Below, in pieces: positions 1 through 64,000 of a stretch of 64,000 bases of DNA (positions are counted from its first letter, which is position 1; every line of letters begins with the position of its first letter). The position numbers and the translations under genes are program-made. The notes beneath the pieces are model-generated. The model was given only the letters and a program-made list of their open reading frames with translations. It made no database searches and was not told where the DNA came from. Source of the stretch: Octopus vulgaris (taxonomy: Eukaryota). The stretch spans positions 32,426,001 to 32,490,000 of the forward strand of contig OX597832.1 in assembly GCA_951406725.2 (NCBI GenBank). The letters are read 5' to 3'.

Positions 1-110
1 ATCTATCTATCTCTCTATCATTTCTTTATCTGTCAATTAATTTCTGCCTGTCTGTTTGTATTTATATATATATATATATATATATAAGTATAAATATATA
101 TGTATGTACG

Positions 111-170
<60 letters not shown>

Positions 171-175
171 GTACG

Positions 176-207
<32 letters not shown>

Positions 208-257
208 CATATAACTACTGAAATATATATGTATAGATATCAAAAGCGTGTATGTAC

Positions 258-313
<56 letters not shown>

Positions 314-2471
314 ACTTAAGCGTAAACATAATCAATGTATTTTTAAATGCATACATGCACACAACCATACACATACACACACACACAAACATAGACTGAT
401 ACACATATACACAAACACCTGTATATTTGCAAGTAGATAAACACCATTTTGTTTTCTAAATTTCCAAAGTTTGACATTTGAACGTTTAGTCTCCTGTTTC
501 AAAATCTAAAATTTCTTGTCATTGTTTTTATTCTTTTCTACATCTTTCTCTTAATTCTAATGTTTTCATTCTCTCAAATTGACAATGAAACAAAGTAACA
601 TCGTAAATATATCTATGTCTCTTTAAAATTCTGCATGTTTATGGCTTTCGTTTATACATTCTGCTATTATTATTATTCCTTGTTGTTATATTATTTGTTT
701 GTATGTATTTGTTTTCTGTTAGCTTAGGTTTTGTTTTATGATGTTACGTTTGAAGTTTGTTTTTTATTGATTTATAGCATGTTAGGTGGATATGAGATGC
801 TGGTAATGATGATGATGGCAGAGGAAACGAAGGTGTTAGTGACGATTAGGTTGTTATGCACAGCACATGATACACACAAACATGTCAGTACATATATATC
901 GGTGTCACTATGCACGTACATATCTTATGTAGGTATGCATTTGAGTATGTATATATGTGTATGTATATATGTTCGTATGTATGTGTGTATGTATGTGCGT
1001 GTATGTATGTATGTATATGTGTATATATGGATGTGTGTGTGCGTATATACTTACCTGCGTTTGCACATGAAAACATGCAACATAAAACTTCATTATCACC
1101 ATCAGCATCATGCACAACATTGAAAACAAACTTTGTTGCTGTCTGTTTATTCTATAACTCTCTGTCTGCCTCGCCTATTATTTAGTTCACTAGCTCCCCA
1201 TATAAATATATATATATATATGTATATATATGCGTGTGTGAGTGCGTGCGTGTGCATGTGCGTGTTGTGTGTGTGTGTATGTATGTGTGTGTGTAAATTG
1301 AATCTAGACAAATAAATCTACTTATTTCTGTAAGCAGATTGCAGTGAGGATGAGGCACTACTGTTTAATTCTGAAACTAAATACTTATCGTATAGGGCTT
1401 TATTGCTGAAAGGTAGTGGGATGTAAACGTACCAACATCGGTTGTCATGCTGTGTAGCAGGACAAACACCTCTTTACGAACTTAGTTCAAACTCCACAGT
1501 CTCTTTCCTCTGTTAGGGTTGGTCACTGGTGCTGATGATATTAAATCCTCTCCTCTTTCAAATTGTTGTCCTAGTTTCAGAAGTTAAACCATTAATTCTC
1601 TAGAAGGAAACGTGACATCATGCTCCTGTCGTATTACAACTTATCTAAAAATCTACTCCTAAGTATTGCAGAGCCTCCGAAACTCTCGAACGTGGAAGGC
1701 ATTCATTCGCAAACTAGGGACCTTCCCTGATTGCTTGTATTAAAAAAGGGAACTCGGTTAAATGCACACAAGACTGTTCGCAATTGGTCCACGGCATGAT
1801 TCGAACTGAACGGAAAGATTCTGAACCAATTGAACAAAGCTTTCGATCTGACCCTTTTAGTCTTTGATCTCCTTCTCATCGAATTCTTCAGTTCACTCCG
1901 AATTCATGTAAAGAAAACTGACTTCACTGGAACTTAAAAGCGTTACACTAATGAAGGATTCTACCTGACCATTTAATGACCCTGCTAATTACGCATTCTA
2001 ATTCTTTTTCTTGAGAGAGTGTCATGATTGGATGGGTTTTGAGAGTCACTTGTGAGATATGAACTTGAGTTATTGTATAGAAGCGAGTCAACTTCGAACC
2101 CAACAACTGGCGACTTATATGCAACATCAACTAAATATCTAATGATGATGATGATTTTGACGTCAGCGATAAAGACGACGAGATTAACGGCAACGGTGAG
2201 GATGGAGATTGTGAAGAAACTGATGGTGATGATGACGATGATGGTAATGATGACGATCTTCATCATCATCATCATGATCATCAAGATCATCGTCAAGATC
2301 ATTGTCAAGATCATCGTCAAGATCATCATCATCCTCATATTCATCGTTATCATCATCATTATTATGAGGAGGAAATAGAGGAAGGGAGATGGAGCCGGTG
2401 GATACCATGTATGATGGCAACAACAATGACGGTGCTATGTTTCACTGAGAGAAAGATAATGATAAAGACGG

Positions 2472-2515
<44 letters not shown>

Positions 2516-2819
2516 CTGATGATGATGACTTTGATGGGGTAGAAGACTACCACCACCACCACCACCATAGTGGCAATAGTGAATATGACTATAAGGGTGG
2601 GTGTATGTGGGAGGGAACTTCGTGACAGTGATGGTGGTACTGCTTTTGCGTTGTATGTTATTCTTGCAGTTGTTGTTGAATAGATTGATGGTAACCATGG
2701 TGATGTAGACGGTAATGACGATGACACAAATGACATGGACGACGTCGGCGATGGCAAAGTGAGTGGACGACTGTGATCGTGATGGCAATGAAGATTAATA
2801 GATACCAGATGACAGCACG

Positions 2820-3011
2820 AAAGAAGAAGAAGGAGGAGGAGAAGGAGAAGGAGAAGAAGAAGAAGAAGAAGAAGAAGAAGAAGGGGAGGAGGAGAAGAAG
2901 AATGAGAAAGAAGAAGAAGAAGAAGAAGAAGAAGAAGAAGAAGAAGAAGAAGAAGAAGAAGAGAAGATTAAGAAGGAGAAGAAGTAGAGAAAGAAGAAGA
3001 AGAAGAAGAAG

Positions 3012-3042
<31 letters not shown>

Positions 3043-3093
3043 GGAAGAAGAAGATTAAGAAGGAGAAGAAGTAGAGGAAGAAAGAAGAAGAAG

Positions 3094-3124
<31 letters not shown>

Positions 3125-3237
3125 GGAAGAAGAAGATTAAGAAGGAGAAGAAGTAGAAGAAGAAGAAGAAGAAGAAGAAGAAGAAGAAGAAGAAGAAGAA
3201 GAAGAAGAAGAAGAAGAAGAAGAAGAAGAAGAAGAGA
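2820..3237 (+). repeat. (AAG)n microsatellite with higher-order repeat
   Basis: Polypurine tract; the interruption 'gaagattaagaaggagaagaagtaga' recurs three times. Confidence 0.95.
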
Positions 3238-3828
3238 CAAAGAAAGTGAAAGAATTAAAATGAGAAATTTGACGAGAAGCCATCGTTTGTTGAAATAGAA
3301 AAAGAAAGAGTGGAATTAAAAAGAGAAAACCCCAAAGAATAAGTAAAATGAAGAGTGATGCATGAACCCAGCAGGAATGTTGTTTTTGTTACTTTTGCAT
3401 TTTTGTTTGTTTATATCGTTTCTGTTCTTCAAAACGGTATTTCTCATCGATAATATAATATAGTATAATATAATATAATAATGCAATATAAAATGATATA
3501 ATATAATATAATGTGATATGATATTTCATTTTGATTAATAAGCAGCAGGGTAATTAACTGTCCGATCATGATTCTCAATTTCAAATAAGTTTTAAGAATC
3601 CATCTTTCAAAATTGATGGCAGCTACTGCGGTGAAAGTGAAACTATGCATTTCACAAATTAAGCTAAACAACCACCAGCATTTCTACACTCATCCGCACC
3701 ACTACCGACCTCCACCGCTACTAACATCCACCTACCAGCCTCCACCAGCGCCCCCTCCACAGCCATCCCCACCGTCCTGAATCTTAAAAGCACCAGAAAC
3801 AAATATTAGCGTTACTGTCTACTGCTAC

Positions 3829-4012
<184 letters not shown>

Positions 4013-4084
4013 AATTTTATAAATGCTACAATTATGCACCATAAATATTAATAGCATTAGCTTCGGGCAACAATATGATTTAGC

Positions 4085-4290
4085 TAAATTGCTAGGGGCG
4101 TTGAACAAAATACCTTCCGTAATTTGTCCCGGTTGTTTCTGATTTCAAATCTAGCCGAGGTCAGCGTCGACTTTCATTCTTGTGGGACCAATAAAATAAA
4201 CTAGTTGTTTAAGTACCATATGGATAGTATCAACTATCCTCCCCAGCAAGATATTAACCTTTTGCCGTCAAAACCAGAAACCATTATTGT
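4085..4290 (+). mobile_element. Nin/Deu-like SINE copy, degenerate
   Basis: 'ttcaaatctagccgaggtcagcgtcgactttcattcttgtggg'. Confidence 0.6.
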
Positions 4291-4319
4291 TATTACTTTA
4301 CCTTATATAAATTCTGTGA

Positions 4320-4625
4320 AGGCGCGTGGCCCAGTGGTTAGGGTATCGCACTCACAATCACTAGACTATGGGTTCGATCCCTGGAACGGGCAGTGCATTG
4401 TGTTCTTGAGTAAAATATCTTATATGACGTTGTTCCAGTCCGCTCAGCACTCAGCTATAAATGGTTAGTCCTGTGACGGAGCAGCCCTCCGAACAGGGGG
4501 AAGCAGGTGGGCCTGCTCCGCCTAGCCAGCGGGGTGGAATTATTCGAAAGCTAAAACAATGTGCATTGTGACCAGTGATGTATAACAACAACTGATAAAC
4601 TGGTCGATGTTATGGGACCGTGATA
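4320..4625 (+). mobile_element. tRNA-derived SINE with Meta/MESC-like core, tail type 1
   Basis: A box 'tggcccagtgg', B box 'ggttcgatccc', core 'ttgtgttcttgag...gttgttccagtcc..cactcagct'; a reverse-complement copy lies at 10940-11218. Confidence 0.78.
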
Positions 4626-5547
4626 TATACTCGATAATTATGTATCGTCACTTAATAATCCTATCTTCTCTCGGTACAACTCCTGTATAACTAATTAATT
4701 ATATATACACAGGTGTAATGTGCTGACGAAATTGTTGGAGCATCTGGCAAAATGCCTTGCAGCTTTTGCTACGGCTATCTACTTTATGTGTTCAATTCCC
4801 GCCTAGAGCAAACTAAACGGATTATCTTCTTGGGCTAAAAACTTCTTGGCGCAAAAATGCCAAACAAGTACTAACATCCAAGTTTAAGAGTTTGTACATT
4901 TATTACAAAAAGACTTAATTTGTCTTCGTTCAGAGATCGATGAATAATATACCAATAAAATACAGATACTGTTTGGATCAGATGATATCCGTAGATGCTG
5001 TCCAGAACAAACAAAGTTCTCTGGCAGCAATGCCTGACCCAGAAACTATGGATGTATCAATAACTTCCGTTCTCGAAGAATAAAAGCGATTTTACAAACA
5101 AAGCTTTTATGCTTTTCTTGTTTCAGTCATTAGTCTACGGTCATGCTGGGGCACCGCCTTGAAGAGTTTTAGTCGGACGGATCGATCCCAGGATCTGTTT
5201 CGACGGTTCGAGACATACTTTGAAGAGAAATGTATCGTTTAGCACAGAAATTGTGTATCTAGTTATGATCGTACCATATTCTTGGAATGATTAATTACAG
5301 CTCGTCTTGTGGAGCAGAGTCTCAGAGTTTACAAGACACGAGAAAAAAATATGAAGTCATTTCCAGAGAGAAGTTCTGAATATGAGAAATGACCATAATC
5401 ACATTCCTGTGTATTTATATACACACTTCTGTATACATCCGTTGAGGTTGTACAATGCGGCAAGCCACCGAAATACGTATAGAAACTCATAGAACCGGAC
5501 ACAGACGCAGACATACATGAACATGCCTTAAAATACAGACTCATGCG

Positions 5548-5578
<31 letters not shown>

Positions 5579-6301
5579 TATATATATATATACATGCATA
5601 CAAACATACATAGAGTTACATTGCGTGTGAGCGTATGCGCATACATGCATTCATGCATACACATACATGTAAACGATGCCCCTTTAAATACACGCCAATT
5701 AACTACGTGATTAATTAAATGAGGAGCGTAGTTTAATTAACCAGCTTTCAATTTTAGCAACAGGATTAAAGGTGATACATTTAATTTCTTATAAACACTA
5801 TTTTTGTTACGGTTCAGGCACATATTAGTGATAGGTGACTTCTCTCTCCTGACTGTCGTTGACATTTTCTTAATTTTGAATTCTTGACTTTTGTTCCATT
5901 TTATGGAAACATTTTCTCTCTCCCGCCCCACCTCCCAGTTCTTTATCTCTGTTAGTAATTCTCTTACCTTCGACACAAAATAAACACCTGTAAAACGTTA
6001 TATAAAAGAAAGAGAAAAGCATTATTTCATCCAACTGATAAAATCACGAATTAAATAATTAATCTTGCGATAATTTCTTATTCGTTCTTTGGATCTATAT
6101 TTGTAGGGGTTAAATCGTAGAGCTAGAGATAACAAGTTCAAAACCGATTGTTGTATTTTGAGGCTTGTTTAATTTAGACGAAATTTACATTCTAATATGT
6201 TATTGTTGTGTTTAGCATGATCCAACCACGACTACCGCATCAAATCTGATTGAAGAAATTAATAAACAGACATGTTGGAACCATTATTACACTGTCTGTT
6301 A

Positions 6302-6515
6302 AGGCGGCACACTGGCAGTATCGTTACCGTGACAGACACAATGCTTCGTAACGAATATTCGTCTTGACGTTATGGATTCAAATTCCGCCGAGGTCAACTT
6401 TGCCGTTCATCCTTTCGGGGTCGTTAAAATGAGTAGGAGTTGAACACTGGTGTCACTGAAATCGAAGTACTTCTCCTTCAAAATTTCTGACCTCGTGCCA
6501 AAATTTATTACCATT
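6302..6515 (+). mobile_element. Nin/Deu-like SINE copy
   Basis: 'ttcaaattccgccgaggtcaactttgccgttcatcctttcggggtcgttaaaatgagtag'. Confidence 0.8.
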
Positions 6516-7389
6516 CTTCAACCGTCGGGTTTAATAAGATTGTCCCCTTCCAATCACTTCATTTTTAATTCGAAATGGGTAGCATTTCAAATTATTCACA
6601 CAGATGTTGTTTTGCATGCTGATGGCAAATATTGCATTCATGATTTCGAGAAATTGATAATTAACATGTTAGAAGCATTTCAAGTGATATATTTTTCGCC
6701 GATCAAATAAGACCAATGTCCTCATGGTCGGAAATAGAAGCTGTTTGAAGCCAAGGAAAAATAGAATATCATTAAAATGAAAACAAGGGAACTATCAAAA
6801 TTGAAAGCGAGCAAACAAAAGGAGTTTCCCCACCACCACCAAATGCAAAAAAATTTAATAAAAGAAAACAAAACAAACACAATGGGAGATTTGTTTTAAA
6901 CTGAATTCAATGAAAGAAAAATAATCTTGTATATTTTCTATTTCGCTTTCGCACATGGAGAGTAATAAATAGAGATAAACGTCTTGTTTGTTTACTTCTA
7001 ACCCCTTTAAGAGATTTCTGTTTATATAAAATTACAATACAAATAGTATTATTGCCATAGTCCGGGGTTTTACTTGGACCAGCCGCTAGAAAAGAAAAAA
7101 TGAAAAACACGAAAGCTCATCGATCCAAAAAAGAAAAATGCGAAAAACAATACGGTGAAATGTTTTAACGAGATTGAGCATTGCACTGCATGTCTTGAAA
7201 GGCAAAGCATAATTTTACAATTTTCTTAAGTGCAACCTATAGAGACCGGCTAAGTTACACGGTCCTAAATATACCAATGCCACAAGCAGTGGTTGGGAAC
7301 GAACACCCGCACAAGGACACACACACACACACACACACGCACATACATACATACATACGTACCTACATACATACATACATACATACACA

Positions 7390-7439
<50 letters not shown>

Positions 7440-7590
7440 GAAGGGCTTTCTTCATTTGCAGTATACTAAATTTACTAGGAAGCCTTTGGTGGGCCCGAAT
7501 CTATAGTAGAAGACACTTACACGAGGTGCCATGCAGTGGGACTGAACCCGGAATCATGGGGTCGTGAAGCAAGCTTCTTACCACACATTC
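7440..7590 (-). mobile_element. CORE-like SINE 5' half
   Basis: 'ctatagtagaagacactt...ggtgccatgcagtgggactgaacccggaa...aagcaagcttcttaccaca'. Confidence 0.75.
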
Positions 7591-8098
7591 ACGTCACCAC
7601 TCTTAATGCACACACAAAAAACATACACACATACATACATACACACGCGCGTGTGCATTCATGCTGCGTAAATACCCATTTCTACGTGTGTTCTTCTCCT
7701 CTTCACTTTCGTGATGCTGAAGCTGATATCATTCTTCATAAAATAATGTTTAAACACAAATGATTAACAACAAAATTAATAATTTCCTAAAAAGTGTCGA
7801 TGGAACTGTAGACATTGTGTTTACATAAAAATATTTAAGACATTTAATATGAAGGAGACGGTGGCGATAACGATGCACTGTGTAGAGTGTAGATAACACG
7901 AATGGCGATGATGGTGGTGGCGATGGTCTTGATGATGACGATGATGATGACGATGATAACGACGACCACGGCGACGACGACGACGATGATCGTGATTTCG
8001 ATAATGATAATGAAGCTGATATTCAGATCTATAATGAGACTGATCATTATAGTTCGTAGAAAGTTATTGAAACTGTGTCTAATAATGTGTCACTTTTA

Positions 8099-8159
<61 letters not shown>

Positions 8160-8295
8160 CATTATATCATCATCATCAACCTCATCGTTATGATTGCTAA
8201 ACTTGTTTCTATTGCAGTTTCATTCGGGAAATGAAAATCAATAATGATTCTCTTTATTTTAATAGACTCTTAATGAAATTTAAATAAAATTGAAG

Positions 8296-8521
<226 letters not shown>

Positions 8522-8905
8522 GCCCCAAAACAAAGCAAAAAATCCCAAAAAGCAAACAAAAACTACCTGAAAATTAAGATTCATATGAAATAGCAAAACA
8601 AACAAGAAACACATACACAAAAAATAGAAGAAAACAAGTAAAACAACGAAAACAAAAGACAGAAGTAGCAGCGATTGCGACAACAGCAATAGAATAGCGA
8701 ATATGAATCTTTTACGCGGAAAGATTTGGTAGTTTGATATATCATTTATATGAAATGATTTGGAGATAAGAATTGAAGCTGGAAAATGAAAGAAATCTAA
8801 ATAGGAGGTTATCAAGAAATCTTTCAAAATGACTCCGTTTAACTTTGACAAAAGACAGCGCGGAGGAAAAGAAAATAAACAAATGAAGCAACGACTTCTA
8901 AAAAT

Positions 8906-8906
<1 letters not shown>

Positions 8907-8953
<47 letters not shown>

Positions 8954-9011
8954 CACTTCTGCTGCTGCTGCTACTACTACTACTACTACTACTACCAATA
9001 ATAATAATAAC

Positions 9012-9045
<34 letters not shown>

Positions 9046-9076
9046 TTAATACTGATAATAATTACCATTACTAACA

Positions 9077-9146
<70 letters not shown>

Positions 9147-9202
9147 CATTATTATTATCATTATTATTATTATTATCATTATTATCATTATTATTATTAT
9201 TA

Positions 9203-9245
<43 letters not shown>

Positions 9246-9331
9246 CATTATTATCATTATTATTATTATTATCATTATTATCATTATTATTATTATTATT
9301 ATTATCATTATTATTATTATTATCATTATTA

Positions 9332-9374
<43 letters not shown>

Positions 9375-9481
9375 CATTATTATTATTATTATCATTATTA
9401 TCATTATTATTATTATTATCATTATTATTATTATTATTATCATTATTATTATTATTATCATTATTATCATTATTATTATTA

Positions 9482-9548
<67 letters not shown>

Positions 9549-9575
9549 CATTATTATTATTATTATTATTATTAT
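8907..9575. repeat. Compound trinucleotide array (CTA)n-(CTG)n-(AAT)n then (ATT)n with periodic ATC
   Basis: Direct reading; the strand switches from AAT to ATT near 9075. Confidence 0.97.
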
Positions 9576-9814
9576 AGTTGAAGAGTTGATTATCTCTTGT
9601 GGAGTTTAGGAATAGACAGGTTTGAATATTTAATGGTTTAGAGATTAAATAAATAAAGTAAACTTATATGTATTAATAATTTTTCATGAGCATAGCAATA
9701 ACAGCAAGAAGAAGAAGAAGAAGAAGAAGAAGAAGAAGAAGAAGAAGAAGAAGAAGAAGAAGAAGAAAAAGAAGAAGAAGAACAACAACAATAACAGCAA
9801 CAACAAAAAGAAGA

Positions 9815-10170
9815 GGGAGAAAGAAATCAAACGATGGTGGATCATAGATATAGCATGTCCAGCTGACAACAAGGTATGTGATAAGGAAAAAAGAAAAGTC
9901 GATAGATATAACAGGTTAGCTCGGGAGGTTAAGCAGTTGTGGTCGATGAAAGGTGGTAGTAGCTCGGGGAATAGTGAGTAAAACCCTTAAGAAGTACATG
10001 GAACAAATAGGCGTTACAATAAGGGTGGAGTATTTGCAGAAAACAGCACTGCTTGGGCCCGCTCCAGTACTCCGGAAGGTGCTCGAAAAATAAGGGTTGT
10101 TACATTAGTACACTGGTAGTGAACAGCTGGCAACGTCGTACAACTCCAACGTTAGAAGCTGTGAAAAGAC
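9815..10170 (+). mobile_element. R4/Dong-clade non-LTR retrotransposon 3' fragment (restriction-like endonuclease domain, frameshifted)
   Basis: From 9841: IIDIACPADNKVCDKEKRKVDRYNRLAREVKQLWSMK / VVVARGIVSKTLKKYMEQIGVTIRVEYLQKTALLGPAPVLRKVLEK* (stop 10091-93). This matches the R4-clade RLE and LQKxALLG terminus. CAA/TAA repeats flank both sides. Confidence 0.8.
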
Positions 10171-10244
10171 AATATAACAACAAAAACAACAACAAAACCA
10201 ACAACAACAACAATAATAATCATAGCAACAACAATAACAACAAT

Positions 10245-10470
10245 AATACTTTTCTAGTATAGACACAAGTTCTGAAATTTTGGGAAAGGAGTGTTGTCAA
10301 TTACATCGACACTAGTATTTCACTGGTAATTAATTTATTAATTTATCGACTCCGAAAGAATGAAAGGCAAAGTCCACCTCGGCGGAATTTGAACATAGAA
10401 CGTAAAGGCAGACGAAAAGCCGCTAAGCATTTTGCCCGGCGTGCTAACGTTTCCGCCAACTCGCGCCTTA
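10245..10470 (-). mobile_element. Nin/Deu-like SINE copy
   Basis: 'tttatcgactccgaaagaatgaaaggcaaagtccacctcggcggaatttgaac...cggcgtgctaacgtttccgcca' is the reverse complement of the 12698 family. Confidence 0.82.
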
Positions 10471-10939
10471 CTATATATTAATATATTAATTTATGCATGA
10501 CAGTTATATCTGGTTGTTGAATCTACTTCTTGTATTAGAAATAGCTGCATTCGCTGTCAGTCAGTAACAATACTTAATCTAACAAATGAAGAAGCAAATC
10601 CTGATTTTTGTGAGATCGTTTCATCTCCCTACACAATCATATAACAAAGAATGCATGTAAAAGCCACGTGATTCTAATGAAAACTTACAATGACACTAAT
10701 GTTCCGGTGGAAAATTGCGAAAAAAAGAAAGGAGGATTTAAAACGAATCTGCAACAATGACAGAAATTAAGAGGAAGTCGGCGGAAATTAGAACAATATA
10801 AATGAAGAATCGAACCTGGCATCTTGAATCTAAGAGAAAAGTTGCAACGTGAGTATTTGTTTTATACAACAGCTACATTACAAGGAACGGGAATTGTGCA
10901 GCGATTATGTAACCCCCATAAAATAGTGGTAACGTACTC

Positions 10940-11218
10940 AAAATCACGTGATCACAGGACCGACCAGTGTATCAGATGATGTTACACATCACTGGTCACA
11001 AGGCGCTTTGCATCATTTCAACTTTCGAATGATGCCACTCCGTTGGCTTGGTGAGAAGGCCAACATTCCTCCCATCCACACAACTGATCGAAAGGGGACT
11101 GGGTCAATGTGAAATGAAGTGTTTTTGCTCCAGAACACAACTCACCGCCAAGTGTGGGAATCGAACGTATGGTCTAGCGATGGTGAGTGCAACAGCCTAA
11201 ACACTTGCCGACGTACCA
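10940..11218 (-). mobile_element. Meta/MESC-like SINE, tail type 1, minus strand
   Basis: 'ttacacatcactggtcacaa..' matches the reverse complement of 4566-4585; 'gggaatcgaac' is the B box. Confidence 0.72.
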
Positions 11219-11279
11219 TTACATGTTCAAAATGCATAAAGAACATGAATATAATTCAAACAGAACCCCCCCCCCCCCA

Positions 11280-11695
11280 GAAAAAACAACAAAATTATGA
11301 ATGAAAGGGCATATGCAAAAACAGGAAAAACAGAAAAAAACAAATTTATGAATGAAAGGGTATATGTAAAACAGAAAAAACCCCAGAAAAGAAACAACAA
11401 AATTATGAATGAAAGGGTACATGTAAAAACAGAAAAAAAAAAGAAAAAAACAAAATTATGAATGATAGGGTATAGGTAGAAACAGGGAAAAACAGAAAAA
11501 AATTATTATTGAACGGGTATATTTAAAAACAGAAGAAAAGCAGAAAAACAAAATTATGAATGAAAGGGTATAGGTAAAACAGAAAAACAGAAAAAACAAA
11601 ATTATGAATGAAAGGGTACATGTAAAAACAGAAACCCTCAGAAAAAACAAAATTATGAACGAAAGGGTATATGTAAAACAGAAAAAAATACCCTG
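11280..11695 (+). repeat. Minisatellite, 8 units of ~50 bp
   Basis: Core 'aaattatgaatgaaagggtatatgtaaaacagaaaa' at ~11291, 11342, 11399, 11452, 11499, 11550, 11598 and 11649. Confidence 0.92.
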
Positions 11696-12697
11696 AAAAG
11701 TCCGCAAGTTCGAAATCATGAATATGACAGTTAATTAAATGTGGAGTTAAAATGTTATTATTGATAACAATGTGATTCCTTGCAGCTAGTAACTTGCAAA
11801 TGTAATGTTTAATAATAAAATAATAATATCATTATACGAAATAGGTAACCTCACTATTTTAGACTTAACAAAGACAAACACGAACATCAATATGGCCAGG
11901 TGAAGCGAAATAACATACACAATAACAACTGTAGTTCCAGTATAGTTCATATATCATCCGATTTGCTTATGAAAGCATATCAAATACAAGCGCAATTTAG
12001 ATACAAAATCATTCAAAAACTACATATTCAATAAAATGAAAATATATTGCAGTTTATGATAAATTGTATATCACTGAGAACGAATTTAAAAAGGATGTGT
12101 AAATCACTTAAGGAAGGTAGCATGGCCAGGAATGTTTCCATCGAAATAAAAAAAGAAACCGCTTAAAGGAAGAAAATCTCGCTTAATGGCAAAGAAATCT
12201 GTTATTATAGAAAGCGGCTATTATTTGCAGAAAACGATCAGTTCGTCTGGAGAACAAAGAAAATATTTACCAAGAATTGGTTAAAATAAAAACGGAAATC
12301 AATGGAATAGAATCAGTAGCATAAACATCCTGGTTTAGAATGAGGAGAGCGAAAAGAGGAAAAGAGAAAGATTACCTGTGTGTATGTGTGAAACTAAAGA
12401 ACAAAATGAAACGCTTCGACAATCGCAGGAAAGAACAAGAGACACGAAACAGCAAAGATTCAGATGCTTTTGTTTTTAATGTTTGCCATGAAGAAATACC
12501 TGTAAGGACATGAAAAGTTCTAGGATTTCATACATTGAAAAATTGGCCAGAATTATGAGGAGCCCTTGATAGGGGCCCACAAAACATGACTTAACGATTA
12601 AAATCTGACATAATAAGTCAATTGTGATAAAATAATAAAAAAAAGAAGAGGAATATTTTCATGATATTCCCACTTACGTAATATTCCCAACACGTAA

Positions 12698-13091
12698 GGC
12701 GGCGAGCTGGCAGAAACGTTAGCACGCCGAGCGAAATGCTTTGTGGTATTTCCTCGGCCGCTGCGTTCTGAGTCCAAATTCCACCGAGGTCGACTTTGCT
12801 TTTCATCCTTTCGGGGGCGATAAATTAAGTACCAGTTACACACTGGGGTCGACGTAATCGACTTAATCCGTTTGTCTGTCCTTGTTTGTCCTCTCTGTGT
12901 TTAGCTCCTTGTTGGTAGTAAAGTAATAGGTATTTCGTCTGCCGCTATGTTCTGAGTTCAAATTTCGCCGAGGTTGACTTTTCATCTATTCACAGTCGAT
13001 GATGAATTAATACCAGCTGCGTACTGTGGTCGATCTAATCGACTGGCCCCCCTCTTCCAAAATTTTGGGCTTTGTGCCTGGAGCAGAAAAG
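12698..13091 (+). mobile_element. tRNA-derived SINE with Nin/Deu-like domain, dimeric body, 17-bp TSD
   Basis: Head 'ggcggcgagctggcagaaacgttagcacgcc'. The block 'gttctgagt..aaatt..ccgaggt.gacttt..ttcatc..taccag' occurs twice (~12765, ~12948). TSD aatattcccaac(a/t)cg(t/c)a at 12680 and 13092. Confidence 0.85.
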
Positions 13092-15115
13092 AATATTCCC
13101 AACTCGCACAATGCAGATGATGAATGTGGCATGTGTAATGAATTAGCCATGCGAATACTTCACCATTAGCGGCACTTGAACTCGAAACATAGATTGGAGA
13201 ATCGAGAATGTCTCTATGCTATTTTACAATCGCGAAACCATTGTATTCCAGCTGCTTTAAGAAAACATTCTCTCCTTCAGAAAATAAAGGTGGGAAAATA
13301 TTTTTTAACTTCAACACACAGTTTCACAACATAACTTCAGTTCATTTGCTAAATTAAAATTGATAGAATATTAGTAATTAGGTAGCAATATTATGAAATC
13401 CTTAATGAAGTGTGAAGGGGGCCTCAAATTTGAGAAATTGAAGTTAAGGGTTGAAGTAATTACATGATGCCTATTGACAAATATTTCTATTAGCTTTTGT
13501 GTAATTGGCAAAACTGTAGAGGTCTTCCTACCATTTCTATGCAGCTCGATAAATATTCGCAGCAGAAAATAACAATTCTGGGATTTGCAATAAGTGTAAA
13601 GGCATTCTCAGGTGGCGGTTGTAATCTTCAACATTTTTGTTGTCTTGGAATCTCCTTGTTGGCATTGAACAAAGTTTATGCCAGTTTTCCTAGATGCACC
13701 ATTTTTGTGAATTGTTTAGATAATAGGAAGCTCTTGTTATATCTATCATACTGTGAATAATCTATGAAATAATAAGATTAGCAATGACGATAATGATTCG
13801 TTTATTGCCACGAGGATGGGCGACGTGTGACATTGCATTTAAAGTATTGTGAAAGACCGTTTATGATGAAGTAAAATTGATAATAGATGGACGAACGGTC
13901 GTACAAACATAAAACGAATAGTTTTGCCTCAATGAATGGAACGCCATATGTCATGTGACTTGAGTTCTTCGAATAATGGTGAATCAATCCAAATACTTAT
14001 ACATAATAGCGCCAAGTAAATATATTGCAAGAATATCAATCCCAACCGGCAATAATAAATCTCTAAAAGACTTGGATATGATATGCAAATGGATGGAATA
14101 TCTCGAAATACAGATTTCTTGAATTACGTGGTTGATAACAGAAAACAAACTCTATTATATTTGATGCACTGGGAATGATGATGTAATGTAAAACGTACAC
14201 AATATATATAATACGAATATTTGAACTTATGCATTTACATTCAGCATATAAGAAGGCAACAGCAACATGAATACCACTTGAGATAAACTAGAAAGAAAAT
14301 TTGCAGAATAGCTGGTATCCAAACCTGTAAACATGTACGAACGCACGCACGCACGCACGCACGCATATACACGCGAACAGAGTCAAATGCGATAAAACAC
14401 AAGTTATATAGCTTCACATAAATGGATGCTTCAAACAGAGAAAACTATATTCGTAGTATTAAATATTCACTGAATAAAGATCGCCACAAGCGTATACTGG
14501 AAAATAAAGTTTCAGCCAGTGACTCTATGCTGAGATATACGTATTCATACAGACATGGAAATGTAAATCTCTCTTATATTAATGTGGTCTTCACCAACAA
14601 GAGACGGAATCTCTTTTATTCGATCGATAGGTTCCAGAGAGCGATAATAGTATATCGGTAAGTAATATGAGGGGTCTATAGAAATATAACATTTTTGAAA
14701 TTGATGCGAACATAAGGTGAGGGATTTAGAACAGGAATAAAATCACTGACAAAATTCGGGTATCGTCATATTTATTGAAACAAACTTAAAGGATAAGTTA
14801 AAACACTGGACTTAGATGCATAATGTACGTATGGGAATAACCATTTATTTTTCAAAAGATTAAGGAATAGCTGACACATCTCTACACAACAGAGCGTGTT
14901 GAACATATTTAAATATAATTACACACGGACTTAAAGACGCAACATAACTAACACAGAATGTACAGACACAACACATAAATTATGGCCTTTATTCTTAAGC
15001 TCACATATATAGAGAGACAAAACAGAATAACATAATTTTGCTCTGCAGATGCGTGCGTGTGTATGCATATGTATATATATGGATGTATGCATGTATGTAT
15101 ACATGTGTGTGTATG

Positions 15116-15202
<87 letters not shown>

Positions 15203-15508
15203 TTCGATTTGCTAGGCGAGAGCTTACATACGTTATATAAAATAGCAAAAATATTTACTCCAGATATGAGGTGGACTTTTGCTGTTAGAAATTTCTATTA
15301 TATACAAAAGCTTCGCGTATATAATGCAGAGTACGTTCGGTACAATAACTCAGTGAGTGTTCTTGAACGAAAAGTAAATATAAAAACGCGCATAAGTAAG
15401 AATATTCCAGAATGTTGCACGCAGCCAAAAGAAAAGCGCAGAAGACATCCATCAATTGTTAAATGGAATGACGCAATGCAATTATGAATACAGAAAAAAA
15501 TAATAATA

Positions 15509-15564
<56 letters not shown>

Positions 15565-16630
15565 TGCAAAGAAAACGACAACGAATATAAACAGTGTATG
15601 TAAAGAAATGGCAAATAGGATGAAGACTTCAAATGTATTGAAATAATTTGGTTTCACACTAAATTAAACTCATGCACACATATACACCGACAGAGAAATC
15701 GAAGCGACGACAAACCTCCTTTAGTACTCATGCTCTCAAACACATCTCTATGTCACTCTTTTACTCTCTCTCACTCACTTACTCTCTCTCTCTCTCTCTC
15801 TCTCTGTATACATACTCACACATATATATGCACAAACTTATGTCCTCCAATGCATACGTATATATATGTACACATATATTTATACGTTATATTTTATATG
15901 TATATGAATATATTTACATACATTCGTACATATATACACGCATACCTATGTAGGTATTTATCAATATTTATATAAATATATATGTATATATATATACATG
16001 CATATATATATGTGTTCGTATGAGGGTGTGTGTGTGTGTTTTCTTGTGTGTATGTATATATAATAATACCATTCTTGTCACTAGTTGGCCGTCATGTATC
16101 AGATAATACTCTAGTATTTATTAATAAAAGCAAAATCGCAAGCACCAATAGGAGAGTGCGTTGAACAGACCGAGAAGAATGGAGGGGCGAAAAATGAAAA
16201 TAAAAACCAAATACAGAAACATAAATATATCGGTATACATAAGTATATCATTCTAATTTAATTTGATGGGTATTAATACATTTGATGTATCATACGTACC
16301 ATTTCATGTCTCGTTTCATACGCGTGGATACATAAATAAATCAATTTACTTATACTCTATCAAACCCCATTTGTGAAGCAGAACTATAGAAATATGATGT
16401 AAAAAAATAAAATGAAACGTTGTGATTGACAGTGAGTGGGGTGGATCTCACATTGTTCAGCAACTGTATAATTTTGGAAATATGGCGGTGATGGCGACTG
16501 CTTATTTGCGAACAGTTTTACAGATCTATCATTAACGTCGCATTGAATGTCTGTCACCGGTGCACACTTCTCTACAACGAGACATTTGCAAAATGCTGAC
16601 ATATTTCTCATTAATCATTCTATGTAATCA

Positions 16631-16742
16631 TTCAATAAAAACCGGCTTCAATATGTAACAAATTGATATCCAAATTTAGGTAAAATTTCAATAAAAACCG
16701 GCTTCAATATGTAACAAATTGATATTCAAATTTAGGTAAAAT
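16631..16742 (+). repeat. 56-bp tandem duplication
   Basis: 'ttcaataaaaaccggcttcaatatgtaacaaattgatat(c/t)caaatttaggtaaaat' x2, one mismatch. Confidence 0.95.
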
Positions 16743-16809
16743 TTCGGGTTACAAATATGTAAGTCGATTATTTCAACCCCAGTGTTTCACTGGTACTTAT
16801 GTAATCGAC

Positions 16810-17185
16810 TGCACCTCCGTTTCCAACCTCACCTTTTCAAATGAAACTGGAAATTGTCGATAAGGGTTCCATCAAGAAGGAATGTCTCTGTCCTCATGTC
16901 TTTCAACCTTGCCAACCAGACAACCTCTTTCACCACCGCCACCAGGCAAAGGAAAACTACCTTTTCTGACGATTTAAAGGAAGGCAACATAGCAAGGTTC
17001 ATTATGGACTCGGCAGACAGACTGATCCATCTCACACGCAACAGCCGCTGTTCTCCACCAGTCTGCAATGCTCAGCGCGAGCAGAGCGGTTTCGTCGTTC
17101 TACCCGTTCCACGAACAAGCATATTCCTGCCAGTACAGATAATCACGAGCTTGCAGCACCCACACAGCAGAAGACTGTTGTAGTT
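16810..17185 (-). mobile_element. L1/Tx1-like LINE ORF2 C-terminal fragment (decayed)
   Basis: ACSWNG*NDETALLAL (degenerate CCHC knuckle) followed by FLCLVAVVKEVVWLARLK...LIDNFQFHLKR; a GC-richer island. Confidence 0.5.
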
Positions 17186-17571
17186 ATACTGCCAGACAGA
17201 AATAACAATAGCAGCAATAAATAATGTCAACAGGCACAGTAATGTTAATGGTAATAAGAAAATATAATACGGCAGATGACCATTATAAAAACGAAAAGTG
17301 ATATAAGGACGAATATTTTTATTTTATTATTTTGTAGAATGGTGGAATAGGGGGAAACGAGAAACTTCATTGAGTCTTCGTAGATACATGTGTTCTGTAC
17401 TTAAGGTGAGTTCCACAATGACTCTCTGTAGAGTAAAGAGTACCGATAAGAAGTTGATAGCAATTGTAAAAAGTTTATTTATGTTAAATGGACATCACGT
17501 TTTGGGACAGATTCTAGAGCTGTCCATCATAATCTCTCCAGTTTCATACTTCTTAAAAAATATTCATGTAA

Positions 17572-17960
17572 GCGCAGGCGTGGCTATGTGGTAAGCAGAT
17601 TGCTTCCCAACCACATGCTTCCGGGTTCAGTCCCACTGCATGGCAGCGCGAGCAAGTGTCTTTTAATACAGCCACAAAGCCTTGTGAGTGGATTTGGTAG
17701 ACGGAAACCGAAAGAATTCCGTCGTGTATATATATATACATATTTATGTGTGCGGCTTTGTGTCTGTGTTTCTCCCTCCCCGCCGTTGCTTGACGACCGA
17801 TGTTGGTGCCCGTTATTGTGCCCGTTACCTAGCGGTTTGCCAAAAGAGACCAATAGAGTAAGTACCAAGATTACAAAAAAGATATCCTGGGGTCGATTTG
17901 TTCCATTAACATGCAATGCCCCAGTATGGGCTGGAATCATACCACTGAAACAAATAAAAT
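17572..17960 (+). mobile_element. Same CORE-like SINE, near full-length
   Basis: Colinear with 41502-41930. Confidence 0.85.
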
Positions 17961-18107
17961 AAATCAAAATGTGTATATTAGTTTGTTTTTGTATGTTTGT
18001 TTATTATTCATGGAATCAAAAGAAGGAATAGAATACACGAATGACTCTGAAGTTTGATCTGGAAAATAGCTGTGTATATGACTGGTACATTCAAAATAGT
18101 CGATCCG

Positions 18108-18143
<36 letters not shown>

Positions 18144-21100
18144 GTATATATGTATGAATGCATGTATGAATGTATGTATGTATGTATGTATGTATGTATG
18201 TATGTGTGTATCTATCTATCGATCTATCTCTGTATCTTTTTATCTGTATGCATACATATATGCACACACACGGAAACACAACACACACACATATGTATAT
18301 AAATACATTATATTCGTGGCTAATTCGCAATTTTACAATCTAAAGGTAGAAATATATGACGTCACTAAAGTGACAAAGAGCAGCAATCAGCTCCAGTATT
18401 GCTAGAAATAAGAGTCAAAACAAGCAACTCAGTGGTCATGTAAAGGACCATCTTAATGACTCACAAAGGAAGCAAGGGAGCAAGCTCCCTACAGCATATA
18501 TGCATATATATACATAAGTATTCTGCAGAGACACTAACTTTTTTTTTACCCAATGAATGGGGTCGATGAAAGCCCTGATATATCGTAAGGGGTAGGAAAT
18601 TTTGCAGTGATTGTGTTGTAGACGCAATCCATTACTCGGTTGAATACCTCAAACTGGCCTTGGCTGTTGCAAGCATTTAATGGAGATCTCGCTCCTCTTT
18701 TTCTTCATCTCACTAACTCATTAGGTTTCTTTTGCTAATATTGACACCTACTGGTCTACACCAAATGAACCCTTCCCCACTAGGTTCACTGAAAGAGCCC
18801 ACTGCATTTAAGGGTGTTTCCCCCTTATACACACACACGCATTTCATATAAGTTAAACGGCGATGTAGCAAACGTATTGCCGTTTATATTTTATCCTTAC
18901 TAGCTCAATGAATTTCCATTTCAAGATCGATACTTTGAGAATTTTAAACGGAGAATGGTGTTGGAATTTATAAAATATAATTGAAAGGAATGTTGCTGAA
19001 CATTCTACACAATTTAAATAATCAAAACGGAGAATTCTTTGACAGCTACCTTACACTTACAGATTTAATAAAATTCCGTCTAAAGTCGACAATTGTGGAT
19101 TCTAAACACAGAATGGTCTCCATTTCAATATGCAAAATAATCAAACAAATATAACTAAAAGTTCCACAGATACTTTCAATAATTAAACTGGCTAAGAATT
19201 GGAAACTCTCCGCCATTAAAATATTTCTTTATTCTGTGTAATATAATTGAGATAAATGGAAGATTGAAGAGAGAATAAGGAGTGATGGATTGTACGGATT
19301 CTTTCAATGTAATTCAATGCAGTTTAAACAAATAAATCATTACAGTTAATTACTCCATGTAGTTAGTTAAGAGGCGATGTGCAGTAGCATATTACAGTTT
19401 TTTCGTAACTGTTATTTATAATCGATATATTTGCTGTAATAAAGATTAGTAGGAAGCTGTATAATTCACTGACTTATATACTGAAGCCAATGAATGCCTT
19501 TTAACATTGTAGTCTAATGGTTAATGTCTATTAGTTTACAACTCGGTAAAACTATTGAAAGTGTAGTGTTGGCCTCACTTTCAATCAATGTGTTGAGAAA
19601 GACACGCGAGCTGAAGTGTTCTGAAAGTCAACATTCCATCTATTTCCTTATGCAAGGTGTTTTCATATAACTTACATACGAGATTTAGCTGCTATTTTTA
19701 ATCAGAGTGACGTGACAACTGTGTCTTCCTCGTTGCCTCTTAAAGGATATATATACCATTAAACGTGCTAGTTGTTAAATATATTCAAAAAGAGGAATGG
19801 ACATGAAAGATAAACTGCATTTGCAAAATACAGCCATTGCTCTAAACCTAGTAAGAAAGTCTCTTTCGTAGCTAAAAGGATTCGGGTTCCATCCAAACGC
19901 GTAGCACATTGAGCAAATGGTATTCCAAAACCCTCGGGTTTTCAACTGACTTTCAACGTTTCAGTGAATTTGGATAAATGGAAAGTGTTCCGTCAGCAGC
20001 TACCGTGTGAATTGTAATCGATAAAAAACATACTATATTGTCACACGGATTGTAACTCGCTAGTGCTGCCTGACTAATTCTTAACATTCCGAGTTCAAAA
20101 CTCAGCATAACCAATTGTTCCATATATTTATTTATTTATTTATTGGTGTCGGTGAAATAAATCAAATTGACGAATATCTTCCTACCTATCTTACTGGCTC
20201 TGAGCTTCTATTCAAAATAGTTCATTTTTAGGATTCATTCCTGTAAATCGAGCTTTTTTAAATACCAGAAAACAATTCTATCTGCGATTAAACGTATACG
20301 AAAACGGCGTAACATTCAGTGCTGGCTCTGCATTCTATAGAAAATATGTAGCGGTAAATTAAGAAATGAGAACATTGCACTGCTAACACAAGAGAAATGC
20401 ACATTATATTCTAGTAACCTATCAGATATATTTGGTGGAATATTATGGTTGGAAGATAGAATACGTACGAGCTGCCATGAATAAGTTTAATAAGATCACT
20501 GGTTTCTCAGCTAGTGTTACACGGTGACACTCAGTGGGTGTTTAACGAAGACATTCGTGGAGAGCGAGGGAAACCTATATATACACATATCATTTATTTT
20601 TCTTTCTTCTCTCACATTTTTTACATAAACGTACTTGTTTCAGGGCTAGCTTTGAACTGTATAGAAAAATTAATACGATACATCAGTGAGTCTCACTTAA
20701 ACAGTTTCAATTTATGATGCAGGGAACATCAAATGCAATACTACCGCATATTTTGCAGCAATACCTTCGAGAATATATCTCAATTTTAAACTTTTTTGCA
20801 AAAATCTATACAAAAAGCATTACTTACTGTATTAATTTTACGAGTCTTTGACGAAATTATGGATAACCCCATTTTCAAGACACTGATGCATTTTATAAAT
20901 TTTCTAAAGCCTTAATTTTATTGTAAAAAGATCTCTGGCACATCAAGGTACCCATTGTGACGCCACTTTAATGAACTATTGATTTAAAGAGAGAGTAATA
21001 ATTAAGATTGTAAGGCAAAACAACAATAAATTGATTTTTGCTTATTCAGTCATAAAGATTCAGTTAATGGTTTTTAGGAAATATTAAGATCAGATATTTA

Positions 21101-21449
21101 TGCGTTTACACAGAGGTAAAAGTGAAATTTTGATTTTCGTGAGAAACCATTATTCACAAACGAGCGAAGATTGTAAGATTGAATCGCAAACCATTATGCA
21201 AACCATCAACAACATCGAGCAACAAGGTTTTTTTTCGTTTTTATATTCAAGTTATATATTATATTTCATGAGAAATAGCGTTATGTGAACAAGTCGGCAG
21301 CCAAATATTCTCCGATTCCGGATCGATCCGATGTCATGCTCCTTTGGAAAGCTTATTCCATTGTAAGCGTGAAGTGGTTCAAAGGTTATGCACAGAATTT
21401 AAATGGATGGAAATATCATCATGTAATGCATATATACATAAAAATGTGA

Positions 21450-21495
<46 letters not shown>

Positions 21496-22389
21496 GCGTG
21501 TGTATGTAAATGGATGAATGACCATGGGATTACACCTAGAAGTCTTTCAACTTTGATATCACTCTGTCTTGGCAGCACCAAAGCAGGAACCTTCAGCGAA
21601 TAGCTAAAGAATGTATACAAGGACAAAAACAAACAAGATAAGCTAAAACAATATAAGAATTGTACGTATATAACAAGAAAAAGTAATACAAATGCAACAG
21701 AAAAATCCCTTTCGGCTATACAATAGAAAAATAATAATAATTCATATACATCATACACAGCAGAACTAGGCCTTTCAACTATGAAACGGATGTAGTGAGG
21801 TAACGCTAACGAGAAATGGAAAAGTCCAAAGGGACGGAGCGAGAAACCCACACAAACGTGGCCAGTCTGGTCAAAGCCAGAAGAAAAATGAATGACACCA
21901 CCTTAGGTGGATACCAGTTAAGTTGTGGTAGGAGGGAAGAGAGATGAAGAGTTGTAGAGTGCAGAAGGACTGAAGAAAAAGAAGAGAATAACAGAAAGAG
22001 AAACAAAGATACAGGGAGAGAACAATGGTAAAGGGAGGCAAGGAAGGGAAAGTGATAGTATAAAAGTCGCACAATAAATATTAAAAGAAAATTTTCAAAA
22101 TTAAGTAAACAAACAGGGAGTGCGTTCCGTTATATAGATAAATCAAAGATCGAATAGAAAGAAAACAACAAGAGGAACATTTGGCGAAAACATAACAAAA
22201 GTAAAATTAGTCAAAACCATAATACACGGAAAATTCGCAACTGATTCCTCAACAGTCAATGCCCAATACATCCTAATGGTTTCGCACTTTTAACATTGAT
22301 ACAACTGCGTATTGGCAGCGCCAGAGCAGGAAGGTTCTGGGAATAGCTAACGAATGTATACAAAGAATAGTCCTAACATAAAAGGAAGC

Positions 22390-22438
<49 letters not shown>

Positions 22439-22659
22439 CGAGAGAGCGATTTCCTTGAGATGTGTTCTGTTTCGAAATACAGGTACTCTCATATAAATCT
22501 CATTGACAGAAATGCAATGAACCAGGAGTTGGTATATTGGTATCCAGAACCGAAACAAAATTGCTATTCCTTACCAACTGGGAGAAGACAGAATTCTTAA
22601 GATTAAGTTTTGGACAGAAATTTATTTCTGTAACTAGAAGTCACCAAACTTTTCGAAAT

Positions 22660-23085
22660 GGTATCGAACCAAGAAGATTGCTTCCCAACCAAATTGTCCT
22701 GGGTTTAATTCTACTGCATGGCACATTCGGCAAGTGACTTTTAGTATAGACTCGGCCAACGAAATATTTCTGAGTGGAATGGGTAGACGAACCTGAAAGA
22801 ACCACTTTGTTTACCTATATGTATGCATATATAGATATAATTATGGTTGTGTGTGTGTGTGTGTGCATGTATACAGGTATGTTTCATTGCGTCTGTGTTT
22901 GTCACTCACGACCGTTTGAGAGTATTGCTCTGTTCAACTCCTTGTAACTTAGCAGTTCGGAAAAAGAACCCTATGGAATAAGTAACAGGCTTAAAAAATA
23001 AGAACTGCGGATCAATAAAAATTCTTCAAGGCAGTGCCACAGCATGGCCGCCGCCTAGTGACTGAAACATGCAAAAGATAAAAAA
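22660..23085 (+). mobile_element. Same CORE-like SINE, older copy
   Basis: 'ttgcttcccaacc...ggcaagtg...aacttagcagttcgg...ggcagtgccacagcatggccg...tgactgaaac'. Confidence 0.75.
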
Positions 23086-23354
23086 AAGTCTAATCAAGAT
23101 ATATATTTTTAAAGAGAAAACAAGTCTCAAAATTTATTTCGGGAATAAATTTCTGACGATGGAGTCAAAACGACGCAGATATTTTGAGAAATACTATTTC
23201 AACTAATTTGTATATTATTATTTAATGAAGCAAAAGTCTAAAAAATTATTTTCCCTTCAAATTTATTTTTGCAGCTACAATATCCATATTTCTGTTATAG
23301 AGTGGAATGGGAACATTTAGCACTAATATGATAGGTCGTCGAAGAATAGATATT

Positions 23355-23495
23355 CGCGTAGATGCGTGGTAAAAGTTAGCTTCCGAATCACATGCATTTG
23401 GGTTCAGTCCCACTGCCTGGCACGTTGGACGGGCGTCTTTTACTATAGCCTTTGGCTGGCCAAAGCCTAGTGAGTGGATCTGCTAGACGGAGTGG
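23355..23495 (+). mobile_element. CORE-like SINE 5' half
   Basis: 'gggttcagtcccactgcctggcac...tactatagcc...caaagcctagtgagtggat'. Confidence 0.68.
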
Positions 23496-23639
23496 TGTGT
23501 GTCCATATATGCATACACACACACACACATACACACGCACGGAGAGACTCACACGCACACAATATATATATAGCTGAAATTTACAGAAAAAAAGGCGAAG
23601 ACAGGTGTATTAGTCTACCGCCCTGGAAGGTGAGAAAGT

Positions 23640-23675
23640 CTTTTACGTTTCGAGCCTAGGCTCTTCAACAGAAAG
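23640..23675 (-). ncRNA. Minimal hammerhead-like motif, family A (one core substitution)
   Basis: Minus strand: CUUU-CUGUUGA-A-GAGC-CUAG-GCUC-GAAA-CG-UA-AAAG. Stems I and II are perfect; the core has A6>U. Confidence 0.6.
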
Positions 23676-24054
23676 GAACACGAGGTAATAAACAGAGTGA
23701 AAATAATAAAATAAAGATTCATTCCTGGAAATCGAGCTTTTTTTAACACCAGAAAACAATTCTATCTGCGATTAAACGTATACGAAACGTCGTAACATTC
23801 AGTGCCGGCTCCTGGATAAAACGCCCCTCCTTCTCTAATATTGACCACACGTCTTTATAACGGTGAATCCAGTTGTGTTTCCACTAAACCTCATGCCATC
23901 ACCAACTAAAATGGCCGCCTATGGAATCATTAATATGAAACAATGCATAACAAGAAACAAACTTCTACGGAATTGTTCGACCTGTTGGAAAAAGTAGGGA
24001 AGGGATTCGCATATTCGTATCTTATCGTTTCAAGATGATAAGAATTCATATTTC

Positions 24055-24228
24055 AAATTGTTGCTACAAGGGCAGCTTGAGGGAGAGGGATGAGTCCGTT
24101 AGATGAGCCCCAGTGTTCAAGTGCTACTTATTTCATCGACCCCGGCCTCGGCGGAATTTGAACTCAGAATATAGCGACGTGCGGACTATCGCTAAGCATT
24201 TCTTCCAGTGTGCTAAAGATTCTGTCGA
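24055..24228 (-). mobile_element. Nin/Deu-like SINE copy
   Basis: 'tttcatcgacccc..cctcggcggaatttgaactcagaa...cgctaagcatttc'. Confidence 0.7.
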
Positions 24229-25529
24229 AGTATAGGAAGGAAAATAACGGACATATATTCCAGACTCGAGTATGGCTGTTTTGGGGCGTAAGACAACAAC
24301 AACAACAGCAACAATAACCAGCAACAACTGGTAGTAAAGTAGAAGTGTTGCAACAGCTTCGAATAACATACGTCATGTTAGTTGTTTCAATACGTGTCGC
24401 GCTAGGTTCAAATGCCGTTGAAGTCAACTTTAACTTTTATCCTTCACGGGTACCAATACCGGATAATGGATTCTTGGGCCTCTAAGAATATTCAGCCAAA
24501 TTCCTTTAAGAATTTATTTGTGCTCCTGGTGTCCTTTGTTCAAATACTCGCACGTCCTATATAGTTGATGTACATGAAATGTCTTCTCATTTAACATCCT
24601 CATCTGGGAAATTGGGCGCCTTTAACATGATCCACTCTGATGTAAAGATGCATGATCCCTGACATTCCAATGACTAAAAGATAGCAGAAAAAATGTACAT
24701 AAACAATACAACCAGAAAAGCAAAAACAGCTTTAAGGAAACTTACAGATTAACTGATACGAATAGGACCTAAATAATCCTTTAGCCTCATCACGCTGTCT
24801 AAAAAGAAATAGCTTTATCAAAATGGAGTTGAAAGAGTATTAGATGCATAATATTTAGGTATAAAATGGACGGTCATTGCAGGAGCAGTTTCGAATAGAG
24901 ATCAGAACGAAATGGGGTTAGCAAAGCTTCAGACGACTGCAATATCAGCAGCAGCAACAGCCGTTGAAGAATTTTGACCTGGAGATCTCCATTTCCTGCG
25001 ACTTCGAGAGCCACCGCACACTGGTGTCGGGCATCAACGACGAGCCCTCGACTACAACAAAACGACCAAAGTTATTTTTCCCAAGGTCTGGGGTCTCCCG
25101 CCCTTAAGCCCTAGACAATCACCTAATCACCCTTACCCGTCTTGTTGCTTAACAAAAAAAACAAAACAACAGCAGCAACAATTTCAAAGGAAGCAGCCAC
25201 CATAATATAAGGGTGCATGTTGATGTTTTTGAATTACAGAATAAGGCGGTTGGTGAGAAGGATAGTTTTGGAACATTTCTGATGGGTGGACAACAAGGCA
25301 TCTAAAGGGACGCAGGAACTGAGGAGGGTCAGCAACCATCAAATGTATTCACTGTGAGATGGAGCTCAACGATCGTAGTGAAAACAATACAGTTAGAAGA
25401 AAATCTGAAGAAAACAAGATATTCAGCGAGGAATTACAACTATTTTGCACATGAATACTATCTTATATATATGTGTATGTGTCTTTGTCTGTCTGTGTGT
25501 CTGTGTTTTGTATGTGCATGTGTGTGTGC

Positions 25530-25598
<69 letters not shown>

Positions 25599-25621
25599 CA
25601 TTATATATATTGAGAGAGAGG

Positions 25622-25697
<76 letters not shown>

Positions 25698-26098
25698 TAT
25701 ATATATATATATATGTGTGTGTATGTATGTGTGTATGTGTGTGTGTGTACATATATATATATATATGTATGGAGAGTGATAATATTCGATAAATTGATAT
25801 ACGCATATAGCTAATATGCTTATGTACTCTGGCGTACATATTCATATATAGAGATATATACACACACATACACACAAATACACACACATACGCACACACA
25901 CACACACACATATACATATATATATATAACTAATAAATGAATTATAATAAATAAATGAACAAAATTAAAAAGTCCATTTCCTGTTAAGACATAAATATAA
26001 GAGTTATTTAATTTTGGAGTGAAATACTAGAAAAATAGCTACGTTTCGATACAATAAACAACACATTTTTATTACTTTCTCTTTTAGTATTTTCTCAT

Positions 26099-26135
<37 letters not shown>

Positions 26136-26689
26136 CAACACGATAAGGAATATATGAAAATGGCAGGAAAAACAAAAAGGAAAAACCAACGACAATCTGA
26201 CGTTTTCAAAGTGTATTACTTTTCTGCTTTGCCACGAAATCATAAAACATAATTGACTTTGACATTTGGTTCAGAATAAAACCAGCGACCAACAATCACA
26301 ATATTTTCAGGGTGGGATGGCGCTGGTGCACGTAGGTGTCGACTTTACTGAAATGTCTTGTAATAATTTTCATTGGCATCAACAAAGTATTGTTATGAAA
26401 GTCGGTAGAGTATCGCTCAGTGTATCTAAATATAATTTTCCTTGTTTCTTTTCTAATTTGGAATCCTGTCACAGGTTAGCATGGTCTCGCTCTTTTCCGA
26501 GTTGGGAGGGCATTGACCCGACGTACCCATCACAAAGTGGGGGTGAATGTGTACTTTCAGTTTGATCGATTATATCTTTATCGAAAATACAGTCTCGGAC
26601 TACGTTAGAAATCAATATGTTCTATTTCAAATATCACCCAGACATGATCGTTCAACAGGCAACGACACTACCACCCAAACGCATACTTG

Positions 26690-26755
<66 letters not shown>

Positions 26756-27304
26756 CACGCACACACAGTTTCAAGGACAAGAAGATAAAAACAGGAAAAC
26801 AAAAGTCAGTTGGAAGTACTCAGTGCATATTTTATATAAGAATAAAAATATGTTTCGAGCATAGCACATAATCGGATACGGAAGGAAAAGAAGAAGGAAT
26901 GAACGGTCTGGAGGAAGAGAACTGTGTCATTAGATGTCAGAAAAATATAACAAAAAGGTATTTTTGCTTAATGTAACGTACATGTGTGAAATTTGAGTGG
27001 TGACCACCGTTGTTGCTGCAGTCGCCATCTGTGTTTGTTTTCAGTTTCAGAGCCAGAGAGAAATAGGGATTGGTAAAAAATATGACGATCGAGAGAAACT
27101 TCCCTCAAGGGGAGAGAATCACTGAGAGAAAGATCTTTCTTTTAATTATATACTTATTTCTTTATGCAAGTACATGTTTTTCAGAAAAAAACCGCAAATA
27201 AAAGAGCCAGCTATGTGACAAACTCAGTTGATTTCCTCACTAGCTTCCATGAAGTTTACACGTCTCTGTATACTGCTGCCTGGTTGTAGTTATGTATGTA
27301 AGTA

Positions 27305-27340
<36 letters not shown>

Positions 27341-27350
27341 TGTATGTATG

Positions 27351-27381
<31 letters not shown>

Positions 27382-27552
27382 AAAGGTATAAAGGTATGTA
27401 TGTATGCATGGATATACTAGCGTTTGCTATTCTCGTTTCCATATATATCTAAGATCCGCGTGTACACACCCCACCGTGCACCTCTAATTTGTAAAGGGGA
27501 AAATTCACCAAAAAAGCAATTCTTATTTATTTTTGTAAATATTGATATATAT

Positions 27553-27700
27553 AGGCTGTGGCGTGGCTATGTGGTAACAAGTTTGCTTTCCAACCATGCT
27601 GTGGCACCTTGCGCAAGTTTCTCCTTCTAAAGCCTTAGAATAACCAAATCCTGACGAGTGGATTTGGTAGACGGAAACTGAATGAACCGCGTCGTAAACA
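27553..27700 (+). mobile_element. CORE-like SINE 5' half
   Basis: 'ggcgtggctatgtggtaacaagtttgctttccaacc...gagtggatttggtagacggaaactgaa'. Confidence 0.72.
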
Positions 27701-28497
27701 CCCCCCCACACACATACCTTTCTGAGGATCAGGAACAACTTGAAACGCTTAAGACGTTTTCCGCTTTATTTTCCCTAATATAAACTAACATCCATTTTTC
27801 GTTTCTTTTTGCTTCCTGTATTTGTTGTTTTAATTTTACTTTCCTTTGCGCTAGATAAATATACACGCATACGTAAACACAGACAATAACACAGTGATAT
27901 TTATATATATACATATTTTTTTTTTCAGGCATAAACAGAAACATAAATACTGTGTTTGCGTATCAATAAGTGTGAGCATATATGAACTAAAAAACAAAGA
28001 AAGAAATAGCTTTAGATGTCGATGAAGATAAATAGATAGACGAGAATGCAGAAGGAATTGCTGAAAAGTGTGCTGTAGACAGACTGGAGAGACGATTATG
28101 ATAGAGAAATATAAATACTGTATGGCATTCATCTCTACAAGTTTAATATGATAATTGTGTGACAATAAGAAAAACTAATTTCCTTTGAAACGGTGGAATC
28201 ATTTCAATGTTGTTTGGACAATTAAAAGAAAATATTGTCTCTATACATTCTAAATGTTACGATATGCAAATGACTTAAAGCGAAATGGTTTGGACAAATG
28301 GTTGTCAGAAAGAGAAGAAAATAAAAGCAAGTTAGGAAAGGGGCATTAACGAAATATTTAACGAGAGGTGGATGGGCGAGGGGGGCGTGTGGTAGGGTGA
28401 AGAGTTATTTAATAAAGGAGGGCATTCAACAGAAAATTGAATTTGTAAATGAAAATATATATTAACAAGAAGATATATTGGTGGAAATAGACATATC

Positions 28498-28523
28498 ATT
28501 ACTACTACTACTACTACTACAAT

Positions 28524-28573
<50 letters not shown>

Positions 28574-28834
28574 AAATTACTACTACTACTGCTGCTGCTG
28601 TTGCTGCTGCTGCTGTTGCTGCTGCTGCTGTTGCTGCTGCTGCTGTTGCTGCTGCTGCTGTTGCTGCTGCTGCTGTTGCTGCTGCTGTTGCTGCTGCTTC
28701 TACTACTGTTACGACTACTGCAGCTGCTGCTTATAATAACGATGATGGAGAAGATATTGCTAATGATAACAGCAGCAACAATCATCATCAACAACAACAA
28801 CAACAACAACAACAATAATAATAATAATAATAAT
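28498..28834 (+). repeat. Compound array (CTA)n, 15-bp (CTG)4TTG-type unit, (CAA)n, (AAT)n
   Basis: Direct reading; abuts the Dong-like 5' end. Confidence 0.95.
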
Positions 28835-29830
28835 TAGATGATGACAGTGTTGCACCGAGCAAGTTCAGTGATACTGGTTTGTCTCCAGGATGTCTTTAAC
28901 CACCAAGGGACCAGCACAAACGGTGGAGATGGAACAAACAATTCAATGATGTGGTCATGGAGTGTTACTACATGATCAACCCTGTACACGAAAATGGTTC
29001 TCATATTAGGGAATACCGACCACGTATGCATGATCAATGGAGAGAAAGAAGATTGTTTCAACTCAAGGAACAGAGATTGTTTGATCAAGCCAGAGCAATA
29101 AAAAAAATAGTTGGTTCACAGAAGTAGAGTTCGAAGCTATCAAAAAACGGGTATTGGAGAAAAGCAGCAGAGGAAACAATGAAAGTTCAGTTCTTACTGA
29201 TAGAAGTAATCTCATAGGAGAGAACAGAGGTGAGATCTCTAATAAACCACAGGAAAGAAACAGTGATAGTTTGATCGATGAGAAACTTATAGATGGTCAA
29301 GAAGAAGATAATAAAACTAATGGTGACATGACAGATGGCCAAAAGGCAATCTACGACAGAATAAAGGCAAGGCTACAGGAGAACGTTAGCGACATTATTT
29401 GCAACCGTAAGAAGGTTTATCGCTGGAAATTGAAACAAGAAACGACAAATGTGAATGAAATTCGGATATACATCAGCGAACAAAGATACTGGACGCAAAA
29501 CAGGGAGGATAATATTGAAAGAAATGGACTGAAACAGCGCCGCATTTCTAAGAGTGCAATACGACCAAAAATTAAAGGGATACCAGCAGAATAAGTTATT
29601 CATAGTAGATCAGAAGATATCTAAAAAGCAATAAATGGAGAGTGTACAGATAAAAAGCTGATACCAGATAACATTGAAAGTTAAAGGTTTTACAGTGACA
29701 TGTGGAGCAAAGACAAGGAGCACAAGAAGGATGCAGAATGGTTGCAAGGACTGAAACAAACAGCAGTCTGTCCAAAACAGGCAGAACTAATCATTTCAGC
29801 TAGGAATTTGAAGGAAATCAGAAACAAAGG
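28835..29830 (+). mobile_element. R4/Dong-clade non-LTR retrotransposon 5' portion (N-terminal and pre-RT regions, decayed)
   Basis: RWRWNKQFNDVVMECYYMINP...EYRPRMHDQWRERRLFQLKEQRLFDQARAIKK / WFTEVEFEAIKKRVLE (~28920-29160), and IPDNIES*RFYSDMWSKDKEHKKDAEWLQGLK (~29660-29755). It begins immediately after an (AAT)n tract. Confidence 0.72.
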
Positions 29831-31025
29831 AATAACTTTGATCACATATACCTTCTTTTAATATATTTTAATTAATGTGTTATACAGTGCGGTACTGTAC
29901 TTTATTTTTATTTATTAATTAACCACAAATATACGTAAAATCTAGAAAATATAAATACCTATTGACCGCAGATACGCAATATAAATTTACATATATTGAC
30001 CAGAAAAATCCGTGAGGTACTAAGGGCACGATAGGTGAGGCGCGATATGGTGAGTGATTACTGTGTATGTATAAGGATACATAGATAAAGAGAGGACATA
30101 CGTGTGAGTACACACAGACAAACACATTCACATATACACACACAGGAAATGTGGTAATAGTAGATAGATAAAGTGTGAGAGATGGTGACGTATTAGAATC
30201 ATATTTGATGAAGAAAGGAGAGGATGGAGCTTCGGGAGAGGAGAGAAAGGACGTGAAAGGAGGTGAAAGAAGGAAGGAGAAAGGAAGTGATTATGGTGAG
30301 GAGAATGAGTAGAGGGGGTGGGGAGGGGATGAGGATGATGGGTTGGATAAACATGAGGGAAGATGAAGGAAAATAAATGAAAGAAAAGACGTCTATGAAA
30401 AGGAATGAATAATTGTAACATATACAGTATTACTGTAGCTCATTGCTGCTGCTGAATATAACGATGATGATGATGACGATGACGATGACACCGGTGATTG
30501 CAATGATGATGATGATGAGGAGGAGGAGGGGGAGGAGGAGGAGGGGCATGACGACAATGATGACGATGAAATTGACGACGGGAACAACGACGGGGCCGAT
30601 GGTTAAGGTGGTGGTGGTGCAGATGATGACGATAGAGATGATTGGAGATAAGTTAGAAATTAGAGAAGTGAAATACTTTCTGGGAGTAAAAAAAAAGAGA
30701 CGAAAATGAATGAAAAAGCAAAGGAGAAAACACAAAAGGTTGTTAGCAAAAGAGAAGAACGTCAGCAAAATGGCGGCGATAACGAGTGACAAAAGAAAAT
30801 GATTGAAAGAAGAGATAACATCGAGTCTATTTGGTTAGAGTTTTTATATGGATTTCTCTACTTGAAATTTGTACTTCTAGGTTGACTTAGTTATGTATAT
30901 TTGGCTGCATGAACGCCTGTATATATGTTTGCGTGTATGTAAGTGTGTATTTATTTCTGCGCCCATTACGTATGTATGTATAAGCATATTTACATATATT
31001 TATATGCAATGATATATATATATAT

Positions 31026-31088
<63 letters not shown>

Positions 31089-31182
31089 CACACACATGTC
31101 TAAAGAAATTCAAATGCATATATGCCTGTGTGTGTATATGTATATGAATATACATATCTATATCTATATTATTATCTATCTA

Positions 31183-31222
<40 letters not shown>

Positions 31223-31269
31223 TAGATATATAGATAGATAGATAGATAGATAGATAGCTAGATAGATAG

Positions 31270-31322
<53 letters not shown>

Positions 31323-31402
31323 CATTTGCTGCACGCAATAGAGAAATATTTTTGTAACTGTGTAACATACTGTGTTCAATTATATATCTATGCATCGATA
31401 TA

Positions 31403-31436
<34 letters not shown>

Positions 31437-31510
31437 GAGAGAGAGAGAGAGAGAGTGTGTGATTAGTTAGATAGGTATGTGTTAGATATGTATATATATA
31501 TATATGTATG

Positions 31511-31546
<36 letters not shown>

Positions 31547-31567
31547 CATACATACGTACATACATAC

Positions 31568-31633
<66 letters not shown>

Positions 31634-33224
31634 TTGCTTGTCTGTGTGTATCCCTGTGTGCTTGTGTGTGTTTATGTGATGTGTATGCTGACAGTTTCAT
31701 CTCGACTATAATATTTCCTGACAATTGTCGGCAATTGTTCTCTTGAAGTGATGTATCTTTTTAATAATTCCCATTGCGGAAATGAAACGCTCAATACTTC
31801 ATCATCATAATCATCGCTGCCATTACTACCACCACCATCTTCCTCTTCGCCTTTCAACTTAACATCATCATTCTTATCATCATCGTAAAGTGCTATTCAA
31901 AATGGCGGCTGTAATTGTTTTTCCTTCGTGGTTTTATAGTCTTCTTTTTCTCATATGAAAACATTTATACGTCCATTTAATGCTGTATTCTTGCTAACCT
32001 ATTAATTGTGATTATCAATGCAATTATTTCTCGTTGTTTTTACTATTATTGTTCGTATAATGCCTCTCTTTCTGTACAAAACATTGTTATATCAAAAACG
32101 CCTTACTAAGCAATTTGCGAAACACAAGTACCATAAAGTAAGTGCGAAAAATAAATATGTACTTGTGTCAATATGAGCAATTAATATACTGTAATTTGGT
32201 GCTCCAGCAAGGCCGCAGACTGAAGAATAATAGAACAGTCCATACGACACATTAATTAAGGACTTATAAGACGCCGTTACTAATATCCACTGACCCAGAC
32301 TTCGGCATTCGTTTTGTCACTATGTACTTGTTTACACATGTGATTATTTTAACTCTTAATCTGGAAGTATGGCACCGCGCCAAAGTAGTTTAATAAGCCT
32401 CCAAAACTAATGCAAAGGATAGAGGCAGCTATTCCCAAACCGAATACCTGACTCGGTCGTTTTCAACAAACAGCGCTCCTTTGAAGTTACCCAATTTGCC
32501 AGTTGGTTGGTTGAAACAGGGTGATCTGTTAAAACAGTCACTCTAGTCGGCCAATTCGAGATTTGAAATCTATACCTCAAGTATTGCAACGAATACTACA
32601 AGTTGCCCAATTTTACGCAACTCCCTCTATTCGTACTTTTTATATCATCCCCGAAAGAATATAATGCAAAGTTTGCCTATTATGTAGTGGAAATCAAAGA
32701 TAACCGAACGATGAAGATATTAATATTTCCTTCGCAATAATAACGTTACATGTTACATGTCATTCTTGAAATTGTGTGCCAGACGTCTCTCTCCGTATTT
32801 TCCGGTCGACCGAAGTCTTTTTGTGTGAAAGTGTGTAAACATATTCAATTTGAAAGGCCTTTGCCTGCACTATAGCTGTGTAAATCAGAGGTTCAAATCT
32901 TGCAAAACACAGTCGCGAGAATTCCACCTCTGAATAACATCAACGGCACAGGAGTCTATCGAATATTCATCCAGTCACTCAATAATGCAACGAGAATTGT
33001 TGATCGAACTATCCTAATACAGATCGTGGAAAGTGATAGAAACCCTTTACTATTTATACCACAGTTCTTTGTAAGAAACACAGTTGGTAATGGTGAGATA
33101 GGAAATGTTACCGCCATGCCGGCGTGTATATAACTGGATGCATAAAACCGATTGTGCGAATAATTCGCTCAAGGCTATGAAATTCAAGATTTCTTAAATT
33201 ATACACATTTACAATATATACACA

Positions 33225-33593
33225 TTCACATCATCATCATCATTGTTCGACCGTGGTCGAGATAATGGAATTTACCATGCTATGCCAGACTTCACGGTCC
33301 ATCATGGCATTACGGAGGTCCTGTTGCTGGATGCCTGTATCCCTGGAGATTACATCAGGGTAGGAGAGTGTGCACACTCTGGCATTGCGAGTAGATGGCT
33401 TCCAGAGGAGGAGTGTAGAAATTACCTCTTTTTCAGCTCTACAACAATGTCCAGCAAACTGGGCTCTCCTACCTTTCACAAGAGATGACACAGGTGGTAG
33501 TTTCCCATATATTTGCATTTTGGTTGGATGGCGCCTCTACGAGAGATTTTGAACTCTAATAAGGAGGTGAGTGTAGGTTCCATCCAACGAGTC
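33225..33593 (-). mobile_element. RTE-clade LINE, 5'-truncated 3' end with (TGA)n tail and ~22-bp target-site duplication
   Basis: RLDGTYTHLLIRVQNLS*RRHPTKMQIYGKLPPVSSLVKGRRAQFAGHCCRAEKEVISTLLLWKP...AMMDREVW. Tail is (cat)n at 33229-43. 'acacatttacaat(a/g)tatacaca' occurs at 33203 and 33594. Confidence 0.85.
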
Positions 33594-34213
33594 ACACATT
33601 TACAATGTATACACAATATATACACATTTACAATATAAATACATCATTCAGAATAATGCAAAAATGCTGCCTAGATTTACCTGGGATGTTAAATAAAAAC
33701 CTGTACCTTCACAGAAGTACCGACCAACATGCATATCCTCTGGAAAAAGATGAGTTATAAAGATTATTCTCTGGCCGATACTCTTCTAACTACGTTTACT
33801 CTTTATTCTCCTATTTTATTCTATTTTATTCCTTGTAAACTGAATTTTTCCCCGTCTAGAATATTAAAAATTGGCTCTGATGCCGCAATACCCAGTGTAC
33901 GGACATGCTAACCTACCACTTGCGTTATCCCAGAAACGGCTGCAAGGCTTCAAATTCACCTTAACCCCAATTAAATTATTTGAGACGATTTGAGATACCT
34001 ATTCTGCCTTTGATTTGATTTTTCCTCTAATATAATGTAATATAATATAATATATTATATGATACAATATAAAATAAAATCATATAATAAAGTCATGCGC
34101 AAAATAATTCAATACGCTCCGAGATTGACATGCCTCAGTTTTTTGTAAAATTGAATAAAACAAATAAAATAATCATGAATCCACACGTACTTCTACATGA
34201 TGAACAAAATGAT

Positions 34214-34515
<302 letters not shown>

Positions 34516-35542
34516 CGTAATATAAATAAAATGTCAGATGTTTTGATGCTTGACTTTTGGCCGAGCCTATATATATACACACAGAGAAACACAAATATGT
34601 AGATGTATGTATATATATTCTTAGAAGTAGGGATAGATATCCGTGTGTCTGTGTCGATCCGTATATCTACCAACAAATTTAGATCGAAAAAATAACCGAC
34701 AAAGACCCACACAAACATACGCGCTCATGGGGAGACGCATAGACACAACGCACGCACACTTTGGGGCTAGCACGCAGACATACATACACGTATCACATAG
34801 TAACCCAATACTTATATCGATGTATTTATTTAATCAAGATTTCTTCTATTTATAATATATCATTCTACTTTGATCGAAGAATCAAATGTAATGACGTGTA
34901 CAAGATTATTACATTTTTTTCCTGTATTTTTGTAATGAAAAAACTTATTAAATTTCTTCTGTCCTATATTAGTTTATATTATATACGCTTGCAATTAGAG
35001 TTTTTTAGGCCACCAAATGTTGAAAAGGTTTGCATGAAAAATAAGAAGCATCTTTGTAATATGCAATATGGTGGCATATATCGATACACAAAGGTTATAG
35101 GCTTCAAGGAATGTGATGCAAAGACACAACATACATACACACACACACACTGACAAACATGAACACTAACACACACACACACAGACACTCCTAGGCACAG
35201 TCTTGTCATGCATTTCGTGTCTCCGATCTGTTTGGTTACATGTGACTGTATTAGTTTTCTTTCTGTTCATTCAACATTTCAGTGCATATCAGCAGAATGA
35301 GAGAGGGAAAGAGAGAGAGAGAGAGAGGGAGTGAAAGACAGAGGGAGAGAATTGGTCGAGATTGAAAATCAGGGAATTAAATTATACTAATAAATATATG
35401 TATGAACGTTATACATTATATGTATAAATGTGTGTTTATATTCTATATAAAGATGTGTGTACATACATAGATATATTCATATATACATGCATAAATGCAC
35501 ACACATATATACATAGTTTTATATATATATATATACATATGT

Positions 35543-36328
35543 GGACAGTAACTTCGAAATATCGGCTTTCTGTCACCAGGGATATATTTGCGTACATATA
35601 TGTGTAAATACATATCTTATTTTATGACAGACGAATGGGAAAAGTGCTAAATAAATATAGTGGATTTCCTATAGATGTTTTATTAGAAGTGGGTTTCATG
35701 AGCGTAAGAGCGTAGGCTCGAAACATCAAAGCCTTTCCCATTATGCATACATAGAGGGAGAGATATACAAAGAGTTAGTCAGACAGGCAGTGAGACAAAC
35801 GGATAAATAGGTTTATAGATAAACACATGAATAATAGATGAATTGAGAGATGGATTGGTCGATCGTTCGATAGATAGATAAATATATATATAGATAAATA
35901 GATAGATATATAGAATGATAGATGGGTCGAATCGATAGATAGAAAGATAAATTGTGGTAGGTTGCTTCAAGTATTGTCTTAACAAAATATGAAGGCAAGG
36001 AGCAACTTACAATATGAAAAAATAATAATTATATTCTATTAAGATATTTTAAAATAAGAAAAGCCTTTATTCACAATCACAACAATTGTTTTCCTTATCA
36101 TGCTATTCCATAAAATATTATACATATAATTATATACATAATAGAATCCCATAGCAGCTGTGTAGCTGGTATCACAAGAAGAGTTTAATGTGTGGGTAGG
36201 GGATTTCTGTCGCCAAATCCTTTAATTTCACGCATCAGCCTATGCTTACGCCTGATTATGTTTCTTTCATTTTTCCCATTGTAGAAGACGCTATACGCTT
36301 TCATATTTCCTCTCTCTCTCTCTCTCTC

Positions 36329-36388
<60 letters not shown>

Positions 36389-36448
36389 TGTATATATATA
36401 TGTATATATATGTCTGTGTATATATCTATACATATGTATGTCTGTCTA

Positions 36449-36488
<40 letters not shown>

Positions 36489-36494
36489 TGTGTA

Positions 36495-36533
<39 letters not shown>

Positions 36534-36835
36534 GCAAAAGTCAAGAGAGAGAGACCAATGAGGGAGCAACAATCAAGGTGTATTAGATGTATTACTTTGA
36601 CGCTGAGAAAAAATGGAAAATTTGTTTGATGTTTCGAGCCTACGCTCTTACGCCCATAAACCCCAAGTATCGAGACGACTCTGAAATTAATTTCCAATAA
36701 AATATAACACATCCCGTACATATATTGAGTTCAAAACACGTTAGTCCGTCACACAACATAGTATGTATACACACGCACACACACGCACATAATGCATGTG
36801 ATGACATAAAGCCTATATTTCGAAGTTACTATTCA
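35543..36835. repeat. Inverted pair of family A-related segments (35543-35731 + / 36625-36835 -)
   Basis: 'gcgtaagagcgtaggctcgaaacatcaaa' (35702) versus its reverse complement at 36625-36653. 'agtaacttcgaaatatcggctttctgtca' (35547) versus 'tgacataaagcctatatttcgaagttact' (36802). Confidence 0.7.
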
Positions 36836-37474
36836 ACGTTTACAATGTAAGATGTTATATATACGGTGTTCTACATTCAATCGATCGGTCTTTGCCTATG
36901 CTTTTACGCAGTACTTTACTTTAAAAAGGCAAAAAACAATATGTGTGTGTGTATGTATGCGTATGTTTATAATTTGAGTATATTTGAGTGTGGTTTTCTT
37001 TTTCATTCGTTTGGATTTTGATATTTACATGAAGATGGAAGCATTAAATATTCCCATATGTATCTGCGTAAGTGATTAAGTGATTATGTAAAACGTTTTA
37101 ACTTGGATAGATTAGATGAAGTTGAATGATCTTTGAAATTTTGAAAATGGTCTCCCATACTATCTTGCTGAAAAGGGATGAAAATTATGATCAGCTTAAA
37201 AAGTTTTGCTATTCAGATCCATTCATTTATACTTTCACGCTTGTGCTTCTTTGAATGACTGACCTCAGCCCTGCAGGGACAATATCTTGGAAGTTTTAGC
37301 CAAGCAAATCGACATCAGTACCTTCTTATACGTCTGTGATTTATTGTGTTTTTTTAACTTCAAAAGTGGTGAATTATGATTTTCAAGCAGTGGTTGAGAC
37401 AGACACAAAGAAACACGCACGCATGCACACATCCCTACATAAACATACACATACGCATATATTCATACACACCA

Positions 37475-37570
37475 TGATAGATCGCTATCCACTACACATT
37501 CTTTATTTTCTCTCCTTGTTTCTTTCTGTTTTCCTTTCTGTGGAAGAGCGTAGGCGCGAAACGTTTTCTT
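37475..37570 (+). mobile_element. Family A repeat copy, degenerate hammerhead-like motif at 37534-37566
   Basis: cttt-ctgtgga-a-gagc-gtag-gcgc-gaaa-cg-tt; the upstream flank is the reverse complement of 47820-47880. Confidence 0.5.
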
Positions 37571-40300
37571 CCCCTATATATACATATAAATTGAGCAAAA
37601 ACGCAATAGAGGGCATTGAAACGTTCGGACAGATAGACGATACAAAGGTGGACAAGAGAAACAACAATTAAAGAAAAGGCAAAAATGACGGGCCAGTCTT
37701 GGCTTTCTTTCTTCAGTCACATACCAGAGGTCATGACAATTTCGGACATTTACGCTTGAGATGTTTCGATCTCGTGGTCCCCAACACGGATCAATGGAGC
37801 TTGATTTATATTCCTTGGTGCTCTGAGTTTGAAAGCGTGGTGCTAATCCTCACCCATTGGAAATTTGAATGAATGGTCAGTTGGAGAAAGTCAATTTCTA
37901 TTATTCTCAAACTTGTCTCTCATTCTGAATTCCAATGACTGAGGATTATCATCACGCCTTGAAAGTCGGAACGCCAAGGAAATTCAATAGAAATCTTTTG
38001 ATTTATACATTTAATTCCCAGTTGCGTGCCCACCTTTCGCTTGTCCGATCACTCTTATATATATATATATATATATAATTTTATATAAAATTAATTAAGG
38101 ATAGAAGTTGATATTTATCAATTAAAACCAGTGGTCTAGCATATTAAAAAAGAATCCGAAGATTAAAATATTTGAGAACATAATCTTTTGTGGAGAATGG
38201 CGATTTGACGTCTAAATCTAGCATGTTGACAGTCCACTTTTTGTGTTCAGTCCTTAATTGGTATATATATATATATATATACCATATTAATTCCAGCTCA
38301 TTGAACTCATTGTGACATAGTAGACGACGCTTGCTCAAGGTGCCACGTTGTGGGACTCAGTCGTAAAAAACATAGTTACCAAATGGCCTTCATAACCACA
38401 GAAGGGACAATACTTCTCAAGTGACTGCAAAGATGTACAAATATCGTATTTTAAAAATATTTCTCTTACAGTTTTGTATATCAATTGTAATTAAAGAAAA
38501 AATTGTACGTGACAAAACAAAAACGCGTTTTTAGATCTTCCTCACACCTTGGATATATTTATTAATTTCAAATATTCTTATTCGTTCTGCCCAAAATGCA
38601 TTCAACCAGATTTGTTTCCATCTCTTGTCGTTTTTTATTTCCCACCCCACATAATAATCATGTCCTTGATAACTTCTGAGCTTCAGCAATTGAGGATTCA
38701 TTACATTCAAGACAAGAATATACTCTCTTTTCTCTTCTTCTTATGCCTCTTTATATTTTGTCCTGAAAAGGCCATGCTACATCGATTGCAACACACACCA
38801 TCTTACTGTCGATGGCTGGAGGATTTAGCATGTTGAATAATGTTATTTAGAATTGTTGAAATCTAACGCTTATTTCGAACAAAAATAATTACATTTTTCC
38901 GTGCATGCAAAACCAAATTTATTGCAAAACCTCTTGGGTATTGCTGTAGTACTTCTATCATGGCTACAACTCCTGAATTCTGTTTGACGTAACCAAAAGC
39001 TTTGCAATTGAGTGTGAGCAACAGACTCATGTAACACATCGTTAAGGCGTCGGGAAAAATGCATCGAGTTATTTGTTCCGGGTCCATAAGGTCTTCGTTG
39101 AAATCCCACCGACAGATATGAACTCAGAGCGTAATTATTAATTATACGGAGCGTAATTTTTCTTTCATCTCTTTACGATTGATAATATAAAGTATCAAAC
39201 AAGTATTGAGGCGATGCAATTGGCCACGTAATATTTCATTAAAAATTCTATCATCATTATTGTCATTATCATCGTCGTCGTCGTCACTTTTGTCGTTACT
39301 GTTATTATTATGGCGGCGAGCTGACTGAACCGTTGTACGCCAGACAAAATGCTTAGCGACACAACGTATTGCCGTTGATAGCCTTCATTTCCCAACTCGG
39401 ACAAAACCAAGCATTTTCTTTCCGTTATTCACTACAATATACAAAAGCTATTTTTTTTCAAAAGGAATTTTATAATTTGCTCGTTGTAAAGTCCTGTTTC
39501 CTACGCATGTCAGTAGATGATATTCACTTATATATACATATATATATGGATATATATATATATATATAGTAAATTTAGGGTGAATATTTGATAAGTGTAA
39601 GTACCTGTATACGCCTGCTAGTAGCAGAGGTAAGAAGGTATATGTATCAAATGAAATCAAAAACAGAACACAAAGGATGTCGCGGATCCTTTGTGCTCTG
39701 GTTTTGATTTCACCTGATACATACATATATATATATATATATATGATTTATTTATATTTATAATACATTTACGTGCGTATATTTCCAATGCCACTATATT
39801 TTTGGTATTGTACACGTGTAGTGTTTGTTGTACTTGCATGATAAACAAGACAGTTGTAATAAGATACAATTCTGAAAATTGCGAGTCGTTTGTTACACAC
39901 TTTTACTGTTAATGGTATTTTGGTAAGGTACCGACCAAAATGAGATTGCTTGCTTTTTCGATTGATATTTTCTTTCTTCAAAAAATAGTCCTGTTGTGTG
40001 TGGACTAATATGTATATAAGTATATATATTTACATGTATGTGTATGCGTGTGTGTGTATGTGTGTGATGTCTGTGTCTGTGTGTTTTCTATATGTCCAAT
40101 CGCATGTTTTTGTATCGTACTTTCGTTACACACATATGCAAGCATACACAGGCATATTTGTTTGTGTGTATGTGTGTGTATTCTTTTGTGTCTGTGTTAA
40201 AGTGTGTGTTTATATTGTAAATTATATATGATTTAATGTAGCAATATACATATATACATACATATATATATGTGTGTGTGTGTGTGTGTGTATGTGTGTG

Positions 40301-40608
40301 AAGGCGGTTAGAGCATCGAGCTTACGATCGTGAGGTTGTGAGTTCCAATTCCGAGCCGGGCTGCGTGTTGTGACACTTTATTTCACGTTGCTCCAGTTCA
40401 CTCAGCTGTAGAAATGAGTTGCGACGTCACAGGTGTCAGGCTCTATCGGCCTTTGCCTTTCCTTTGGATAACACTGGTGGCGTGGAGAGGGCCGATATGT
40501 ATGTCCGACTGATGGTCTTCCATAAACAACCTTGCCCGGACTTATGTCTGGGAGGTTAACTTTCTAGGTACAATCCCCCATTCAGTGTCGTGACCGAAGG
40601 GGGTCTCA
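40301..40608 (+). mobile_element. Meta/MESC-like SINE, tail type 2
   Basis: 'gacactttatttcacgttgctccagttcactcagctgtagaaatgagttgcgacgtcac', shared with 62616-62785. Confidence 0.75.
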
Positions 40609-40719
40609 GAATATATATAAATTTAATCCAAACAAGAAAACACAAAAAAACACAGCAACGCGAGGACGTGGAACAAATAAAGTATTATTGTACGCTCATG
40701 AAAGAAGGGAAGAAGGAGG

Positions 40720-40754
40720 GTTTAACGTTTCGAGCGGAGCTCTTCGTCGGAAAC
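40720..40754 (-). ncRNA. Minimal hammerhead-like motif, family A variant
   Basis: Minus strand: GUUU-CCGACGA-A-GAGC-UCC-GCUC-GAAA-CG-UU-AAAC. Stem I covaries relative to the 23640 copy; the core has U4>C. Confidence 0.6.
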
Positions 40755-41501
40755 ATAGGAGAAGGAAAGATCCCGAGAAGGGAAGACATGGGTATATTAT
40801 GTTAGATTAAATGAAATTAGTAGTGATTCATTATATATGGCCGCGTGTTTCAGTGTTTATGGAATGAGTGGGATATATGATTCATGCCCTTGCATTCGTA
40901 GATAAATTTGGGATAGAAATGTTGGGATATATACTGAAGGGCGGAGGATAATTTGGGACAGAGAAACTGTGGTGAGTAATGAAAACAAGCAATGCAACAA
41001 ACAACTTGGAATTCTGAGCCAAGGTGGACGGAGGAATAACTTTTTGTGATTGAGAAATTCATTAGAAAGAATATCAATGAAATGCGTAGTAACTATTTCC
41101 ATGTAAAAAAAAAAATTGGAGGCACAAAAATTGATGGAACTGTGAGAAATGTGGAGAATACGAGTTGAATTCCTAAAATTTAAAACTTTTAAGAACATCA
41201 TCTTTGATTATACAAAAATTTCGCAATAAATCTATTTTCCTTGGGAAAATAGTAGACAGAAAGAAAAGAATTAATAGCTAGCAGCGTCGTAATGAAATTC
41301 ATATAAGAGAGTTAAAGTGTTTGAATTAAATAATATTAATATAGAAAATAGTAGACTTCTGGAACTGTTGGGTGAGAGGAGAATAAAAGGGAATCTGCTT
41401 GCTGCAAAATCTTCCTTTTCTATGCAGAAAAATTTCATTTCTTTTAAATAATTAAACAAAAGAATTAGCGATGTGAACTAAGGATGTTTCAAAATTTAAT
41501 G

Positions 41502-41930
41502 AGAAGGAGTCGTTGTGTGGTAAGTAGCTTGATTACCAACCACATGCTTGCGAGTTCAGTCCCACTGCGTGGCATCTTGGGCAAGTGTTTTCGACTATAG
41601 CCTCGGGCCGACCACAGCCTTGTGAGTGGATATGGTAGATGGAAACTGAAAGAAGCCCATCGTATATATGCATATATATATATATATATGTGTGTATGTG
41701 TGTGTGTGTGTGTGTGTGTATGTTTGTGTGTCTGTGTTTCTCCCTCCAACATCACTTGACAACTGATGCTGGTGTGTTTACGTCCCCGTTACTTAGCGGT
41801 TCAGCAAAAGAAGCCGATAGAATAAGTACTAGGCCTACGAAGAATAAGTCCTGAGGTCGATTTGCTCGACTAAAGGCGGTGCTCCAGCATGACCACTGTC
41901 AAATGATTGAAACAAGTAAAAAAGAGTAAA
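41502..41930 (+). mobile_element. Abundant tRNA-derived SINE with CORE-like segment and internal (TA)/(TG) microsatellite, full-length copy
   Basis: 'tgtgtggtaagtagcttgattaccaaccacatg...gttcagtcccactgcgtggcatcttgggcaagtg...gccttgtgagtgg..ggtaga.ggaaactgaaagaagccc' + microsatellite + 'acttagcggttc...ggcggtgctccagcatg...gaaacaagtaaaa'; more than 10 partial copies in the window. Confidence 0.85.
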
Positions 41931-43217
41931 GTGAATTTGTGAGAATAATAAGAAGTTAAATATTAAGAAAAAACTCACAGTATATCATCTCAGGACATCG
42001 GAGACTAAGTGAGACTAACATCAAAAGGTTGCTATGTATAAACGTTTACGTTTAACGCTTGACTTATCTTATTCTGCGACTTTTTATAAACCTACACATA
42101 TCTTTGCACTGCATGCACTTACTTTACAAACGCTCACAAAATATAATTAATAATTTTAAAGATATTTCGCTTCGAATCCGAAATTTTTCCGTTGACATAA
42201 AATTCTTTAATAAAACTGCACATCTCCAGATCAAAGCCGCCACCACAGAGGTCATAACGCTTCATAAAAATGGTAGACAGAAGAATCTACCGTAAAATTA
42301 TTACAAATAATATTAATAGAAAGAATAGAAGCATGAATAGGACAACTAACATAACTTTATATAATTCTCACTTTAACTTAGAAGTAATTAATCAAACTGT
42401 TACAACTTTCTCCTAGCTTCTTAGATCTCGCGTCCAGTTAGAACAGAAAGGGTAAAGAATTATTTTTTTAACGAAATCTTTATCAAATCATCCTTCTCTA
42501 TCACTTCAAATTTTCGATAAACCCTAACATCCATCAACGTACAAAAGTTAAGTCAAAGACCAATACACAACAATATCTGTTGAAATTGTAAGTATCCTAG
42601 TAACTGCTATTGAAATCAGAAATAACTGGCTACACAGATTAAGATATCCTATGGAATATATTCACTCACACTTCTAAATTACATACACATAAATATACAT
42701 CTGAATTCTGAAAGAAATCTACGATAACTACACTCAAACATTTAAGGAGCAAAATCGAAAGACGAAAGTTCCCTGTTGTAATATATTTGGAAAAAGAAGA
42801 ATACTTATTACACAGAAAAATTCGAAATGGGATTAAGATCCAAGTCTTTTTCGGGTAAAAAAATCCACGCTGAGAAAGTTAGTCGTCTCGTTTGCAAAGT
42901 GCTATTTTTGTGATAAATAGGAGAAAGGGTTCCTTTATATTAACAGAGGAGCCCGAAAACCGTAACTCTTTTTTTCAATCAATATAATTCTGGCATTATT
43001 TATCTAGTTTCATGAACTCTAAACTTTTCAGTATAATACATTTCTCCAATTTGAGTCGTTTTACAGGAAGGGCACATGATCTATTGTTATAGGTGTTTTT
43101 CTCGTAATCCGATGCTCAGATTAAAGCCACAATCAGAAAGGTCATTAGATTCAGCACCACGTCATGTCCTTGAATATGTTACTTCATTTCAATCTGCCCC
43201 AGTCTATTCATCCAAAC

Positions 43218-43402
43218 TTTTACCTCAAGATATGGAGATATCATTAGAGCGGAGTTAGGGAACGACACTTTTTCCAATATCCATCTTCTAAACTCACGTC
43301 GGTGCCATGTTGTCGAATTATCAAAACAGACAACAGAACAAGACAACACTTCCAAACAAAACATTTTTTTCTTAAAAGCCTTTTTTTCCTTTCTCTGTCC
43401 GC

Positions 43403-43444
<42 letters not shown>

Positions 43445-44189
43445 CTCCCTTCAGATGTTAAATCCACGATCGCCCAAAGTGGGGAATAAAGCAAGTTGTT
43501 TTTAGCACCCGTGTGTCTCCACTCAATCACAAAGAAACGAACATCTGTTAACGAATGCGAAAATATGTTAAATGTTAGCCATATTGAACTGCCGAAGAAC
43601 GTCTAACTGTATTATGCTGTCATTTCGTCTCACAATGAAATATTATGTCTAACTTGTATGTTTAATATCACTGTTTAGTGTCATGGTTACGATGAGAATG
43701 TTTTATAGTAACACCAAATGTTGCTTTAATGCGAAAGTTCGAAAGTTTTTAATAAGCTTAGTAAAATCTAAGAGGTATGAGTTTGGCATTAATTCTATCA
43801 CATTTGTGTACAATTAATCTCTGTCAGATATGTAAGCCTCTCTGTATAGAGATCATTATCTTTAATCTCATTCAGCGGCAGAGCAGGCATCATCGCTTGA
43901 TTAAGAAGTTCAAATTAATACCATGCCCCCGAGTTCAATTTCACAACCTATTACCCGTCCACAATATCTTCAATAATCTCGACAATATCTAAATCTTTTG
44001 AGAAAAAATGCATCTCACGGAACCGATATGAAAGCGTGAGAAGTGTTTTGTTTGGAAGTGTTGTCTTATTCTGTTGTCTGTTTTGACAATTCGGCAACAT
44101 GGCACCGGCGTGAGTTTAGAAGATGGATATTGTAAAACGTATCGTTCCCCAACTGCGCTCTAATGATATCTCCATATCTTGAGGTGAAA
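43218..44189. mobile_element. MITE/foldback-like element with ~150-bp terminal inverted repeats
   Basis: 43218-43370 ('cctcaagatatggagatatcattagagcg...cacttccaaacaaaaca') is the reverse complement of 44037-44189, separated by a ~670-bp non-coding spacer. No clear TSD. Confidence 0.75.
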
Positions 44190-44269
44190 TTCTATTTGCA
44201 ACCATCTGCGACAGTTATAATGACATTGAGAGAACGCAGGGAGTGAGATTGATTACAGGCTCCGTAAAA

Positions 44270-44690
44270 GATTTATTCTTACACTGTGGCCATGCTGGGG
44301 CACCACTTTAAAGAGCTTTAAATCGAATGACTGGACATTTCTGCTTATTTGGTTAAACCCGGCATTTATTTTATCTGTCTATTTCGCTGAACTGCAAAGT
44401 TACGGGGACGTAAGCACACTAACACCGGCTATAAAGTGGTGGTAGTGGTAGACAAACGGACACATAGTCTATCACACACACGCGCGCACACACACAGACT
44501 CACGCACACACACAGACTCATGCACACACACAGACTCACGCACACACACATGCATATTTACCAACTCTACTCCCAAGTCTTTGGTCGGCCCGACGCTATA
44601 GTAGGAGACACTTGCCCAAGGTGCCACGCAGTAGCATTAAACATGGAACTTTGTGTTTGAGAAGGAAACTTCTGAGCACACAGCCATATC
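44270..44690 (-). mobile_element. Same CORE-like SINE, minus strand
   Basis: 'ggccatgctggggcacc...gttacggggacgtaa...gacacttgcccaaggtgccacgcagt'. Confidence 0.8.
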
Positions 44691-45135
44691 AGAAAGCCAG
44701 CATAAATGTTATGAGTTTGAACTACGACCTTTAATATGCTATGAAATAATAGCAAAATTTTCGGGGTCACTCAGAAATCGAATCAACGGAAGAAATATTC
44801 CTGAATATGGCAGAGGAACAAACTGAACCGGAATGTTGATTGGGTTTATAGTATAGAAATGTAAGAAATTGTAGTCGTAGGGTCTATCCACAGTTCCTTA
44901 GAAAGTAATATGACCGGGTAAAGTTAGTATGCATGAATGCATTCAAGTAACACCATGTTGTACATGCAGGTATGTATATCAGTTTAATAAGGTGTGTGAA
45001 TGTTTATAAAAAAATTGATACGAATATATATAAATACATCCCTCCATGCACCTCCACACACCTCCACACAACACACACATAATGAAAATAGGACAAAGTA
45101 GAGAATGCTAAAATAATTTTATTTTGAAGAACATT

Positions 45136-45173
45136 TAAGTACCGGTTTCAGTCGTTATAACTTTTTCAACTTA
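45136..45173 (-). ncRNA. Degenerate minimal hammerhead-like motif (type D)
   Basis: Minus strand: UAAG-UUGAAAA-AGUU-auaac-GACU-GAAA-CCGG-UA-CUUA. Stems I and II and the palindromic stem III are present, with two transitions in the core. Confidence 0.4.
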
Positions 45174-45645
45174 GAGTAAAGAATTAAATCGTGGAAAAAT
45201 GAGATTAAATGTTTTTAAAAATATTTTCATATTTTTCTCTATGTTTGTCTCTCTCTCTTTCAATCTTGTGAAGGCTTGGCAGCAGGAATTATATAGTAAC
45301 AGATGTAAAAGAATATTTGGAATGAGGCATGTGAGTTCTTGGTTTTGATTGTTTAAGCACCAGTAGTCGAGGTAAGAAGCGGTGAAGTAGAAGATACCTA
45401 TATATATGGTAGCAGTGTTTATACTCCGAGCTGTGACCTCGTGAAGCACGTATGCACATTCCACTTATCAAATATATGTATATTAGTATTTTATTTCAAA
45501 TGAGAAACACATAAATATAAATCGCAACATTTAAGTTGCGGGGAATTAAAAACATCAACACCGGTTAAGAAGTGTTGGTAAGCAACATACACAAACACAG
45601 CCACACACACAGAAACACATACTCACACACATCTATATATATACA

Positions 45646-45689
<44 letters not shown>

Positions 45690-45817
45690 GGGGGAGAGGG
45701 GGATACAGATAGATATGGTACTTCCGTTGAGGCACCAAAATTTAGTACGGTATTATGCAATTTCAAAATAAGACGATTAAAATCAAAATTGTAGCTTCTA
45801 AGGTGAGGTGAAGACAG

Positions 45818-46035
45818 CATGTTCTTTGTCTATTTCCCTACCTTCTTGGAGAGTTTAAGTAAAATTATACTAATGTGTCCATCTGCTTTAATTTAATTAA
45901 ATTCTATTTCTCTATGCAGCCGAGAATTGCTTCTACATTTAAATTGATGTAATGACTGCATTGTTCAATTAAATGGAGATGCTTGAAACTATCGTACTGC
46001 ATTGCCTCTGGATATCCTTGTTGCCTATTTGATAT
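45818..46035 (+). mobile_element. Family C repeat copy with degenerate hammerhead-like motif (45914-46002)
   Basis: ATGCAG-CCGAGAA-ttgc...GAAA-CTATCG-TA-CTGCAT with a perfect 6-bp stem I. Homologous to 54914-55285, and the 3' end runs into (TA)n. Confidence 0.6.
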
Positions 46036-46729
46036 ATGTATATATATATATATATAGATATATATATATATATATATGCTACGAACATTCAGTTACCGTC
46101 TACTGATACTTACAAGTATCGGCCGGCCTTAGGTTATAGTAGACCACGCTCGTCTAAGCAGTGGGATTGACCTCGGAACCATGTCGTTGGAAATCAAACT
46201 TCTTAACAGAGACAGCGGCTTTTACTGATATTAAGACAGGAAATTGAAAAAATTCGCTTAAGTCTACACAATAACATTCAATGATTGCTTTATATTGTTG
46301 CTCATTAGAGTATATTAGCTGTGTCTATACTTTAGCATTGTGCTGCAAAATCCATTCATTCGATCGTCATTCATCTCCAATGGAAGAAAACTGAATGTGG
46401 CGTTTGCTGTTTTTTTTCTTCCACTGTTGCTATTATGTATTTATGTAATCCTTTGCAATTAGTCCTTGTTTTAGGTTTAGATTAACCGACGACACTTTTC
46501 TGCACATCAAAGGCCAACGTAAATGAACATAATATGAGATAATGAGCTTTTTTTTTATTAATATATAATATACTTAACCATATATTCACATATATACATG
46601 TATAAAAACACATACACACGCATTCACATACTCACACACATACACATACAACATACACTTGTGTATATATGTGTATATATATATATCTATATCTATATCC
46701 ATCTATCTCTCTCTCTCTCTCTCTCTCTC

Positions 46730-46835
<106 letters not shown>

Positions 46836-46858
46836 TGGATATATATATATATATATAT

Positions 46859-47404
46859 ACTGGTCACTGAATAACGGAATGACATAAAACAAAAATAACA
46901 TTTACAAACACGTGTTTTTTATGTTTTATTTGAATGGAAACATTTTTTAATATTCAGCTGCAGAATCTTCTAAAAAGTCGTTCTGGCGATGCCTAGTGGA
47001 ACAGAGTAACGGCAGGTAGAGGCTGAGGGATCCTCAAGGACACTCTGCTGTACAACGTCCACCGCTGCGTCAGTGCGCTTCGGACCCCTTCCAGAAAGAT
47101 CGCCGACTGATGCAGTTCTTTCACACCAGGCGATTAGGTTCCGAATCATGGAATCGCTAGCACGGTAAAATATTGACTGTAAAATATTGCCGGTACTTAC
47201 TCTGAGTTTGAATACTTGATATTTCACTCGAATAGAAAAACTCAATTAGTTCTGCGGGTTGCTGGACATCAAACGTAACGATTTTAGTCTCCACGGGTTG
47301 CTCTGTAACAGGCAAAAAAAAAATAACAAAAGGAAAAAGAGTGAAAATGAATGAGTTATGGCATCTCGAAATCCGTCAGTTTTTCAACGGGAACCATATC
47401 TGTA
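46859..47404 (-). mobile_element. Internally deleted Tc1/mariner-superfamily element
   Basis: RTASVGDLSGRGPKRTDAAVDVVQQSVLEDPSASTCRYSVPLGIARTT resembles the transposase GRPR/second-HTH region. TA-rich flanks; TIRs only weakly matching. Confidence 0.6.
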
Positions 47405-47540
47405 TATATATAAACACACACATATGTATATATATACATACACATATGTATATATACATATACATATGTCTTCTCTTTAGCTCTCTATTTCTTTCTTTCA
47501 CTCTCTCTCTATCTCTCTCTCTATCTCTTTGTGTTTATAT

Positions 47541-47880
<340 letters not shown>

Positions 47881-47891
47881 GATATATAAAC

Positions 47892-47934
<43 letters not shown>

Positions 47935-48605
47935 AGTCCTCTGGACATCAACAACATCAGTGCCGGATTAGGCACTAATATGTGATGTATCGTTGACGGG
48001 TGATTCGGCTTTTATGTAACTACTGGATGTCCATCGGTGATAAATGCAAAACAAGGCGAGAACATGCGATCTAGCAGTTCTGGCGGCTGTAGTAGACGAA
48101 TCTTGTTTGTCAATGATATAAATACGAGTGCCTTTATGCACCACGAAACCATATAAGAGGTCCTCTCGTGCTAAATAACGTAGTACTCTTTGTCATACAT
48201 ATGTTTGTGTGTGCGTGTGTGTATGTGCGTATGTGTGTGTACATATATATATATATATATACATATATATGCGTGTGTATTTGGGTATATATATATAAAT
48301 ATAAATGTATATGTATATATATATATATATAATTAATTAATAAGGGTGAGAGAATTAGATACTAATTTAATAGTATATCCATTCAACACCAAGTGGCCCA
48401 GTGCTCCGAGAAACCTGGATTATTATAATATTTTATAATATATTATAATATTTTTACAAAAATAAATATAAGAGAGTGGTCACATATGGCTCACTCTAGC
48501 ACTAGTTAATCCAAAAGGTTTCAACCACAAAAATACATGTTTCCCATGAAAGTCAGTACGATTGTTAGCTCACACGAACAGGGCAAATAAAAAATAACAA
48601 AAATA

Positions 48606-48700
48606 CAGATTATTTTGGGACAATTGTTTCGCTATTAATGAATTAAATGTAATTTTACTTACAAAAAAATCCACTGTAGCTCCTCAGCCAAAACTATCTG
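48606..48700 (-). ncRNA. Type I hammerhead ribozyme (inverted second copy)
   Basis: Plus strand reads ttttgg-ga-caattg-tttc-gcta...tagc-tcctcag-ccaaaa (48613-48693), the reverse complement of the 49599-49680 motif with core and stems intact. Confidence 0.87.
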
Positions 48701-49591
48701 GATGAAATCCACTCAATCACACGCCAGATTTTACCATAACGATAAATACACGTGTGGTTCAATTGATTACATCCGACGTTATAATTCAAATGCCCCTACT
48801 AACAGCGCGCCAAACTTTCAGGGAAACAAATACTACATTTAGAAATAAATGTAGCATAATTATAATTGATTAATAAGGGTGAGAGAATTAGATACTAAGT
48901 TAATAGTATATCCATTCAACACCAAGTGGCCCAGTGCTCCGAGAAACCTGGATTATTATAATATTTTATAATATATTATAATATTTTTACAAAAATAAAT
49001 ATAAGAGAGTGGTCACTATATGGCTCACTCTAGCACTAGTTAATCCAAAAGGTTTCAACCACAAAAATATTTCGTGGATTATATTTATTTTTGTAAAAAT
49101 ATTATAATATATTATAAAATATTATAATAATCCAGGTTTCTCGGAGCACTGTATTTTTGTTATTTTTTATTTGCCCTGTCCGTGTGAGCTAACAATCGTA
49201 CTGACTTTCATGGGAAACATGTATTTTTGTGGTTGAAACCTTTTGGATTAACTAGTGCTAGAGTGAGCCATATAGTGACCACTCTCTTATATTTATTTTT
49301 GTAAAAATATTATAATATATTATAAAATATTATAATAATCCAGGTTTCTCGGAGCACTGGGCCACTTGGTGTTGAATGGATATACTATTAACTTAGTATC
49401 TAATTCTCTCACCCTTATTAATCAATTATAATTATGCTACATTTATTTCTAAATGCAGTATTTGTTTTCCGTGAGAGTTTGGCGCGCTGTTAGTTGGGGC
49501 ATTTGAATTATAACGTCGGATGTAATCAATTGAACCACACGTGTATTTATCGTTATGGTAATATCTGGCGTGTGATTGAGTGGATTTCATC

Positions 49592-49687
49592 CAGATAGTT
49601 TTGGCTGAGGAGCTACGAGTGGATTTTTTTGTAAGTAAAATTACATTTAATTCATTAATAGCGAAACAATTGTCCCAAAATAATCTG
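49592..49687 (+). ncRNA. Type I hammerhead ribozyme
   Basis: TTTTGG(49599-604)-CTGAGGA(49605-611)-GCTA...TAGC(49612-15/49659-62)-GAAA(49663-66)-CAATTG-TC(49673-74)-CCAAAA(49675-80). All core positions match CUGANGA/GAAA/UH. Stem I extends via CAGAT/ATCTG. Confidence 0.88.
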
Positions 49688-49829
49688 TATTTTTGTTATT
49701 TTTTATTTGCCCTGTTCGTGTGAGCTAACAATCGTACTGACTTTCATGGGAAACATGTATTTTTGTGGTTGAAACCTTTTGGATTAACTAGTGCTAGAGT
49801 GAGCCATATAGTGACCACTCTCTTATATT

Positions 49830-49865
<36 letters not shown>

Positions 49866-49960
49866 TTGCATATATACATATATATGTATACGTCTATATC
49901 TATATCTATCTATCTATCCATCTATCTATCTCTCCCTCTCCCTCACTCTCTCTCTCTCTC

Positions 49961-49991
<31 letters not shown>

Positions 49992-50740
49992 AATCGTATG
50001 TATTTTTAGATGACGAAGAACGAGAAACGGTGAGAGCGAATGAAATAAAAATTAATGAGAAAGAACATCAGACGTTAAGAGGGAAGGGCATAAAAGTGCA
50101 GGAAAGAAGGTGTCATAACAAAACGAAAATCTAAGGAAAAAGGAAGACACGGTATAGAAGTTTCTTTCATTTGTCTAACATAAATTTCGTGTAGAGACTA
50201 AAAGGTAAGCACCAAGCAGACGATGGAGTGGTTTAGACATGTAATAAAAACAAACTGATTTCTGTCTGACTGGAAACAGAGTAATGCAATAATAAGTTAA
50301 TCGATAGTTGAGGAAGTACAAAAGGCAAACGCTTTCATAATCGATGCATTAGAGCGATTTTTAGTGTTATTGCGTTGGTGCTTCTAAAACAAAAATACTT
50401 TATCTCGCTCTCGTTTATCTCTCTCGTTTGATATGTTCTCGTGTCTGTGTAAATTTTTAAGTGTATAACAAATATAGACAGAGGCTTTAATATGTTATGT
50501 GTTAACTTTTACTTGTTGCACTTTTTGAAGTACAGCCAAGCTGGAGCACCGCTTTATGGAGTTCTTAATCGGACGAATCGACCCCATTATATTTATTATC
50601 CCCTATTCTATTGGTCTGTTCTGGCCGAAACGCTTAGTAACATTGGATGGGAAAACTGTGGTTTTGGATTTAAACCCCTTATTCTGGAGTATCGAATGGA
50701 GTCTCTGATTTCCAATATGATTATATAAATATATAAGTAA

Positions 50741-50863
<123 letters not shown>

Positions 50864-51205
50864 CATATATATACATATAAATTACATATATAGATATATA
50901 CATACATTTATATATACGTATATATTTATATGCGCATACATATATATATATATATACATATATACATACAAACACACACAAACACACACACAGACAAACT
51001 AATTTCCAAAACCACAGAGGATACACAAAACCTCACAGTTTAGTTTTGAAAATATTTTTAAATAAGAGAAGCCAGTTAAGATAATAAATACATTTAAAAA
51101 TCTCCTGCACTCTCAGATTCTTTTCCTTATATTTTTACTCGTTCGATAACCCCAACTGTACTTTGTTATATATATGTAAGGAAAAATGTAACGGTCGAGG
51201 AGGTG

Positions 51206-51526
51206 AATGACAATGACCTTTTTGTGCGCACAGTATATGACAGACCATGCCTGTCTTTGGCTGACCTCAAATCTCATCTGCGCACACATGGAAAACGAAC
51301 CTCCACCAACTATTCTGCTTAACCTGTGGACACCCTGGAATGCAATGCATGACAGAATGTTTGCAAATGCAACGGATGCCTCAAAAGACGTAAGACCCAT
51401 AAAGATCGGAACTTAAATGCAGATCTTAGTGGTCCAAATCAGGTGTGCAATCTATGTGGGTGTCTTTCCAATATATTGTTTGGTTTAAAAAGCCACATCA
51501 GATGCCATGATGCTGCTGAGATGTAG
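51206..51526 (+). pseudogene. Decayed reading frame with three C2H2 zinc fingers, probably an RTE/BovB-type LINE C-terminus
   Basis: One frame with two stops: FV(R)TV(Y)DRPCLSLADLKSHLRTH ... ECNA*QNVCKCNGCLKRRKTH ... VCNLCGCLSNILFGLKSHIRCHDAAEM*. No TGEKP linkers. Confidence 0.65.
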
Positions 51527-51575
51527 GTAAAGGACGTAGTCAAACTGAGTATATATATATATATATATATATACA

Positions 51576-52383
51576 CTAGCAGCATAGCCCGGCGTTGCCC
51601 GGGTATGTAAGAGCCCCTAGTAGGCAACGACTAATCCCAATCTAGTCCTTTCCCTCTAGGGAACGAAGGCGCATGTGTAGGTTGCAATGTCTTCACTTCA
51701 CTCCCAAATAACTATCAAACAGCTATCGATAATTCAACCCAACCAATTCCTACCAGGAAGAAATTTCATTCGAAACTTTACCCCCAACACCGCCACTTCT
51801 GCTAATAGCTGCTGCAGCCGCAAGTTATTCGAATACATTTTTTGTTTACACTTTCTTTATAACTACCACCCCAAACGTTTTACCTTAAATTTTTGACGTA
51901 CCCTAAGGGTCCTCGGACGCTACTTGCAAACTCTTGGTTTATTATAAACTGCTTTTGTCGTGTGCACCAAAAAAGCCTTTTCCATACGTTTGTTCAGTTT
52001 GGTCACTTTTGACTTTTTCGTTGTTGTCACTCACATTGCTGCCCGCTTTTTTGCCGTTTTTGTACATTTTTATACATTTTGGGATACTTACCCCACGTGT
52101 TCCGAGAGTTAAAAAGGTCGAGTTGCGTCCCCTAGACAGTCTGTAGCAAATGTGTTGCATATAAAAGGCTTAGATACTCGACCCATGTCGAATTTATCGA
52201 TTTTTTTCAGAACTGGGTGGACTTTTCAATATTTTCGCTGCGTTAGATTTGAATTATGACATTGGGCTATGTGTGTGTCAAGTTTCATCAGAATCGGTTG
52301 AAAGCCGTGGTCAGGGTGAGGGTACAACCTGACAGACACACAGACACACAGACAGACAAACTGCCGTTTATATATAGAGAAGA
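51576..52383 (-). mobile_element. Non-autonomous Helitron (~808 bp)
   Basis: Minus-strand 5' end A|TCTTCTCTATATATAAA. The 3' end has the hairpin CCCGG-GCAACG-CCGGG (51588-51603) followed by CTAG|T. An internal (ACAG)-type microsatellite and the 'aagtttcatcagaatcgg' motif lie near the 5' end. Confidence 0.85.
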
Positions 52384-53577
52384 TATATGCATGAGACCTA
52401 CGTACTTACTTGCTTGTAAGCAAGTGTTCATAGTGTGTTTCTATTGTTATTAAAAACATCACAATACCAATTTTAAACAAATTCCAATTGCTATTTGATA
52501 TATCTGGCACAAAACATTTCGTGATCGAATTAGCATCAATATATGATTAGAAGATTGAAGTGAACTTTAAGAACCTTAAATAAAAGTCACCTACTTGTCA
52601 CAACACAAACACACAAATCATTAATTAGAGACAAAGGTCTAATTTTAAAAGCATTACAGATGGAGAATTCTATAAGTTAATGAACTTCAGAATACACACA
52701 TCAAACAATGTCTCAACGAGGATCTAAATTCTGAATTTCTTCAAATTCTGCTTTAATGGGTGACTTATAAAGCCATTCACTGTTAGTTTATATACACATT
52801 GCGTGGCAAGTTTTCATTCTCGAATCAGCCGTTTGTGTTTATTTATAATTAATCTAATGTAAAGTCTTACAACATTTACATAGTTGCTTTAACAAGTGAA
52901 TACTGAAGACGAATTTGAAATTAATCCGATAATTTCCATTAACAATACAGGCTGTGGTATTTACAATACTAGTATCAATTCCCCGAACTGAAATTACTCC
53001 GATATTGATTTTCTCATAGGTCAGCTGGTTTTGTGGCTCTGGAATTATACTGGTCAGCTTAATTTTGGTTTTATATTGTTGCCTACCTAACGAAAGAGAA
53101 CTACTGGAATTTGGTTGCCCAAATTGTGTTTAGAAATTGCAACTGTGACAGCGGCTGAGAAACGGAGAAGTGGAATGGTGGGGTTTGGTGGGCTTTGGTG
53201 GTGCTGGTGACGGTGGTGGTTTTGGTGAAGTTGATTGTTCATAAATTCGGGGAATTATTTCAAGTTGGGTCCATAAGCATTAAATTGTAACAAATTGATG
53301 TGAATATTGTTAAAGATTTCAGTTAGTCGATGTGACATAAAGGGATGAAAAGGAGATAATTAGAAACGAGAGTTTTAATAATAGATTTAAATATATGGGA
53401 GTCTGCGAATGGTCAGTTAGCTAGGTGTAGGAAAATTTGCCGGTTCATGTACTGCCATGTTTCTATGGAAATTCAGTTTATTGTGGTTAACGCAATTGCT
53501 TAATTTCAAGGATCTCTTTCGATGTACGATTCACTATTCTCTCACTCGGTCTAGAATCGACACAAATATCCAAGAGG

Positions 53578-53671
<94 letters not shown>

Positions 53672-53676
<5 letters not shown>

Positions 53677-54896
53677 GACATTTCTTATAGATTTCCCCTG
53701 CCCCACATATCAAGGATCGGGATAAACGAAACTTAGAATAATTATTGGTCTTTCTCTACATAGCCCCCACAAATGGTCACACACTTCACCCCTCGCTATA
53801 TTCAGCTGTGAAGACCTCTTTTGTACCAGTCGGTAGGATGCATCTGGATCCAAGACTTTACACCGGAAATATCCGAAAATTGCTTCCCTTTCAAAAATGA
53901 GTTCATGGTTGGAAAGAGGTGGAAGTTACATGGTGCGAGGTGGGGAGAGTAAGGGAGAGCAGGAAGGATTTCATAGCCGCGGGTATGTGCTTCCATCTGG
54001 GCAACATGCGCATTGTGAACTGAGGTGTTGTCTTCGAGGAGGTGGACTTCTTTGACCAGCATGCCACGCCCCTCTGCTTTGATGGCGTCCCGCATTTTCT
54101 GCAGCAGAGAAGCATACTTGTTAATAATTGTGGTGTCCTTTTCCAGTAAATCCATCAGCATTAATCCGCTCTGGCCCCAAAAGACTGCGAGCATCACCTT
54201 GACCGCTGAAAGCTGGACACGAGCATTCTTTGGCGGTGGTGAGTTATCATGCTTTCAATGCTTATACTGGACTTTAGTCTCAGGATCATAGTGTTGGCCC
54301 CATGTTTCAACCTGTACGATATGTCTATCGAAAAAGTCCTCGTTTTCTCGGCACATTGCTAAAAGTGCCTGGGAGCAATTGCCTCGTTCTTGCTTCTGAA
54401 AAGTTGTGAGCATCCGGGGAATTCCTCGTACAGACCGCTTCCACATGTTCAAATGTTCGTGAATGACTTTTTCCACGGATCCTACACTTATCGTCACTTC
54501 TTGGGCTAGTTGCCAAATAGTTATGCGGCGATCCTCCAAAATGCCAGATTCCACTTTACGGGTGGTGTCCTCATCAATGGCGGAATATAGTCGTCCAGGA
54601 GTAGGAGTGTTTTCTACCGATGTCCGACCACATTTGACCTGGCGATGTTAGTGCTTGACTACGTCGTATGATGTTGCATCGTCACCATAAACTTCTTTCA
54701 TCTCATCAAAAGTCTCTTTTGGTGTACAACCTTTCAAGTATTAGAACCTGATCGCTGATCTGCATTCAACTGCCTCCATTATAACACCTTAGTCCAGTTC
54801 CGCAGCCGTAAAAGACAAACGAATACTAGTGAAATGCCGCAATTTACAACCTGACATGCCCAAGCTCTGTTTCCTGCAATAACCGAACACCCCTCG
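53672..54896 (-). mobile_element. Mariner (DD34D) DNA transposon, near full-length, inactivated; transposase pseudogene ~54779-53742
   Basis: MEAVECRSAIRF*YLKG...EDRRIT...GIPRML...VETW..HYDPETK...VFWGQSG...EDNTSVH...PYSPHLAPCNFHLFP...GGYVEK. The right end is 'cacccctcg|ta' and the left end is a degenerate 'ta|taaggga'. Inserted in (TA)n. Confidence 0.92.
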
Positions 54897-54913
54897 TATG
54901 TATATGTATATAT

Positions 54914-55285
54914 ATATAATCAAAATAAGCAACACGGTTATCCAGAGGTAATGCATTACGATGATTTCATGCAGTTCCATTTAATTGAAGAATGCAATCA
55001 TTACATCAATTTAAAATGTAGAGCAATCTTCAGTTGCACAAAGACATAGAATTTAGTTAAATTAGAACAGATGGACACACTATTATAATTATACCTAAAC
55101 TCTCCTAGAAGTTAAATAGATAGACAAAGAACATGTTGTCTCACTCCAGTTTAGAAGTTTCGTGTAGCTGAAAATTGCTCTGCATTTTAAATTGATGTAA
55201 ATATTGCATTGTTCAATTAAATGGAATTGCATGAAACAATCGTGCTGCATTAGCTCTGGGTATCCTTGTTGCTTATTTTAATTTT
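54914..55285. mobile_element. Divergent inverted pair of a hammerhead-like repeat, family C (motifs 54951-55039 - and 55162-55250 +)
   Basis: The ~125-bp arms are reverse complements. Consensus with the 45914 copy: AUGCAG-CUGAAGA-UUGC..long hairpin..GCAU-GAAA-CNAUCG-UA-CUGCAU. Confidence 0.6.
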
Positions 55286-56512
55286 AATCACCTTACTTTT
55301 AAAGTTGGTTACGCGTGCATTTCTATTTCTCTGATTTTCCATTTCCGTTCTTTTCCTCTTCATCTCTGTTCTATCTTTCAGGAGAAAAGGGTAATAGTCC
55401 AAATGTTGCAGACAGTTCCTTCTTTTTTCCCATTTCCTTAGAGCTAAACTGATATCAAATAATATTTTTGTTGTTGATTCTTTTTACCTCGGATTTGTGT
55501 CGTATGTTGCGTCTTCCTTACACTCTACACACACACACACACACATACACATTCACATACGCACGCACCCATGCATGAAAACAATGTTGATAGCGTAGGT
55601 CATGCAAGGTGCCTTATTATTCACATAAGTATGCATAAATAATACACGCTATTTATATCCCTTTAGAGAAGAAACCCTGGTTTCCTTGGCGCATAAATGA
55701 CAGAGATTCCATCTCATCTTGCATTGTATGAAACCTTGATCCTTCGAAGTCCCAATATCCCAGTTAGTGCTGTAACACATTACAGACGAGAGAAGAATAA
55801 TAAGGAAAATCGACGAAACGAAACCAGGATCTTAGGATCGCGAGTGCCAGACCCAAACCATATCCAACGATCCTTCATTGTATTGTCACAAAAAAAAAAC
55901 CTATCTACCGGGACATTTCAGTTCTCTGTGAAAGAGACTTCTATAAAATCGTTTCTGGGAATCGAATGTCAAATCACAGAAGGTGGAGTAGGATTTCCAT
56001 TTTCGATGTCACAATTCGATGATGGAAGGCTTTGTACGACACTTGATTCAAATCTTTATAGGAGGTGTACAAATACAGTCGTTAAGCTAGTTTGCTAAGT
56101 AATACGTATATTGGTTCATTTATTCGAAATTACGACTTCTCTGTCTGATTACCCTGGCTGCAACAATCCGCAATAGGTTTCAGAAAGATATAATACACAA
56201 TGTCAATACATCCAAGTAGTTTAATGTCGTCGCGTAATCATTACAGCCATCACTTGTTTGAGTTTGACAGAAAAAAAATATGCGAGCAGTGATAACATAG
56301 ATAAATAAAAGAGTTATTGACTGCGCTGGTGTCTGAAAGACATATTTTTTTCATGGTGTCTCTTTGCTTGGTTGTCTCATTCAATCTCTCTCTCTCTTTC
56401 TGCCACTCTGTTTCACTCTCTCTCTCTTGATATCTTTATTTCTTACCACAAGCACACGAACACACAAACCAATACACACACACATGTATATGTGTATATG
56501 AATATATATATA

Positions 56513-56564
<52 letters not shown>

Positions 56565-56642
56565 GATATATGTATATAGAGAGAGATATTCACATATACA
56601 TATATGTGTGTATGTATTTATATGTATATATATATATAGATT

Positions 56643-56683
<41 letters not shown>

Positions 56684-57192
56684 GCATATAAATATAAATA
56701 TTCAAATATGAATCTATATACGTTAAGAATGTATATACATTATCATATATATATGTGTGTATGCATGCTTACACATAATCATAGAAAAATATATGTATGA
56801 TATATATATATATATTATTTTTTGTATGTGCCTCTGTGTGCTTGTGTGTGTGTGTGTGTTTATGTTTGCGAGTTTGAATCATAAGACGTATAACGATGAA
56901 TGACATTACTAATCTGGATTATTCTTCTGTCTTCCTATTAATATTCAGAATCGTATTTGACAAAACACCGAAAGATGATTCGGACAGGAGTCAACAAAAT
57001 TACTACAACCGAACTTGAAAACTGTACTATTACCCCCCCCCAACACACACACACTCGCAGGCGCGTGCACATACAAACTCTCATATATGTATATATGCAC
57101 ACTTACATATATATATATACACTCACATATATATATATATACCTATATATATATACTATATATATATATGCATACATATTTACGTACATTTA

Positions 57193-57223
<31 letters not shown>

Positions 57224-57247
57224 ATATATATATATGTATATATGCAT

Positions 57248-57278
<31 letters not shown>

Positions 57279-59829
57279 CATTTCTTTATTAAAGAAATAT
57301 ATATATATATAGCTGCATGTGTGTATGTATTGATGTGTGTATGCATATATTGCCTGTTCTTTAGCAAAACGTATGTCTATCGCTATCTCATTCACTCGTT
57401 CAATGTGGTTTCATCCGTAAATGTATGTATTTGCATATCTTCTGAATTTATTCGTTCAATTCTTCTGCATAACGAAATGATAGGCAAACACCAATTTTCA
57501 CGCACGTATTTTATCTCACCTCCATTATTCCAATAGCGTCATGGCTTCCACCGTCAACCCTGTCACAACATGGCTCTTTTTTTTTCTTTTTTTCTGTTCA
57601 GAGTCTCTGCTTATTTTGATGTGTGTTTGGTTTCGTTGACAGGGACTATTTACATATTTTTATGTCTATAATTACTAAGAACACAAAACGGAGATTCACC
57701 TCCGCATCCAGATAATAGTGAAACGCATACACACATTTATTGATATATTGATACGGTGATAAAAACATGTATAAATATACACAAATGTATCAAGACATAT
57801 ATATATATATATATATATATGAGTATGTATGTATGTATATATATATATATATGTGTATATATATACATGTATATATATATGTATATATATGTATATATAT
57901 ATGTATATATATGTATATATATATGTGTATATATATACATGTATATATATATATGTATATATATGTATATATATATATATATATATAGGTATCTGTATGT
58001 GTGTAAATACGAATATATAGCCATATATATATATATATATATGCATGCATATATGTATATCCCCCACCCACCCCCACAAACACACACATATATATATATA
58101 TATGCAGGTATGTATATATGAATAGCCATATACATATGCATGCATAAACACACTTACAGACACACATAACGCATATTATATATATATAGAGAGAGATATT
58201 GGACTGTGTTTACGACTATTTACATTGAAGAATGAGGTGAATCATTCCGGCCAGTTACCTAACTTCCTTGACTCTCTCTGAGGAGGAAAAGAAAAACAAA
58301 TAACACAGAGCTGGAAAAAAAAAAATAGAATCCGAAAGAAAATCCTTGACAGTATCACAAGAGATTTATTCCATTTTCAGCGAAAGTGAGTTATAGCCGT
58401 GATTAAATGTACTTCGGCACCAATCAACGTTTGCAATCCTCTTTCACAGACAGAGTTTAAGACGAAATAGACAGCAGGAAAATATCGCCACTAGCCATCG
58501 CTTTAATGTCGCCATAACGGATTTTCAGATATCTATTTGGCTATTTATTGCTATGGTGGAAGCCATATCGAAGAAAGGAAAAAAATAGTGTCATGCCTGT
58601 CTTTTCTTTTCCCGTGGACTTAAAACTATCGAATCAGTCTTTGTGATTTATTTGTTTTCTTATTTACTCCATCGTTTCGTTTGTTTTGCTTTTCGTCTGA
58701 TTTATCTATAAATTTTGTTGTATGTTTTTGTCTCTGTTTTTTGAACAACTGTTTGAATAGAAATTTTGCCTTGGCTGACTGCTTTGAGTGGGTGAGTTCT
58801 TTCTTTCAACAAAACTGTATTAATTCTGTAGAGATACTAAAGACCGTTGTTCTTGCTATAATTGTTGTTGTTGTTTTGTTACCATGGATATTGTTTTTCA
58901 TAGATAATAACGCTATCGTTTCTGTGTCCCAAGTCAGTTCTGATCGAGTAGACACATTATGAAAGTCGTTTCCGCCATCGACATCCTGTAATTATTTCAG
59001 ACATAGTATATCCTGGACTGCAGTATCCAATGCGTCCCTTCCTATTTCAATGTAGTAGAAGTTGTTATTACTGTTGGTGGTGGTTTCGTCCTAGATTAGC
59101 CAAGTTCAAACAGATTTATAATCCTAAGTAACTCAGCCGTGTCCGTCCGTCTTCTACATTTATCAACGTGTATCTCACCAGTGTGTCTTTTCTTTCTTCA
59201 AGTTGGCTGTCATTTCCAGCACAACTACACCATGTATTAGTTGTTACCTCATTCCTCATTCCTTCTGTGATTTTTCGTTAACTATTCAACCAGGTTTAAT
59301 CACTTGTTGCTTCAAGTGTCCTTCTCTAATTTAAGGTAACAAAACGTAATTTTATTGAAATTTAGCTGCTATTGTAAAGAATTGAGCGTTTTAGACAGAT
59401 TCCATAAATTTTAGAGAGAGATGTGTATACTCTTTAGGGACTTGATCAAATGGCCAGACGGATAGCTTCTTGCAGCTAGAAATCTTTCGTTTTAAGAATG
59501 ATAGAATGCGGTTTGAGGGAGAATAAGCAACTATAGTAGTAAAATGAGTGATTTGATAAAAAAGATACATTTGGGATCCAGTGACCCTCCATTTTTAAGA
59601 TGATACTTTCTTATAGACTGAAATATGACTGCTGTTTCTGTGAATCAATTCAGTGTATATAGAAGCGTTCTTGGCTTATTAAATGTCCTTCCATTTCTGA
59701 GATGATTAAGTATGAGCGAAGGAGATTTTGCTGCTATTGTGGTGAATCGAGCGAATGAATGAATGAAGTAGTCATTTTGGCAGTTATTTCTAACAGGTCG
59801 AGTGACCACGCAGAGCCTGTCTTATTGCA

Positions 59830-59869
<40 letters not shown>

Positions 59870-60324
59870 TGTAAGAGTATGAATGTATATGCGTATGTGT
59901 GTGGCGTAGTGCTGTGTCTCTTTCTGCAGACTATTGGCCAAATTCTTCTCTTTAGAATTGTCGATAGCTGAACGGAAATACAATTTGAATGGCTCCTATC
60001 TTTAGATTAAAGATTAATCTCCGTTCCCATTATCAGGATAAAGGAGGAAATACAGCAGAAAACCAAAACTAAACAATTTACTCCATTATATCGGTTCTGT
60101 TACATATTCTCCTTCCATTCCTGCAGAATTTTCTCTCGCTCACGATTCGCTTGACGATGGGAACAATATTGACGAAGCCTTAGAAACACAAGACATTCTT
60201 CATTCTCTCTTTCTTGTAGATAGTTCTTAACAACACTCGGTAGAACATAACAGAAACCATAATTGTTTGTATCAAAGCGGTGTATTGCTGTTATCACGAT
60301 ACCAAAAGGGGTCGCAGTAATAAT

Positions 60325-60620
60325 GGTTCCAAAGTTTGCCCCAAGTTGCCGATTTTAGTGGGAGAGAATTTGTCGATTAGGTTAACCAAAATGTTCAACA
60401 GACATGTATTTTTATCGCCCTCGAAAGGATGAAAGGCAAAATTAATCTCGGTGGAATTTGAACTCAGAACGTAACTAGGTTTTTAAAATATTTATTTGAA
60501 AAAACAATTATCCCAAGAGGAGGAAAATCAATGTTGACCTGGGAGGTATTTGAACTCAAAGAAATGCCGATAATTCTTTTGTCCGACGTGTTAACGACTC
60601 TGGCAGTTGACCGTCTTCTA
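60325..60620 (-). mobile_element. Nin/Deu-like SINE copies (two partial bodies)
   Basis: 'cgaaaggatgaaaggcaaaattaatctcggtggaatttgaactcagaacg' and 'gttgacctgggaggtatttgaactc'. Confidence 0.7.
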
Positions 60621-60854
60621 AAGGTTGCTATACTAAGGTCCAAACATGGGCTCCGAGCGACCGGAAGTTGGTGACCTCTCTACGTTATTGTGGTTCAGCT
60701 GATCAGCATCTCCCACTAAATTCGATCGCATTCAGAGACAATGCATTTCCAATAGTGAATCGCCTCATTTTTATTATGAAGAGTTTGTGAAGACACGAAG
60801 GGAATAAATAGCTTATGGTATAGTATAGGTCTGTCATGAGCCCTAGCACTCATG

Positions 60855-61080
60855 AGATCTGGGTTTAACCCGTTCTCCATTACGCATGAGTGAATGCAAC
60901 TACAACACTCACTCTGGCTCCGACAGGGACAACTATCTCGCCATTGGCAGAATTAATTTACTGCTGAATGTAGTGGAACAAAATGAAATGAAATGTTTCG
61001 TTCAAGAACAAAGCACACTCTGAGTCCGAGAATCGAAACCACGCTCTTCCTATCACGAGTGCTACGTCCTAATCACTATT
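60855..61080 (-). mobile_element. Meta/MESC-like SINE, degenerate
   Basis: 'tgaaatgaaatgtttcgttcaagaacaaagcac...gagaatcgaaacc...cctaatcacta'. Confidence 0.6.
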
Positions 61081-61989
61081 TATTGCATATGGCAATGCAA
61101 ACTATGCGTTCTTGCATTGATTTCGTTTTTAGAGTGATGATTTGAGGACAGATTGCAAAGTTAGAATAGTGACACAACACACGATGTATGCATTTCCTGC
61201 ATACACAATGGATTTTCCGTTTGAACATAGAGGTTGGCGCTGCCTCTTTTAAATTGTATTTCGACGTCATACTTTAGTTGACGCTATATTCATTAGGAAT
61301 TATAAACATTATAGAACGGTTTTAAGCAAATGTTGCTTTCTATATGTTTATAGAATGTTTATTTAGCAGCCATCGAGTCTTGGTTGAATTTCATATTCGT
61401 GTATTCTTGCCTTGAAGAAACGGCCGAGTGTTTGGTAAATGTTAAATTTATTTTACTCTCTTAGATGTATAAACTTAGTGGCATGTATAGAATTGATGTA
61501 GTTCAGAAATGCTAGCAGCAAGTGTTTCTCATATCATTCACATACATCGTTGAAATAATGACTGTTTGCTAAATACAAGTACGAAAGCTTGCAAATTTGC
61601 AATATCGCCATGTATTAAACAATTGAGAGACGTTGCCTCAGAGTAGAAACATACACATACAGACATCTATACCAACACAGACATACATAGACATACACGC
61701 CGATATACACACATACACATATGAATAGACATACAATGCCACCAAAGAGAATTATTTCAGACTGGCCAGCAGCTAGAGTTTGAATGACAAAGGAGAAGAA
61801 ACAATAAATATACTAAATACCATATTAGTTTAAGTTCTTGATAAGATTTCTTCGATATAAGAGAAACTAAAGTAAGACCTAGTGAAAAGGCGAGATAGAT
61901 TTCCTTTTCTCTAACTTGCTACGCACACACACACACATACACACACACACAGACTCACACACATACAGAGACACACACACGCGTACGCA

Positions 61990-62168
61990 TTTGGGGCACG
62001 TGGCAAGTGGATTTTATCGGCCCTCTTTTGCAAGTGTACTTATTCTAACCTTGAAAAGGATGAAAGGAAAAGTCAACCTCGGTGGAATTTGAACTCATAA
62101 CGTAAAGACAGACGAAATGACGCTAATCATTTCGCCCGGCGTGCTAACGATACTGGAAGTTCGCCCCT
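61990..62168 (-). mobile_element. Nin/Deu-like SINE copy
   Basis: 'aaaggatgaaaggaaaagtcaacctcggtggaatttgaactc...tttcgcccggcgtgctaacga'. Confidence 0.8.
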
Positions 62169-62615
62169 TGAGACATCGGGTCTCTTCTTTGAGATCTTTG
62201 AGTACGATTTACACCGATAACATCCCTGGTATCATCATTGTTTGGCGAAGATCAAATAAAATATATCTCCTGTATTGGGAGTTATTATTTCATTACACAT
62301 CTTTTCTCTTCCTTCCAAATATAAATGTATGCACTCTGGACTCTAGAGAGATGTGGCACCACAAGCTCTAATACACGCGTAGACGCAAAAACAGGGCATT
62401 CCCAAGAGACCCACTACCATTTAACAGGAGTTAAGTAATTAACGAATGTATATGTGTGTGCGTGTGTAATGTGTGTGTTTGCGTGTGTGCGTGTGTGTGT
62501 ATGTGTATGTGTGTGTGTATGTGTGTGTGTGAATGTGTGTGTGTGCGTGTAATTAGTAGAGTTATGTAGCGGAAATATATCATTAGTTATTAGTTCCTAT
62601 GTCAGTTTCGTGTAC

Positions 62616-62783
62616 GCTCATAGCTCAGTGGTTAGAGCGTCGGGCTCACCATCACAATATAGTGAGCTCGAGTCCCCGACCGGACTGTTTTGTTCTTGAG
62701 CAAGACACATTATTTCACGTTGATCCAGTTCACTCACCCGTAGAAATGAGATTCAACGTCACTGGTGCCAAGCTGTACTTTCC

Positions 62784-62785
<2 letters not shown>
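62616..62785 (+). mobile_element. Meta/MESC-like SINE, tail type 2, 3'-truncated
   Basis: A box 'tagctcagtgg', 'ttgttcttgagcaagacacattatttcacgttgatccagttcactcac'. Confidence 0.75.
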
Positions 62786-62854
<69 letters not shown>

Positions 62855-62878
62855 ATATATATATGAATTTGTGTGCGA

Positions 62879-62909
<31 letters not shown>

Positions 62910-62934
62910 AATTGATATATATATATATATACAA

Positions 62935-64000
62935 CTTAGATATCTCAGATTGGATTCGGCCATTGTCAGCCCATGTCATGACAAACTCAATAGCAACACC
63001 TAGGAAAGTCTTTTAGTTAGTTATTTCGTGATATTATGGCCCACTTAAGCAGAGAATCGTTGTCAGTTGAGACGTATCCAGGTGTAGGTGGTTTATCCGG
63101 TATTTCCTGGAGGAATTTGTCCAAGTAACGTTTGAAAGTTGTGGGGTATTTTTCTACTTTAATTTCACTCAGGATATCACTGAAAAGAACATGACTTTTG
63201 CAGTGAAGAAATTGTGTCGCAATGTTCTTATATGACGTGATCTCGATCTTTGAAGGGGACGCATTGCACAGAAGCCTAGTCTTGGGTGAATTGTAAACAT
63301 AATGCCGATAGCGTGTGGATAATATTGATGGAATCTGTCCCACATGGTGCAAATAACGTATCTCTCACGGCGGTATTTCAGAGAATGGAGCTTCAGCTGT
63401 TTATGTTGAGCCCAATTATCAAGTCCTATTATGCCATATATTTTTTTTTGTTATTGATATTTATGGTGCTTCGATCTCCATTGTCTTTTTTTTGTAGGAG
63501 ACCTGAATGTGCAGCAGTATTCGTGGTGGGGCCTAGCAAATGCGGAGAAGAGAGGGATGATGGTTTCATGATCCCGGGATTGAAAAGTTCTGAGGATCCA
63601 TGAGAACATTCTGCGGGCAACATCAACTTTTTTGTTGATGTGCACACTCCAGCTAAGGTTGCTGTCGACAGTTACACCTAAGTTCCTGATATTAACCGAC
63701 GGTTCAAGTAGGTCTCCCGACGGTAGTGTATATGGTTGTTTGAGTGTGCCCCCTTTTCCAAAGTGGATGAGCACAGATTTTTCTTTGTTCAACTGCATAT
63801 TCATTTTTTGTGTCCACTGGGTTAGTGCTCAGAGATCCGATTGAAGCATGGTTTGATCATAAGCTCCCTTAATGACTTTCTGGAGCTTAGAATCATCTGC
63901 AATTATTTTAATGGTGCTATGTTCAATGGAATCTGCAATGTCATTGATATAGACAATAAAAAGAAGTGGACCCAGCACAGTAGTCTGTGGGACTCCACTG
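62935..64000 (-). mobile_element. CR1-clade LINE: reverse transcriptase C-terminal part and 3' end, decayed, continuing past the window edge
   Basis: SGVPQTTVLGPLLFIVYINDIADSIEHSTIKIIADDSKL...IRNLGVTVDSNLSWSVHINKKV...RPHHEYC...FKRYLDKFLQEIPDKP, with stops and frameshifts. Confidence 0.9.

Follow-up and report, generated by a model that had tools for sequence, protein, structure and literature searches.

A tandem hammerhead repeat family of the octopus as a probable Penelope-like retrozyme whose arrays may record copying from a circle

Described retrozymes and the octopus insertion

The closest described systems are the metazoan non-LTR retrozymes of coral, mussel and axolotl (Cervera and de la Pena 2020, PMC7229834). 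As set out in the available text of that paper, these are low-GC (<45%), ORF-less tandem units of 170-400 nt that occur as dimers to multimers, carry a type I hammerhead with a short palindromic helix III, form a circle predicted to pair with itself, and share their genomes with Penelope-like elements (PLEs). The same text goes no further than proposing rolling-circle reverse transcription by PLEs, and contains no analysis of insertion ends, targets or haplotypes. The tandem hammerhead units of vertebrates, 51-972 bp long, also co-occur with PLEs (bioRxiv 10.64898/2026.07.22.740005); the accessible part of this preprint samples no mollusc, discusses local amplification and offers limited life-cycle evidence, and reports that 24 of 57 Xenopus families match known repeats (PLEs were matched in 21 of 22) and that one of nine predicted Xenopus retrozyme dimers cleaved in vitro. 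The helper enzyme of animal retrozymes, and the circle as a template, are open questions in the literature; according to a 2020 review, the repeats carry no motif that indicates a helper (PMC7761336).

The second point of comparison is the EN+ PLEs of the Neptune/Nematis type (PMC8557442, PMC11167929). In the portions of these papers available, the insertions are 5'-truncated, lie in microsatellite or AT-rich targets, and include a second copy that is inverted and also 5'-truncated, a tail being present at just one of the two ends (Craig et al. 2021, PMC8557442); the in vitro basis is a pair of internal RT start sites, downstream of the hammerhead, with both target strands being cut and extended (Frangieh et al. 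2024, PMC11167929). Non-autonomous PLEs of the Chlamys group, MRC1 for one, give multicopy head-to-tail insertions, as far as the available description goes (PMC8557442).

The insertion considered here lies in a 64-kb window (the whole stretch of DNA analysed) on G000:C19 of a 2.8-Gb octopus genome. Comparison of the window with itself reveals two head-to-head arms of one ORF-less unit, with (TA)n on both sides. The repeat spacing is 533-536 nt in both arms, as the first-pass annotation had reported; the unit is taken as 535 nt (GC 32.5%), and its numbering starts at window 49298. The features are as follows.

48243..48331, strand unassigned: (TA)n-rich left flank, the target microsatellite
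48328-49069, minus strand: left arm overall, unit order 461-535, 1-535, 1-133
48328..48460, minus strand: left-arm 'tail', unit positions 1-133 (running 133 to 1), which stops at the fixed 3' end A
48462..48993, minus strand: full unit of the left arm
48606..48700 (outer limits approximate), minus strand: left-arm type I hammerhead, core 48687-48681, predicted cut after 48619
48995..49069, minus strand: left-arm 5'-truncated partial unit, positions 461-535
49070..49151, plus strand: inversion junction, a 9-nt filler and a 73-nt extra piece (49079-49151) that spans end B to unit position 62
49149-49833, plus strand: right arm overall, unit order 388-535, 1-535
49149..49296, plus strand: right-arm 5'-truncated partial unit, positions 388-535
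49298..49833, plus strand: right-arm full unit, which stops at the fixed 3' end B
49592..49687, plus strand: right-arm type I hammerhead, predicted cut after 49674
49796..49821, plus strand: predicted hairpin immediately 5' of end B
49834..49860, strand unassigned: (TA)n right flank, the target microsatellite

The arms do exceed unit length, as annotated, although each has merely 1.3-1.4 units; the circular permutation that had been described holds for the 5' ends, which vary, but not for the 3' ends, which are fixed rather than arbitrary. The lack of an ORF is borne out by a three-unit natural array, whose longest ATG frames are 19 aa (sense) and 52 aa (antisense). The filler and the 73-nt piece at the junction probably arose by template switches. 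This copy is a mosaic (5 of 24 sites are discordant), and its left arm shows some 1-nt deletions such as long-read errors produce. Because there is a single hammerhead per strand, one in each arm, no cut-to-cut monomer can be released from it; the window copy is a dead end for circle production, contrary to the earlier suggestion that it probably forms circular RNA. Elsewhere in the window, two frames at 53802-54647 (minus strand) resemble what we take to be a broken mariner-type transposase; frames at 63017-63828 (minus strand), 29085-29594 (plus strand) and 9649-9986 look by eye like fragments of LINE-type reverse transcriptase/endonuclease, and 9076-9575 and 11283-11687 hold a long (ATT)n-derived array and a minisatellite with a 51-nt period.

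With the retrozymes of PMC7229834, as that paper's available text describes them, the octopus unit has in common the hammerhead type, the short palindromic helix III, the low-GC and ORF-less tandem organization, the self-paired predicted circle and the presence of PLEs in the genome; it differs in its length, in a very long stem-loop II, and in that the circle is here a prediction. The unit is thus long for the class, as first remarked, when set against 170-400 nt, but lies inside the vertebrate range given in the accessible part of the preprint. With EN+ PLEs it shares, on the published features cited above, 5' truncation, the inverted truncated second copy, the one-end tail, two internal starts downstream of the hammerhead and the kind of target; unlike them it has no ORF, a canonical hammerhead rather than the minimal PLE type, and a tail of ~133-140 nt (about 105-114 in sister families) versus the 30-40 nt given for PLEs. 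The Chlamys elements, unlike the octopus unit, have a 3' end that resembles an autonomous family and belong to a group described as mostly lacking hammerheads. In the literature, no description was found of an octopus hammerhead or retrozyme family of this kind, or of a comparable haplotype test (Repbase and Dfam were outside the scope); a 2026 annotation of octopus repeats counts 31 PLE families as recently active, and the word 'ribozyme' is absent from its main text as available (PMC13282606). The family is new, while the class and its proposed Penelope-like link are already in print.

Copies, 3' ends and the search for an autonomous partner

Exact matches to the 3' half of the ribozyme (32 nt) number 2064 genome-wide, with none for the reversed control, and end A has 800 exact genomic matches; for end B only the 325 forward matches are usable, as the 745 on the reverse strand are inflated by overlapping matches. 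A search with the unit gave 1480 candidates, and among the best 40, which were scored, full-length matches are 96-99% identical and lie on many contigs. The family is young and consists of roughly a thousand dispersed loci; the genome-wide copies and tandem arrays that the first-pass annotation had anticipated are present, with arrays of up to ~13 units. The 109 insertions analysed comprise 40 top hits, 32 insertions taken in order of position on C1 (3 are common to both sets), and a replicate of 40 loci picked on end A, with tests fixed in advance, of which 6 ran off the fetched stretch and were left out; samples picked by similarity or by exact motif are biased toward young, intact copies. 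In the position-ordered set, insertions range from 0.6 to 13.4 units (median 1.8) and 14 of 32 are inverted.

A sister family, with older copies, has a 499-nt unit that is 67% identical (327/491 columns) and homologous ends. In two motif searches at least five related families were recognized by eye, all of them ORF-less and with the same two ends; no autonomous partner was among these relatives. Family copies, sister families and autonomous PLEs are often seen side by side in one (TA)n tract (L007:2385-2830, L094, L215, L124). Other hammerheads with a long stem-loop II are found at L008:128, L012:1249, L030:409, L197, L198, L207, L214, L216 and L223-L230; by profile search these families are unrelated to the 535-nt unit, and several run into (TA)n. 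The genome carries a diverse set of long-loop-II hammerheads.

The 3' ends of the family fall at two fixed sites, A at ~133 and B at ~535 in the unit, which are ~135 nt apart, and 105 of 108 run into (TA)4 or longer, compared with a background of 7.9% in the window. Among inverted insertions, 38 of 39 have one A end and one B end, the exception ending at 449. In the replicate the figure is 21 of 22 (19 by script and 2, with a very short A arm, by eye; the remaining one ended at 507), with a further 12 insertions scored by script as single-armed. Combined, 59 of 61 inverted insertions are A+B, and none of the 61 is A+A or B+B. The 5' ends (n=112) are scattered over the unit, and just 2 of them lie near the cut (373-383), compared with ~2.3 expected if they were uniform; an apparent grouping of such ends close to the cut among the top hits was discarded since it is absent from the position-ordered set (4/49 at 351-400). 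A hairpin is predicted to precede end A as well as end B, and both are kept in the sister family; these are candidate RT-positioning structures. As read from the insertions, this two-end signature points to a helper of the Penelope-type class.

The genome contains a young autonomous PLE with a 781-aa frame that encodes RT and GIY-YIG; its two fixed ends lie 40 nt apart, in (TA)n, with one of each in its two head-to-head copies, L043 and L066, and its CX4CxxC linker fits Neptune/Nematis as these are defined in the available text of PMC8557442. Several (TA)n-targeted RT+GIY-YIG Penelope-like families are seen (L064:900-5960, L031-L076). One such family is very young, with many 781-aa frames, each preceded by an upstream frame, and by eye its pLTR has an apparent U3-A8 variant hammerhead.

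Unlike the Xenopus retrozymes, as far as these are described, the octopus unit gave no PLE match: no sequence likeness was detected to any of 46 PLE locus records, 45 of which were taken from the 150 scored among 6136 GIY-YIG candidates. The linkage to Penelope RT/GIY-YIG ORFs envisaged in the first-pass annotation also did not appear, as tblastn of 6 PLE frames against 127 + 45 + 12 locus records found no RT/GIY-YIG remnants joined upstream of the repeat; the matches were confined to L094, where the PLE frame beside a sister copy is a separate inverted insertion, and to L196/L220, where the hammerhead is of another family, and all were rejected as partners. Also rejected was a pair of hammerheads 3.47 kb apart on C7 (L219, G000:C7:3967500-3976000), a local duplication without a PLE frame. 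(The duplication at L219 is 3.4 kb long at 99.2% identity, with ~100 bases between the copies, and is possibly an assembly gap duplication.) Copy number, stem covariation (below), the two fixed ends, the (TA)n target and the PLE-like head-to-head arms all agree with the earlier view of a non-autonomous element moved by a Penelope-type RT, and the assignment of the element to the non-LTR retrozymes, as a non-autonomous Penelope-like element, can be stated with high confidence.

The hammerhead and the folded unit

Each arm has one hammerhead with a complete core, as annotated, and a scan of the 64-kb window with a descriptor finds these two only. On the plus strand, stem I pairs 49598-49604 with 49675-49681 (6 Watson-Crick pairs and a G-U) and can be extended to 12 pairs with one mismatch, so the annotated extension stands apart from that mismatch; the core is 49605-49611, stem II (GCUA/UAGC, as first read) pairs 49612-49615 with 49659-49662 around a long, structured loop II, GAAA is at 49663-49666, and the cut is predicted after the GUC that ends at 49674. 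Stem III has 2 bp and a palindromic AAUU loop. Alone it is predicted to be unstable (+2.4 kcal/mol), while an intermolecular duplex reaches a predicted -6.4; dimer-type hammerhead designs with such a stem III are described in the available text of PMC4209133.

Rfam, the check put forward in the first-pass annotation, yielded no match in the 64 kb at gathering score and no hammerhead match at E<=10. At the latter threshold, a search over 1561 bases gave 7 sub-gathering matches (miRNA models on the inverted junction and U4 look-alikes), which were dismissed. A likely cause of the Rfam miss is the long loop II. This miss, together with the 1-nt deletions in the left arm, is what would favor an assembly artefact or a chance look-alike, an explanation to which virtually no weight can be given, since the same architecture recurs at 109 independent loci with different flanks and in related families, with covarying stems.

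Over 182 segments, C3, G5, A6 and A9 of the core are invariant, which bears out the conservation expected of true copies; G8 differs in 1 segment and U4 in 7 (C, at 2 loci), G12 is G in 192 cases and A in 2, and the free N7 takes all four bases. Stems I and II covary across sister families, with 5 of 13 stem pairs altered on both sides. In 24 chosen variants from two families, stem cells are paired in 90.7%, versus 79.7% when shuffled and 30-46% when the partners are slid, although the cells are not independent events because the 24 variants form two related groups. By these comparisons of sequence, selection acts on the ribozyme. On the other side, one very common subfamily has stem I with a C-A mismatch. 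We infer ribozyme activity from the sequence.

The cut-to-cut monomer, folded as a circle, has an MFE of -155.7 compared with -106.6+-6.7 for 40 shuffles (z=-7.3), with predicted pairing probabilities of at least 0.96 for stems I and II; in the predicted fold, stem I and a long rod bring the monomer ends together. When predicted pairs that differ in the sister family are considered, 37 of 60 still pair versus 29.4 expected (p=0.017).

Two other sequence features of the unit may be recorded. A GTRAGT (GTAAGT or GTGAGT) is kept in loop II across families (window 49637-49642; loci L079-L106, L189-L218), also lies within a small hairpin, and fits the consensus of 5' splice sites; beyond the ribozyme there is a pyrimidine tract, and no clear splice acceptor was seen alongside it. 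This GTRAGT may be left over from an intron in a PLE 5' UTR, or may form a loop that makes a tertiary contact. On the 5' side of the ribozyme, window 49478-49545 contains what we take to be E2F-like (TTTGGCGCGC), CHR-like (TTTGAA) and E-box (CACGTG) motifs, which are partly kept in the sister family and whose bases also build a long RNA helix; this segment is a possible internal cell-cycle or germline promoter.

Array haplotypes and the nature of the template

The evidence on the template comes from variation among units. Nearly all units of an insertion, in both arms, have one haplotype, and insertions differ from one another: 45 haplotypes are present in 57 fully covered insertions. Discordant site-locus cells number 24 of 565, compared with 132+-12 expected, 21 of 955 (352+-21 expected) in a second set, and 21 of 1882 (428+-30 expected) in the replicate. 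(Divergence and variant counts, in the first sets and the replicate alike, omit unit positions 1-45 and 322-336 and segment edges; L071 is omitted from figures given without it, and L071 and L173 are omitted from mutation spectra.) Divergence within an arm, between opposite arms and between loci is 0.33, 0.31 and 2.6% without L071, and 0.24, 0.21 and 3.8% in the replicate. L171 has 13 segments with zero differences, and L161 has 15 singletons and 1 shared variant in 15 segments. In the replicate, 21 locus-private variants are present in every covering segment. An excess of sense T>C among private variants found in all units (8/16 versus 12/86, p=0.003, post hoc) was dropped after the replicate gave 1/11 versus 3/30.

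These data bear directly on whether arrays grow in place, as satellites do, by unequal crossing-over or slippage after a PLE has inserted a short copy. Such local amplification is discussed in the accessible part of the vertebrate preprint (bioRxiv 10.64898/2026.07.22.740005), and local duplication does occur: the 12-unit array L071 (G000:C28:10732700-10739030) has a 4-unit higher-order period with 8 subset-shared variants, although it could represent either local duplication or a multimeric circle. Yet divergence within arms equals that across arms, which dates from insertion (Wilcoxon p=0.61 over 15 paired loci), many insertions have more than one unit in each arm, and variants confined to one unit outnumber those shared by a subset, at 37 versus 5 in 14 arrays and 30 versus 2 in the replicate, with L161 a case in point. 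Since differences are mostly singletons and the arms have diverged equally, most arrays were already long when they arose, from a single sequence; gradual local amplification is disfavored, and the process discussed in the preprint is contradicted for most arrays here. For most arrays this model is largely refuted, and as a general account it is very improbable.

If arrays are born long, the template could be an uncleaved, linear, multimeric transcript of a homogeneous array, copied by the same enzyme, with the ribozyme acting rarely or being otherwise employed. Seamless cut junctions and read-through would fit such a template equally well, and 16 of the 32 position-ordered insertions, which have at least two same-sense hammerheads, could be sources. 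In addition, for an Anolis PLE studied in vitro, cleavage is not required for insertion and unprocessed RNA is the dominant template, according to the available text of PMC11167929. At L108 and L109, the outermost units of both arms share an allele that is missing from the inner units, and these mirror alleles fit a multimeric template or gene conversion (the overall mirror test says little: 12 variants are shared and 33 are not, L108 and L109 are the only cases with at least 5 segments, and a single diverged segment of L173 accounts for 14 of the 33). However, linear copying can only shorten arrays and should transmit the mosaics of their units, whereas the 57 insertions carry 45 haplotypes, every one of them nearly pure, 12-13-unit arrays included, and the 21 private variants found in every segment require a one-unit bottleneck followed by re-lengthening. 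Because linear copying can neither lengthen arrays nor purify new variants, and a monomer circle does both, the circle is favored, and the linear multimer is considered unlikely. Of the circular or multimeric template proposed in the first-pass annotation, the haplotype tests thus favor the circular monomer over the multimer.

A one-unit template might also be read repeatedly if the RT jumps from the 5' to the 3' end of a cleaved, unligated monomer that stem I closes into a non-covalent circle. End-jumping accounts for one haplotype per insertion, the predicted fold holds the two ends together through stem I and the long rod, and the plus arm of L243 begins at the cut site, as fits a cleaved linear template. 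Template jumps by non-LTR RTs usually add or lose bases. At the cut junction, however, there is no indel in 195 units of the first sets and 1 in 79 in the replicate (1/274 in total), and 5' ends are not enriched at the cut, so that the RT seems to read across a seamless junction; end-jumping is accordingly held to be distinctly improbable. L071, the window copy, L108/L109 and L243 nevertheless indicate that multimeric or cleaved templates, local duplication or gene conversion act sometimes.

Taken together, these analyses make it probable that the template is a monomer circle, copied by a Penelope-type enzyme in a two-site, target-primed, rolling-circle reaction. Arrays with at least two same-sense hammerheads would be transcribed, and the ribozymes, which probably pair up as dimers by way of the palindromic stem III, would excise one unit for a host ligase to seal into a circle. 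Both strands of the (TA)n target would be nicked by a Penelope-type RT/GIY-YIG protein that is probably dimeric, and priming would occur at the two AU-rich internal sites, A and B, ~135 nt apart on one circle. How far the RT then travels around the template would be random, and the outcome would be one or two head-to-head arms of identical units; the window copy would be a two-armed product too short to yield a circle of its own. On balance we also lean, somewhat more cautiously, toward the full statement that the young arrays are a record of a Penelope-type RT dimer performing two-site, target-primed, rolling-circle reverse transcription on one ribozyme-made circle.

There are also possible traces of transcripts. 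None of the listed sequencing runs is recorded as RNA; run X6, which is RNA only by guess, has the whole unit in one 565-nt contig (535+30) that joins back on itself after 535; such a looped contig could come from a circle, a homogeneous tandem transcript, or DNA. In X1 and X3, loose ends depart from the unit through clusters of A>G (5 of 10 letters) or of T>C (4/29; 7/30), a pattern that hints at ADAR hyper-editing of both strands, as inverted arms would invite.

The family is young and abundant enough for a mechanism to be read from the genome, and the single haplotype of each array suggests that a one-unit template is read repeatedly. It also offers a substrate for an in vitro PLE assay, with a defined circle, two priming sites and a (TA)n target. 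If the arrays are indeed the record of a circle, the life cycle proposed for animal retrozymes would gain direct evidence at the sequence level, from a lineage of five or more ORF-less families that is long-lived and under selection for the entire RNA structure.

What the first reader, a model, noticed from the sequence alone, without database searches (positions are those of the whole stretch)
49060..49160. Divergent inversion junction consistent with twin priming from a (TA)n target
Seen: on the hammerhead-sense strand both arms have their 3' ends facing outward, and each ends at an AT-rich internal spot that blends into (TA)n ('...attaattatatata' left, '...ttatatttattatata' right). The 5' ends meet in the middle through a ~9-nt filler (tttcgtgga) and a ~73-nt extra piece joined by CTG microhomology at 49149-51. 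The right arm begins only about 10 nt downstream of the predicted cleavage site. Inference: both strands of a nicked (TA)n target primed reverse transcription by microhomology, with template switches, and the right cDNA ended near the ribozyme-generated 5' end. Inverted pLTRs are an established Penelope hallmark.
Basis: inference. Interest (0 to 1): 0.7.

Follow-up and report, generated by a model that had tools for sequence, protein, structure and literature searches.

The report
Ribozyme repeat inserted from both strands
This is the head-to-head junction of a ribozyme-bearing repeat whose inverted copies almost always pair one long end with one short end, likely because both cut strands of a TA-repeat target start copying the same RNA at two fixed sites, which gives a direct test of how Penelope-type jumping genes insert.

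Summary
The junction joins two divergent arms of a 536-nt non-coding unit that carries a type I hammerhead motif. The family has about 2,070 unit copies and resembles a non-LTR retrozyme.

Across 129 fetched loci, 3' ends fall at two fixed sites, S (unit 158-162) and L (284-292), and 186 of 197 abut (TA)n. Of 76 inversions, 72 pair L with S, 1 is S+S, none is L+L and 3 are unclassified. An autonomous Neptune-like Penelope family (7 of 7) and two other hammerhead families (9 of 10; 2 of 2) do the same.

The two arms share one haplotype (0.35% vs 1.8% between loci), and 18 of 70 pairs stop at the same template point.

Two-strand priming is supported, but not L1-style twin priming: the sites are fixed and the arms overlap. 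Clustering of 5' ends at the cleavage site is not supported (78 of 87 arms read through it).

Inverted copies and a one-sided 'tail' are known for Penelope elements. The strict pairing, 100-131-nt tails and co-termination were not found in my searches. The junction was not checked on reads.

The parts
48243..48327 (.). left (TA)n-rich target flank
48328..49069 (-). left arm, 742 nt: unit u84-536 then u1-292; ends at the long (L, tailed) 3' site
48611..48695 (-). type I hammerhead motif of the left arm (core at 48687, predicted cleavage base at 48619)
   Evidence: cleavage not tested
49070..49078 (.). 9-nt filler at the inversion junction; 8 of 9 bases match the left flank at 48141-48148 on the minus strand (weak, may be chance)
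49079..49151 (+). extra 73-nt piece = unit u149-221, joined to the right arm by CTG microhomology
49149..49833 (+). right arm, 685 nt: unit u11-536 then u1-159; ends at the short (S) 3' site
49597..49682 (+). type I hammerhead motif of the right arm (core at 49605, long loop II, palindromic tetraloop III, predicted cleavage after 49674)
   Evidence: cleavage not tested
49456..49617 (+). stretch where the two arms differ (7 of their 8 differences); the 234 nt nearest the junction are identical, so this locus is a mosaic of two family haplotypes
49834..49917 (.). right (TA)n target flank

Best explanation
This is the middle junction of an insertion of a hammerhead-bearing, non-coding 536-nt repeat into (TA)n, whose two arms end at two different fixed sites, likely because a Penelope-type enzyme supplied in trans primed copying from both cut target strands, one at each site of the same RNA. 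SHOWN: unit structure, (TA)n flanks, two fixed 3' ends about 131 nt apart, one-long-one-short pairing, a shared haplotype between arms, read-through of the cleavage site, co-termination in about a quarter of inversions, and short microhomology or inserts at the junction. INFERRED: (1) an RT/GIY-YIG complex, likely a dimer, binds two hairpin-plus-U-rich sites (S and L) and cuts both strands of (TA)n. (2) Each strand primes at one site, and each site serves one primer only, hence the pairing. (3) Both cDNAs run towards the RNA 5' side, around a circle or along a homogeneous multimer; the L copier usually displaces the S cDNA. (4) The two antisense cDNAs are joined by microhomology, short template jumps or a local fold-back, giving the head-to-head inversion. 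When only one cDNA is captured, a single arm results, ending at S or L about equally often. At this locus the extra piece, the filler and the haplotype mosaic likely record at least two extra template switches or a later gene conversion.
For: Pairing: 72 L+S, 1 S+S, 0 L+L and 3 with an unclassified end among 76 inverted loci; single arms 30 S, 24 L, 1 other; p=8e-21 against independent choice. The pattern-ascertained subset gives 47 L+S of 49. No convergent pair was found. On contig C1, 22 of 40 loci bearing the 20-mer are inverted. Same template: 71 substitutions in 20,171 sites between arms (0.35%, 51 loci) vs 1.80% between loci (minimum 1.46% in 300 permutations); unit-to-unit 0.33%; 24 locus-private variants are carried by every copy in their locus, 12 of them across both arms. 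Coupling: 18 of 70 pairs stop within 30 nt of the same linear template position vs 3.9 by permutation (p<1e-4), and 4 of 62 free L arms stop at the S site vs 1.2 expected (p=0.03). Two primings are needed: 30 of 70 inversions, this one included, cannot be a fold-back copy of one cDNA. Replication in the same genome: a Neptune-like PLE with a 781-aa RT + GIY-YIG ORF has two ends about 38 nt apart, and 7 of 7 divergent pairs are L+S among 100 S and 31 L ends (p=8e-4). Hammerhead family B gives 9 of 10 and family C 2 of 2. In families A and C the L site follows a predicted hairpin with the same 4-bp closing helix. Literature: a purified PLE protein cuts and extends both strands, starts at two internal sites that bound the tail, and is predicted to be a dimer (PMC11167929).
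Against: No partner enzyme was identified: the unit has no blastn similarity to 50 GIY-YIG-bearing loci. In vitro, start-site use did not differ between strands in bulk, and the start site was not homologous to the cut DNA. Local hairpins at S and L fold no better than shuffles (z -0.50 and -0.28). 61 of 72 L arms run past S, which on one RNA needs strand displacement that was not tested. A shared haplotype could also come from two transcripts of one active source, or from conversion between arms; this locus is itself a two-haplotype mosaic. A shift test shows no phase signal overall (0.35% vs 0.26% and 0.31%), while a few loci have phase-matched variants (L006, L021, L139), so circle versus multimer is not settled. 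Exceptions: L094 is S+S, L225 is L+L, and three loci have an unclassified end. 40 of 70 inversions are also compatible with fold-back.
Confidence: 0.62

Rival explanations
1. Self-priming fold-back: one cDNA snaps back at a palindrome and copies itself, and the one-sided tail comes from endonuclease resolution of the intermediate. This is the reading of Arkhipova et al. 2013 for palindromic junctions and of Craig et al. 2021 for the tail.
For: 18 of 70 junctions are near-symmetric, with longer microhomology (mean 2.3 nt over the 15 without insert), several at the palindromic site near u49. 40 of 70 are compatible with fold-back. At this locus the 234 nt nearest the junction are identical in both arms. 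Published passages favour self-priming and EN resolution.
Against: In 30 of 70 inversions, this one included, neither arm is contained in the other's cDNA. In the non-periodic autonomous PLE, L210 and L213 have an S arm longer than the L arm while only L has the tail. Single arms end at S as often as at L.
Confidence: 0.17
2. Dual priming on two RNA molecules: an asymmetric complex uses site L on one transcript and site S on another transcript of the same source.
For: The arms overlap in template coordinates (61 of 72), which two RNAs explain without strand displacement. This locus carries two haplotypes. Dual priming was proposed for L1 (PMC2837659).
Against: The arms nearly always share a haplotype despite many family haplotypes. 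Co-termination and L stops at the S site are easier to explain on one molecule.
Confidence: 0.17
3. Assembly or library fold-back artefact, or two independent insertions side by side.
For: The junction was not checked on reads, and (TA)n is a shared target, so insertions cluster (for example, family B sits next to a PLE end in L164/L229).
Against: Artefactual fold-backs would duplicate the same end and flank; here the ends differ by rule in four unrelated families. Independent insertions would leave (TA)n in the middle, give convergent as well as divergent pairs, and show different haplotypes. (TA)n in the middle is seen only in L154 among the listed inserts, no convergent pair was found, and the arms share a haplotype.
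Confidence: 0.04

Closest known systems
Non-LTR retrozymes of animals (Cervera & de la Pena 2020, PMC7229834; Li et al. 2026, bioRxiv 10.64898/2026.07.22.740005)
   Same: Non-coding, low-GC (32.6%) tandem unit with one type I hammerhead per unit, strongly self-paired by prediction (z -7.65), dispersed in many copies, co-occurring with PLEs.
   Different: The 536-nt unit is longer than the 170-400 nt of the 2020 paper, though within the 51-972 bp of the preprint. The word 'inverted' does not occur in PMC7229834, and the parts of the preprint I read do not describe inverted insertions or fixed 3' ends. No pLTR homology to a local PLE was found.
Penelope-like element insertions with an inverted 5'-truncated copy and a one-sided tail (PMC8557442, PMC3846280, PMC11167929)
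   Same: Head-to-head inversion, two alternative 3' ends, tail on one side, (TA)n target.
   Different: There is no ORF, and the tail is about 131 nt (about 99 and 104 nt in families B and C) rather than 30-40 nt. The papers call the tail 'optional' or 'often only at one end'; here pairing is counted and near-absolute.
L1 twin priming and dual priming (as described in PMC2837659)
   Same: Both target strands prime, arms diverge with 5' ends meeting, and there is short microhomology at the inner junction.
   Different: There is no poly(A), both sites are internal and fixed, the arms overlap in template coordinates instead of leaving an internal deletion, and TSDs cannot be read in (TA)n.

Membership tests
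non-LTR retrozyme | short tandem units, each with a type I hammerhead | tested here: met
   536-nt period; arrays up to about 6 kb (L120, L139, L149); descriptor hit and fold. This locus has only one ribozyme per arm, so it alone fails the preprint's two-consecutive-units criterion for an 'active' copy.
non-LTR retrozyme | low GC (<45%), no protein coding | tested here: met
   GC 32.6%; no ORF of 130 aa or more over the element; no tblastn hit to the PLE ORF in the window
non-LTR retrozyme | highly self-paired unit RNA | tested here: met
   prediction only: -149.6 kcal/mol, z -7.65
non-LTR retrozyme | self-cleavage and accumulation as circular RNA | not testable with these tools
   needs in vitro transcription and RNA data; near-identical tandem passes are only indirect
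non-LTR retrozyme | homology to the pLTR of an autonomous PLE | tested here: inconclusive
   no blastn hit in 50 loci taken from 148 GIY-YIG matches out of 6,136 candidates
PLE-type insertion | inverted 5'-truncated copy, head to head | tested here: met
   76 divergent, 0 convergent
PLE-type insertion | tail at one end | tested here: met
   72 of 73 classifiable pairs; about 131 nt rather than 30-40 nt
PLE-type insertion | microsatellite (TA)n target | tested here: met
   186 of 197 3' ends; 37 of 53 single-arm 5' flanks
autonomous PLE | RT plus GIY-YIG ORF | tested here: not met
   the element is non-autonomous
L1-type twin priming | first priming on a poly(A) tail | tested here: not met
   ends are internal AT-rich sites
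L1-type twin priming | non-overlapping arms with an internal deletion | tested here: not met
   61 of 72 L arms pass the S site; only 4 of 62 stop at it
L1-type twin priming | target-site duplication | tested here: inconclusive
   not readable in (TA)n flanks; no empty allele was available

The most novel reading that the evidence does not exclude
Penelope-type integration is intrinsically a paired reaction. A reverse-transcriptase dimer loads on two hairpin-marked sites of one RNA, here a ribozyme-made circle, and extends both strands of a cut (TA)n at once while moving in a coupled way. The 'tail' is then the fixed spacing between the two subunits' start sites, and retrozymes parasitise PLEs by carrying a structural mimic of this two-site landing pad rather than pLTR sequence.
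Probability: 0.35. Interest if true: 0.8.

Novelty: new variant of a known kind. Interest (0 to 1): 0.6.

Why it matters
How PLEs make their tandem and inverted structures and their one-sided tail is named as unresolved in PMC8557442. The in vitro system of PMC11167929 found two start sites but no strand difference in bulk. The genomic rule found here predicts that the two strands of one target molecule use different sites on one RNA, which that system can test directly. It also gives insertion-level evidence that a hammerhead retrozyme is moved by PLE-type chemistry; the earlier support I read rests on co-occurrence and pLTR homology. The junction itself is one ordinary, slightly more tangled member of the family.

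Tried and rejected
Rfam found no hammerhead; its miRNA and U4 matches are below gathering score and reflect the inverted repeat.

Clustering of 5' ends at the cleavage site looked strong in the first BLAST pass, but that was an artefact of splitting hits at the unit boundary. After exact end-calling and delayed entry it gave p=0.064. The fullest bin is u31-60 (21 vs 9.6), which was not predicted.

TA microhomology as the selector of priming sites was rejected. Pure fold-back was rejected for 30 of 70 loci. A phase test for circle versus multimer was inconclusive. Local hairpin stability at S and L is not above shuffles. The search for a partner PLE by DNA similarity found none. A flank origin for the filler is an 8-of-9 match that may be chance.

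Sequencing-run search: no RNA holder listed. The junction and an empty allele were not examined on reads, so both remain open. Earlier-findings look-ups returned nothing. No structure or complex prediction was run, because the mobilising protein is not identified.

Rows dropped before counts: L047 and L049 (share flank and junction with L032); L044 and L066 from the pairwise length, microhomology and haplotype tests; overlapping re-fetches of one site.

Full report
ANATOMY. The window is G000:C19:32426001-32490000 in a 2.8-Gb, microsatellite-rich genome. The element spans 48328-49833. With u1 as the first base after the predicted cleavage site of a 536-nt unit, the left arm (minus strand) is u84-536 plus u1-292. 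Then come a 9-nt filler and a 73-nt piece equal to u149-221. The right arm is u11-536 plus u1-159 and shares CTG with the piece. Each arm holds one type I hammerhead motif with a long loop II and a palindromic tetraloop III (descriptor; fold z -3.98). Rfam does not detect it, and cleavage was not tested. The unit is 32.6% GC, has no long ORF and folds far better than shuffles (z -7.65). Both junction strings are unique in the assembly.

FAMILY AND SAMPLE. A 20-mer with up to one mismatch has 2,070 matches and its reversed control has none. I annotated 131 fetched loci, found either by a full-unit DNA search (biased to long arms) or by exact patterns (of which only the first 100 places are listed). 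Two were dropped as duplicates of L032, leaving 129 loci and 131 arm groups. For L006 and L021 one end was read from an overlapping locus. This is a sample, not a census, except on contig C1, where all 40 loci bearing the 20-mer were read and 22 are inverted.

3' ENDS. Ends fall at two sites: S (96 of 102 at u158-162) and L (90 of 95 at u284-292), about 131 nt apart. 186 of 197 are followed by (TA)n. Single arms end at S 30 times, at L 24 times and elsewhere once. Of 76 inverted loci, all divergent, 72 are L+S, 1 is S+S (the rearranged L094), none is L+L, and 3 have one unclassified end (p=8e-21 against independent choice; pattern-found subset 47 of 49). The window's locus is L (left) + S (right). 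Microhomology does not choose the sites: of 12 alternating-AT runs of 4-6 nt in the unit only the 4-nt run at u292 is used, and S ends in a T-tract. Both sites lie 10-15 nt after a predicted hairpin, and the L hairpin has the same 4-bp closing helix in the otherwise unalignable family C. Local folding is not better than shuffles, so this is a lead only.

5' ENDS. With delayed entry on the 135 pattern-found arms, there are 10 stops in u1-20 against 5.7 expected (p=0.064), and the fullest bin is u31-60. The stop rate is about twice as high before the site as after it (0.0039 vs 0.0020 per nt), which could mean a minority of cleaved linear templates or simple heterogeneity. Inner junctions show modest microhomology (1.69 vs 0.77 nt, 45 junctions; the observed values allow an isolated mismatch while the null is exact), and 25 of 70 carry inserts.

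COUPLING AND TEMPLATE. In 18 of 70 inversions both arms stop within 30 nt of the same linear template position (3.9 expected, p<1e-4; all 18 lie among the 45 pattern-found pairs), mostly with S slightly further. Four of 62 free L arms stop at the S site (1.2 expected, p=0.03), the classic twin-priming outcome, but 61 of 72 pass it. Thirty of 70, including this locus, cannot be a fold-back copy of a single cDNA; 40 can. The arms differ by 0.35% against 1.80% between loci, and successive units by 0.33%. Of the locus-private variants, 24 are in every copy of their locus, 9 in some and 154 in one. That fits a circle or a homogeneous multimer; a shift test shows no phase, and a few loci show phase-matched variants. 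This locus is atypical. The arms are identical for the inner 234 nt and carry 7 of their 8 differences in the next 162 nt (p=6e-4, post hoc), at sites that separate family haplotypes. A second template or a conversion event is needed here.

GENERALITY IN THIS GENOME. A GIY-YIG search led to an abundant young PLE with a 781-aa RT + GIY-YIG ORF. It has a Cys-rich linker of the kind that PMC8557442 gives for the Neptune and Nematis clades (no tree was built). It also inserts in (TA)n and has two ends about 38 nt apart. Among 100 short and 31 long ends over the same genomic range, all 7 divergent pairs within 12 kb are L+S (p=8e-4). Three further hand-picked inversions agree, and in L210 and L213 the untailed arm is the longer one. 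It shares no detectable DNA similarity with the unit, so it is a parallel case and at most a candidate partner. Two other hammerhead families found in flanks also have two ends: family B (about 99 nt apart; 9 L+S and 1 L+L among 10 pairs in 30 loci, tallied by eye, p=0.011) and family C (583-nt tandem unit, about 104 nt apart; 2 of 2 callable pairs, one pair uncalled).

MECHANISM. Most likely (0.62), a PLE-type RT/endonuclease complex acting in trans cuts both strands of (TA)n and primes one strand at L and the other at S of the same RNA. The cDNAs roll through the unit and are joined 5' to 5' by microhomology, jumps or local fold-back. The cutting, the dimer, the single RNA and the circle are inferred. 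Rivals are fold-back with endonuclease resolution (0.17; it fails alone but may do the joining), dual priming on two transcripts (0.17) and artefact or adjacent insertions (0.04).

WHAT IS KNOWN. PMC11167929 (read: parts 1-2 of 4, abstract through the start of methods) shows both-strand cleavage and extension, two internal start sites bounding the tail, a predicted dimer, no bulk strand difference in start site, and that ribozyme cleavage is dispensable. PMC8557442 (passages) and PMC3846280 (passages) describe inverted copies, a 30-40-bp tail often or optionally on one end, (TA)n targets and a self-priming interpretation. PMC7229834 (passages) and bioRxiv 10.64898/2026.07.22.740005 (parts 1-3 of 5) define animal retrozymes and link them to PLEs. 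PMC2837659 (passages) defines twin and dual priming. Passages of 10.1101/2024.12.14.628481 were read and not used. Searches returned no paper, among the listings and passages I saw, that counts the pairing, reports co-termination, or describes inverted two-ended insertions for a retrozyme. The library lacks most subscription papers, including early Penelope reviews cited by these works. I read no supplements; Fig. S2 of PMC11167929 and the preprint's closed supplements may bear on novelty.

VERDICT. The element is filed as a likely non-LTR retrozyme (cleavage and circles untested) that inserts like a PLE. It works like twin priming but fails the L1 definition. New variant of a known kind; interest 0.6, carried by the family-wide pairing rule rather than by this junction.

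Noticed in passing
L186:430-5672 (G000:C16:20834500-20842500) and L187-L205: Abundant young PLE family (about 98% identical copies, many with intact 781-aa RT + GIY-YIG frames, plus an upstream frame of about 350 aa with no Pfam match and a pLTR of about 456 bp). No canonical hammerhead was found in its pLTR by my descriptor.
   Followed up: partly
L215-L244 (pattern, 538 matches): Hammerhead family B: not tandem in the listed places, two 3' ends about 99 nt apart, the first only about 36 nt past the ribozyme. L215 has a PLE-like ORF fragment (29% identity) directly downstream of the ribozyme.
   Followed up: partly
L245-L274 (pattern, 278 matches): Hammerhead family C: 583-nt tandem unit, two 3' ends about 104 nt apart, L site behind a hairpin with the same closing helix as in the window's family.
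   Followed up: partly
L107:819, L194:1733, L159:690, L163:45, L177:3033, L008:1114: Further type I hammerhead-like motifs with long loop II in flanks; probably more families.
   Followed up: no
L032, L044, L047, L049 (contig C1): Four loci share one inversion junction (u37/u525). Three share a flank (duplicates), but L044 lacks that flank marker and has other arm lengths, so it may be a re-mobilised or recombined composite.
   Followed up: partly
unit u45-53 (window about 49183-49191): 5'-end and symmetric-junction hotspot at a short palindrome (L058, L081, L146, L154 and others).
   Followed up: partly
window 53802-54647, minus strand: Broken mariner/Tc1-type transposase remnant (Pfam Transposase_1, E 3e-13), interrupted by a stop.
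   Followed up: partly
window 7310-7646, 12692-13097, 17555-18004, 40223-40792, 41492-41935, 44283-44689, 47619-47934: Short interspersed repeats shared with 18-75 of the fetched loci's flanks; not classified.
   Followed up: no
L120 (G000:C28:10731500-10741400), L139, L149: Long arrays of the unit (arms up to 6.1 kb) that still obey the long+short rule.
   Followed up: yes

Follow-up and report, generated by a model that had tools for sequence, protein, structure and literature searches.

The locus studied here raises the question of what a hammerhead motif with a palindromic stem III and a long stem II is doing in the octopus genome, and whether it would cut alone or in pairs. In the present study, the window (the whole 64-kb stretch of DNA that was analysed) was searched for the fold, and relatives were sought across the 2.8-Gb assembly, to which all genome-wide counts refer. 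Our reading, to which we give a probability of roughly two in three, is that the type I hammerhead belongs to a 535-nt non-autonomous Penelope-type repeat (a non-LTR retrozyme), that this repeat likely enters (TA)n through the activity of a borrowed Penelope enzyme, and that its ribozymes are expected to cleave for the most part as double hammerheads. Retrozymes, a palindromic stem III and cleavage as dimers have all been published before. The apparent novelty lies in a long conserved arm that characterises the prevailing hammerhead form of this genome, and in junction-level evidence for the mobilising reaction. In the published accounts, the enzyme that mobilises animal retrozymes is an open question, argued from co-occurrence and pLTR similarity (PMC7229834, bioRxiv 10.64898/2026.07.22.740005); the octopus junctions would be direct footprints of a Penelope-type reaction.

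The hammerhead fold and its insertion

The motif is a genuine type I hammerhead fold, with cleavage predicted at C17 (Table 1). It has the core CUGANGA ... GAAA ... UH and three helices with stem I open, and covariation supports them. Stem I is lengthened by CAGAU/AUCUG past an A-A mismatch. In an alignment of 19 rows (alignment A1), the core bases C, U, G, A, G and A are invariant and N7 (49609) is the sole variable core position, an invariance that is partly built in because the rows were retrieved with patterns that demand the core. A type I descriptor run on the window found exactly two sites, 49605 (+) and 48687 (-), compared with 0.07 loose and 0 strict matches per shuffle in 30 block shuffles. 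The Rfam search of the window gave no hammerhead match at the gathering score or at E<=10, likely because of the 43-nt insert in stem II. This insert folds with both of the helices that the initial annotation had paired, an outer one (GUGGAUU 49619-49625 / AAUUCAU 49649-49655, with two G-U pairs) and an inner one (UGUAA 49630-49634 / UUACA 49641-49645). The arm fold has an energy of -21.1 kcal/mol (z -3.1), which 3 of 200 shuffles equal; for the inner arm of the window copy by itself, 0 of 200 shuffles were equally stable. The intramolecular stem III had also been described as weak, and this agrees with an active monomer fold that lies 3.1 kcal/mol above the ensemble.

Table 1. Positions of the hammerhead, its parts and the surrounding insertion in the window
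Feature	Position	Strand	Remark or basis
Whole type I hammerhead with extended stem I	49592..49687	+	sequence, fold, descriptor scan, covariation
Stem I, 5' strand GUUUUGG	49598..49604	+	7 bp with 49675-49681
Core CUGAGGA (CUGANGA)	49605..49611	+	sequence
Stem II	49612..49662	+	4-bp base, 2x2 internal loop (3' side UURA), 43-nt arm, apical loop GUAAAA
Stem II base GCUA / UAGC	49612-49615 / 49659-49662	+	
Stem II insert, 43 nt	49616-49658	+	
GAA	49663-49665	+	
Palindromic stem III ACAAUUGU	49666..49673	+	
C17, predicted cleavage site (3' side)	49674	+	position in hammerhead consensus
Stem I, 3' strand CCAAAAU	49675..49681	+	pairs with 49598-49604
Plus arm, ~1.3 units of the 535-536-nt non-coding repeat	49149..49833	+	ends at terminus 1 by (TA)n
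One full repeat unit within the plus arm	49298-49833	+	
Additional unit fragment at the inversion point, 73 nt	49079..49151	+	template-switch-like junction
Inverted (head-to-head) arm, ~1.4 units	48323..49069	-	ends at terminus 2 by (TA)n
Second hammerhead	48606..48700	-	stem II internal loop one base shorter
Left (TA)n-rich target flank	48243..48322	.	
Right (TA)n target flank	49834..49917	.	

The plus arm of the insertion is 97.6% identical to a tandem unit of another locus (L097), and the inverted arm is 98.6% identical to the plus arm. The repeat unit contains no ORF with a protein match. Retrozymes of the non-LTR type have target-site duplications longer than 4 bp, but the (TA)n flanks on either side would mask any such duplication, here as in the other arms of the family, and the window is rich in microsatellites, with a GC content of 0.20-0.41 per 2-kb bin. 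The two hammerheads point away from each other and neither strand carries two in the same direction. Furthermore, a read-through RNA of the locus would pair the ribozyme with its inverted copy, as predicted at 13 of 14 sampled positions. Since there is no same-strand partner and the inverted arm would compete by pairing, the locus is likely unable to cleave as a dimer or to release a unit, which probably makes this copy an evolutionary dead end. The earlier proposal of cleavage in a tandem transcript does not fit this site, where the divergent hammerheads cannot supply the tandem; tandem arrays do exist elsewhere. The architecture itself is not special to the window site.

The long stem II arm across the genome

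Alignment A1 consists of 19 hand-picked subfamily representatives, namely 17 of 51 distinct variants (the window included) and two distant-family rows; the first sister family was found via the 3' end alone and the further ones by pattern. On the named structure, 87.7% of the cells are paired, against 78.0% in shuffled alignments (0/500) and 30-39% in slid ones. Double-sided changes occur in 16 of 33 pairs, seven in stem I and seven in stem II and the lower arm, a count that 23 of 500 shuffles reach and that relatedness among the rows inflates. The stem I columns 8-13 / 87-92 have 2-10 double-sided changes each over the 19 rows, and in the apical helix of the arm the variation is mostly one-sided. 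RNAalifold, unprompted, recovered stem I, stem II and the arm with a covariation term of -3.9. From this comparison, the arm is clearly maintained as a helix, and the conservation of stem II pairing among copies, which the initial annotation had put forward for checking, is seen in the covariation of the arm across the 19 subfamilies. In addition, nearly all rows have a YR/AA internal loop in stem I, 7 bp from the core, and a UURA strand in stem II after 4 bp. These conserved internal loops have a spacing compatible with a loop 1-loop 2 contact and may mark the place where it would form. In our reading, the long stem II is a selected RNA helix, likely preserving the contact between stem I and stem II via the internal loop.

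Pair 10.1-11.1 is unpaired in 7 of the 19 rows, with a mismatch in several sister subfamilies. This would suit a ribozyme that is a passenger, its fold kept for structure or protein binding, in an RNA mobilised uncut from linear multimers. As described in PMC11167929, an Anolis PLE inserts in vitro independently of hammerhead cleavage, its ribozyme requires protein, and no read ends at the PAc site. Active hammerheads with U-U at 10.1-11.1 are, however, on record (PMC3088659), and the core bases, UH and the palindrome persist over dozens of families while N7 is free, so that a passenger role seems very improbable to us.

A generic long-armed pattern, in which the core halves are separated by 35-65 nt, gave 15,246 matches genome-wide (control 289), 13,435 of them with an 8-nt stem III. 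With a separation of 5-34 nt the pattern gave 1,064 matches (control 53); relative to the 13,435, the long-armed form dominates the short one 13 to 1 in the octopus genome. Many of these short-spacer matches belong to a tandem family of 353-nt units that has a short stem II and likewise shows the inversions. The short form shows that such a lifestyle does not in general require the arm. In another short-spacer search, two of nine matches belong to the family of the window, compared with its 2,179 long-armed ones; arm loss is rare in this family. The inner arm beats 95% of its shuffles (p<=0.05) in 12 of 27 hand-picked long-armed representatives. One published core descriptor admits only 7-17 nt between the core halves, and the same source mentions, for Naiads, eight 'half-core' cases spaced by 35-50 nt (PMC8557442). 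Taken together, the 13:1 excess of long arms, the Rfam miss and a descriptor of this width suggest that counts of hammerheads in animal genomes may be serious underestimates. Our literature search turned up no paper about retrozymes of cephalopods or about animal hammerheads with a long stem II; Repbase/Dfam may already contain the families. The 353-nt units form a second tandem retrozyme-like family with a ACUCGAGU palindrome and head-to-head inversions (G000:C1:21143774-21144159, C1:180105947-180107390 and many more loci).

The tip of the arm (49631-49638, +) reads GURAGUAA, where the A/G change preserves both the helix and the motif; its invariance in A1 is partly imposed by the search pattern, only subfamilies A-E, D and S having been found without it. 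The GURAGU in the tip agrees with the 5' splice site consensus. A splice-site reading was rejected, as no joint begins there in 8 runs; one GT..AG joint from 49719 to 49804, in a single contig with unknown letters between, was not counted. In the long-armed families sampled, independent loci share under ~600 nt upstream of the motif, and among 91 long-armed motifs extended upstream none was continuous with an ORF. A tentative and in our view rather doubtful suggestion is that long-armed hammerheads are an unrecognised subclass marking non-autonomous Penelope parasites. Their stem II would be a 35-65-nt helix, the internal-loop contact would keep catalysis, and the tip (GURAGUAA in the superfamily of the window copy) would be a protein handle for a borrowed PLE enzyme or a splicing factor, with cleavage licensed only in tandem, protein-bound RNA. 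A two-armed insertion would then be the work of one dimeric PLE enzyme copying a single circle from two starts. If this holds, the subclass would comprise dozens of families and >13,000 copies in the genome.

Palindromic stem III and a predicted double hammerhead

The self-duplex of the 8-mer ACAAUUGU has an energy of -6.4 kcal/mol. We found that the palindrome singled out in the initial annotation is indeed kept: it is retained in 99 of the first 100 of the 2,179 family matches, where N7 is G, C or A, and it stays self-complementary while varying between families. Long-armed hammerheads with an 8-nt stem III number 13,435 (control 40), and by hand count the first 100 of these comprise 79 perfect palindromes, 16 with G-U and 5 with neither. 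Many of the G-U cases may be explicable by CpG decay. The 79 perfect palindromes represent 11 different inner tetramers of 16 possible, in rows that are not independent, where a random tetramer would be palindromic 1 time in 16. These numbers suggest that self-complementarity rather than sequence is maintained. Moreover, the two central bases of stem III are unpairable in a hairpin, yet they are complementary, which points to pairing between two copies. In A1, five of the 19 rows have an imperfect palindrome; the element is mostly just conserved there, with little covariation of its own, and the pairs 15.1-16.1 and 15.2-16.2 are invariant, as the search patterns demand.

Natural tandem dimers were folded from six arrays, and in all six the double hammerhead was the lower-energy active fold. 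Its cost above the free ensemble was 0.5-7.2 kcal/mol, compared with 5.6-9.3 for one monomer fold and 8.7-14.0 for two; in each array it lay 6.5-8.8 kcal/mol under two monomer folds and 2.1-5.5 under one, in nearest-neighbour energies that leave out the core and tertiary contacts. On these models, cleavage as a dimer is a likely reading of the palindrome, and it is a known idea. Palindromic helix III and dimer cleavage were reportedly treated by Forster 1988, and hammerheads of Penelope-like elements are said to be covered by Lunse et al. 2016.

Both features are on record for the hammerheads of newt, ASBVd and PLEs (PMC4209133, PMC6155905, PMC6765202, PMC3088659). As in newt/axolotl satellite 2 and the ASBVd plus strand, where a weak palindromic stem III is rescued by the tandem dimer (PMC6155905, PMC7229834), the octopus stem III would gain from a partner; the published stem III has 1-2 bp beside a canonical short stem II, whereas in the octopus the dimer helix would have 8 bp and stem II bears a long arm. 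The PLE hammerheads of Cervera & de la Pena 2014 (PMC4209133) are likewise type I, with a short palindromic helix III, proposed dimer cleavage and opposite-strand pairs 100-700 bp apart. The motifs given there have a helix II of 6-8 bp and a helix III that is absent or of 2-4 nt, whereas the octopus form has an 8-nt stem III, a 7-bp stem I with an internal loop, a 42-63-nt stem II and no ORF.

The same element could also have a hammerhead that cuts well in vivo as a monomer, assisted by a bound protein or by contact between stems I and II, with a palindrome that only adds speed or is ancestral. The YR/AA loop and the UURA strand are what such a tertiary contact needs, monomers from coral and mussel cleave at ~0.8/min and ~0.1/min (PMC7229834), and the PAc ribozyme is protein-assisted (PMC11167929). 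We nevertheless consider it unlikely, in view of the central bases that no hairpin can pair and that are complementary in 79 of 100 rows (11 sequences; first 100 of 13,435), and of the 5.6-9.3 kcal/mol that monomer folds cost in array context. The coral and mussel monomers, PAc and the Xenopus dimers, of which 8 of 9 stayed uncleaved (bioRxiv 10.64898/2026.07.22.740005), count against a strict dimer rule. From the initial annotation, the preference for the dimer is supported by the folding, which favours the double hammerhead, but the strict need for a tandem is doubtful. With eleven natural palindromes and young arrays that range from 1 to 13 units, both the dimer model and the rolling-circle model can be tested directly.

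The repeat family and its Penelope-like ends

The family hammerhead pattern has 2,179 intact matches genome-wide (control 0). Among the first 100 of them, arrays reach 13 units at a spacing of ~534 nt, usually in the order of a minus run followed by a plus run. The spacing was mostly 531-536 nt in the 8 arrays checked, and the unit closes upon itself at 532-536 nt in 47 complete units. It has a GC content of 0.32-0.33, below 50%, and is strongly self-paired (z -7.25, 0/100 shuffles); circular folds are 64-69% paired, their own shuffles being crude two-letter ones and the z value coming from the proper control. A type I hammerhead in each tandem unit (arrays of 2-13), non-coding sequence and a self-paired monomer are marks of non-LTR retrozymes, which are described with their circles by Cervera & de la Pena 2020 (PMC7229834) and derived from PLEs by Li et al. 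2026 (bioRxiv 10.64898/2026.07.22.740005). Like the metazoan examples in these accounts, the octopus family consists of non-coding, AT-rich tandem units that are strongly self-paired and contain a single type I hammerhead; they are dispersed as monomers to multimers, and autonomous PLEs coexist with them. The unit of 535 nt compares with 150-450 nt (PMC7229834) and up to 972 nt (bioRxiv 10.64898/2026.07.22.740005). Unlike the retrozymes described there, the octopus element has the 43-nt stem II arm and junctions with PLE-type ends, inversion and (TA)n targeting; circles and cleavage, described in print for retrozymes, are predicted for the octopus element.

Mapping of 48 distinct arms gave 25 that stop at terminus 1, 21 at terminus 2, which lies ~130 nt beyond it, and 2 elsewhere (hand tally, with five duplicate loci omitted and L062/L096 entered once); most of them continue into (TA)n. 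Two-armed insertions have one of each terminus in 12 of 14 cases and the same terminus twice in 0 of 14 (hand tally). Two alternative 3' ends (46 of 48 arms), an inverted 5'-truncated neighbour copy and a microsatellite target are the marks of a non-autonomous PLE. PMC8557442 lists the paired ends, the truncated inverted neighbour and the microsatellite targets for PLEs; the tail, inversion and (TA)n bias are described in PMC8557442 and PMC11167929, and PAc initiates reverse transcription internally, at two sites and on both strands of its target (PMC11167929). With the Neptune-type EN+ PLEs (PMC8557442) and Poseidon PAc (PMC11167929), the octopus family shares the two 3' ends, the adjacent inverted 5'-truncated copy and (TA)n/AT-rich targets. 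Unlike these elements as published, its unit is without RT or endonuclease, and the ~130 nt between its ends exceeds the 30-40-bp tail published for PLEs.

In 8 arrays with 2-12 complete units, 26 variant sites were private and 2 shared. Both inverted arms bear one array-specific unit, and locus L189 has 10 identical units spanning both arms. The majority units of different loci are 0-45 substitutions apart, those of L189 and L191 being identical. This homogeneity fits single-event copying of one template, as could occur in rolling-circle reverse transcription of a circle. Since L189 and L191 share one majority unit, a homogeneous linear source array would explain it too.

In the life cycle that we propose, a tandem locus would be transcribed, and two neighbouring ribozymes would join their palindromes as an 8-bp stem III and excise one unit, which would likely be circularised by a host ligase. 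Having just one ribozyme, the circle would be a poor self-cleaver. Both (TA)n strands would be nicked by an RT-GIY-YIG protein of a PLE, reverse transcription would start at two sites 130 nt apart, one per strand, and copying round the template would produce homogeneous arrays in opposite directions.

Every junction feature is PLE-like, and the unit might instead be the terminal repeat (pLTR) of an undiscovered autonomous PLE, with 5'-truncated copies and with arrays formed by later DNA recombination. PLE insertions are described as mostly truncated (bioRxiv 10.64898/2026.07.22.740005), and just 150 of 6,136 GIY-YIG candidates were scored. We judge this origin quite unlikely, as the unit is self-closing in the 47 complete units (532-536 nt), no family locus examined extends into a shared ORF, and an array-specific unit on both inverted arms is not expected from later recombination.

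Among 30 + 20 GIY-YIG loci of the 6,136 candidates, no autonomous element sharing the hammerhead or the ends of the unit was found, and the sole match was a short AT-rich stretch at a (TA)n junction. The tblastn search around 40 + 30 + 20 hammerhead- or end-matched loci gave no ORF-continuous element, the PLE frames nearby being separate or nested insertions. No RT-GIY-YIG ORF lies between the repeats in the window insertion or in the other family loci examined. One autonomous PLE family (L070-L079 of G000, e.g. C16:20834500-20841500) is young: its 781-aa RT-GIY-YIG frame is intact, and a second frame lies upstream in a different phase. The family also has a Cys-rich linker that is Neptune-like by the description in PMC8557442, and CCAAT/CRE-like repeats in the 3' region. 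Its copies share the two-end (TA)n pattern, but their hammerhead is a distinct short one of the U3-A8 form, with ACAUGU. The autonomous families inspected as parent were rejected, having by eye short stem II ribozymes and different palindromes.

Several neighbouring elements were also observed. Another autonomous PLE family (L081, L084, L085, L088) carries a hammerhead-like motif ~500 nt past the frame, with an AGUACU palindrome and, in 2 of 4 copies, a U4-to-C core change (by eye). At L091:4425-5072, a two-armed long-armed insertion lies within (TA)n at the 3' end of a copy of the 781-aa family, which indicates a shared target. At L108:4690-6021, a long-armed element of another family adjoins mid-frame sequence of a PLE in the same orientation, as a nested insertion or a PLE template switch. 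In the window, 47696-47880 (-) is a remnant of another PLE-type repeat between (TA)n runs, with a minimal hammerhead (motif ~47787-47810) that has a short stem II, an ACGU palindrome and a core damaged at C3-U4; this repeat also follows the PLE frame in L108.

All 8 sequencing runs compared consist of contigs, and none has a record as RNA. In six runs guessed to be RNA (three organisms), the unit and its head-to-tail junction are present as contigs, which cannot reveal ends or circles, and tandem DNA yields the identical junction. Run X5 has one cyclic contig of 565 nt (535 + 30), which either a circle or tandem DNA at low coverage would explain. Where the RNA-guess runs differ from the window, they mostly carry the allele that also prevails in the large runs, and therefore no RNA-specific variant is claimed.

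Elsewhere in the window, a 150-aa frame at 53802-54254 (-) has what we take to be a resemblance to the C-terminal part of a mariner-type transposase, and an A-rich minisatellite with a 51-nt period and ~8 copies lies at 11283-11687.
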